A stretch of 64,000 bases of DNA from the human T2T-CHM13v2.0 reference genome, Homo sapiens: the NCBI RefSeq assembly GCF_009914755.1, contig NC_060927.1. One strand, written 5' to 3'. This document shows positions 1 to 64,000 of the stretch, piece by piece; the stretch's first letter is position 1, and every line of letters starts with the position of its first letter. A model generated the notes under the pieces. It was given only the letters and a program-made list of their open reading frames with translations. It ran no database searches and was not told the origin of the DNA. A program made the position numbers and the translations under genes.

Positions 1-2404
1 ACAAATACTCATTTGTAATTTTTTTATTCATATCAATAACTTATACTATCAAGATGGTCTTTTTAAAACGCCATTTAGTTATGGACAAAGCTTATATCAG
101 AACACTATGAAGAAGAACCTTAACAGAAAATGAGCTTAGTTTATTTTTTGGAATTAGTTTAAAATGCTCTTTGAGTACTGTAGGTATCCTCCCTGGCACA
201 GGATGCAATTGTCTTAAAAAGTGACCTCTTTATACTGAAATTTTATGAAATGCTTTGGAAGCTGTCCTTATCTTCTTCAGTCAGAACTATAATTAGGATT
301 TATTTTCAACATAGTATTTTGATGGCTTTTTTAACACCATGGCACTGAAAGTGTAGAGCTTCCTCAATAATATTTATTCAGCCTTTGAAGACACAGTCAC
401 CTGATACATCCTAAGAAACTTTTGATCATAGCTGAACAAAGTGAAATAATTAACAGGAATTAATTTTAAGTGATTGGGAATTCCACTTAATTGAGAATCT
501 TAAGTGATTTCCAAAACCCTCTGGAAATAAAAACTTTTCACCTGTGGTTAAACCAAGAGATCAAGTATTCTTTGACCAATAAAGACTCTCCTCACCATCA
601 GCTAGAAAACACCCTTTGAAATCCAGTTAACTCTTTCATGCAGACAATGTTCATTTTCTATTTTATCAGAAAGTTAAATTTGCCATTCTATACTCCAATA
701 AAAGTTAAGTTGTTTTGATCTGATAATTGTAAGATGTACTGTATGTATCTTAATTTATAAGTTTTAAATGCTAAAGCTCAAGGCTGTTCAGATATAACAG
801 GAGTGCTGGAAATGAGGTACAAAATGCTGGAATTCAAATTAACCAATAAATATATTTTAATATATATCAGCAGGACTCTAGAGGATTCCATTAATGTTGA
901 AAAATAGAAAGGATTTAGGTTAATTTGGTAAGAAGGCAGGTCAGAACGTTTACAACAGTGGTATAGAATTGTATAGAGATGCAAAATTTTTCAAGAGAGC
1001 AGAATTTTTTCAAAAACGCTGACTCTAGCTGTCACAGCCCTGCCTTGGCTAAATCCAGTGGAGAGATAGGAGGACTTTCTAATTTGCTTTCCCTCTATTT
1101 TAATAATAGCTGTGCATAAGTAATTTATGAAAGGCCAACCAGGCAGTGGGCAACAGAAAATTAAACTCATTTTATCTGAAAGCAGGTGGATTTCTATATA
1201 TCATTAGCATGCATAGAATTCTCACAATGTTATTTCTCATACTGATGGAATGTAACCAAATAATATATGAGTTTTTTGCTTATGCACGAGTGAAATTTTT
1301 AGATAAAAGTGCCAGCCCCAATGGCAATTTTCTGCAAAACGAAAACTAATTCTGCGAAGCTTCTTATTACTGGAAAGACTCATTTGGCTTGCATTAGAGA
1401 CTGACATAAGTGACTTTAGGATTTTACTAACAGATTAGATGAGATGTGCCACATACTGTAATATCATTAGAGAATGTAACAGCACTGGAATGCTTTGGGG
1501 CACTTATTAAGGGTACCGACACAAGTAAATTGTTTTCCTTTTTGACGCGAGCTTTTGAATGTCTTCCCTCTGATTAGAATGCTTTATTTTTATGGTTGCT
1601 TTTTATGATATTTAAAACAACTTTTATTTTATGCTCCCTGAAACTGCACACAAATTATGTTTTGCATGATTCAGCTCAGTGTTACTAAATGCATTATCTA
1701 TGCCTTATTTCGTGAATATCACCTAGGCAGAGGGTAGATACGTATTAAGAAAACAGCTTACACAATACTAAAGTCAGAATTCTTCTAACAGAATATTATC
1801 CTAACTTACAGCAAAGACTAATCTTCATGGCTCTGAGGAATTTTTGCTATTAGTACCTTTCACTCAATGTTTGTGTGAGTTCTACTATCAACTTCTAACA
1901 AAATCTTAGAATTAGATCATTAGAAATGGTTACTATAATATGAATACTTCTATTGTTCCGTTTAACTACCATCCTAAAACTCATTCAAGTATATTAAATA
2001 TTATAGTTCTTTTTATTCTGATGAATCTTCCCTTATCAAAAATTATGGATCAAGCAAAATTTTTTTGCTAAGGTAGGCAAAAATGTGAAGTGGGGATGGA
2101 AATGCTTATCACCTTATGAAAGAAGCTAAGGGAAAGGCTGGAAGTATAGGGGAGATGATTTTATGCTCAATATTTTTCCTTTTCTGAGTTATCTTTTCCT
2201 GATATAAGTTTTTACCTTTTCCTGGGCATAGAGCAGGTTGGGTCCTTTCCCCCTCCTTTTATACTTCATCATCAGAAAAGAAAATTAATGAGAAAATGAA
2301 CACATACAGTTACCTAGAGCCACAGAAATGCATTTTGGGAAGTGTTATTCAGTGTCCTAATCTATAGAGTGCTGAGGTTTACAGCCTGTGAAGCCAAACA
2401 GATG

Positions 2405-2560
2405 GGCAACTGAATCCCAGCTCTGCCATTTGACTAATTGCCTAATTTTAGACAAACGACTTACCATCTTTTAGTTTTTATTTCCTCCCCTATAAAACGG
2501 GATTATGATAACTCTGACCTCGAAGGCTCTCTGTGAAGATCTCATGCAACTGAATCATTC
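2405..2560 (+). mobile_element. MIR SINE fragment
   Basis: tgaatcccagctctgccatttgacta...tttcctcccctataaaacgggattatgata resembles the MIR core. Confidence 0.7.
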
Positions 2561-2859
2561 TGCTGTTCATATTCTATCACCATAATGGAAGGGGAGGCAC
2601 CTGAAAACAAAGGGTGGCCTAATGGGCCATTTACCACTCATTGTGGTAAATGTTTCAGATTTCTGTAGTAAGAACTCAAGAACCCAAAATTGTGTTAGTT
2701 AAGAAATAGAATGTGAAAATAATCCATGAGACAATCCTCCTTGAAATATCATGATCTAAAGACTCTTCAATCTAGCCGTGACTGAAGTCAGTCATCTCTG
2801 TGTTCAAAAGTCATCTCTTCTGAGGACTTCGTTGGTCACAGACACCTGTGTGCTCCTAA

Positions 2860-3020
2860 TTCTATTTTTTATTAGCACACTTATCACACTGCTTTGGTAT
2901 TATTTACTCAAATATCCTCATGTCTTGCACTCTTTGAAGGCAGGCACTTTGTCTTTTCAACTCTAATTCTAGCAGCCGGAACAATGCCTGATACATAGAA
3001 GTCACTAAAATACATGTCTA
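2860..3020 (+). mobile_element. L2 LINE 3' end fragment
   Basis: ctctttgaaggcaggcactttgtc...acaatgcctgatacatagaagtcactaaaatacat resembles the L2 3' terminus. Confidence 0.6.
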
Positions 3021-6000
3021 CGAGCTTTCCATGAATTTACATTTTTCCATGAATTTATGTTTGAGATCTGAAAAAAAATTAATACAAAATAGAAAAAAAA
3101 ACTTTTAAAATGAATGTATTTAATTAAATTTCCATAAAGTGCTCCATTCATGTCTTATTACCTATGAAATTTAATATTCATAAAAATTAATTACATTAAA
3201 AATGTAAGGTGTATTTTCACATCAGAAAAATTTCTGAGATGCACAATAATTACCAAGAAATTATAATCAATCTTAAAATAAGTTATACATAACCAAATAA
3301 TTTTGGATATAAAAGGATTAAAATCCTTTCAAATTATTTTTACAGTAAAAAATCTATATATAATTAATACAGAATATTGGTGCATTTTGATGTGATACGA
3401 TGTGGGATAGGGCCTGTGAAAGTGTGAGTGCCCAGGCCCTCGGAGGTCTTCAACAGCCTGATAACAGTGGGCCAGAATTTAAACAGGCTGGCTCAAGCAT
3501 AGTGAGACTAATCAAGAAAAGCTTCTTAGTGGAGGTTTCCCTGATCTTCACTATAAAGGTGGAGAGAGAGAGATGGTTTGGAGAAGCGGAGTTAGGCTTC
3601 ACCAGAACTAATCTCGTAAGTAAGCAAAGTAAGAGACTGAGAGTATTTTCCAAGATGCTAGACAAGACCCCTTGACTCATTGCACCTTCATCCCCTCACC
3701 CGAGAAACTTTTCCACTATGCTTTTTGAGACCTAAAATTCTACCCAAAAGAATAATTTTATCTAAAACTTATGTCAGCTAGTATATGTAGATGTGGCTGA
3801 GAGATACAACCCTTAAAACAATATATTTGATTTAGACAATAGTGTGAGTTTAACATTTTCTTTCTTGTGGTTAGATTTGATTTTTTAAAAAAGAAATACA
3901 TTTAGTGCAGGTGGGCACTAAATGACCAAATAGGGGTACACTTGGAGAGGAGTGGTAAGCCAAAATATCAGAGACAAAAAATGCCAGTGGTCTACTGTAG
4001 ACTGCACTTGAGACAGCTCGCATTCATGGTCAAAACCCAAGATTATCACAAATTGTACTGAACCAGCTTTTGGAGAAATGTGAGTTGTGGGAACCACTGA
4101 GGGCTTGTGAGTTATTGAGCAACCTGGTCAAAAAATGAGAATGGAGAATAACCTGAGGCTGAAAAAGAAATAGAGAAATATGTGTAACAAATGGCAGCAG
4201 CCACCACATTCTTACTGAGCCACTGCAAGAGGGAAAAAAACGGATTCATTCTATACAGACGCTAAAGACAGGATAGTTCACCTTAACATTTCTATTGCTA
4301 GTTGTTTTATATATTTAACTTACAGAGTTTAATCATATGTCCCAACTAATAGATGAACAAAAATTGTCTCTAGGAGAAACAGCAATGTTTAATGGCCACT
4401 CTGAAATATCATGCATGTATAACCTCTACGGTTAGCAGTATCTATGATCTTTATCCAACATCTGGGAAAACATCCTTTTAAGTCACCATATTTTTAAAAG
4501 AAACTTAATTCAAGTTAGCAAATAGAATATACACAATAATACCAGGAGACTGGCAGATCAAAAGTGATAGGAGTATTTGTAATTCTTATCCATCTCAGAA
4601 AGTCAGAGGTGGCATGGAAAGACTCAGTCCTATCATTAGAGTTGAGTAAACCAGAATTTCATAGCAAGTCTTTGAGCCCATAACCATATTTCTTATTATA
4701 TCTAAATTTATTCTTACTTTAAAAATGGAAATCTATGCAGTAGTTGAGAGAAGAGTAGTTCTTTTCACTTCATTGTTTTATATTATTTTTATCTGTCCTG
4801 TGCTTTCCATGGGTAAAAGAGTTAGTATCCAAGATAGCATCAGAGGGTGCCCCCATTTTTCCTACAACATTAAATTTCCTAATTCCTTTTCCCTGTTCTC
4901 ATCATAAAATATTAAATCTCATATCCTGTAATATTCAGACAATTTCAGCTCAAACTGAGCAAAGAATTATTATGCGAGAGTTTGTTTCTATCCTCTAATT
5001 TAGGGAGGAGTCTAAATATTGATCTTCGAAAGACCTTTGGGAATGTTATGAAAATGGGTTACCATTTATTTTAGGAGGGCTCATTAAGGGTCTTATTTAA
5101 AATAAATAATCTCATCCTTTCAAAATCAGGGAATGAAAAAAATGTATATTTTTCTCAAAGTATGAATGCCACAAGGGTTTCTCACATTGATTCATTGCTT
5201 ATAGATAAAAACAACTTAAGCTGATTTTTCTTGTGTGTAGAGTAAGTGTAAAATGTTCCACCAAAATAGGTAATGACATTTTTGTGTCCATAAATGTGCG
5301 TGTAAGTCCAATTATGTATTTGTTGTCATTTAAACATCACCACCATTATTGAAACAGAAGTGCCGGTACTAATTCTTGCTGTCACATTTTCCAAAAATGA
5401 AAATAAGGCTTTTAAGCAAAATGCTAAGGTTTTCAATGTGAATTATTCATTCTTTGCATGGCCTTAGCAGAACACTCTCAGCAAAATAGCTAAACAAAAG
5501 CCTACCAGGGTTCTGGTTTCTAATCTGGTTAAGAAATACATTATAGGATTTTTCTTTTAACTTCACAGTTAATGGAAAAGTTTTCCTTTCCTGAAACTCA
5601 GCAGAGTTCAAGAAGCCTTCTCTAACTACCACAGCCTCCGTCTAATTGAAGTACCATGAACAGACCTTGAAAACAGTGTCATTAGTCACACAGCTAAACA
5701 AACCACCTTTGATGGTACCAGCCAACCAATCAGAACCATTCCCCAGATGATCTTTGTGGGAATAGCAATCCATTAATAATAACTGAAGTAATGATCTTTC
5801 ATGCCACCTTTCTTTCATGTAGGACCACTCCACTGGTAATCTCTTAGGGGAACTATTAGCTACTTCAGTGTCCTTCAGAGAGGGCACTCTGCCTGTTCCA
5901 ACATTTATTTCCACTGTAACTATTTTTTCTCTCCCACAGAAGTGCCTTTTAGAAATTGAAATAATTCTCACTGTGATTCTAGCAGGTAGACAGGGGTAAA

Positions 6001-6710
6001 GAAAAGAATAAATGAGTGGCAGAATAAATGAATTAAGAAGGAAAACACCTTCTCCCCCACACCTAGCTCTGAATTTCAAAGTTATCAAAGATAAGTAACG
6101 CACTTAATTATTTTATCCCATAGTGGTTCATCATCACTATTCTTTGTCATTAAGGAAACTAAATCTATGTGTATCTAACTGGTTCATGCTAAATATAAAT
6201 AAAGTTTTACATGATTTTTTTACCCCTGATCTTAATAGATATGAATATATGCTAGAAGAGTGAGGGTAGGAGAGAATAAAAATCTGAGGTAGTCCAAGCT
6301 GTACCCCCAGCTTCCTACAATACTGAGCTCCAAGTTGGGGTCTATGTATCATTTGATTTATCATGTTTAGTGCCTTGCCCTGCATAGGTACTCAATAAAG
6401 GTTTCATGAATAAAATTTCTCCCATGAACGGCAAATCAGGCAGAAATCAGCCATACTGCTGAATCTTCTACATTCTGCACATTAGCCGCCTTTGTCATTT
6501 TCAACATCGGCATGAACATTGCTATTACTTTATTTTGATCCTATGCTTCACGCTCTCAACCTTCATTCTCTTACAGGGTCTCCTTATATTTTCCAAAGTA
6601 TAGTTAGATCAACTACCACAAACTCTTAGCAATAGAGGTGATAATTTGGTAAACATTTTCCATTAGCTAAACTGTACAGAATACCTCATATAGTGAAATC
6701 TTTAGCCCGC

Positions 6711-7094
6711 TAGTATGGTTTGACTCTGTGTCCCCACCCAAATCTCATCTTGAATTGTAATCCTCATGCATTGAACATGGGGCCTGATGGGAGGTGATTG
6801 AATCATGGGGGTGGACTTCCCTCTCACTGTTCTCATGATAGTGAGTGAGTTCTCACGAGACCTGATTGTTTAAAAGTGTGTAGTACTTCCCTCCTTTCTC
6901 TCTCTCTCTCCTGTCACCATGTGAACATGTACTTCCTTCCTCTTCCCCTTCCACCATGATTATAAGTTTCCTGAGGCCTCCCAGCCATGCTTCCTGTATA
7001 GCCTATGGAACTATAAGTCAATTAAACCTCTTTTCTTCATAAATTACCCAGCCTCAGGTAGTTCTTTATAGCAGTGTAGGAACAGATTAATACA
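6711..7094 (+). mobile_element. MaLR solo LTR, MSTA/MSTB-like
   Basis: tatggtttgactctgtgtccccacccaaatctcatcttgaattgtaatcc ... attaaacctcttttcttcataaattaccca ... ttaataca. Confidence 0.9.
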
Positions 7095-7509
7095 TCCACC
7101 CTTGCCCCCGAATCTGTTGACTTAAAATAAACTGATAAAAAAAAAAAACCTCCTCCAGCTTATAAAATATTTTAGCAGTTCCAAACTTTTCACATCACTA
7201 GCACATCTAACATGGTGAATAAATAACCAAAAGATGTTAAGAAAGTATCAGTGATTCATATTTTTATTCATTAAATGTATCCAAATGCAAACGCTGGATT
7301 GGGTAGTTGGTTTGTGCAATAGGATGAAAATTTGAGATAGTAACAAGATATCTTCCTTTCAGGAATCTGATTTTACCTTATGATTCTTCTCACTTGGTCA
7401 GAACTACACATTATTTCAGGAAAGGAGGAAAATACCTAAAAGAATGCAGAATACAAAGACATTTAGTTCTTGTTTTCTGATTGCCATAACAGGTTCTTAC
7501 AACTCATTT

Positions 7510-7900
7510 TATAAAACATATTTATAATGAAAATTCTCAAACAAATACAAAAGCAGAGAAACTAATATAATTAGTTCCTATATATGTAGCACCCCATTTA
7601 ACCATTAACTGAAAGCCAATCCTGATTTATCTATACCTACCTAACACTCCCCTTCTGTTGTGAAGTTTTAAAAGCAAATTCCAGACATCATATCATTTCA
7701 CCCACAAATATTCAGCATATTTCTCCAAAAGACAAAGGGTTTTTGGACTCCCTCTTTCTACATCAATCTTTTTGTTGTACACGATGTATTAATCGGAAGA
7801 GGTTCATCTTTTAAATATGATCACAATATTCTTATCACACTTAAACATTAAACAATTCCTTAATATCATCAAATATGTAGGGAGGCACATTTCTCCAATG
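7510..7900 (-). mobile_element. Old L1 (L1MC4/5-like) 3' UTR fragment
   Basis: aaagcaaattccagacatcatatcatttcacccacaaatattcagcat and aacaattccttaatatcatcaaatat motifs. Confidence 0.6.
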
Positions 7901-8011
7901 GCCTCATAATGAAACACAAAGCTTTTTATCTGTAAAATCTGAGATTAAAGAATTTCAAAAATCTAATCTTAAGGATCCAGGACATAGATTTTACCCATTA
8001 AAAAGTAATTA

Positions 8012-8156
8012 GGCCAGTGCAGTGGCTCATGCCTGTAATCCTAGCATCTGAGAGGCCAAGGCAGGAGGATCACTTGAGCCCAGGAGCCAGGAGTTTGAGA
8101 CCAGCTAAGGCAATAAGCAAGACCCTGTCTAAAAAAAGAAGAAGAAGAAAAAAAAC
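8012..8156 (+). mobile_element. Alu monomer (FLAM_C-like)
   Basis: ggccagtgcagtggctcatgcctgtaatcc...ggatcacttgagcccaggag...gaccctgtct followed by an A-rich tail; single monomer. Confidence 0.85.
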
Positions 8157-8220
8157 ACAAACTACTACAAATGAGTAAGTAAGTAAGTTGGAAAGAGGGG
8201 AGGAGAGGAGATATACCGTC

Positions 8221-8271
8221 TCATTCCAAGGCTAAAGAGAGATTGTCATTCCAGAGGCTAAAGAGAGATTG
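8221..8271. repeat. About 25-bp direct tandem duplication
   Basis: tcattcca-aggctaaagagagattg followed by tcattccagaggctaaagagagattg. Confidence 0.9.
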
Positions 8272-8390
8272 TCCAGACTAGAGAAAGTAAAAGGGCGGGG
8301 GAAGAAAGCATCATGCTAGATGTTTACAATGGATTGGAGAATGAGTTCTCCCCCCAACTCTTGATGCCAAGATCCCAAAATCCTTGGTGA

Positions 8391-9092
<702 letters not shown>

Positions 9093-9235
9093 TCATGGTG
9101 AGGGCCAAGTAAATCCAGGATTTAGATGCAAAGTTGAATTAACTAGGAGTTTAATTTCTGCCTCTTGGTGGCATGAGTACTAGAGATAGATATTAATTCA
9201 GCCTGTAGAAAAATAAAGTGTTTTGACACACCTGA

Positions 9236-9909
<674 letters not shown>

Positions 9910-10139
9910 TGACCTGCCCTGCATGGCTAGCCAGACTCTTGGAAGACATAAAATAATATCCAGTCACATCTCTCATCTGGAAAAGCTGTGTTCGTATCTG
10001 GTCCACCCAAATATAAGAACTATTACCCCTGAAAATTGTTTCTTTGGGCCCCACAAAAAAGAAAATTTCCAAATTCTCATTCCTGGAATTATTAGGTTTC
10101 CTGGTTTTAAGTTCCATATAATGCCACAATAACAGAAAA

Positions 10140-10350
10140 ATAACAATAATAACGTAGCCATCTTGACAGGTCTAAGACACTGTTCTAGGCACTTTAGATG
10201 GGCTACCTCATTTTATTTTCATAAAAGTCCTTTAAGTAGCTGCTGTTATTCCCAATTTATAGATGAGAAAAACAAAGTCACACATCTAGTAAGTGGAAGA
10301 ACAAAGAGATTGACTCTTCCACGTGTGTAACTCACTGGAGTCACACATTT
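10140..10350 (-). mobile_element. MIR SINE
   Basis: ttattcccaatttatagatgagaaaaac...gtcacacatctagtaagtgg. Confidence 0.7.
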
Positions 10351-12251
10351 AAACACTATTCTCTGAATCCTTTCCTTGATAATTAAAAAAAAAAAAAAAG
10401 GCTTTTCAGGAATATGGTCTCCAGAAGTACCATTTCCTTGAAATTTTAACTCTTTACATTTTTATTTTGTATCATTAGTTTAAACTTCGAAGTATAGATT
10501 GAGAATAAAATGTGCTTAAAAATAAATTCTTTAAAATGCTAACCTGTATTAATGCTTTACTTGTTTTTAACTATAATAAGCTTTGCATTTATTATCAAAC
10601 TGCTTTTGCAAGCTACAAGTATAGAATTTGACCTGGTATTCATGACTAGGGTTTCTGTAATTCCAAGTCAGAATTTTTTTTAAAGAAATTATGAGACAAT
10701 GGCTGATAATGTTGAAAAAAAAATCCATATTTACGGGAGATTTTTCAAGTGACTTACTATGATGTCTATTCATTGGAAGAAAGCTTTTGAAAAGACAAGT
10801 ATATAAAGAAGTTATCCTACAGTGAACAGAACAAAGCCCATTAATGACAACGATGTGAACACTCAAGGAATTATTAAAAGAACTTTTCACTTTGAGGGAA
10901 AATTAATTTACCCAGAATTTAGTGCAATTGTTGAAATAAGAGAAACAGTTAGAAGGCAGCAGACCTTGTGGCCAAAGTTTTGCCTAAAGCCATAGCAGTT
11001 GGAAGGAATAAGTGCTCTGCTTGTTTCTTTTATATTTTGTCACTGGAGGCATACACATTAGTAGCTCCTAACATTATTTCTCTAACAGCATAGCTTTTTT
11101 TTTTTCCTGTCAGAACTTAATATAATTAATAGGCCTGGAGACTCATCTCTGTTTTATCTACACACACTTCAAAACTCCTATTTCTTGAATTTTTGGGAAA
11201 ATAGCTTTAGCTTTATTTCATCTAATTCTACTTTTTTCTTTTTAAATATATTCTAATATATAGAGCCTTTCAGGTAAGAAGTAGTTGTTTACCAGGGACG
11301 CTTGTTCTGAAGCAGAGAGATGGCCTATCTGGCTGCCTTCACACTGAGTAGCCATTTTTGTCTAGGAAAGTCGATTCATACTTCTAATCTGATGTAGATT
11401 CTTCTCTCCCTAAACTAACCAATGAACCAGGAATAAGAGAAGAAATCAGAGAGGTTAGACAGGTCCCTTGGCCTCATATTTCATTTAATTCTCATTTTCT
11501 CTGTTTGTCAATCTATAGCTAAATTGAAACCTTCATCTCCACTGCTTCAGGAAAGAGAGACAGAAAAAAAAAAGTAGAAAAGCAAAGTAACTAGTTCTTG
11601 GTTTTTGAACTTCAGAGTGATCTGACCATATCCATTTAAATAACAATTTAAGATATGTTCTGGGATAATTCCCACATAAGATGCAACTCTAGTGAATGAG
11701 TTGAATAGTGTGTCTATGTTGTTTTTAGACCATAAACAGAGACAAGATGACACTTTGGACTACAGGGAAAGTTTCACACTGAGTGTCCGTGAGATTCATA
11801 CTTCTCCTTGAAGGATGGTTGGTTTCAAATGAAAATAGATGGGCATTCCAATTCAAGAACCAGCCTAAGCAAGCAGCACAGGCAATGAACTTAAGACTCA
11901 GCAGTGACTATGTGAGGTCCCTAGAAGACTTACCTGAGAGAGAATCCATCAGGGTGACCACAAGCACATTAGATTCCCCTATGCATACAATATTAAGTGC
12001 TGACTTCTTCGTTTATGTCACTGTGTCATGGATGGAAAATGCTTCTCAATTACAGGGAGAATTTAATGTCATTGTTTTGAGAATTTACCCTTAGAGCTTC
12101 ACCTCATAAAATGACAACATGCTCCCATCAAATAATATATGTGCTCCCTGCTGCTAGCTGAGGTTCTGTCCTCTAGGACTCTATTCTCCTGCATGCTTCT
12201 AAATCTTTGCATTGCAGTCAAGCCTTACTTTCTCAAGGATTGGTTAAACCA

Positions 12252-12605
12252 TGTATTAGTCCATTTTCACACTGCTGATAAAGACATACCCGAGACTGGG
12301 TAATTTGTACAGGAAAAAGGGTTTAATGGACTTACAGTTCCACGTGGCTGGGGAGGCCTCACAATCATGGTGGAAGGCGAGGAGGAGCAAGTCATGTCTT
12401 ACATGGATAGCAGCAGGCATAGAGAGAGCTTGTTCAGGGAAACTCCCATTTTTAAAACATCAGATCTTGTGAGACTTATTCACCACCACGAGAACAGCAT
12501 GGGAAAAACCCGCCCTCGTGATTCAATTACCTCCCACCAGGTCCCCCCCACAACATGTGGGAATTCAAGATGAGATTTGGGTGGGAACACAGCCAAACCA
12601 TATCA
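12252..12605 (-). mobile_element. THE1 (MaLR) solo LTR
   Basis: tgtattagtccattttcacactgctgataaagacatacccgagactggg ... cacagccaaaccatatca; 5-bp TSD AACCA. Confidence 0.95.
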
Positions 12606-13254
12606 AACCATAACTTTATATGTGAAATCTTCCTGACATCTCCAATCCTAGAAGCACCATCCCTCATTCACTATTAAGTGGTATGCATAACTTAATTAAT
12701 ATTACCATATGGCTATATGCATCTTTTCACCTGTATTCCCTTCTGACTGCACTGTTGATCTTCCAGGATATAAACAATATCTTATGCATGTCTTTCAGTT
12801 CTTAGCTCCAAGCCCAGTGAGTGACATATGTTAAATACCCAATTTAAATTTATTTTTTGGGGAAAAGGGGTGGGAAGAATGAACTTTCCTTGTAAGTACC
12901 TAGGTAACCTCAATTAGGCAGGTCAGAAGCTGTGAAGGTAAATGTAAGAACAGAGAAAGGAAGCATAGAACTTGTTTTCCCAGACAAGCACTGCTATACT
13001 AAATTATAACTAAAGCATTCTGACTTTCAAGTCTTCTTTACTCTATTTTAGGGCTTCAGCCTCGAGGATCCCTGGTACCCTTCTGATGTCCTTGGTGGAT
13101 GTGAGTTTCTCACCTGGACTTTCCTCCCCAGGCTGAATCCAATATCCCACACAGTTTTCTATTCCTTCCCTACAAACCCACATTCTATTCTCTGCATTAG
13201 CTTACTGCTGTCTGCTAGCAAATCTAAAACTTCCATGTGTAGAAATATGTGATT

Positions 13255-13833
13255 GTGTTCCCAATGTGTTCTGTAGACCGAAACCTCCTGAGATGTTACA
13301 TGAAAAGATATTTCTCAATTAAATTTGGAAAATGTGGCTGGTACACTGGATCACGCCTATAGTCCCAGCACTTTGGGAAGCCAAGGCAGTGAATCACTTA
13401 AGGCCATGAGTTTGAGATCAGCCTGGACAACATGGTGAAATCCTGTCTCTACTAAAAATACAAAAATTAGCTGGGTGCAGTGGCGCACGCCTGTAACCCC
13501 AGCTACTTGGGAGGCTGAGGCAGGAGAATCGCATGAGCCCAGGAGCTAGAGGCTGCAGTGAGCCGAGATCACACCACCTGCACACACTGCCTGGGTGACA
13601 GATCAAGACTCTGTCTCAAAAAAACAAACAAAAAAAAATTGGTAAGAGTTTATACAAAACCTCCCTCTTATAGCCTCAAATGTGCATTAACATATTAAAG
13701 GCTCAGAGAAGTCTTGCACTAAGGGAACTTTGTTGATTTTGTTTAATATTTGACCATGAACCTTTTTTTTAAACTATCACCTCTTAAGGTCATACAGGAC
13801 CCCTGTTCCACAGAACACACCACAGAAAACACT
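13255..13833. mobile_element. hAT-Charlie (Charlie4-like) DNA transposon relic interrupted by an Alu
   Basis: gcattaacatattaaaggctcagagaagtcttgcac...tttgaccatgaaccttttt; termini resemble ttcccaa..tgtgttc and gttccacagaacacac. Confidence 0.55.
13336..13638 (+). mobile_element. Old Alu (AluJ/Sz-like)
   Basis: Diverged dimer with gagcccaggag...gaggctgcagtgagc and an A tail. Confidence 0.9.
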
Positions 13834-14009
13834 AGGTAAGGATTAGCAATTCAAAGTGGCTTATTTGGGTAGCAATAGGTGTTTTCTGAAGACACTAGTT
13901 TAACCAAAAGTCCTGCTGCTTTAGTAGAAATTTCAAGTGCCTACTTGCGATGGAACTTTTGGGTAGTCTCTGTAGAGCACTTCAGATCCTAACATGATGG
14001 AGGAATTTT

Positions 14010-14230
14010 TTACATGTTTATCAAGCGTTAAGCAATGTGCTATATGTGTTCACATATGTTCTTTCACTTAATCTGAAAAACAATCCTAGTTATATTTTTA
14101 CCCACTTTAAAAATGAGGAAAGTGAGCTCAGAGGTTACATAGCTTGCCCAAGATCACACAGTTAGTAAGTGGTGAAGATGGCTCAAATCCAGCCCTTACA
14201 GCATTAAGTCTCATATCAAGCTCTTCATGC
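14010..14230 (-). mobile_element. MIR SINE
   Basis: cccactttaaaaatgaggaaagtgagctcagaggttacatagcttgcccaagatcacacagttagtaagtgg. Confidence 0.8.
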
Positions 14231-14247
14231 TACCTGAATTTCTAGGT

Positions 14248-14404
14248 CAGTATCTCTCAAAGCCTCATCCTAGGATGCTTGTCAAAAATTTAGATTCCTA
14301 GGATCTATCCTAGGTGTACTATATCAGAGTTTTAGGGATTGGATTAGGAACAGACGTGCTTAACAAGCTCCTCAATTGATTATTACATACTCAGAGAACC
14401 ACAG
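14248..14404. mobile_element. MER5-like hAT MITE
   Basis: cagtatctctcaaa...cttgtcaaaaatttagattcctagg...ttaacaagctcctca...gagaaccacag. Confidence 0.65.
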
Positions 14405-15296
14405 TTCTTGGTGTATGTTATTTCTTACCACATTGTACTAACATCATCCAACTAATTAATAAACTAACATATTATAATATTGTACCTCACTCATATTACT
14501 CTACTGTCAAGTCCAACAAAATAAAGTCTCCATCCTACATTGTCCTCAAATGTTACCAGATAAGTCCCTTGAGTAAGGCAACTCACTATACCCTGAAAAT
14601 GAATTAGACAACAAATGAATCTTCTTATGCATTGTTTTTGTTGGTGTTACAGGTGAAACCCACCACTTCTAGAGGTTATCTCAGTAAAATAATTCATGTC
14701 TCAGATGGCAAAAAATTGAGAGCAAAAAATATCCAATGAAAGGCAGGGTTTGAAATTAATCAAAAAAGCTCAGAAGGCTTTTGACTCTCCTCCTCTAAGA
14801 GTGATAAAAAGATTTTGCTTCTTCCTTTCAGCTGATGCCTTCTATATGTTACTATCTTCCTCTTCACTAATTCCCTAAACAAACCAGTTGTACTTTCTGT
14901 AAAATGGCCTCTCATAAAGAGCAAAAAAGCCAAGTAACTGTCTTTCTTTCCTTCTCTAGATTGTGTGAAATATTTTCTGCTGTACAGTGAGGTTCCCTAG
15001 ACAAGAAATAGTGAAAAACAGCCAGAATGTATATAAAAGTGTGTGTGTGTGGTGGGGAATTAGAGAGTGAAGAAGAGGGAGAGAGAAAATGGAAAGGCCC
15101 TTTCCCCTTGTTTTTCGTTCCTTAGAAACCACCTCTGTTTTTATCTTGTGTTTCCAATTAATTATCATTGTTATAGACTTCACCTAATGCAACTGATATA
15201 TCAGGGCTCTGTACTTGCATTTATGAGAAAATTAGTAAGGTTTAAAGTGAAGAAATAAGTCACCAAGGTAAAGAAGGGATATTAGAATAGTTGACA

Positions 15297-15780
15297 TGTA
15301 GACAGAGACTAATAACTGTCTACTCTGACATTCATTCTCACCTTCTTCCTTATTAATAAAACTCCAGTGCTCAGCTGGACACATCACTGCCCAGAATACA
15401 GAATACAATCCCAGCCTTTCTTGCAGCTAGGTGTGAATATACACTTAAGTAATGGCTTTCGAAATGCAACTGGAAGAGATCTGCAGCAGCTTCTGGGAAT
15501 CTCTTTTGCCCTCCATCTTACACATCTTCTCTTTATTCCCGCTGGCTGGAATGCAAACATGACTGGTGCTAGAACCGCCATTTTCAGAAATGAGGTAAGC
15601 TCAGAATGGCAAAGAAGAAAGAACAAAGGAGTTGGGGTCCCCAGTGACCATGGAGCCACCAGATCAACCCTGGACTCATTATCTCCAGAATAATTTTACT
15701 TGAAAAAGAAAGAAACTTTTAATCTTATGTCTTTATAACTTGGGCATGCCATCATATGCAGCCGACCCTATGCTGACACA
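15297..15780 (+). mobile_element. MLT1J-like MaLR LTR
   Basis: cccagcctttcttgcagctaggtgtg, gctggaatgcaaacatgactgg and gggtccccagtgaccatggagccacc motifs. Confidence 0.7.
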
Positions 15781-16124
15781 GCCTCTATTCACTTGAGGAC
15801 TGCAGACAGCATGACTCTAATCCTGAATTTGTTTTGATGTAAATAAAATAAAAGTGATTATATCAATAAGGATGCTTTTGTTTAAATATTTTAAATCCTA
15901 GTTATCTTAAGATGTTCAACTCACAGCTACAAAGCTGTGTGAGTCCATGATTCTTCAGTGAAATTACATGAAGGCCACAAGTGGTACAGGAGATTGCAAC
16001 AAACTGCACATTTATACGTGACTTAGGCAACTTTTTCTCATATTGAGCAAAGTCTAAATTGCTCAATTTTAAGTTAAAACTAGGTGACTGTCATTTCTAA
16101 AGTTTCTATATCCTGACTTTTTCT

Positions 16125-16330
16125 TTTTCATTTTATTTATTTTTTAAATTCAAGTTTTATTTTAGATTCAGGGAGTACATGTGCAGGTTTGTTACATGAG
16201 TATATTGCTTGATGCTAAGGTTTGGGGTACAAATGATCGCCTATGCAGGTAGTGATCATAGTACCCAACAGTTAGTTTTTCAACCCTTTCCCCGCTCCCT
16301 CATGCTATAGTAATCCCCAATGTCTATTTC
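16125..16330 (-). mobile_element. L1PA15/16-like 3' end fragment
   Basis: ttttattttagattcagggagtacatgtgcaggtttgttacatgagtatattg...atagtacccaacagttagtttttcaaccct. Confidence 0.85.
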
Positions 16331-16554
16331 CTCATAGCAATGGTCATACCTGATCAACACTGAAAAGTTGGAAAACACAAATGTTTCTCCTTTCCCTTGT
16401 TTCTTCTCACCCTTTGTTTCTCCCAGGGGTACACAGCAAAGACAAGGAGAACGTCAAAATCTAGACGATCTAGGAAACCCAAGGGAAAAAAAGGATTGAG
16501 GTTTTCAAATGTGCTCGTCAATTGCTATAGACTGGGCAGTGGTGTGAAGAGAAG

Positions 16555-17140
16555 CAGTTGGCATGTCTGTATTTTCAGAGCAAGTCTCATAGTAGCACCT
16601 TCCTCTGTTGTTTTTCCTTAAGTTTTCCAGCTCTTTCTTCTTATGTAAATATATAAGTCCCACACCCCATTTCATGCTTTATTATTCCCAAATAGCAAAT
16701 GCATTAGGCCCTTTGATTCATCTGTGGAGAATGCATTTTGAAGCAAAGCTTAATACCCTAAAATGGTTAGTTCATGGGGTTTTAATTTTAGGAATATCAG
16801 AAAAATATTAATTCATAGTCTTCAGTTGGCACAAAAACTCAACAGATCTCCTCATGGAAAATGCCCCCTCCTGTCCTTTGCTCAGAAGTGTGCAGGAGAC
16901 TTAATGGAAATCAAAAGCCCTTGTAAGATGTGTGTGTTGCCCTGCTGGCTCCCTGGACCACGGTCTTGAAGAAAATTGTCTCCATAAGGGAAGCAAGTCT
17001 TCCTTGAGGTCTTTTGGTGGCCAGCCAAAAGAAACCTTATGCCATCTCTGGGTCTTTCAAAATGCTTTTATTAGAGACACAGTTTTAGTCCCATGGCCAA
17101 GGGAAGGCCTGAAGACCCCAAGTTTCTGCATTTTACTTTC
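16555..17140 (+). mobile_element. Putative decayed CACTA/EnSpm (CMC)-like transposase fragment
   Basis: Translation ISPTPHFMLYYSQIANALGPLIHLWRMHFEAKLNTLK, then after a frameshift NFRNIRKIL, resembles the recalled animal EnSpm motif TPKxHFxxHYxxxIxxxGPLxxxWxMRFEAKHxxFK...NFKNIxKTL. Confidence 0.6.
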
Positions 17141-18267
17141 TGCCCTGATTAGAACATCCTGATTAGTCAGATTATTTTGTAAAAATAGGATAGTCAGATC
17201 CACATCACAGAAATATTAACTTAAAATAGATAATGATTCATTAAAACTGCATAGTGCTAATGATAATTTGTAACTATTATTAACCAATGTGCAATTTTTC
17301 CCTCTATCTGCATAAGCATAACTTTTAAGCAACTAATCTTAGCAGAAAAAATAGTTTCATAGTAAAGGGATAGTTGGAAAATAATTACTGAAAAACAAAG
17401 CAAACCAAAAAACAGAAGGAATGTTACTGCTTCTCTAAATGTTCTCGATGTAAAATTAAATTAAATTTCACCAACAAAAATCCTAATAAACAAATTTGGG
17501 AGAAAAAACAGCAAACACTTTTAGTAAGTTAGATGTCTTTCAATTACTTTAAAAAATGTTTTCTATATGATCTTATCACTCAATATAATGCCCCACTTGG
17601 CTATCAACTATAGAAATAGGATTCCTTAAATGCTTCCTGGCAAAAATCAGGGCTCAGCCTGTTTTAGAACTCATCCTAAGGTTGGTCTAGGTAAGAGCAA
17701 TTTGAAAGAACTAGTTCATTATCTTAAGTACTTAATGCTCTGACCTTGGACTCACTTTCTAGCAAATGCCCTTCTATCTTGTTTCTATAACCAGGCCTCT
17801 ACTTAGAACCCCTGAGCTGGGCCCTGACTCCATGCGTTCTACTGTATTCTTGACTCCATACCCTGCTTGGTTCTCCCCAATTATCTGAGGCCCTGGAGGC
17901 TTGTTCCTGAATGTCAGCCTGGAGATCGGGGCCAGCCACCTGCTTCCTCTTTTGCCTCATGCTCCCACCTGAATCTCCATGTAGTTCCTAGTCTGGAAAC
18001 CTCTGTTCGTCTTTGAGAACCTACCTCTTGCTGTACCACCTGATGTTGCTGTCTAATCAGACTATCACCTGTTTAAGTCTCCATTCTCTCTGAACATTGT
18101 GGCCCGTCCAGCTAGACTTTTTCCAAGTGCCTGAATCATTCCAAAGGCATATAGGCTTTCCAGATCCTCTCTGCCCTGCCTGGCCAAACTCTAAGCTATC
18201 CACCAACCTCCAGTCCTAGCATTGATTTCTTAAGTTTTATATTTTAATATTTATTTATTTATTTTCT

Positions 18268-18566
18268 AGGGATGGGGTCTTGCTACATTTCCCAGACTAA
18301 AGTACAGTGGCTATTCACAGGTGCAATCCCACTACTGATCAGTATGAAAGTTTTGACCCACTCTCCTTCTGACCTGAGCCATTTCACCCCGCCTGAGGCA
18401 ACCTGATGGTCCCGCCTCCCAGTAGGTCACCATATTGATGCCTAACTTAGTGCATAGCACAGGATCAGCATAGCACACTGCAGCTCAGAACTCCTGGGCT
18501 CAAGAAATCCTCCCTCTTCAGCCTCCCGAGTAGCTGGGACTACAGGCACACACCATAACACCTGGC
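18268..18566 (-). pseudogene. RN7SL pseudogene: 7SL (SRP) RNA retropseudogene, full length
   Basis: Alu-like ends plus the S domain absent from Alus (ctattcacaggtgcaatcccactactgatcag; ggtcaccatattgatgcctaacttagtgc); T-rich tail at about 18250-18267; degenerate TSD atattttaat. Confidence 0.93.
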
Positions 18567-19189
18567 ATATTTTAATTTTTTTTTTGTATATCTCTAGCAG
18601 TATTTCAAAGCTCTACCTGTTCTTATTTTATAAATTGCCACAAGTTATCTGTTCTTGGGGCTGAGTTATTAGGAGAGCCCCAAATATGGGAAAAGCAACA
18701 AAGGTGAATGAGGACAGAAAAGCTATGAGAGAGGTGCTGAGGAAAGGGAGCTGTACCAGGGTGACAGAGGAACAAGCAGGAGGCCAGAGGATTATGTTAA
18801 CTGAAAGGAAAAGCTGAGATTCCAGAATGAGGCAGGCTTCTTGGGGCGAGAAGGGAGGCCAGGAGGAGAGATCTTTTGAATCGGAATGGAGTAGGAATCT
18901 GTCTCTTTCATTGCCTTAGAATCCTGGTAATGACAGACATTTCTACATTAGAGGCCAGGCACTTGATAGGAAGCTATGTAGAACTAATGGAGGTTTTATT
19001 GTTGTATTTGTTCCCTCAATGCCAATTTCCACTGCAAATTAGGTGTTTTTTCCCCCCATTTCACAGGTGAAAGTACATAGTCTCCAAAATGTAGATAAAA
19101 ACTGGCAATGTTTGAAGAAATAATTACGTGACTTTCAATTTCTTCAGCTTCTAAGAAAAATAACCAGAAGTCAGAATAATGGTGGTTAG

Positions 19190-19530
19190 ATCCAAACTCT
19201 AGTCCAATTCCTGTCTGATCTCATAGAAGCCGTTTAACCTCTCTGAGCCTGAACTTCTCCATCTATAAAAAAAATTAGTGCTAAAATATGTCTTACTGCA
19301 CTGCAGAGTTCTTGTAAAGCTACAAAATAAAAGCCATCATTCATCAAATTCTTACCCTGGGCCAGACTTCAAACTCCCTGATTTAGGAATGTTAGCTCAT
19401 CAATCCTCACGACAGTCCTGTAAGATAAAAATCCATTTTCCAGGTGGAAAAACCGAGGCTTCCAAAGGTTCAGCAATTTGCCGTTATAACTTTAATCTAC
19501 ACTTACCTGATTCCGAAGCCCTTTCTTTTA
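19190..19530. mobile_element. Two MIR fragments in opposite orientation
   Basis: ttaacctctctgagcctgaacttctccatctataaa (+) and tccattttccaggtggaaaaaccgaggct (-). Confidence 0.6.
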
Positions 19531-19744
19531 ACTAGGTGCTAAACTGTGGGAAAGGATTAGCAACTGTAACTCATATGTAAGCACATGAAAGGAAATATTA
19601 ATAAGAACCCTGTCTTCCCTGCAGCATGCCTTGCTTATGTGAATCAGGCAGTGGGCTTCTTGTCACCATTATTTTCACTGCAGAAGAAAAAACAAGACAA
19701 CTGTTAAAAAAAATTAAACAATACAAAAGTATAAAGAGTAAAAA

Positions 19745-20105
19745 CTTCATTGAATGCATAGAAGCAGAGAGTAGAATGGTGGTTTCCAGGGGCAGGGGAG
19801 GAGGAGAGAAGGGAGATGGGAACATGCTGGTCAAAGGATACAAATTTTCAGTTAGACAGGATGAATAAACTTTGAGCATGTATTATATAATATGGTGACT
19901 ACAGTTAATAATAACTTATTGTAGACTTGAAAATTTCTCAGAGAATAGATTTTAAATGTTCTCATGACAAAAAAAAATAAGTATGTGAGGTGATGAACAT
20001 GTTACTTAGTTTTATTTCACAATGTATACTACATATATCAAAGCATGTTGTTGTACATTGTAAATATATATGATTTTAGTTTGTCAATTATACCTTAATC
20101 TGGGA
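19745..20105 (+). mobile_element. L1MA-like 3' UTR fragment
   Basis: catagaagcagagagtagaatggtggtttccagggg...ggtcaaaggatacaaattttcagttagacaggatgaataa. Confidence 0.85.
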
Positions 20106-20118
20106 GAAACAGAAAAAA

Positions 20119-20119
20119 C

Positions 20120-20168
<49 letters not shown>
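20119..20168. repeat. (CT)n(CA)n compound microsatellite
   Basis: Seen directly. Confidence 0.95.
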
Positions 20169-20171
<3 letters not shown>

Positions 20172-20446
20172 TGCAACCTGCTAATCTCAATTTTGCTTTT
20201 CCACATACTACACATATACATACAAAGCATGGCTTTCACAAATACAATTACACTACATGTATTATTCTGAGATTTGCCTGTTTTTCACTCATCAGTGGCC
20301 CTCTTTCCATTTATAGATCTATCTCATTCTTATTAATGGCTGCATAGTGTGATGTATCATATTTATCATCCTAATATTGAGGAACTCTTAGTATGTTTCC
20401 AATTGTTATTATAAGAAATGTTATAATGAGCACCATTATATGTATA

Positions 20447-20767
20447 CAGTCATGCACTGCATAACATTTCAGTGAACAGAACACATATGCAATTATGAGT
20501 ATAATACTGTATGTTTACCATGCCTTTTCCATGTTTAGATACACAAATACCATTGTGTTAGAAATGCCTACAGTACTCAGTACGGTAACATGCTGTATCA
20601 GTTTGTAGCCTAGGAGAAATAGTCATATTTACCACATATGGCCTAGATATGCGGTAGGCTATATATCTGGGTTTGTGTACGTGTATTCTGTGATGTTTGC
20701 GTGATGCCAAATCACCTAGCAATGCATTTCTCAGAATGTATCTGCATCCTTAAGTCATGCATGACTG
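20447..20767. mobile_element. Tigger3a-like TcMar MITE
   Basis: TIRs cagtcatgca ... tgcatgactg with TA on both sides. Confidence 0.85.
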
Positions 20768-20865
20768 TATCTTTGGGTTCACATGCAAAGTATTTCTATA
20801 GAATTGTTTTTAGAAATGAATTACTGGGCCAGGTGGTTTGTACATTTTTAATTTTGATGAGTACT

Positions 20866-21145
20866 GCATGTTCTTACTTATGAATGGAAGCTAAATGGTG
20901 AGAACTTATGAGCACAAAGAAGGAAACACAGACACTGGGGTCTACTTGAGTGGGGAGAGTGAGAGGAGGGAGAGAAGCAGAAAAGATAACTATTGGGTAC
21001 TGGGTTTAATACCTGGGTGATTAAATAAAATGTAAAACAAACCCCCATGACACATGTTTACCTATGTAACAAACCCTCACATGTACCCCCAAACCTAAAA
21101 TAAAGGTTAAAAAATTAAATAAATAAATAATAGTATTATAAAAAA
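20866..21145 (+). mobile_element. L1PA16-like 5'-truncated 3' end
   Basis: gcatgttcttactta...acctatgtaacaaacc...cctaaaataaaggttaaaaaa; degenerate TSD ttttgatgagta / ttttgatgggta. Confidence 0.85.
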
Positions 21146-22479
21146 ATTTTTGATGGGTATCACATCAATCTATATTTCACCAGAGTGTATGGGCGTATCC
21201 TTTTCTCCACATCTTCATGGATACTAGATATGAGCAGGCTTTTAAATTTCTGCTAGTTTGATGGATAGAAAATGGTAACTTGCTCTTACTTGCATTTCCC
21301 TGAGTGCTAGTGAGATTATGCATTTATGTTTACTGCCTAGTTTGATTTCATCTTCCAAGAATGAACTTCCTCTCCATATCCTTTGCTCAATTTTCTCTTG
21401 AAATATTTTTTCTTTTTATTGTTGGATTTATAGGAGAACTTACATATTGTGGCTATTACTCTTTTGAATATTGTATGAATTGCAGATATGTTCTTCCAGC
21501 CTCTTTTTTGTATTTTAACTTTTTAGAAATGGATCTTTATAGAAAAGATTTTTATTTGCATGTAAACTTGTCAATTCTTTCATTTATGATTTGGCAGTTT
21601 TATGTTTTGCTTAGAAATGTCTTCCCTAGTTATAGATCACAAAAAAAATTCTCTTGTATTTTCTTCTAGGATTTTTCTGGTGTTAACTTGGTAGCACTCT
21701 TTTTCATTTGTTTATTTGTTACATTAAATCATTAATCCTTCTGGACTTCCTTGTGAACAGTAAAGACGTAATTGCCTTTTTTTTTTTTTCCCAAATGGGC
21801 AATCAATAGTACATCTATTACACTGATTTAAAATGTGTTTTTATCATAAATACATTCCGATCTGTATATTGAACTTGTTCTAGACTTTGTATTCTGCTCC
21901 ATTGATTGTTTTGTTTATTCCTGCATGAATACCCCTTTGCATTTTAGCATATCTTCACTAGCACATCTTCATAATATTCTTTGCTCCTGGTAAGGCAAAT
22001 CTCCAAACATGTTGTCTTCCTAAATTTTCTTAGCTATTATAAGTAATAATGCCAAGGTGCCCATATACATCCTACATGCCCATTTAGTTTTGGAGCTTTG
22101 CCAAATTCATTTTTAAAATTGTGCTGCTTTTGATGAGAACATCATTAATGCATATCATGCCAAAACTGAAAAAAGAAAAAAAAACACGACTCTTTTGAAT
22201 CTACCTAAAGTAGCAAATTCAAGCATTACATCATCATGGTAAAGTCATTTATATCCCTGATTGAGTGATCCAGAGAACTCCAGTCCTCTACATCTTTCCC
22301 CCTTTTCCCAATCATATGATAAGAGATAGATGTTTCCCAAATCTTGTTCCTTTGGAGAAGAAGAAAACTGATTAAAAATCCTGATTTTTCATACAAGATA
22401 ATATAACACACTGGCCATATAATTTGGAACATTATTTAAAAATAATGATATATAATAGACATATTTAAGTAATTAGAGC

Positions 22480-22700
22480 CAGAGTAGTCCAGTGATTTAA
22501 ATTATGGGCTTTAGAATCAGACAATTGAATTCAAATCCTAAATAGTGGTATTTAACTTCTCTGGAGACTTGATTTCCTCATCTACCTAAGGTTTAAATTG
22601 CCCACTTAATCATTTGTATGGATTAAAAATATTATGTACAAATCATTTACATATTGCATCACTTAGGAGGTACCTAATAAATTGTGATTGTTATTGCTAA
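22480..22700 (+). mobile_element. MIR SINE
   Basis: atgggctttagaatcagac...ttcaaatcct...tttcctcatct. Confidence 0.65.
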
Positions 22701-25700
22701 TAGGTTTTTCTGTTGTATATCTTGCATGCATATAGCAGTTTTTTCAAAGCGCTTTCATAGATCTTTTCTCTTCGTGTTCCTTTTACAGGTGAAATATGGG
22801 CAGAGGGACACTAAAAGGGAGGGCTGCTGGCAATTGTTCATTGCTATTGAAGGAAGCGAGGGTGAGCTTGAGAAAGCACTGTACACTGAGGAATCTCAAG
22901 GACTCAGCTTCCTTCTGCACCCCTAGTCAAGATCCGAGAGGCAGAGCTTCTGTGAGAGCATTTGAGTGCTAGAAATTTATAAGGTTTTTATAAGATTATC
23001 CACTTAAAATAGACCATATTTAATCCCATTTAGGATCTGGTTTAGATGAGCTTTTCTATATAACCATTGTGAATGAAAAGTACTATCAAAATTCTATCTT
23101 CCCCCTTACATTTGCACAAAATCAGTGGGAAATAAAGATGCATTTACATTTTGCACCATTTATTTGATCTTCCTTTTAGCCCAATAAGTTATATATTAAA
23201 AAATCCTCAGTGCGTCTAAATTGCTTACCTGCTAAATTAGCCAATTGCTTGCAATATGCAAACTTTTTTGTAGGTGCCACTTAGGAGTAAGACTAAACGG
23301 CCAGCTGATGCTTTCAGTTCAAGCAGTGAACAACTGTATTTTTTTAACATTGTAAAAAAAATTCATTTACTATCTATTTGCTAAGAATGACTTGCCTAGA
23401 TATTTTCTTTGTACCTCTAGAGCATGGGTCAATGTGCTCTGGTACGTATGCAAGTTAGCATAGAATAACAAGGGCAATAAAAAAATAAACCTTGATTTGC
23501 TCATAATTAGGTTATTCTGGGACCGAGTCAGAGAATATGTCTTTTGGGGAGTGAGGTGCAAAAAACATGCTATGTGCCTTAATTATTGTGTATTTAAAAG
23601 TAGAGTATTACTTTCTGGGACTTAATGTCCAATAAGGATCCTTGTCTTTTGAGTCATAAGATTATATGAACACCGACATCAGATGGAAAAGGCAGAGTGA
23701 ATAATACATATTTCAGAAGTTTGCAATATAGTATTGGAATTGCATTTGAATCTATAGATCATCTGCAATCATTTGTTTTGTAGATGACAATGTAATAAAA
23801 ATACAATTTAAAGCCAATTCTTAAGTGAACAAAGCAATAACCATATTTAAATAAAAAAAGAACACTTTTTATAAAATTAATAAAAAGGTCACTTGGTACA
23901 TGCATGACCATATATTTTTATATTTTGCATTTGCAAATAATGAAAGCTCACATGGGTTGTAATAATTGTTACTAGCTTTTAATATTGGGCAAAGCACAAA
24001 TACAAAATGTACTTGAAGCTCAGCTTTAAGTAGATTATGAACATTTAATATAGAATGTTATCATAATATTCAGAGCACCAAATTGCAGACTTCTGTCACC
24101 CACTTTCAAGCATGCTTCTGAAGATCATAGTTAATTCTGCTGATTTATGGTAATGCTGCAGCATTATCGTCCACAGCATCAGAAACCACTAACAAGCTTA
24201 GTATAAGCTTGGGCTGAAATGGTTTGAGGTTTAAATTTCTGTAACGATTATAAAGTAGAAGGAATAAAATCCCACTTCAGCAAAAAAAAAAAAAAAAAAA
24301 AAGTACTGCATTTCGTCTCGGTATCACAACCATCCCCTACCTCCCAGTAGCCTTCCCCCACTGCATGAAAAAAAGTAACTTTTAATGGACTGGCATTTTA
24401 AATTTTCTACGTAGTATTTTCTAAATGGTAGTATTTCTAATTCAAATATATAATGCTCACAGTTTTTCCTTGGTGAGGAGAACTGCTCTAAAAGAGGTTT
24501 CCCCACCCCATCCTTCTAAAATGATTGCTCTTTTTAAAACAAATTCCCTTCTAGAAGCCCCTTTTTTGAACATTAATTTACATTACATTCACTCGTCTAG
24601 AAAATGGTTAGAAATCAGAACATTTTAATGGCCATTATCCTCATCTGGCCAAATGATTGTGTCGTACTTAATGTGTGGCCCTTAAGCAGATGAGGCCCAC
24701 TTATTGTCTTCTTCCCCGCTGTTGAAGTCAAAAAAGGCTCCTGGCTTGAATTAGCACAGTTAAAAAAAAAAGGTGGGGGGAAGGACCGTCTACCAAGACT
24801 GCTCCCCAAAAGATGAGTGCCTCCTTGTCAGTGAACACAATGAACAAACACTGATGGAGGCAAAAGATTTGTGGCGTCTTGAAGATGAAAAATGCAGTAA
24901 CATCAACACCATCCCTGCTGAGAGACAAAAGAGCAGCTACTCTTGTCACAAACTGATTTCCAAGAGAGTGAGCTAAAGGAACAATTCTGTGTCACACACT
25001 TGTGGCTGTAATCTCCTGCTTGGAATAGGACAGAAATAGATTCAACAAGAATTGCCTTCGTGTTTTCTACAAGAAAATCAACTCATGCCGCCCTTCAGAT
25101 CTTTAGCAAATGTCTTTTTATGAAAAAGCAAACTCTTCCCTTTGGTTTTGGGGGAAATAGCCACAATTGAAAAACAAGGGAGTGGGGAAACATATGTTCC
25201 ACAAAGGTGCTAACAGTCTGGGGTGGAGTGGGTTTGAGCTCAGGTCCACCATGAATCCGTCCTGAAAGAATCAGAGATGGTCCAGCGGCATGTACCTCCC
25301 CAAACTCTAATTTAAAATTCAACCCCCATATAAGCTGCCACTTAGGATACATGGATAACACATAGGTAAAGAAACAAGAATAATAATGTGTGTTGATTTA
25401 TTGTTTATCTCCGCATTAAGCATTAAGGAATATTTCATGACACCCGTTCTTATTTGAGAGAAAAGACTGACCAAATTTTAATATCCCTTTAGGCAAAATC
25501 TAGTTCAGAAAAAACAACTGAGATTTCTAAAATTTTTCAGTCTATAAGGGTGAATGTTTTGTATTTGGCTGGAGGAGGTGTCTCTTCAGAGTCTACACAG
25601 AAAGCATTGAACCCTGGCGATGAGGACTAGCAGTTGATGGGGTGAAGGAGAGTGAAAGAATAGAAAGTTCAAGCACAGTTAGGTTGGTGAGGAACTAAGG

Positions 25701-25999
25701 AAGGAAGGAGGTGGAAGGGTTGGAGGGATTTGGTACACAGATGGCAAGGGTACCTAGGGGAACGGAGCCTTCGTGAATCCAAATGGGCTTACCAAGACAG
25801 AGCAGTGAGATCAGCCGGGGATTTTCAGTATAAAGTGGGTGACAGGTCAAAACAAACAAACCAAAAAAGCAAACCCACGACGGAAAGTAACTCGTAATTT
25901 CAGTCCTTTTAGAACCCAGAGCTAAGCGAGGAAACCACAGGTCTCCTAAAGATTCGGGATGGCTCATCTTCTGAAGTTCAAACACTGACTCCTCACTAC

Positions 26000-26700
26000 G
26001 GCTTTCTTTTCAGGATGTCATTCTCCCGCCTCCACACTCACTACCAAACAAACATAGAAATCTACTACTGTTCTCCCCATGCACTCCATTTTCTTCCAAT
26101 CTGAGAGCCATTTGTGTGTATAATTGAAAATTAGCAGTGCAGCTGTTTGAAGAGAGTAATTTATCACAGCGCATTGTTCGTGCCTGACACTTTAGACCTG
26201 GCTCTAACAAGCCAGTGGTTACTGGGGGTTGAGCTACAGAAAGTGATTCGGCTGTAATGCTGCGTTTCCCCTGCTTTGTTGCTAATTGTAGCCTCTTTTT
26301 CTCCATTGAATTGGGAGTTGAGTAAAAGAGCTTGTTTGCTCTGTGCGGTGAGGCTGCCAGGGCCGCTTGGGCTATTATCACAAGATACTCTTGATCTTTT
26401 GAAAAGCAGGAAATAGAATTTTTCTCCAACAGGGAAAGTAATTTGCGATGCGTCCATTAGTTCTTCATTAAAGCAAGATTAAATTGCACGGCAAATCACA
26501 TCTGTGTTTGGATGATTAAAGGGTGGCATTTTAGAGGCCAAAACTAATTACTAGTCAAAATGAATGGGAGTGAAAAAACAGTCATGTTTTTACATTAGAT
26601 AGTGTGGCTTGTAATTAGATTCAAGCTAATTCCACTATTTCTTCTCTTTTAATGAGATGAGCCTGTCCTCATCTTTTTCTAGGCCATGCTAACAGCCCCA
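26000..26700. promoter_or_regulatory. Candidate conserved non-coding element or developmental enhancer
   Basis: Repeat-free, with retained CpGs, dense TAAT/ATTA sites, SOX-like CATTGT and E-boxes CAGCTG/CATCTG; inferred from composition only. Confidence 0.5.
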
Positions 26701-27201
26701 AATGTATAATTTTGATAATCCTAAGAGTTTACTTTATTGAAATTTCTTTGCTACCTGCCACAAGTGACTGTTCTCTCCAGTGGTACTTCATTACATAGAA
26801 ACACAAGCTACTCGGCAATGTAGTTTACAATATAAGTCATTCCTAGAGGAAAAAGAGTAATCTTAAATGAATATGTATAAATGTATATATGTAAGAATGT
26901 ATATTTTTAAATGTTATTGAAATTAGCCATCTCCAGAAATTTGTGCTGAACAAATCCTTCTCAGTTGGGCAACTACAAGTATTTTTAGTAATGTGGAATA
27001 AGAGTAAGATATTTGCATGCAACAGAGTGTTGAAGTGTTCTAAATTCAGTGTGCATTGGGTGTTGGTTTTTTTTTTCCTTGCTTTGTGATATAATTTTTC
27101 CTCTTATCTTCAGGATGTTTTTACCTTTTCCTATGACTAAGGCATGTTATGATGGATTCCCTTCTAGGTTCGACTTTTCTTTTTATTAAAAACACACATT
27201 A

Positions 27202-27515
27202 GGCTGGGCATGGTGGCTCACACCTATAATCCCAGCACTTTGGGAGGCCGAAGGGGGTGGATCACAAGGTCAGGAGTTCCAGACCAACCTGGCCAAGATG
27301 GTGAAACCCCCATCTCTACTAAAAATACAAAAATTACCCGGGCATGGTGGCATGAGCCTGTAATCTCAGCTACTCGGGAGGCTGAGGCAAGAGAATTGCT
27401 TGAACCAGGGCGGCAAAGGTTATAGTGAGCCAAGATGGAGCCACTGCCACTCCAGCCTTGGTGACAGAGTGAGTTCCGTCTCAAAACAAACAAACAACAA
27501 CAACAACAACAAAAA
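27202..27515 (+). mobile_element. AluS (Sg-like)
   Basis: ggatcacaaggtcaggagttc; (CAA)n tail; TSD aaaaacaca(ca)ttag. Confidence 0.93.
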
Positions 27516-27909
27516 CACATTAGAAATTAAAAGCATTGCATTAAGAAAAAGAAACAAAATCTGAGACTCTTTAAGGAATCCTTCTGATATTTCTCAAAAG
27601 TAGATTAAATTTGCTCTCAGAAGTCTGTTTTCAGTTTTTGATGGTGGGAAATGGTAATTTCTGAAGAAAACTACAGATCATATTTAGATAAGTTATTGAA
27701 GGAAAGAGAGGAGTAGACAGGCATTTACTCTGAACTAGGTGCTCTTGGACATATTGCCTTATTAGAAACATCTTAGAAGGACAAGAATCCATTTGGTTTC
27801 CGAGACATGGTATTTGAATACACCAGCTTTAGTGACCTTGGTAAAGTAGACAACACAGTTTTGCCTTTCAAGAAATTAACTGGACTTTGACATCAGAATT
27901 CCCAAATCC

Positions 27910-27980
27910 TGAAATCGTGCCACTGCACTCCAGCCTGGGTGACAGAGCAAGACTATGTCTTAAAACAAAACAAAACAAAA
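27910..27980 (+). mobile_element. Severely 5'-truncated Alu
   Basis: atcgtgccactgcactccagcctgggtgacagagcaagact plus tail; TSD AATTCCCAAATC. Confidence 0.9.
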
Positions 27981-29058
27981 TTCCCAAATCTCTCATAATG
28001 AAGGCATTATTTTAACAATACTCTTTGTGGAAAATTTTCCATTGCATCTTCAAAGATTGCACTTTCTTCCTCAGTGTATTTCCAGAGCCTCACATCCTTT
28101 ATGGAAATAAGATAAATGAATGATTGAACACAAAAGATAAATAAATGAATGACTGAGGAAAGCAATTTTTACAAATCACATTTTCTTTAGTACTTTTTCA
28201 GTGAAATTTATGAAACATGGGCTGTTCTTCCTACCGTAATATTGTAAGATGCATATTAATATAGGAAGAAAATCATAGTATACAGCATTTTAAAACAAGT
28301 GGTTTACATGTGATGCCAAAACCAAAATAAGAACAGGAACATGATTCCTGAGATCTAGAAACTGTACCAAATACATGGGTTTTAGATTAACCATTTATTT
28401 ATCCCTTTACGTACTTTTTCATTAATTCCATTTTTAGATGAATTTTATTAGTTTAATTCCATTCTTAAACTTTTCATGCTACAGTTTCCACACAACCAAC
28501 ACTTTATACATGACTTTTCCTAAGACGATAATAATTCCTATCCCAGTTCCTGTTTGGCATCTTTTTTCCTATTTCAGTTCCCTGTTCCTAATTTTCTGCA
28601 TCTTGTCAAAAGTGCCACAATGGCACAGATAGGCATTCAAAGCCTTTTCTGGTACAAAGCAGGAGATGTACAGAGCAACAAATAGAGGCAGTCACAATGG
28701 GATGTTTCTATACTGGTTGTTCATGCGTGTGGTTCTTTGACTGCACTGCAGGTAACTAGAGATCATTTCATTTGATAACAATACAAGAAAATGATTAAAC
28801 CAAAGTTTGTGTTCCCTGGTTCCACATGAGCCATTGTTGCTCTTATTAGCCATCTCAGGAGAGGGTTCTGAGTTTGAATGGTTTCTCAGCCAAGTGTCAT
28901 TAGAAAGGCATTTGTAGTCAGCAGCCTTCACTGGACCTATGGAGTGCTCCTTTTCCAGGCCCTTCAGGGTAGTGCATAAATAACACAAGAGACACGTTTC
29001 TTACTTTTAAAAAATCTGAACTAAGGATCTTTGTTGGTGATTTTAAAAAGAATCTACT

Positions 29059-29345
<287 letters not shown>

Positions 29346-29427
29346 CTACCACTTACTACACATAATATTAAAGTCTCTTTCTTATGACTGAGGCCTTTGA
29401 AAGCTGTGAAGTAACAATAACTGTTGT

Positions 29428-29545
29428 CATTCTACAAACATTCTACAAATACTTATTGAGGGTCTACTGGGCGCCAGGAACTGTTCTAGGTGCTGGGGAT
29501 ATAGCAGTGAATAAAACAAAGTTCTTCCCTCATTGAGCCTATAAA
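29428..29545 (-). mobile_element. L2 3' end fragment
   Basis: caaatacttattgagggtctactgggcgccaggaactgttctaggtgctggggatatagcagtgaataaaaca. Confidence 0.85.
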
Positions 29546-30904
29546 ACATAGAAACAAGTAGCAATAATAACTTTAACATTGTTTTAAAGAAGGATTAAGA
29601 GGCCTTTAAAACACAATATACGGAGGAACATTACGTGGCTTATTGAGCATGCCACACCCATTGTCACTTCTTTATGAAGAAGTCCAATTTAGATGCAAAA
29701 ATCATTACAAAGTGTGGCTTTGTTTTCATCACTGCTGCTCACCTCAACTCACCTGGGAGACAGGGACAATGACTGAATGAACTGTGAAGAGGGTGGAAGA
29801 CCAATTGTCCTTGTGTTAGGCAGCAACAGGTTGAAAGGAAGAAGCACTCATTGCCCAAATCACCCCACTCCTGTGTGCCATTAACTCTCTCCTCAGGGAT
29901 TGAAGGCTGGTTGGGAAAGACAGATCTGGGTAAAGGGTCAAATGGGAACTAGGCAAAAGTCAGAACTGAACTATGTATTTTTTATAAGGCCCAGCAAGTT
30001 TCCCTGAGGTCAAACAATTTGGCAGAGTTCCAGAATCCCTTCTGTGTTTCTGTTTGTTCCAGGCTGTGGGACTGAAGCACTCCCTGCCAGTCCTCCTCTG
30101 CAACTCACCTTTGACGATACAGAATGGCTGCTAGGAAAATTCATCCTAAAGTTTTCTGTGCTGTGTTCTTTCCAACTACCTGCTTCCAAAGGAGAAATAT
30201 CTGTTAGTTCCCAAGCACAAGTACCACTTAAGACCCTGAAGCCCATTTGGATGTGATTATTTTCCAGTTATTAGCTTAATCAGAAAAACTGTGAACACAA
30301 ATAACTGCTCTGTGTATCCTCAGAGAACAAAAGGACATAAGCATTAAATTGTGGCATAAGTAACTTGTTTTAGAGATATTTTTAAAATGTAATTATTACG
30401 ATGCCTGGCTACAGTGGACTGTGGGGAGGGGTTGAACTCAGTAAACACTGTGACAAGGACTGCATCTCTCAACTTGAACCCCAGATTGTTTGATGAGACA
30501 CAAAGCCAACAGGCTAGGATGAAAAACTTTCTGAACAAATTATTTCTTTTATTTTTTTAATTTCCCTTTTATTTACTAGTCTCTCAAGGAGTGGAGGAAG
30601 TAAGGAAAGGAAATGACAAAGATAATATCCAGGCAAGTACGAGAGTTTTCCTGTACTAACTATACTCTAGGCAAAACTTTGTCACCAATGAAACTATTGG
30701 CAAGTCTCAAGGAAAAGATATTAATGTGGCTTTCCAAGACCAACCTGCTAGGGTACCTACTGGGCAGGGAGAGGGAAGGAGGTTTAAGTGTGTGGAATTA
30801 CTGTTAAAGGAATGGAAGCCAAAAGTGCTTCAGCCACCCTTGCATCAGTTACACTATCTTATACATGTATAATACGATACCACTTTGGACCACAAAAATA
30901 TTAA

Positions 30905-31060
30905 CTGTATACATATAAGCAGATAGAGTTAAGGATGTGTGTGTGTGTATATAATATACAGTTATATATAGAAATATGTGTAGGTTTGTGTGTGTATGCA
31001 TGTGTAAAACCCTATATATAGGATTAAAGATATAGATATAAATATAGATACACAGTACAG
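30905..31060. repeat. TA/TG-rich low-complexity tract
   Basis: Degenerate (TG)n/(TA)n. Confidence 0.7.
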
Positions 31061-32716
31061 ATCTAGCTGTGCACATTGACCTAGTGGTGGGGAGGGGAGC
31101 AAATATGGAAGACTTCCTAGGGTTTTTATTTTAACATTTTGGCTTGTATTATTAGCCTACAATGTCTATGCTTTACTTTTTCTTCTTTAAGAGCAGAAGG
31201 AGGGTGGTTTGTCTCTCAGACCACACTGAAGAATCGGAGAGCATCCTGTGTACCAAGCTCTTGGCAGCAGCAGACTTGTGAAAAGTACCCCACTAGCTCA
31301 GTTTCCTACGCTCTGGGAAAAGCTCTCAGGAGGCAATCCCTTCCTCCTATATACCCCACCCCTTTCCCCGCTTCTGTAGGCCTAACCCAGAGTTAGAATC
31401 TGGGGACAGACCTGGCTGGAGCCTGGAACAGGGACCCCACTGCTTCCACTGTGCAGAACAAAAAGGGCACTGCAGGGACACTCAGTGATGCTAGAGGAAT
31501 TGACCTAACCCACCAAAAGCTGCCCTGACCTTCTCTTAACAAACAGCCTGGAGTGAGCAATATCCCTGTCTTCAAAACAACTTTTAAAATGCTTGCATAA
31601 CAGAAAGAAGGCAAGTGTGCCTAGAATAAAAACCAGCTAAGGGAGAAATTACATAGCACTGGCTTAAACAGTGTGTGAACTGGTTGCAGGAAGAGAACTC
31701 CAATATATTTCTTATATATTTCACACACATTAAAAGGAGGGCTGAAAGGACATTACACAGATTATAAATTCCACTTGTCATTGGTATATATAAGTGAGAA
31801 ATAAATAGTTGTGTCAGCATTTTTGTTTCAATCCTTTGATCTCTAATTCTCACAAGCCTCTGTTTAGCAGCTAAGAGAGCTGTTAAGAGAAAGTAAAAGC
31901 AACTTTTTCAAGTCACATACAGTTCAGCTAGTTTAAAACTAAAGTCTGTCAAACACAAATCCCATACACATTCTCCTCAACACACAATTTCTCCAAAAGG
32001 AAGCTACTGCTTTATGTAAATAAAGTGAAAATTATGATGATGATGCAATTAAATGTAATTTTGGCTATTATTTATAGCTAAACAGAGTAACTTCCAGAGT
32101 AGCTGAAGTTTTGTCCTCTATGGCAGAGATACAGAGCAGAACTGAAGCCAGACTCTGCATGGAGACTGGGGAAAAGTAATGTTCAGCAACCTCACCAACT
32201 GTAAGGTAGAAAATAAAGCAAATTATTTTGTTAAAAAAACCCCACAAAATTATCTATATCCCCACATTCAGAAATAAGTACTCTTTACATTTTGATTTAT
32301 TTCCTTCTAGCTTTTTAAAATGTGAATGTTTTCTTTGTTTGCCATTAGGCTCTTACTATATTAACTGATTTTTGTGTTTGCTTTAAAAATTTTAAAGATA
32401 ATACAGGCAAAAACAGTGAAAAACTAAATGTCTTTCAACAAATGATGGTACTCATAAGGAATCTAAGTAGCTATTAAAAATAATAAAACAGATCTGTATG
32501 AAGTGACTTGTAAAGTTGTCTAGGATATGTAGTGAAGTGGAAAAAGCAAAATGCTGAACAATATGGAGTGTATGATCCCAATAAAGCAAAAAGAAACTAT
32601 GTGGCTATGTGCATGCATGTATATGTGTACATGTATTATCCTCTCCCCATATATGTTTGTGTGGTCATAGAAAAAAAGACTAGAACAGTGGTTGTCTCTG
32701 TTATAGTAAGTATATG

Positions 32717-33111
32717 TGCTATGAACTGAATGTATGTGCCCACCATAAAATTCATTTGTTGAGACCCTAACCCCAGTGTGGTCATATTTGGAGTAAGAAA
32801 ATGATTAAGTTTAAATGACATCATAAGTGTGGGGTCCGGATTTGATAGGATTAGTGACCTCATAAGAAGAGAGACCAGAGAACTCGCCCTCTCCCTCTCT
32901 CCTTGTGCATATACCAAGGAAGTGTTCTGTGAAAACACACAGAAGAGGCAGCTGTTGACAAGTCAGGAAGAAAGCCCTCATCAGAAATTGAACCTTGCCA
33001 GAACCTTGATCTTGGACTGTCTAGCTTCCAGACCTGAGAGAAAATAAATTTCTGTTGTTTAAGCCACCCAGTCTGCAGAATTTTGTTAAACAGCTCAAAC
33101 AGACTAAGACA
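32717..33111 (+). mobile_element. MLT1A-like MaLR solo LTR
   Basis: tgctatgaactgaatgtatgtgcc...aaattcat...accttgatcttggact...aataaatttctgttgtttaagccacccag...gactaagaca. Confidence 0.85.
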
Positions 33112-33444
33112 ATGTATTTCCTTTGAAATACAAAAATAAAGAACAACTATTTTTTTAAAAACAATCCTTGTGCATTGTAGACATTTTGGGAAAAAAATGA
33201 AAAATCTTACCCTAAATTTCACTCTTCTAGGATCAGCCACTGTTAACAGGTACAGAACCTTCTAGTCTTTCCTCTGTGTATACAAACATATGTATATATT
33301 TTTTACCACCATGAGACCATACAGTTCATACCATTTCAACATTTGCTATAAGAAAAAAAAAATTATCACAACTTTCCATTCTTTTAATATTCTTGTCTAA
33401 CATTATTTTTATATGTTCTATATACAGAGAAGCATATAGAATGG

Positions 33445-33795
33445 TGCTTTGACTTGAATGTGTCTCCAAAACAGTATGTGTTGGAAATTTAATCCCCAAG
33501 TGCAACACCATTGAGAGGTGAGGCCTAATGGAAACTATTTAGGTCATGAGAGCTCCACACTCATGAATGGATTAATGTCAATTATAAAATAGCTTGAGGC
33601 TGCAGGTTCAATCTCTTGCTCTTTCTCATCCTCTTTTCGCCCTTCCACCATGGGATGATGCAGCAAGAAGGCCCTTGCTAAATGCAGGCCCTTCAATCAT
33701 GGACCTCCCAGAACCATGAGCCACTAAATTTCTGTTCATTATGGATTACTCAGTCTCAGGTATTCTGTTATAGCAACACAAAATGGACTAAGACA
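33445..33795 (+). mobile_element. MSTC/MSTD-like MaLR solo LTR
   Basis: ttgaatgtgtctccaaaa...gttggaaatttaatcccca...gtctcaggtattctgttatagcaacacaaaatggactaagaca. Confidence 0.85.
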
Positions 33796-34551
33796 GATGG
33801 ATATATTATAGCTTATTTTAAATAGAAAGAAGAGACTATTATTTTGCTGGTCACAAGAGTTCTATTTCCCACCCTCCTGCAACTTTTCTAGACCTTACCC
33901 TGATCTCCCTCCAAGTGACCAGTGATGAGCTATAGGACCATGTCATAAGCAGCCACCAAAAGAAAATCATTCACTCTATGAATCTTCTTGATAATATGCT
34001 AGTGGTTGCAGATCTCTTTCATAGAATATCCTTCTATATATTTGTCAAATAAAAACAAATCTGGACTTAGTAAGAAGAGATTTTATTCAAAAAGATTATT
34101 GTAAGGGAAGATTATTGTAAGGAAACTATTGCAATGGGGGAGGAGGACTATTGTAACAGGAAGAATGCTCTGACCATGAGATCTGCAAGCATCTCAAAAG
34201 TTAGGCAAAAAAAAAAAAAAAGAAAAAGAAAAAGATTTTTTTCTTTTTCAGAGAGGAATAAATAAAGCTAGGAAGAGCCAGGTGTGAGAAAGTAGAATAA
34301 AAGATGGTGCGATCAGATAGTATATGAGAGAATGTCTGACCTCGAGACCAGCTTATTCTAAACCGGCATTGTATGCTAGCCCAGGCTGAGGGTGGGCCAA
34401 AGTTCAGGGTCCTGGAGGAAGGAAAGAAGCTTAACCAAAGTTTGAATACCAAGACTTTTGTTCCAATTGATCAATGGGACAAGCAGTTTAGCTAATCATT
34501 TATGAGGCTAAAAAAAGAAATTTTGAGGATCTATGTCGGGCCTTGTTATAG

Positions 34552-35206
<655 letters not shown>

Positions 35207-35669
35207 TAAGTCTTATTAAGTCATTTTCCAGAACACAAAGAGTGGGGGGATTTCTTACCCTTTACTGTTTTTCTGGCTCAGGTGAAATTAAACATTGTGA
35301 AATTTTGCAAATAAGGTTAAAGTCAGTTACTGGGTACCCTCAGTATTGTGTTGGGCATATTCCATAAATATTTTATAACAATCCCATAAAGTACATGCTA
35401 TTGTAAGTCCTTATTTTCATAAATAGAAACTAGCTCAAGGAGGTAACATTCTCAATATTACAAGACTAGTAAGTGAACACAGAATTTACTCAAACTCAAT
35501 TCTTTGTAATTCACTCAGTTCTCAACACTGTACTGCTTTCATCAAAGTTACATGGAAAATATTTGTAACTGGAAAGTTGGTAGGTTCCTTGGAATGTAAA
35601 CAATCGAATTATCTTGGAGTTTATATAGTCTAAGTGGAAGGTGACTTGGAGAAATGAAACTTATGTGAT

Positions 35670-35840
35670 AGAAAAAAAATACAGATTTACACATCAAACT
35701 ATCTGGCTCTGAGTCCTAGCTGCATCATTTCCTGAGGAAGAAATTTTGGGTGAGTTACTTAATTTAGTTGAGTCTCAGGTTCCCTACCTTTGTGGGGAAG
35801 AGGTTATAACAATATCTGCCTCACAGGAGCGTTTCAAGGT
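35670..35840 (+). mobile_element. MIR SINE
   Basis: gagtcctagctgcatcattt...ttgggtgagttacttaattt...tgagtctcaggttccc. Confidence 0.65.
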
Positions 35841-36856
35841 TTCTCTAATTTGTTCAGGTATATTACCTGCTTTGCAAATTACAAAACACCAGTAAAAAAT
35901 TAGTGAGTTAACCTTTATTTTCCTTCCTAATTATTGACCAACCAAACTTCAGAGGGTGCTATTAACAAGATTAAAGCTCATCAAAGTTAGCTAGAATGTT
36001 CTATAGAGTTGTTGACATGTTAAGTTGAAGCTGTTATTTACTTCTACAGATGAATATGTAGAACATTTCTAACAGGAGAATGATCCAGGGCTAATAATTT
36101 AAACCTGACAGGGTCACCTGAGATTGCAGTGCTTCATATGCAGAAGATGCGTGAAACAATTGGATAAAAAGAAACAGGGAAGCTTACAGAACACTTGACC
36201 AGTAACACTGTGTATAAAAGCTAGGAGTGCTTTACTGAGATAGTGAAAAGATATGCCTCTAGTCATAATATAGCAATGCACTCAACCCTCATTACACAGT
36301 GCTGCCTACAAATGTTGTTAGAGTTTATTCTAACTCTGTTTCCATTATAATAAAGCCCCACTTTTGAGGATTTGTAATTCAGCCAAAATAATTTGCTACA
36401 GGAATGTTTCAAAAGACCTTTTTATAACCCTTTGAATAAACCCCAACATTAGAAATTCTAAACAATAAAGACCCTGCCACTTCTAAAGCAGTTGTTGTTG
36501 GATGAGTGTTAAATTTTTGGTCACGTGGGCTTTATTTCTATTACATGAAGTTCTTCTAGATCACATCTTACTCTAGTTAATAGGCACTAAGAGGAAATGG
36601 AGGGCTTCAAAACAGATTTCTTTGGTACACTTTTTATTAAGGGAATGAACAAAAAAGGCATTTGAATATAAAGAAAAAAAGTTAAGCATGTTTGCTAGGA
36701 AGTCAATCTAGCCCTGAAAATTTAGATTTACAAAATATGAAATTTTTACTTTGCCTAAACCATATAATAAAAGCCATGTGCCTAGGGAAGTTCATTAAAT
36801 GTTTTAAGGTACTAAGCGAATGATGGGAAATACTGTAATAGAAAGATCACTTAATC

Positions 36857-37480
36857 CAGGATTTTCAAACTTCGTTCCTAGGAACATCAGATGTTAACAG
36901 TTGGCCCACGCCCAAACAAAACAAACTAAAAAAAATAAACAGGCCAGGTGCAGCAGTTCACTTCTATAATCCCAGCACTTTGGAAGGCCAAGTGGGCGGA
37001 TCACTTGAGGTCAGGAGTTCGAGACCAGCCTAGCCAACATGGCGAAACCGTGTCTCTACTGAAAATAACAAAAATTGGCCAGCCAGGATGGCATGCACCT
37101 GTAAGCCTAGCTACTCAGGAGGCTGAGGCAAGAGAATCACCTGAACCCAGGAGGCGGAGATGGCAATGAGCTGAGATCATGCCACTGCACTCAAGCCTGG
37201 GTGACAGAGTGAGACCCTGTCTCAAAAAAATAAATTAATTAATAAACAATAAACAATAAAATGAATTCCATTCATTATATAAATTTGGCTGCAAAAAAAT
37301 AAGCCCTCCTTGCAAAGACAGAGAGCAACAGCATATTGAAAAGTTAGAGAGCATCAGCATATTAAAAATCCTGAGAAATACATTTAAGCCTGTTTAATAT
37401 GTTTAAGTCAGTATTTCCCACATTCATTTTTACTATATGGCTTTTTTTTTTTTTTGCAATCAACCACTGTTAACCAGCAA
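36857..37480. mobile_element. Second Charlie4-like relic interrupted by an Alu
   Basis: ttttcaaacttcgttcctaggaaca ... cagcatattaaaaatcctgagaa...cctgtttaatatgtttaa...tttccca. Confidence 0.5.
36942..37250 (+). mobile_element. AluS
   Basis: Full dimer with an A-rich tail. Confidence 0.9.
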
Positions 37481-38758
37481 ACATCAAGAATCAGTAATTT
37501 AATCTACAGAGTAGAGATTCTCTTTGACTGCTGAGAGATCATTCACTGCATCAGAATCCCCTGTTAACAATACAAATTCCAGAACCCCAACCCCAGACTC
37601 ACTCACTCAGCCCGAGGAGTAAGAACCCATTCTGCATAGTGACACTCTCCGCATCCCTGGGATTATTATGCATATGAAGCATGGCAGCCTGTTATCCAAT
37701 AGGATAGATAACCCAAGGGTGTAAAATTGGTGGGTGCTGTTTTCTGGGATAGAATGGACACATTTTTTAAAGACAAAAATATCTTTTACTAGGAATCATT
37801 CTGTAGAGGACATATAGACAAGTAAGTGTAACACAAAAGGTGCTCTGCAAAGTGACTTTACAGAAACACAGAAAGGCCTCTGGTTGAAAAATCTCTTGTC
37901 ATCAGTCACGGCAGTCAGAATTTCAATATCAGAAATTCCATTGTTCTTGGAAGTATAAATTGAAATAACTTTTCTCAAAAGCTATTTTACATTAGATGTC
38001 AAGAGACTAAAAAATATAAAATGGCTTTAACTTAGTGATTCTACTTCTGGGAAAAAACACTTAAATTCAGAAAAAAACTTTTCATACAAAGAAGTTAATT
38101 GTAAACTTTTAATAGGGAACCTAAACCTCTGACAGTGTGTAAATAAATTAGTGTATATTCATATAATGTAGTATTAGGTATTTATACTAAAATTTATAAT
38201 AGCACAAAAAACACATTGTAATGCTAATTTTAAAAGCAAAGATAGTGGTCATGTATAGGAATTAGGGAGAGGAGAAAAGGAGGCAAATTGCCTTTTACTT
38301 TTAACTTTTAAACTCTTAGGATTTTTTGTTACAAACAACATGCATCATTTTGACAATTTTTTTAAAAGTGAGATTAAAAACAGCCTTAAGAATATAAAAA
38401 AAAAATACACCAAAACTTAATAGTGCTTACATGTAAGGAATAAGATTTGGAATAATTTTAATATTTGTCTTCAATCTTATGTGTTTACCGAATTCTTTCT
38501 TATAAATGTGTACTCCTCATATAAACATAATCTGAGCATTATTCTTTTAAAATTCTACCAGTTTGAGATAGACACTCTTATACATTACAAATGGGACTAG
38601 AAATTGGCAGAACACTTTCTGAAGACATCTGACATGAAAGTAAATTCCTTTCACAAATAGAAAACAACATAAATCATAAACGTAAATCATAAACATAAAA
38701 TAAATTTCATTTTTAAAAAATTACCAGGAAGTGTTCAGCAGAGAAGTAACCTTATCTA

Positions 38759-39177
<419 letters not shown>

Positions 39178-39402
39178 TTAGTGCATTGTGCAGTAATTTG
39201 CCCTCTAAAAGAACGAATACTGTTTGGAATCTCTTTCAGAAAACTGTAAATGGAAAATTGGATGCAATTCCTAAAACTTAAGAGCCTAGAGGAGGGACCA
39301 TGAGAACTGGGTCTTGTACCTGTGAGGAGAACGCACAGGACAATAGATGCTGTTATCTCTGAGAGTCTGCATTAGTGCTGATTCCAGAAAAGCTGCAAAC
39401 TA

Positions 39403-40235
<833 letters not shown>

Positions 40236-40419
40236 AACATGTTATATAAAACAGGCAACTTGAAAATGATTCAAAAACCCAACTATGTCACCCTTTTTGT
40301 CTTAGGAGTCCAACAATGGAGAAATATTTCCCTAGCTTTCTATAGTCTTTCCTGTATTTAACACACAATGAAACAATAGGACAGTTTCCAAAAAATACTT
40401 GAGGTCTTGTCTTAACCAT

Positions 40420-40665
40420 TTGTTAAAAAGTAAAAAGAGGTAAAATTAATTTTAATAATATTTATCATTTAACCCAATATATAAAAAATATTGCAATTTT
40501 GATATATGATCAATATAAAAAATGAGATATTTTACATTTTTTCCTTGCACTAAATTTTTGAATTCAGTGTATTTTACACTTATACCACATCTAATTTTTT
40601 CTAGCCATATTTCCAGTTCTCAATGTCACATGTAGCTAGTGACTAACTTACTAGACAACATAGTA
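40420..40665. mobile_element. MER33-like hAT MITE
   Basis: aaaattaattttaataatattt...ctagccatatttccagttctcaatgtcacatgtagctagtgact...ctagacaaca. Confidence 0.8.
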
Positions 40666-40731
40666 CTAAAGGATGAGTTTCATCCAACCAAGAGATAACT
40701 GAGAAAATATCAGCAAAAAAATGAGTGTATA

Positions 40732-40762
<31 letters not shown>

Positions 40763-40892
40763 GTATAATTATGGAGTATTACAAACAAAATGAGGACAAA
40801 GGAGGAATAATGTACAAATACTATATATTGTGAAAATAATTATTATACAAATGGGAGAAAAAGAGAGGGAAAGAGAAAAAATTTCTATGCAG

Positions 40893-41099
40893 CAGGGTCT
40901 TTTGATCTCAGCAGTTTTAACATTTTGTGTCAGATAATTCTTTGTTTTGAGAGCTGTCCTGTGTATTATAAGATATTTAGGAGCATCTCCAACCTCTACC
41001 CACTAGATGCCAGTAATATCCCCTCAGTGTGACTATCAAAAATGTCTCCATTGCCAAATGCTTCCTATGGGGCAAAATCACCCCAATTGAGAATCACTG
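40893..41099. mobile_element. MER20
   Basis: cagataattctttgt...ctctacccactagatgccagta...aaaaatgtctcca...ggggcaaaatcacccca.ttgagaatcactg. Confidence 0.9.
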
Positions 41100-42449
41100 T
41101 TGTATAGGTAATAGGTAGAAGAGTTAAAGGAGACTATTAAAACCTAATAAATCAGATAGTAAAAGATTACATGAGGAAATAGAGGTGAATAGGTATTATA
41201 AAAGATAGTACAAAGTACAAAGGTAATCACCACAACAAAAATAAATATCTTTGTAAATACTGAAAGTAAATATAAAGGAGCAAAGAACACACACCTCATA
41301 GAGAAACAAAGCAAACATTATACAACACAAATAATTATGTATATATTATATCAAAATCGAGAGCAAACATATCAGTCACATCAATACATGTAAATAGGCT
41401 GAACTCCCCTACTAAAAGAAAAATATTTTCAATTTGGCTCACAAAGCAATACCCAGCAATGTGCTGTATATAAAAGTCACATTAAGACAAAGTGATTCAG
41501 AACTAATAAAAGGATGGATAAATGTACCAGGCAAATGGAAACAGTAAGAAAGCTATAGTAGCAACTCTGATATCAGAACTCAAGCCGAGAAAGCAGTATA
41601 CGTAACAAAGAAGAGAATGTTTACATGCTAAAAGCTAAAATTCACAAGAATATTTATTATAAATTTCTTATAATTTGTATTTCTTATAACCAAATAATAT
41701 AGCAATCACCTTTATAAAGCAAAAGCTATAGAGATGCAATGAGACAGAGATTAAAACACTAATAATAGAAGACTAACACACTATTATCAACATAAGTCAC
41801 ATCAAGTACTGTCCTATCAGTAAGGATATAGAAGACCTAAACAACACAGTCAGTAAGTTTGTTCTGATGGCTATATATCAAAATTTGTGCACTGATTAGA
41901 GAGAATAGCACTTTTTCTCAAGTGCTTACTAAACACTATAAAATTAATTAAATATTAAGCTGCAAACAAAACATCAGTAGCTTCCATAAAGTGGAGATAT
42001 TAAAGCAATAATCTATGATCACAAAATCAAATTAGAAATTACTAATAAGGTAAAAAAAGGAAGATCCTTCCACCTAGAACTTTAAAAAGAAACACCTATT
42101 TAGCAACTCTTGGGTAAAAGAGAAAATATAATCCAAAATTACAGAATGTTTAAAAAATAATAAAAATGAAAACACTTCATAGCATAATTTGTTTGAACAC
42201 ATTTACAGTAGTAACCAGAGGAAATCATACCACTAAACACTTAACCAATAAAAATAGAAGAATGAAAATAAGTAAGTTATATTTCCAACTCACAAATGAG
42301 GTAGAAGAAGCAACAAAATAAACCAAAAGAATTTATAAACAGGAAAATCAGGAAGATATGCAAAAATTTGTAGGTGGAGAATAGAAAAACAGTAGAACTA
42401 ATTAATATATCCAAATCCTGCCTCTTGGGAAAAAATGAACAAATTGCTA

Positions 42450-42893
<444 letters not shown>

Positions 42894-43101
42894 CTAGAAA
42901 GGAATGATAATTTCTAGAGCAATATAACCAAAACTGATCCCATTAGAGAGTAAAAGCTTGAATAGAATGATTTCTTTAAACAAAATAATGTTATCAAGGA
43001 ATTATCCCACCAAAAGCACTGGGCTAAGACAGTTTCACAGGGAATTTTTACCAAACCTTTAAAGAACAGAGACTACTAGTGCTCCATATATTGTTCCAGA
43101 G

Positions 43102-43433
43102 TAGGGGTCCCCAACCTTCAGGCCATGGACCAGTGCTGACCCATGACCTGTTAGGAACTGGGCCACACAGCAGAAGGTGAATGAGCATTACCGACTGAGC
43201 TTTGCCTTCTGTCAGATCATCAGCAGCATTCACTTCCCATAAGAGTGCAAACCCTATTGTGAACTCCACATGTGAGGGAACTAGGTTGTTCTCCTCATGA
43301 GAATCTAATGCCTGATGATCTGAGGTGGAACAGGTTCATCCGGAAACCATCTCCCCCAACCCCCAATCCCTTGTGTGGAAAAATTGTCTTCCACGAAATT
43401 GGTCCCTGGTGCCAAAACATTTGGGGACTACCG
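43102..43433. mobile_element. MER1B-like hAT MITE
   Basis: aggggtccccaacc ... ggtccctggtgccaaaa..ttggggact; 8-bp TSD TTCCAGAG. Confidence 0.9.
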
Positions 43434-44460
43434 TTCCAGAGCATTGAAAATGAGCAAACCGACTTACTTCTTTTAAAGAAGGAAGTAGAACATTGATAAT
43501 TATATCTAAAAGTACAAACAAATGAAAACTAAAGACCAGTGAATATCCATGCAAAAGTGCTAGGTAAAATGTTGGCCAGCAGTGTCCAAACCTAAGGAAG
43601 AAAATAACACACCATGATCAAGTAAGATTTACCCCAGAAATCCAAGGTGTATTCCACATTATTTAAATCCACTAATATAATAAACTATCTTAATAGATCT
43701 GAGGGGAAAATGTGTTTATTTTTATAAATGCTGAAGAAAAACTTTGACAAATTCAACACTCATTTCTGGTAAGAAAGTTACTCAGAGAATAAAAATTGGT
43801 GGATATTTTCTTAACTACCTAAAATACATACACCTTAGCCTTAAAAAGTCTTAATGAGGAAACACTTGAGGCATTTTTCACTAAGATTCAGGAACAGGCA
43901 AGAAGGCCAAATATCTCCATTACTATTCAACTTTGTAGTAGAGGTATTAGTCAATGCACATAAATAAGAGGAATCAACCGAAGGCATGAGAATTGTTAAA
44001 GACAAGTAAAACTACCTCTATTAAGTAGATGATATGCTAGTGCACATAAAAACCCCCAGAAATTTGAAGGTAAAACTGGCCCCAATAATAAATGAATGAA
44101 TAAGTCAGGACATAAAATTAACATTCAATAATCAATAGTCTTCATCTACACAAATAATAACCAGTTAGAGAAAATAATAGTAGACAAATTCCCAATAATG
44201 ACACCAATGGAGAAAATTAAATATTTAGAAATAAACTTAAGAAATGTGCAAGACTTGTGAGGAAAGCTTTAAATCAATCCTGAAAGTCACAAAAATAGAT
44301 GTAAATGAACAAAAAGGCATTTTCTCTTGTTGGATACTACAATGCAGCAGAATAAAGCTGTCAGTTCTCCCCAAAGTGAATTTATTAATTTGATGAAATC
44401 CCATTAAATATAGTCACAGCTTATTTATGAAGCTAGATAAGTTGACAAAAAGGTTCATAG

Positions 44461-46890
44461 GGATACTTTCAGTTTCAAATCTGACTTGTAAACAGCTTGG
44501 AGGTTGTCACACTGTGTTTACAAGAAAAAGCTGTACAAACTGAAAAATCAATTATTTTTCTTTAACCCATTAGAAAACTGAGATTATAAGGCAAATTGCT
44601 ACCCCCAAATCTGGAGAAGCAAGCTCATCTAGAGAGACACATCTGAGATCCGCTTACTTGGAACAGAAGTCTCTGGGTCCATAAACTAGTAGGAACTTTC
44701 AAATGGTAGTTTTGATGAACTGCAGGACAGTAAGTTTGAACTCGAATTGGAATGAGAAACTCCTGGGGACAGTATCCTTGGGGTCTATAATTCTGTGAGC
44801 TTTCCTTTTAGGAACTTTATCAGGTTCTCAAAGAGAAGACTGAGAAAGACACGCTCATGCCTCTGACAGGCGGAAGGAAGAGTAATCATTGTGAAATACA
44901 GAAATATGCACAGAGCTTTCTTTGTAAGAAAGGTTTACTTGAAGGGAAGAAACATTGCCAGAGTCATGATGAAATCTTTCTTGATATAATCTGTAATAAC
45001 CTGTGGGGTTCCTATCAGTAAATCATTCCTCCCACTCCAGTAGCCTCTAGCTTTTCTGACTCACCTAAAAGGGTTTAAAATAATGTTAAAACGTGTCAGG
45101 AATTAGAGGCAATAAATTGGGAATGTCATAGCTAAAGAAAGGAGCAGGGATGAAAGGAGAGAAACACAGGTGAAGGTCATAGCCCCAAAAGAGAGGACCA
45201 CTAAAACACTGAGATTTAATTGGAATATTATAGAATGCTCCCATCCCTCCACACCTTACCACCATACCACCACACAAACAAGATTACAGTATAATTACCA
45301 TTGGCTTATAGCTAAAGGAGCAGCAAGATACAGACTCTGAAATGTACTTAGGAAGTGCCAAAATCAAGAATGGAGAAAAAAAACAAGGGACATATTTGAA
45401 GCCTCTGATAACTATAGCTATAGGAAACATTAAACATAGCCCCACTCCTAGGCAGGTTAACATAAATCCTCACATTAAAGGCCAATTTACCTCAGTTCAT
45501 ATTATCTGATACAACATGTCCAGCTTTTAAGGCATGACAAGGCAAAGAAAGGCAAAAGGCAAGAAAATAATCAGTCTGAAGAGACAAAGCAAGCATAAGA
45601 ACCAGACTCAGATACGACACAGATGTTGGAATTATCAGACAGGGAATTTAAAATAATTATGATTAATATGTTATGCACTCTTGGGAGACAACATTCAAGA
45701 AAAGATGGGTTGTTTAAGCAGAGGGATGGAAACTCTCAGACTCAAAGGGAAACATTAAAAGTAAAAAGCACTGTAACGGAAGTGAAGGGCATCTTGGATG
45801 GGCTCATCAGGAGACTGGACACAACCAAGGAAAGTCTCAGTGAGCTTGCAGATAGGTCAATAGAAACTTCCCAAATTTAAATGCAAAGAGAAAAGAGGAA
45901 AGGAAAAGTAGAAAAACAGAACATTCAAGAACTGTGGGACAGTTTAAAAAGGTGTAAAATACATGTAGTATAGGAATAAAAGGAAATTCTCAAACAAAAT
46001 CATAATGATGGGGTTATGTCAACTGGACACAGGAGCCAACTGAAAGAGTCCTCAGGGGCCAAACTTGAAACAATTTCATTAACAAAATAAAGAAATATCA
46101 AATTATACCCCAAAATATAGAATAAATATCCATGAGTCTATCCTGATATAAATAAATAATTGAATAAATATATGGGGAAGAATAGATAAATCTTTAGGGT
46201 GAAATTTCAAATAATTTATGTAGATACTCGATCCTCATGGAAGAGGAGCATAACTCCCCAGTCTTTAAGTGTGGTCTATATATAGTGACTTCCTTATCAA
46301 GAGTAGCATGAAAAGGGTAACTTCACTGTGGAGAAACATGATAAAAACTCTCTCTGCCAAGTGTTCAAGGTTCACATCAACAGTGATGTCACGTTGACAA
46401 TATATGGTAAGTATGTCACTTTCCATCTTTGGTTTTCCTCTCTCAAACCCAAAACCCAATATAATCATGAGGAAAACATCAAAGAAATCCCAATTGTGAG
46501 ATCTTCTATAAAATGCCTGACCAAGAATTCTTAAAAACTGTCAAGGTCATCAAAAAAACAAGGAAACCCTGAAAAGCTACCACAGCCAAGTGGAGCCTAG
46601 GAAGATATGACAAATAAATATAATGTGGTATCCAGGATGGAATCCTAGGACAGAAAACAAACATTAGGTCAAAACCAAAGAAATATGAATAAAGTATGAA
46701 CTTCAGTTAATAACAAGGTATTATTGTTATTGGTAGTTATTGGTTCAATTATCATGACAAACGTACTATACTATTTTAAGATGTTAATAATAAAGGAAAA
46801 CTGTGTGGAGTATATCGGGAATTTTCTGCACTATTTTTGCAACTTTTTATATATCTAAAACTATTCTAAAATAAAAAGTTTATCTTTAAA
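44461..46890 (+). mobile_element. Internally deleted L1MC/MD-like element nested in the older L1
   Basis: 5' UTR-like region, ORF1-like peptide MLELSDREFKIIMINML (45623), then directly a 3' UTR ending attctaaaataaaaagtt; flanks aaaaaggttcata / aaaaagttcata. Confidence 0.6.
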
Positions 46891-47155
46891 AAGTTCATAT
46901 GAAAAACAAATATGCAAAAATTGTCAGGAAAACACTAAAAGCAAATCTATGAGGGATACTAATCCTGTCTAGATTTAATCCTACATTAAAACATACTATA
47001 GACCATACATAGTGAAAGTAATGTGATACTGATGCATAGACTAACAGAAATTAAATAGAAAGCCCAGAAGTAGACATAAATATATGTAGAAATTAAATAT
47101 ATGATAAAAATGTCATCTCAAATCACTGAAACAAAGGTTTAATAAATAGTGCTGG

Positions 47156-47942
47156 TGTTATGGGTGGGTCTTTGGTCTTAGAGCTCCCAAGATGGTGATG
47201 GGCTGCTCCCAAGATAGTGGCAGCCACTCCCAAGATGGCAGCAAGCCTTTTGTTCTCTGACCTGGGGTTCTTGGCCTCACAGATTCCAAGGAATGGAACC
47301 TTGGGCCATGCAGTGAGTGTTATAGCTCTATTAGAAGCCATGGGTCATGGAAGAGAACCGTGGAACCCAGCGGCTAGTGTTCAGCTTGATTAGGACAAAC
47401 CCGGGCACTTAGCTGCACAGGAACAATGACGAGCTTCTAGCCCAAACGGGAGGGGCAATGGGCACCTTGCTGGATCAGAAGTGCAGCAGACACCCTGCCG
47501 GATCCGGAGGGGTGAAAGTCAATGGTGGGTCTGTGAAGGTGGCGATCAGCAGTGGTGGACAGAGAGCAGAAGTTCAGCTCAAGCCAGAACAAACACGGAC
47601 CAGAAGAGTGTGCAGTTGCAAGATTTAATAGAGTGAAAACAGAGCTCCCATACAATGGGAGGGGACCTAAAGGGGGTTGCCCACTCCCAGCTCAAAGTCC
47701 TGGGGTTTATATCCCAATCATTGCCCCTCCCTGTGTGCTCTCAGGCAATATATGATTTGACTACTTCTTTACCTCCTGCTTTTAGCCTAATTTGTATTTT
47801 AGTGAGCCCTCTTTACTACCTGATTGGTCAGGTGTGAGCTGAGTTACAAGCCCTGTGTTTAAAGGTGGGTTGCAGTCACCTTCCCCAGCTAGGCTTAGGA
47901 ATTCTTAGTCAGCCTAGGAAATCCAGCTAGTCCTGTCTCCCA
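47156..47942 (-). mobile_element. LTR17 (HERV-W) solo LTR
   Basis: Minus strand begins tgggagacaggactagctggatttcctaggctgactaagaattcctaagcctagctgggg; TG..CA ends; 4-bp flanks ctgg/ttgg. Confidence 0.9.
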
Positions 47943-48203
47943 TTGGGTCAATTGATGAATCATATGGAAAAAAACAAAATTAGATGCAGACTTCACATCA
48001 AATACAAGAATAAAATTCACAAATTATAAAATATAAATATTTTAAAATGTAATTAGACAAAAGAAATGGAATTTACTAGAAGAAAGCATGAGGGAATTCC
48101 TCTTTAAACCTCATTGTTAAGAGAGGCTTCCTATGACTCAAAATCCGGTGGCAATTTTTTAAATTGAGAAATGTGAGTACAGTTTTAAAAATAAACATTT
48201 TTT

Positions 48204-48950
<747 letters not shown>

Positions 48951-48997
48951 ATAGATAGACAGACAGACAGATAGATAGATAGATAGATAGATAGATA
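48951..48997. repeat. (AGAT)n/(AGAC)n tetranucleotide STR derived from the Alu tail
   Basis: Seen directly. Confidence 0.9.
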
Positions 48998-49321
48998 CCT
49001 TTTTATTGCAAGAAATACCATTAGTAACATCAAAAGACAAACAATAAACTAGGGGAAGAAAGAGCACCTTCTGTCCACACTGGAGACTTTCTCTTCCCAG
49101 AAAAAAAAAATTTAATTTAATTTAAAAAAGACAACTGACAAACTAGGAAAAAATACTTGCAACATTACTGCAATAGAGATGTTCCTAAGAAACAAAAAAA
49201 AAACTTTAAAAATTTTAGAAAAATATTTAGAATATAAGAATTCTTATGACTCAACAATAAAAACACAAACAACCTAATTTTAAAAGCCATTTGAATAACA
49301 CTTCATTAAAGAAGATATATA

Positions 49322-49500
49322 GCCCAGGCACAGTAGCTCACACCTGTAATCCCAGCATTTTGGGAGGCCAACACGGGCGAATCATTTGAGCCCAGAAGTT
49401 CAAAACCAATCTGGGCAACATGGCAAAACCCTGTCTCTACAAAAAAATACAAAAATTGGCCAGGCTTGGTGCTAAATTTGCAAATTTAAAAAAGAAAATA
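49322..49500 (+). mobile_element. AluJ-like left monomer, truncated
   Basis: Left arm plus linker; TSD TAAAGAAGATATA. Confidence 0.85.
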
Positions 49501-51071
49501 AAGAAGATATACAGAGGGCAAATAAGTACATGACAAGATGTTAGACATCATTAATCATTGAGAAAATGTAAATTAAAATGCAAAGACCTACCACACATTT
49601 ACTAGAATTGCTACAATTCAAAAGAATGACAGTATCAAGTCAAGACAGGGATGTAGAGCAACTGGATGTCTCAAACATTATTGGTTAGAATGCAAAATAA
49701 TACAGTTCATGTGAAAAATAGTTTAACAGTACCTATAAAGTTAAATATATTATATGAACCAGCAATCTCATTTGTAACTATCCAAAATAAATAACAATAT
49801 GTGACCACACAAAGACCTATGTGGAAATGTTTATGACTTTATTCATAATAGTCAAAAACTAAAAACAGCAACATATAAACATACTGGTAAATGGAGAAAC
49901 AAATTGTAGTACAACCATGCAATGCAACACTACTCACCAGTAAAAAGGAACAAACCACGAATACATGTAGCATGTATGAATTTCAAAGCATTGTGTTAAC
50001 TGAAAGAAGCCAGACACAAAAGGCTACATACTTTATGGCCAATTATATGACATTCTGGAAAGACAACAGCATATAGAGAGAAATCAGATCCATGGAAGCT
50101 GGGGGTAAAGAGAGGGGATTGTGCAAAGAGGTATGAGGAAATTTTTAACAATAAAAATCTGTTAAAATTTTTAAAAAGAGAAAGGCTAGAATAACCTTTG
50201 TAATATTGGAATAAATTTGAAAAATAAAACAGAGGTGGGGAAAGAAAAAGACAAATTAAGCGTTTCTTAGAGACTAATCAGGGCAGGAGGTCAGATGGAA
50301 AAGAAGAGATACCTGATGACTGGAGGCTGAGAGGAGATTCCTGGGAGAAGAGATGTCTCATAAGGCTTTTTCTGGAGAAATTCTGAGTTTTTGTGGGTAA
50401 AACTTTATTTTGTGTCCCAAAAATCTTCAGGAATAAAAGCAAACGTCTCATTGGCATTGGCTCTATTGGATTTCTTGTGGATGTATTAAGGTTAGCTCCT
50501 GACTAAAACAGAGTTAGTTTATGCACATGAACATGGTTAGTCAACATCCTGCTTTTGTTTCAATGTCTCAGATAAAAAAGTTCTTCAAGTCTAAGGTTGC
50601 TGAATTGGCCTGGCATTTTTAGCATGCATAATTTTAAAGAGAATGACCATTTTGAAAAGCTATAGTCTTTTATCCTCTTTTATATCAGGTTTATTTTATC
50701 AGAGAAATAAAAGTAGAGAGATTTTACTCATTTCAGGGAGTGCCTTAATAGTATTCCAATGTCTATTGTGATGATAAAAGTGAAAAATTAGAGGTAGGAG
50801 AAATTGCTAAGAGTGTTATCTACAGCGAAGACTGTTGAGACAAAGTTTGCACGTGACAGATTTTGTTTTCAATTTTAGTTATTTTCTTTTTTCCCCCTCA
50901 CATTCACTTCATTTCTGGAAAGCAAGTCCTCTCCAAATCTGCTTGACACCAAGTTTTGAACACAGAATTACTTTCTTCTGTTTTATTAAAATAATGTTAA
51001 TACCTTTAATGCTAAAGTTTTCTTCTTGCTTCATTTGTAAACATAAATAAATACATAAAGTTATGTGTAAC

Positions 51072-51423
51072 TGTATTAGTCCATTTTCATGCTGCTGATA
51101 AAGACACACCGGAGACTGGGCAATTTACAAAAGAAAGAGGTTTAATTTGACTTACAGTTCCCCATGGCTGGGGAAGCCTCACAATCATGGCAGAAGGCAA
51201 GGAGAAGCAAGTCACATCTTACATGGATGACAGCAGGCAAAGAGAGAGCTTGTGCAGGAAAACTCCCCCTTATCATAACCATCAGATCTTGAGAGACTTA
51301 CTCTCATGAGAACAGCATGGGAAAAGCCTGCCCTCATGATTCAATTACCTCCCACCAGGTCCCCCCCACGACACGTGGGAATTCAAGATGAGATTTGGGT
51401 GGGGACACAGCCAAACCATATCA
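51072..51423 (-). mobile_element. THE1 solo LTR
   Basis: THE1 consensus ends; 5-bp TSD GTAAC. Confidence 0.95.
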
Positions 51424-52574
51424 GTAACTTTAGTAAATTTGCAATTACTGTTTAGGCAAACTATACTTTTAATATTTCAAAATAAACATTTTTATTAACT
51501 CTAGTTTTGTAAAAAATGATTACAAAGATATATACTAGATAATATATATAATAGATATATATAATAGATACATACTAGATAATATATATCTACTATATTA
51601 CAAATCACACAGGTATATATTCTTTTGAAACATGTGTTATATAATTTCAATTATATCTACCCTTTTTCTTTTTTATTTTGATGGAGAAAATCTTTTTTTT
51701 TGATATTTATCATCCAAAGGATATTATATTGCTTTACATTCTCAACCCTCTGAACCTTACCCCACTCTTTTTCTTTCCAAATAGCCACATTGTCCTTGGA
51801 TACATCAAAGAAGTCTGGATATAGCATAAGGCTGATAGATGAGAAACATAAATGAGAGGTTCCAAAAACATGGCACTGTAAGATTAACACAGGTACCACC
51901 ACTGACCCTCAAAAATAAGACTTCTTTTTTAAATTAAGATTTCCATAACAATTACAACATGTTATAAATAATTATATCAAAAGCCATCTGAATTTATTAT
52001 TTTACTTATTTCTTTCTTAATCCAATTTAATTTCATAACTCAATTACTTTAGAATGCTGACACTAGGAATTTGCAGTTGAAGAGATAGCACATTTCACCA
52101 AAAACAATCTGAGGCTTATAGTTTTTTCAAGCAAAGTTTTTGCATGGAATTTTTATTAGTTCATTTTGTTGAATGTACCTTCTTGAATTTCAGGGGCCAT
52201 TGGTCATGTGATAGAAAAATCTTTGACCATTGTATTGTAGTCATCACGAACAAATTATTTTATATTTTTATTAAGTGTACTTGTTGCTAAATGATGTGAT
52301 TTCTTTTTTTTCTTTCCAGCTTTTAGGTTCTAGGGTACATGTGCTGGTTTGTTATATGAGTAAGTTGCATGTCTCTGGTCTGGTGTACAAATTACTTTGA
52401 CACCCAGGTAGTGAGCATAGTACCAAATAGATAGCTTTTCAATTCTCATCTACCTCCCACCCTCCACCCGCAGGTAGGTTCTGGTGTCTATTTTTCCTTT
52501 CTTTGTGTCCATGTGCACTCAATGTTTAGCTCCCACTAATAAGTGCGAACATGCAGTATTTGGTTTTCTGTTGT

Positions 52575-55920
<3,346 letters not shown>

Positions 55921-57262
55921 CATTTGTGTTATTTTGTTAAGATAATGGCCTCTAGCTGCATCTTGCAAATGACATGATTTTTTTCTTTTTTATGGCTGTG
56001 TAGCATTCCATGGTGCATATGTACCACATTTTCTTTATCCAGTCCCCCACTGATGGGCATCTAGGTGGATTCCATGTCTGTGCTTTTGTGAAGAGTGCTG
56101 CAATAAGCACATGCCTGTGTCTTTTTGGTAGAACAGTTTATATTCTTTTGGGTATATACCCAAAAATTGGATTGTTGGGTCAAATGGTAATTCTGCTTTG
56201 AGCTCTTTGAAAATTCACCACACTGTTTTCCAAAGTGGCTAGGAACTAATTTACATTCTCACTAGTAGTGTATAAACTTTCCCATTTCACTGAAAACTCA
56301 CCAATATCTTTAATTTTTGACTTTTTAGTAATAGCCATTCTGACTGGTGTGAGATGGTATCTCATTGTGGTTTTGATTTTCATTTCTCTGATGATTAGTG
56401 ATGTCGAGCATTTTTTCATATGGTTGGCCACATGTATGTCTTCTTTTGAGAAGTGTCTGTCCATGTCCTTTGCCCATTTTTTAATAAGACTGTTTTTTTG
56501 CTTGCTGATTTAAGTTCCTTATGGATTCTGAATATTATACCTTTGTCAGAGGAATAGTTTGCAAATATTTTCTCCCATGCTGTAGGATGTCTGTTTATTT
56601 TATTGATAGTTTCTTTTGCTGTGAAGAAGCTCTTTAGTTTAATTAGATCCCATTGTCATTTTTTTGTTTTTGTTGCAATTGCTTTTGGAGTCTTTACCAT
56701 GAAATTTTTGCAAGGGCCTATGTCCAGAATGGTATTTCCTAGGTTTTCTTCTAGAGTTTTTATAGCTTTATGTTTTACATTTAAGTATTTAATCCATCTT
56801 GAGTTAATTTTCATATATAACATAAGGAAGGGGTCCAGTTTTAATCTTCTGCATATGGCTAGCCAGTTATCCCAGCATTTATTGACTAGGAATTCCTTTC
56901 CCCATTGATTATTGTTGTCATCTTTGTCAAAGATCAGATCATTGTAGGTATACAGCTTTATTTCTGGGTTCTCGCACTTGTTTCTTTGGTCTATGCATCT
57001 GTTTTTGTACCATTACCATGAGTTTTGATTACTGTAGCTTTATAGTATACTTTGATATCAGGTAGTGTGATGCCTTTGGTTTTGGTTTTGGGTGGGTTTT
57101 TTTTTGTTTGTTTTTTTGTTTGTTTTTGCTTAGGATTGCTTTGGCTATTCAGGCTCTTTTTTGGTTCTATGTGTATTTTGAAATAGTTTTTTTCTAATTC
57201 TGTAAAAAATGTCATTGGTAGTTTAATAGGAATAGCATTGAACTGTACATTGCTTTGGGCAG

Positions 57263-59559
57263 TGTATTAGTCCATTTCCATGCTGCTGATAAAGACATAT
57301 CTGAGACTGGATAATTTATAAAGAAAAAGAGGTTTAATGGACTCAGAGTTCTATGTGGCTGGAGAGGCCTCAAAATTATGGAAGAAGGCAAAAGGCAAGT
57401 CTTACATGGCAGCAGCAAGAGAAAATGAGAGCCAAGCAAAAGGGGAAAACAGTTATAAAACTATTAGATCTTGTGAGACTTATTCACTACCATGAGAACA
57501 GTATGGAGAAAACTGCCCCTGTGATTCAATTATCTACAACTGAGTCCCTCCCACAACACATGGGAATTATGGGAGCTACAATTCAAGATGAGATTTGGGT
57601 GGGGACACAGCTACACCAACTCATTCCACTGCTGGCCCCTCCTAAATCTCATGCCCTCACATTTCAAAGCCAATCATGCCTTCCCAACAGTCCCCCAAAG
57701 CCTTAACTCATTTCAGCATTAACTCAAAAGTCCACAGTCCAAAGTCTTATCTGAGACAAGGCAAGTCTCTTCTGCCTATGAGCCTATAAAATCAAAAGCA
57801 AGTTTAGTTACTCCCTAGATACAATGGGGGTACAGGCATTGAATAAATACACTCATTCCAAATGGGAGAAATTGGCCAAAACAAAGGGGCTAAAGGACTC
57901 ATGCAGTCTGAAATCCAGTGGGGCAATGAAATCTTAAAGTCCAAAATGATCTCCTTTGACTCCGTGTCTCACATCTGGGTCATGCTGATGCAAGAGGTGG
58001 GTTCCCATGGTCTTGGGCAGCTCCACCCCTGTGGCTTTGCAGGGTATAGCCTCCCACCCAGCTGATTTCACGAGCTGACGTTGAGAGTCAGTGGCTTTTC
58101 CAGGTGCATGATGCAAGCTGTCAGTGGATCTACCATTCTGGGGTCTGAAGGATGATGGCCCTCTTCTCACAGCTCTGCTAGCCAGTGCCCCAGTGGGGAC
58201 TCTGTGTGGGGGCTTCAAGCTCACATTTGCCTTCTGCATTGCCCTAGCAGAGGTTCTCCATGAGGGCCCTGCCCCTTCAGCAAACTTCTGCCTGGACTTC
58301 CAAGCATTTCTATACATCCTCTGAAATCTAGATAGAAGTTCCCAAATCTCAATTCTTGACCTCTGTGCACCCGCAGGCTCAACACCACATGGAAGCTGCC
58401 AAGACTTGGGGCTTGCATCCTCTGAAGCCACAGACCGAGCTGTACCTTGGCCCCTGTTAGCCATGGCCAGAGTGGCTGGGATGCAGGGCACAAAGTCCCT
58501 AGGCTGCACACACCTGGGGGGCCCTGGGCTAAGCAAAGGAAACCATTTTATCCTCCTCGGCCTCTGGGCCTGTGATGATAGGGTAGACCATGAATGCCCT
58601 ATGACATGCCCTGGCGACATTTTCCCCATTGTCTTGGTGATTAACATCTGGCTCCTCATTACTTATGCAAATTTCTATAGCTGGTTGAATTTCTCAGAAA
58701 ATAGGTTTTTCTTTTCCTCTACATCATCAGGCTACAAATTTTCCAAACTTGTATGATCTGTTTCCCTTTTAAAACTGAATGCTTTTAACAGCACTCAAAT
58801 CACCTCTTGAATGCTATGCTGCTTAGAAATTTCTTCCACCAGATACCCTAAATCATCTCCCTCAAGTTCAAAGTTTCACAAATCTCTAGGGCAGGTGCAA
58901 AATGTCACTAGTCTTTTTGCTAAAACATAGCAAGAGTCACCTTTACTCCAGTTCCCAACAAGTTCCTCATCACCATCTGAGACTACCTCAGCCTGGATTT
59001 CATTGTCCATGTCATTATATGCATTTCAGTCAAAGCCATTCAACAAGTCTCTAGGGAGTTCCAAACTTTCCCACATTTTCCTGTCTTCTTCTGAGCCCCC
59101 CACACTGTTCCAACCTGTGCCTGTTACCCAGTTCCAAAGATGCTCTCACATTTTCAGGTTTCTTTACAGCAGTGCCCCACTCCTGGTACCAATTTACTGT
59201 ATTAGTTCATTTTCACACTGCTGATAAAGACATACCTGAGACTGGGTAATTTATAAAGAAAAAGAGTTTCAATGGACTGACAGTTCCACGTGGCTGGGGA
59301 GGTGTTATAATCACAGTGGAAGGCAAAAGGCACATCTTACATGGTGGCAGGCAAGAGTGAATGAGAGCCATGTGAAAGGGGAAATCCCTTATAAAACCAT
59401 CAGATCTTGTGAGACTTATTCACTACCATGAGAACAGTCTGAGAGAAACTGCCCCCATGATTTAATTATCTCCCACCACGTTCCTCCCACAACACATGGG
59501 AATTAAGCAAGCTACAATTCAAGATGAGATTTGGGTGGGGACACAGTCAAACTATATTA
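57263..59559 (-). mobile_element. Complete THE1 element (LTR-internal-LTR)
   Basis: LTRs at 57263-57623 and 59198-59559 with about 1.6 kb of internal sequence; 5-bp TSD GGCAG. Confidence 0.95.
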
Positions 59560-62391
59560 GGCAGTATAACCATTTTAACAATATTGAATCTTCCTGTACA
59601 TGAGCATGGAATTTTTTTTATTTGTTTGTGTTGTCTCTGATTTCTTTCAGCAGTGTTATGTAATTCTCATTGTAAGATACTTCACTTCTCTGGCTAGCTA
59701 TATTTCTAAGTATTTTATTCTTTTTGTGGCTATTGTGAATAGGACTGTGTTCTTCACTTGGCACTCAGCTTGGATGTTATTCGTGTATAGAAATGCTACA
59801 AATTTTTGTACAATGACTTTGTATCTAGAAACTTCACTGAAGTTGTTTGTCAGATCTAGGAGCCTTAGGGCAAAGGCTATGGTATTTTCTAGGTATAGAA
59901 TCATATCATCTGTAAACAAAAATAGTTTGGCTTTCTCTCTTCCTGTTTGGATGCCTTTTATTTCTTTCTCTTGCCTGATTGCTCTGGCTAGGAATCTGGT
60001 ACTATGTTGAATAGGAGTAGTGAAAATGGGCATCTTTGTCTTGTTCCAGTTCTCAAGGGGAATGCTTCTAGATTTTGCCCATTCAGTGTGACGTCAGTTG
60101 TGGGTTGGTCATAGATGGCTCATTTTGAGGTATGCCTAGTTTATTGAGGATTTTTAACATGAAAGAATGTTGGATTTTATCAAAAGCCTTTTCTGCATTT
60201 ACTAAGATGATCATATGGTTTTTGGTTTTAGTTCTGGTTATCTGATTAATCACATTTATTGATTTGTGTATGTTAAACCATCCTTGAATTCCAGGAATAA
60301 AGCCTGCTTGATCATGGTGGACTAGTTTTTTGACATGCTGCTGGACTTGGTTTTCTAGTATTTTGTTGAGAAAGTTTCCATCTAAGCTTATCAGGAATAT
60401 TGGCCTAAAGTTTTCTTTTTTTGCATGTCTCTACCAGGCTTTGGTATCAGCATGATGCTGGCCTCATAGAATGCATTAGGGAGGAGACCCTCCTCCTCAA
60501 TTATTTGGAATAGTTTCAGTAGGATTGGTACCAGCTCTTCTTTCTATGTCTAGTAGAATTCAGCTGTGAATCCATCTAGTCTAGGATCTTTTCTGGTTGG
60601 AAGGATTTTTATTACTGATTCAATTTCATAATTCCTTATTGATCTGTTCAGGGTTTCAATTTCTTCTTGGTTCAATCTTAGGAGGCTGTACATTTCCAGG
60701 AATTTATTCATTTCTTCTAGGTTTTCTAGTTTGTGTGCATAGAGGTGTTCCTAATAGTTTCCAAGGGTTTTTTACTTCTATAGGGTCAGTGGTAATGTCC
60801 CCTTTGTCATTTCTGAGTGCATTTGTTTGGGTCTTCCCTTTTTTTCATTAATCTAGCTAGTAGTCTATCAATATTATTTATTCTTTCAAGAACCAACTGT
60901 TGCCTTCATTGGTCTTTTGTATGGATTTTTATGTCTCCATTTCATTCAGTTCAGCTCTGATTTTGGTTATTTCTTTTCTCCTACTAGCTTTGGGATTGGT
61001 TTGCTCTTGTTTTTCTAGTTCCTGTAGGTGATGCTAGGTTGTTAACTTGAGATCTTCCTTTTTTGATGTGGATGATTAGTGCTATAAACTTTCCTCTTAA
61101 CCCTGTTTACAACAGATGAGTTTAGGTCCCAAATATCTGTTTTAGATCTTAAATATCTTTAATAATTTTCTGCCTCACTGATCTAATACTGTCACTGGGG
61201 TGTTGAAGTCTCCTACTACCATTGAGTGGTTATCTAAATCTCTTTGTAGGTCTCTAAGAACTTGATTTATGAATCTGGATGCTCCAGTGTTGGGTGCATA
61301 TATACTTAAGATAGTGAAGTCTTCTTGTTGAGTTGAACCCTTTATCATTATGCAATGCCCTTCTTTGTCCTTTTTGATTATTATTGGTTTAAAGTCTATT
61401 TCATCTGAAATAAAAATAGCAACTCCTGATCTTTTCTGTTTTCATTTTCTTGATAGATCTTTTCCATCTCTTTACTTTGAGCTTATGGGTGTCATTGCAC
61501 ATGAGATGGGTCTCTTGAAGACAGCATACAGTTGGTCCTTGCTTCTTCATCCAACTTGCCACTCTGTGCCTTTTAAGTGGGACATTTATCTTGTTTACAA
61601 TTAAGGTTAATATTGATATGTTATGGATTTGATCCTATTATATTGGCTTTTGGTTTCTGTGTAGACTTGATTATAGTTGCTTTATAGTGTCAATGGTCTA
61701 TTTACTTAAGTGTGTTTTTGTGCTGGCCAGTAATGGTCTTTTTGTTTCCATGTTTAGCATTCCTTTAAGAACTTCTTATAAGGCAAGTTTAGTGGTGATG
61801 AATTCCCTTAGCATTTGCTTGTCTGAAAATGATTTTATTTCTCCTTCACTTATGAAGCTTAGTTTGGCTGGATATGAAATTCTTGGTTGGAATTGATTGT
61901 CTTTAAGGATGCTAAATACAGGTCCCTAATCTCTTCTGGCTTATAGAGTTTCTGCTAAAAGTCTGCTGTTAGTCTGATGGGGTTCTCTTTGAAGGTGACC
62001 TGCCCCCTCTTTCTAGCTGCCTTTAATATTTTTCCTTTAACTTTGACCTTGTAGAATCTGATGACCATTTCCTTGGGGATAGTCATCCTGGATAGTATCT
62101 TGATGGGTTCTCTGAATTTCCTGAATTTGAATGTGAATATGTCTAGCAAGGTTGGTGAAATTTGCATGGTTAATATTCTTAAGTATGTTTTCCAAATTGC
62201 TTGCTCTCTCTCCTTCAGGGATGCCAATAAGTCATAGGTTTGGTCTCTTCACAAAATCTCATCTTTCTCAGAGATTCTGTTCATTTTTTAAAATTCTTTT
62301 TTCTGTGTTTTGAAATGACTGAGTTGATTCAAAGAATTGGTATTCAGGCTCTGAGATTCTTTCCTCAGCTTAGTCTATTGTGCTGTTAGTA

Positions 62392-62471
62392 TTAGGTTGG
62401 TGCAACAGTAATTGTGGTTTTTGCTATTTAAAAGTAATGACAAAAACTGCAATTACTTTTGCACCAACTAA
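62392..62471. mobile_element. MADE1 (Hsmar1-derived MITE)
   Basis: ttaggttggtgca...tgcaccaactaa near-palindromic 80-mer flanked by TA. Confidence 0.93.
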
Positions 62472-64000
62472 TACTTCTAATTGTATTAAGAAATTCTTTA
62501 GTGAGTTTTTCAACTCTATCAAATCAATTTGATTCTTTTCTAAAATGGCTATTTTGTCTTTCAGCTCTTGAATCCTTTTACTGGATTTCTTAGATTCCTT
62601 AGATTGGGTTTCAACTTTCTCCTGAATTTCGATGATCTTCATTGCCATCCAGATTTTGAATTCTATGTCTGTCATTTCAGCCATTTAATTCTGGTTAAGA
62701 ACCACTGCTGGGAAGCTAATGCAGTCATTTGGAGGTAAGAAGACACTGGCTTTTTGAGTTGCCAGAGATCTTGTGCTGGTTCCTTCTCATCTGTGTGAGC
62801 TGATGTTTCCTTAATCTTTGAAGTTGCCATTCTTCCAATAGGGCTTTTTGCTTTTGTATTCTTTGATGCCCTTGAGGGTTTGACTGTGGTATAAGTTGGG
62901 TTTAGTTCACTGGCTTTATTTCTTAATAATTTCAGTGGGCCAAGGCTCTCAGCATTCGTGGGCTGTGTGCTCTAACCCTGGGGGCTGAGACCAGGCCCAC
63001 AGCTTTGTTCTCTGCCTCCTTGAGGTTAAGTACCTGCTGTGCTAAAGGATCTGAGATGTCCCTGCTGGCAACACCACTCTGATGCAGGGGATGCCTGCAA
63101 AAGCACTTCATTGAGGGGGTGGCAATAGGGTCAAAGCACATGCAGACAACAGCATGGCAGCAGCGGGGTGGTGGACTGTGCACATGCATGCGCTAGTGGT
63201 AGGACAGCAGCAGTGCAGTTCACACACGCATGTGCATACACCAGCAAAGTGCTGGGGGAAGGCTGCAAGCAGATGCACACTGGCTGGAGTCCATCTGCAA
63301 AAGCTCTCTGATGGTTAGGCAGTGTCTACCAGCAAAAGAGCTATGGTGGTGGCCACTGAGAAGCACCCCAGTTAGGTATCTGAGGCTGTGTTGCAAGTGG
63401 GTGCAGCCACACATGAACCCTGGGAGAGGCTAGCAGACAAGAGACACTCAAATCAGACTGGCCCTGTCCCATGTGGCAAGATAGACCTGTTCTGTCCAGG
63501 TCCAACAGTCAACAAAGGCCAAAGCTACCTGAAGGAGCAAGGGAAGCCTTGGGGAATGGGTGTCCCTGTCCATGTTCTACTGCAGCTATTCCTGAGCCAA
63601 ACTATGAGCTCCATGCAGGCTGGATTCCTGTTCCCGCCAACTCTCCAAGCAGCTCTCCCTTCCAGCTCAAATGTTCATGGGGCTATAAAGTCTCCTGCAG
63701 CTAGGATTCTAGAGGTCTTTGGTGAGAAGGGGCCACTCCATACCTATTTAACTCACATTTTCCCCAGGAGCTACTCGGGATCAGAAACGAGATCTAGTGC
63801 TCAGTAACCCAATGCAGGTTTCCCAGCTTCTTCACCCTTCAGCTTACCATCTGCATCGTCCTCTGTCCACATTCAAGGCCTTCCTTTCAACAACCTGCTT
63901 GGAGGGTGCCAACTTTCTTGCTGGTCTGGTCTTCCGGTGGGAGAAGCTCTTCCTGGCTGTGTCTAGTCGGCTCCTCTTTTTGATTACTCTGAATTTAAAA

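What the first reader, a model, noticed from the sequence alone, without database searches (positions are those of the whole stretch)
16555..17140. Fossil CACTA/EnSpm-like (CMC) transposase catalytic region in otherwise unique primate DNA
Seen: 16653-16748 translates ISPTPHFMLYYSQIANALGPLIHLWRMHFEAK, followed by LNTLKWLVH and, after a frameshift, NFRNIRKILIHSLQLAQ (from 16784). Further on comes WVFQNAFIRDTVLVPWPREGLKTPSFCIL (from 17049), and upstream lies W...IVAP. Knowledge (recalled): animal EnSpm/Mirage-type transposases carry TPKxHxxxHYxxxIxxxGPLxxxWxMRFEAKHxxFKxxx...NFKNIxKTLAxRHQ around the catalytic Glu, then a YxxGxVV...PxFxxI block. The main deviations are single-base changes (K>T aca, H>Y tat, R>H cat as a CpG transition, H>L ctt) and the motif order is colinear. 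Inference: a very old DNA transposon relic, or a dead domesticated gene. I do not know this superfamily as an established member of the human repeat set. Motifs this legible may imply past or present constraint.
Basis: partly seen in the sequence, partly recalled or inferred. Interest (0 to 1): 0.85.

Follow-up and report, generated by a model that had tools for sequence, protein, structure and literature searches.

The report
Ancient EnSpm transposase fossil, already published
A roughly 270-base stretch is the decayed remnant of the catalytic part of an EnSpm/CACTA-type "jumping gene" enzyme that entered our ancestors' genome before mammals and reptiles split; it appears to be kept as conserved non-coding DNA and seems to be the fossil already listed in a 2022 paper.

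Summary
The quoted translations are in the sequence. Two of the three motif blocks are real homology.

- **Frame A** (16620-16778) and **frame B** (16781-16888), joined across one frameshift, align without gaps to positions 669-758 of a profile I built from about 880-aa animal transposases. The score is 44.4 bits, against 27.1 bits for frame A alone.
- In reverse, two family fragments searched against the whole human assembly hit only this locus significantly (E 4.6e-5 and 1.7e-4).
- The **third block** (from 17049) and the upstream "W...IVAP" get no support.

The family carries the CMC signature: C(2)C, H(3-4)H and a final Glu. Its AlphaFold model matches the RAG1/Transib core, and 11 of 31 members give sub-threshold Pfam Transposase_21 (CACTA tnp2) hits. 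The fossil keeps the Glu codon (16740-16742) and 9 of 14 family-invariant residues, but it is frameshifted and dead.

Seven orthologue-like ORFs from unnamed records show 84-91% identity in the core against 47-56% in the upstream flank, and six share the frameshift. This points to DNA-level constraint.

It is not novel. Frith 2022 (PMC9004415, Table 3) lists an EnSpm fossil at hg38 chr3:180,734,783 (182 bp, nearest gene CCDC39, E-value 2, age amniote), almost certainly this locus. My work only raises its statistical support.

The parts
16620..16778 (+). Fossil block 1 (frame A). It holds the remnant of the H(3-4)H motif and the last catalytic Glu of a CMC-type DDE transposase. His codon cat 16668-16670 aligns to invariant H686. 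tat 16680-16682 (Tyr) stands where invariant H690 was. GPL is kept. Glu codon gaa 16740-16742 aligns to invariant E710.
   Evidence: sequence and translation; 28.2 bits, profile 668-718, rank 1 of 2936 ORFs; tblastn best E 1.9e-9; the only significant hit in the whole genome; residue-by-residue retention.
16776..16783 (.). Frameshift site. Frame A must be left after ...KWLVHG and frame B entered at FNFRN. Two bases are skipped in the read-through I used.
   Evidence: joining the frames with X here raises the score from 27.1 to 44.4 bits with an ungapped alignment; all 6 orthologue-like ORFs aligned there continue in frame A (GVLILGI...), so the frameshift is shared.
16781..16888 (+). Fossil block 2 (frame B). 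It is an NFKN...K.L..RHQ-type block (here NFRNIRKILIHSLQLAQ...) that follows the catalytic Glu helix in the family.
   Evidence: profile 724-759, colinear with block 1, rank 15 of 2936 alone; adds about 17 bits when joined. N725, F726, N728, Q738 and Q741 kept; H737 lost.
16611..16930 (.). Approximate extent of raised cross-species conservation. Orthologue-like ORFs from unnamed records are 84-91% identical in the core, against 47-56% in the flank 16391-16626. The most invariant stretch is about 16713-16796.
   Evidence: from L40 to I67 of the frame A ORF, 25 of 28 columns are invariant in 7 sequences. P0134 is 48 of 61 identical in frame B; tblastn by segment.
17049..17135 (+). Listed only to say that it is not shown to be part of the fossil.
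   Evidence: not reported.: -2.9 bits, rank 1994 of 2141 rows against the C-terminal sub-profile.

Best explanation
This is a dead fragment, about 270 bp or some 90 codons of an original 880 or so, of the transposase gene of an EnSpm/CACTA-type (CMC superfamily) cut-and-paste DNA transposon.

The ancestral protein had N-terminal C2H2 zinc fingers and a RAG1/Transib-like DDE core. The surviving piece encodes the H(3-4)H motif, the helix with the last catalytic Glu, and the following NFKN...RHQ block.

The element inserted in, or before, the amniote ancestor (age taken from Frith 2022) and lost coding capacity. There is one frameshift, 5 of 14 family-invariant residues are replaced, and no trace remains of the other roughly 790 codons.

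The fragment has since been held nearly constant at the DNA level while its flanks drifted. The most likely reason is that it was exapted as a non-coding, probably cis-regulatory, element in the CCDC39-FXR1 gene-poor interval, inside an intron of lncRNA LOC101928882.

Shown here: the homology, the frameshift, the single-copy status, and the higher conservation of the core. Taken from the paper: the amniote age and phastCons conservation. Inferred: the exaptation and what the element does.
For: Homology, forward.
- phmmer of the 71-aa frame A ORF against 1.84 billion proteins gave 9 hits at E<=1e-3. Five are transposase fragments carrying the PKHH..HY..GPLI.LWCMRFEAKH..NFKN motif (E 2.2e-4 to 9.8e-4, 42-51% identity).
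- (tblastn of the 125 family proteins P0005-P0129 against the window): 119 HSPs start in 16650-16799(+). Best E there is 1.9e-9. No other 150-bp bin has an HSP below E 0.015.
- Profile scores: 28.2 bits for frame A and 44.4 bits for the X-joined read-through, ungapped over profile 669-758.
- Retention follows family conservation: 9 of 14 invariant positions, 9 of 19 positions at 90-99%, 4 of 31 at 50-89% and 3 of 26 variable positions are kept.

Homology, reverse.
- P0005 and P0008 searched over the whole 3.1-Gb assembly hit this locus at E 4.6e-5 and 1.7e-4. Nothing else is below E 0.15.

Superfamily.
- The 60-sequence alignment has invariant C478/C481 (C(2)C), H685/H686/H690 (H(3-4)H) and E710. 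This is the signature that PMC12730594 gives for EnSpm, Mirage, Chapaev and Transib (passages read).
- 11 of 31 full-length members hit Pfam Transposase_21 at a consistent place (E 8.9e-5 to 0.095), all under the cut-off.
- The AlphaFold2 model of P0111 (pLDDT 89.4) matches the RAG1 core (Foldseek E 1.4e-10, TM 0.54-0.59 on the target), BbRAGL and HzTransib.

Conservation.

Prior report.
- PMC9004415 Table 3 (section 9 read) lists EnSpm, aligned protein EnSpm-11_HM, chr3:180,734,783, 182 bp, nearest gene CCDC39, intergene 233 kb, age amniote.
- Its text says the fossils it illustrates (fig. 5, supplementary fig. S2) lie in regions conserved in non-mammals, are not annotated by RepeatMasker and have strong phastCons.
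Against: - Only about 90 of some 880 codons are detectable. Nothing colinear is found upstream or downstream.
- No element ends (TIRs or target-site duplications) can be seen, so 'transposon insertion' as opposed to 'gene remnant' is not shown directly.
- No Pfam model is matched above its cut-off, either by the window ORFs or by the family.
- The equation with the published hg38 locus rests on chromosome, nearest gene, interval size and uniqueness. No liftover was done.
- The paper's own E-value for this fossil is 2, so it was not significant there.
- The species behind the orthologue-like ORFs are unknown, so the conservation contrast is not calibrated in time.
- No functional annotation overlaps the fossil. 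RefSeq enhancers in the window lie at 501-2032 and 25900-26949.
- Two phmmer hits with better E-values than the transposases (P0003 at 1.8e-7 and P0004 at 1.8e-6) are unrelated repeat proteins. I attribute them to summed weak repeat matches of 24.6 bits or less each.
Confidence: 0.85

Rival explanations
1. Remnant of a domesticated gene. An EnSpm transposase was co-opted as a host protein-coding gene in early amniotes and later died in the mammalian lineage. The fragment would be a host pseudogene rather than a decayed transposon copy, and an intact orthologue might survive in some sauropsids.
For: - Single recognisable copy in the genome.
- Conservation is centred on the catalytic block.
- PMC9004415 notes, for a Crypton fossil, that such relics can have been protein-coding for a time (passage read).
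Against: - All 6 orthologue-like frame A ORFs share the frameshift, and the out-of-frame tail is as conserved as the in-frame part. Conservation is therefore at the DNA level, not the protein level.
- Only about 90 codons survive, with no trace of the other domains.
- Catalytic-motif residues H685 and H690 are replaced.
Confidence: 0.08
2. Chance resemblance. Short peptide motifs in non-coding intronic DNA happen to look like a transposase.
For: - The published E-value for this fossil is 2.
- Pfam, PHROGs and the PDB sequence search give nothing significant for the window ORFs or the catalytic core.
- The third block proved to be pattern-matching without support.
Against: - 28.2 bits against a runner-up of 8.5 among 2936 ORFs.
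- 44.4 bits ungapped after one frameshift.
- Reciprocal genome-wide best hits at E 4.6e-5 and 1.7e-4.
- Matches concentrate on family-invariant positions.
Confidence: 0.02
3. A real transposase fossil that is evolving neutrally. It would be legible only because this is the most conserved block of the family, with no exaptation or present function.
For: - The matched block is by far the most conserved part of the family, so it would stay detectable longest.
- No annotated regulatory element overlaps it (hub table).
- There is no RNA-structure signal.
Against: - Core identity is 84-91% against 47-56% in the directly adjoining flank, in the same unnamed sequences.
- In the most diverged one (P0002), the 5' part of the block has drifted while LIHLW...ILGI is 28 of 29 identical.
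- Neutral DNA would not stay alignable to non-mammals, as the 'amniote' age in PMC9004415 implies.
Confidence: 0.05

Closest known systems
EnSpm protein fossil at hg38 chr3:180,734,783 (Frith 2022, Mol Biol Evol, PMC9004415, Table 3)
   Same: Same chromosome, same nearest gene (CCDC39), same kind of interval (233-kb intergenic stretch), same superfamily call, similar length (182 bp against my roughly 270 bp with the second frame). It is one of only three EnSpm fossils reported in human, and my genome-wide searches find only one such block on chr3.
   Different: The paper gives E-value 2 from a single Repbase protein (EnSpm-11_HM) and does not discuss the locus in its text; 'EnSpm' occurs only in the table. 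Here the support is far stronger, the frameshift and second block are defined, and the third block is rejected. Coordinate identity was not verified by liftover.
Animal EnSpm/CACTA-type transposases of about 880 aa (the family of P0010-P0129, for example an uncharacterised protein of Nothobranchius furzeri, P0111)
   Same: The fossil aligns without gaps to the H(3-4)H, catalytic-Glu and NFKN/RHQ region and keeps 9 of 14 invariant residues.
   Different: The living proteins are intact, with C2H2 fingers and a full DDE core. The fossil is a frameshifted 10% fragment lacking C(2)C, both Asp residues and the C-terminal beta domain.
RAG1 / Transib / ProtoRAG transposase core
   Same: The family's predicted fold matches the RAG1 core best (Foldseek E 1.4e-10). 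It shares the C(2)C and H(3-4)H motifs described for the CMC plus Transib clade.
   Different: No sequence-level match to RAG1 in the PDB search; only zinc fingers were hit. The family is a different lineage, EnSpm-like rather than Transib.
Plant CACTA/En-Spm TNP2-type transposases (Pfam Transposase_21 and DUF4218)
   Same: Sub-threshold but positionally consistent matches. Transposase_21 is hit in 11 of 31 family members. DUF4218 is hit in P0005 across the block that the fossil preserves (E 0.013).
   Different: All matches are below the Pfam gathering scores. The window ORFs themselves hit neither model.
Other exapted Paleozoic transposase fossils in gene deserts (for example the single hAT5 relic near CELF4, PMC9004415)
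   Same: Single surviving copy, unannotated by RepeatMasker, conserved across amniotes, lying in a gene-poor region.
   Different: Different superfamily. For this locus no regulatory mark or binding site has been shown.

Membership tests
CMC (EnSpm/CACTA-Mirage-Chapaev) DDE transposases: the protein family the fossil matches | C(2)C motif between the second Asp and the last Glu | tested here: met
   C478 and C481 (C-R-Y-C) are invariant in 60 of 60 aligned family members. The definition of the signature comes from PMC12730594.
CMC (EnSpm/CACTA-Mirage-Chapaev) DDE transposases: the protein family the fossil matches | H(3-4)H motif followed by the last catalytic Glu | tested here: met
   H685, H686, H690 and E710 are invariant in 60 of 60. 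That E710 is the catalytic residue is inferred from motif order, not tested.
CMC (EnSpm/CACTA-Mirage-Chapaev) DDE transposases: the protein family the fossil matches | RNase-H-like DDE core resembling RAG1/Transib | tested here: met
   The AlphaFold2 model of P0111 has pLDDT 89.4. Foldseek against the PDB: RAG1 core E 1.4e-10, BbRAGL 6.4e-9, HzTransib 2.9e-6, Hermes only 9.3e-3.
CMC (EnSpm/CACTA-Mirage-Chapaev) DDE transposases: the protein family the fossil matches | Match to the curated CACTA model Pfam Transposase_21 (tnp2) above its cut-off | tested here: inconclusive
   11 of 31 members match at a consistent place. The best is 22.2 bits against a cut-off of 28.6; 20 of 31 have no match at E<=0.1.
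CMC transposase: the window fossil itself | Retains the H(3-4)H motif and the last Glu in colinear order | tested here: inconclusive
   The Glu (gaa 16740-16742) and H686 (cat 16668-16670) are kept. H685 is now Pro and H690 is now Tyr. This is the expected state for a dead copy.
CMC transposase: the window fossil itself | C(2)C motif and the two catalytic Asp upstream | tested here: not met
   Nothing colinear with profile positions below 668 is found upstream in any frame. That part is deleted or decayed beyond detection.
CMC transposon (element level) | Terminal inverted repeats 5'-CAC...GTG-3' and 2-5 bp target-site duplications | not tested
   The element's ends cannot be located in a fragment about 270 bp long and more than 300 million years old. 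I made no attempt.
EnSpm clade, as opposed to Mirage or Chapaev | Groups with Repbase EnSpm transposases in a phylogeny or best-hit search | not testable with these tools
   No Repbase or Dfam proteins are available here. The EnSpm label rests on PMC9004415, which aligned the fossil to EnSpm-11_HM.
Exapted conserved non-coding element | Conservation clearly above that of adjoining DNA across distant species | tested here: met
   Core identity is 84-91% against 47-56% in the flank, in orthologue-like ORFs of unnamed origin. 25 of 28 columns are invariant from L40 to I67. Species and divergence times are unknown. The amniote age is taken from PMC9004415.
Exapted conserved non-coding element | Demonstrated regulatory or other activity | not testable with these tools
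   No RefSeq functional element overlaps the fossil (hub table). There is no RNA family or structure signal.
Domesticated (protein-coding) transposase gene | Intact open reading frame with catalytic or DNA-binding domains | tested here: not met
   There is a frameshift at about 16776-16783. The frame A ORF is only 71 aa and stops at 16809-16811. 5 of 14 invariant residues are lost.

The most novel reading that the evidence does not exclude
The fragment is what remains in mammals of an EnSpm transposase that was domesticated as a host gene in early amniotes, with an intact or longer orthologue still present in some sauropsid or monotreme genomes. To my knowledge (recalled, not searched) that would be the first CMC-derived host gene in vertebrates outside the RAG1/Transib lineage. 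The 250-bp core would have been re-used in mammals as a regulatory element.
Probability: 0.06. Interest if true: 0.65.

Novelty: already known. Interest (0 to 1): 0.3.

Why it matters
EnSpm/CACTA elements appear unmarked as present in human in the 2018 Repbase overview. That reading of the table formatting in PMC5753468 is mine. They were first reported in human as three weak fossils in 2022.

This locus had the weakest support of the three (E-value 2). The present analysis shows it is a genuine fossil, with a defined frameshift and a preserved catalytic Glu codon. That firms up the claim that CMC transposons were active in the ancestors of amniotes.

It also marks a roughly 250-300 bp element that seems constrained, in the gene-poor interval beyond CCDC39. 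That makes it a candidate for enhancer testing.

None of this changes the current picture. It confirms a published entry.

Tried and rejected
- **Curated libraries on the window ORFs.** Pfam gave only DUF7865 at E 0.043 and PHROGs gave nothing relevant. I treat the DUF7865 hit as noise: 0 of 31 family members hit it at E<=0.1, and its 7 weak genomic hits do not include this locus.
- **Paralogues in the genome.** By DNA, only the locus itself was found. By the 71-aa ORF, the 6 other matches lie at E 1.16-9.0. By P0005, the weak candidates on chrX, chr3, chr8 and chr6 lie at E 0.15-9.2. The family profile showed no transposase-block match in the four loci L023-L026.
- **Long queries.** Full-length P0111 returned only zinc-finger matches under a stricter filter. 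P0098 returned only this locus at E 1.59, also under the stricter filter. Absence of other fossils is therefore weak evidence; the two published chr2 fossils were not recovered.
- **Tool limits.** A Pfam scan of all 60 members of A1 exceeded the size limit and was not repeated, so the Transposase_21 count comes from 31 members chosen from the 120 listed.
- **Third motif block and upstream region.** Rejected.
- **Structured RNA.** No Rfam family at gathering score; the three sub-threshold matches lie outside the fossil. Folding z-scores are +0.96 and +0.57.
- **PDB by sequence.** Only C2H2 fingers were hit.
- **Repeat-protein hits.** P0003 and P0004 were examined and set aside as repeat-summed artefacts.
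- **Closed or missing sources.** Yuan and Wessler 2011 is not held, so the CMC signature is cited from PMC12730594 and PMC4079192 instead.
- **Literature on the lncRNA.** A search for LOC101928882 gave 2 unrelated papers, seen in the listing only.

Full report
**Observation**

- Frame A, ORF 16596-16808: ...ISPTPHFMLYYSQIANALGPLIHLWRMHFEAKLNTLKWLVHG...
- Frame B, ORF 16754-16966: ...NFRNIRKILIHSLQLAQ...
- Frame C, ORF 16905-17159: WVFQNAFIRDTVLVPWPREGLKTPSFCIL.

Curated libraries did not recognise them. Pfam gave only DUF7865 at E 0.043, under its cut-off. PHROGs gave nothing relevant.

**Is it more than chance?**

Forward search. phmmer of the 71-aa frame A ORF against 1.84 billion representative proteins returned 9 hits at E<=1e-3 (sequences).
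- Two (P0001 at 90% identity, P0002 at 69%) are orthologue-like ORFs.
- Two (P0003, P0004) are long tandem-repeat proteins. Their scores come from many weak local matches of 24.6 bits or less each, so I set them aside.
- Five (P0005-P0009, E 2.2e-4 to 9.8e-4, 42-51% identity) are fragments carrying PKHH..HY..I...GPLI.LWCMRFEAKH...NFKN..K.L..RHQ.

The family. Searching longer relatives of P0008 gave 264 proteins at E<=1e-3 among 916 candidates. They are mostly 750-960 aa. Those that carry names are 'uncharacterised' proteins of fish, a nemertean, a crinoid, spiders and ticks.

Against the window.
- In tblastn of the 125 proteins P0005-P0129 against the window, 119 HSPs start in 16650-16799(+). 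The best E there is 1.9e-9.
- No other 150-bp bin has an HSP below E 0.015.
- A profile built from the 96 members of 780-1000 aa scores the frame A ORF at 28.2 bits (profile 668-718). That is rank 1 of 2936 ORFs; the next scores 8.5 bits.
- The frame B ORF scores only 1.1 bits alone (rank 15), but on profile 724-759, which is exactly colinear.
- Reading frames A and B through with X at the break gives 44.4 bits over profile 669-758 with no gap, against 27.1 bits for A alone.
- Retention tracks family conservation: 9 of 14 invariant, 9 of 19 near-invariant, 4 of 31 moderately conserved and 3 of 26 variable positions are kept.

Reverse search. P0005 and P0008 searched across the whole assembly hit this locus at E 4.6e-5 and 1.7e-4. 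Nothing else is below E 0.15.

What is not supported. The third block is absent's 2001 rows and ranks 1994 of 2141 rows (-2.9 bits) against a C-terminal sub-profile. Nothing colinear lies upstream. The real feature is about 16620-16888.

**What the family is**

The 60-sequence alignment A1 shows:
- N-terminal C2H2 fingers;
- invariant D366 and D457;
- C478/C481, a C(2)C motif;
- C544/H547;
- H685/H686/H690, an H(3-4)H motif;
- E710.

PMC12730594 (passages read) states that EnSpm/CACTA, Mirage, Chapaev and Transib share C(2)C and H(3-4)H between the second Asp and the last Glu. PMC4079192 (passages read) names C(2)C, LH and H(4)H for Chapaev.

Other evidence on the superfamily:
- 11 of 31 full-length members give sub-threshold Pfam Transposase_21 (CACTA tnp2) matches at a consistent position. 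The best is 22.2 bits against a cut-off of 28.6, and 20 of 31 give none.
- P0005 gives DUF4218 at E 0.013 over the very block preserved in the fossil.
- An AlphaFold2 model of P0111 (pLDDT 89.4, pTM 0.83) matches the RAG1 core best in the PDB: E 1.4e-10, TM 0.54-0.59 on the target. BbRAGL and HzTransib follow, and Hermes appears only at E 9.3e-3.
- A sequence-only PDB search found only zinc fingers.

The family therefore meets the CMC signature. Its assignment to the EnSpm clade specifically rests on the literature.

**State of the fossil**

- The Glu codon (gaa, 16740-16742), one His of the H(3-4)H motif (cat, 16668-16670) and the GPL, W, K and NF.N residues are kept.
- H685 is now Pro, H690 is Tyr, K684 is Thr, R672 is Ser and H737 is Leu.
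- One frameshift lies at about 16776-16783.
- That E710 is the catalytic Glu is inferred from motif order, not tested.

**Conservation**

Seven orthologue-like ORFs from unnamed records were found (P0001, P0002, P0130-P0133 in frame A; P0134 in frame B).
- From L40 to I67 of the frame A ORF, 25 of 28 columns are invariant across the window and six others.
- All six continue in frame A past the frameshift (GVLILGI...). The frameshift is therefore shared, and the out-of-frame tail is as conserved as the in-frame part. That argues for DNA-level rather than protein-level constraint.
- By tblastn, the core 16611-16808 is 84-91% identical in five of the six frame A ORFs. The flank 16391-16626 is 47-56% identical in the three of these that also align there as a separate HSP. 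The two most diverged (P0130, P0002) align as single HSPs at 66% and 63%.
- P0134 is 48 of 61 identical in frame B, up to about 16905-16930.
- The species are unknown, so this is a contrast, not a dated rate.
- No RNA explanation appears. Rfam gives nothing at gathering score, and folding z-scores are +0.96 and +0.57.

**Prior knowledge**

[quoted passage not shown] One row reads:
- aligned protein EnSpm-11_HM;
- chr3, start 180,734,783, length 182 bp;
- nearest gene CCDC39, intergene length 233 kb;
- found in human, E-value 2, age amniote.

The text says the fossils it illustrates (fig. 5, supplementary fig. S2) lie in regions conserved in non-mammals, are not annotated by RepeatMasker and have strong phastCons. 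'EnSpm' appears only in the table.

The window starts 38.6 kb beyond CCDC39 (hub table), and no protein-coding gene is listed within 100 kb after it. My searches also find only one EnSpm-like block on chr3. I therefore equate the two loci, with roughly 90% confidence.

In the 2018 Repbase overview (PMC5753468, one passage read), EnSpm/CACTA is listed among superfamilies. From the text formatting it appears unmarked as present in human; that reading is mine.

**Mechanism and verdict**

The most likely history is as follows.
1. An EnSpm-type element inserted before the amniote radiation.
2. Its transposase gene decayed.
3. A fragment of about 250-300 bp covering the catalytic-Glu region was retained under purifying selection as non-coding, probably regulatory, DNA. 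It lies in the gene-poor interval beyond CCDC39, within an intron of lncRNA LOC101928882.

The homology, the frameshift, the single-copy status and the relative conservation are shown here. The age is taken from the paper. The function is inferred.

Rivals:
- dead domesticated gene, about 0.08;
- neutral fossil, about 0.05;
- chance resemblance, about 0.02.

The finding is real but already published. The added value here is stronger statistics, the second block, and rejection of the third.

Noticed in passing
protein cluster P0012, not in the window: One 652-aa member of the transposase family carries source names from both a cichlid fish record and a ferret record. This could be assembly contamination or horizontal transfer.
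   Followed up: no
G000:C18:39448623-39448796 (-) = L009, and six other loci L010-L015: Pfam DUF7865 gives seven weak sub-threshold six-frame matches in the human assembly, all on profile positions about 48-108 (best 24.5 bits, E 0.049). They might be relics of something, or noise. None is the window locus, and the family profile did not match them in the transposase block.
   Followed up: partly
window 17221-17312 (+) and 17294-17376 (-): Sub-threshold C/D-box snoRNA-like Rfam matches: snR60/Z15 at 25.6 bits against gathering 41, and SNORD105 at 18.7 bits against 45. They lie in an AT-rich stretch just after the fossil and are probably chance.
   Followed up: no
protein family P0010-P0129 (alignment A1): A large, well-conserved family of about 880-aa animal transposases has no Pfam model above cut-off. 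It has C2H2 fingers, a RAG1-like core and a C-terminal beta domain. 264 hits were found in one search. Its AlphaFold model is confident (pLDDT 89.4).
   Followed up: partly
window 16350-16469 (-), exon of LOC101928882: The lncRNA exon lies only about 150 bp from the fossil. The orthologue-like ORFs P0001, P0130 and P0131 run across it, and it is alignable but clearly less conserved than the fossil core.
   Followed up: partly
hg38 chr2:129,063,904 and chr2:180,729,359 (from PMC9004415, not in the window): The two other published human EnSpm fossils were not recovered by my single-protein searches of the assembly. In the paper they were found through turtle and alligator, so they may be too decayed in human.
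   Followed up: no
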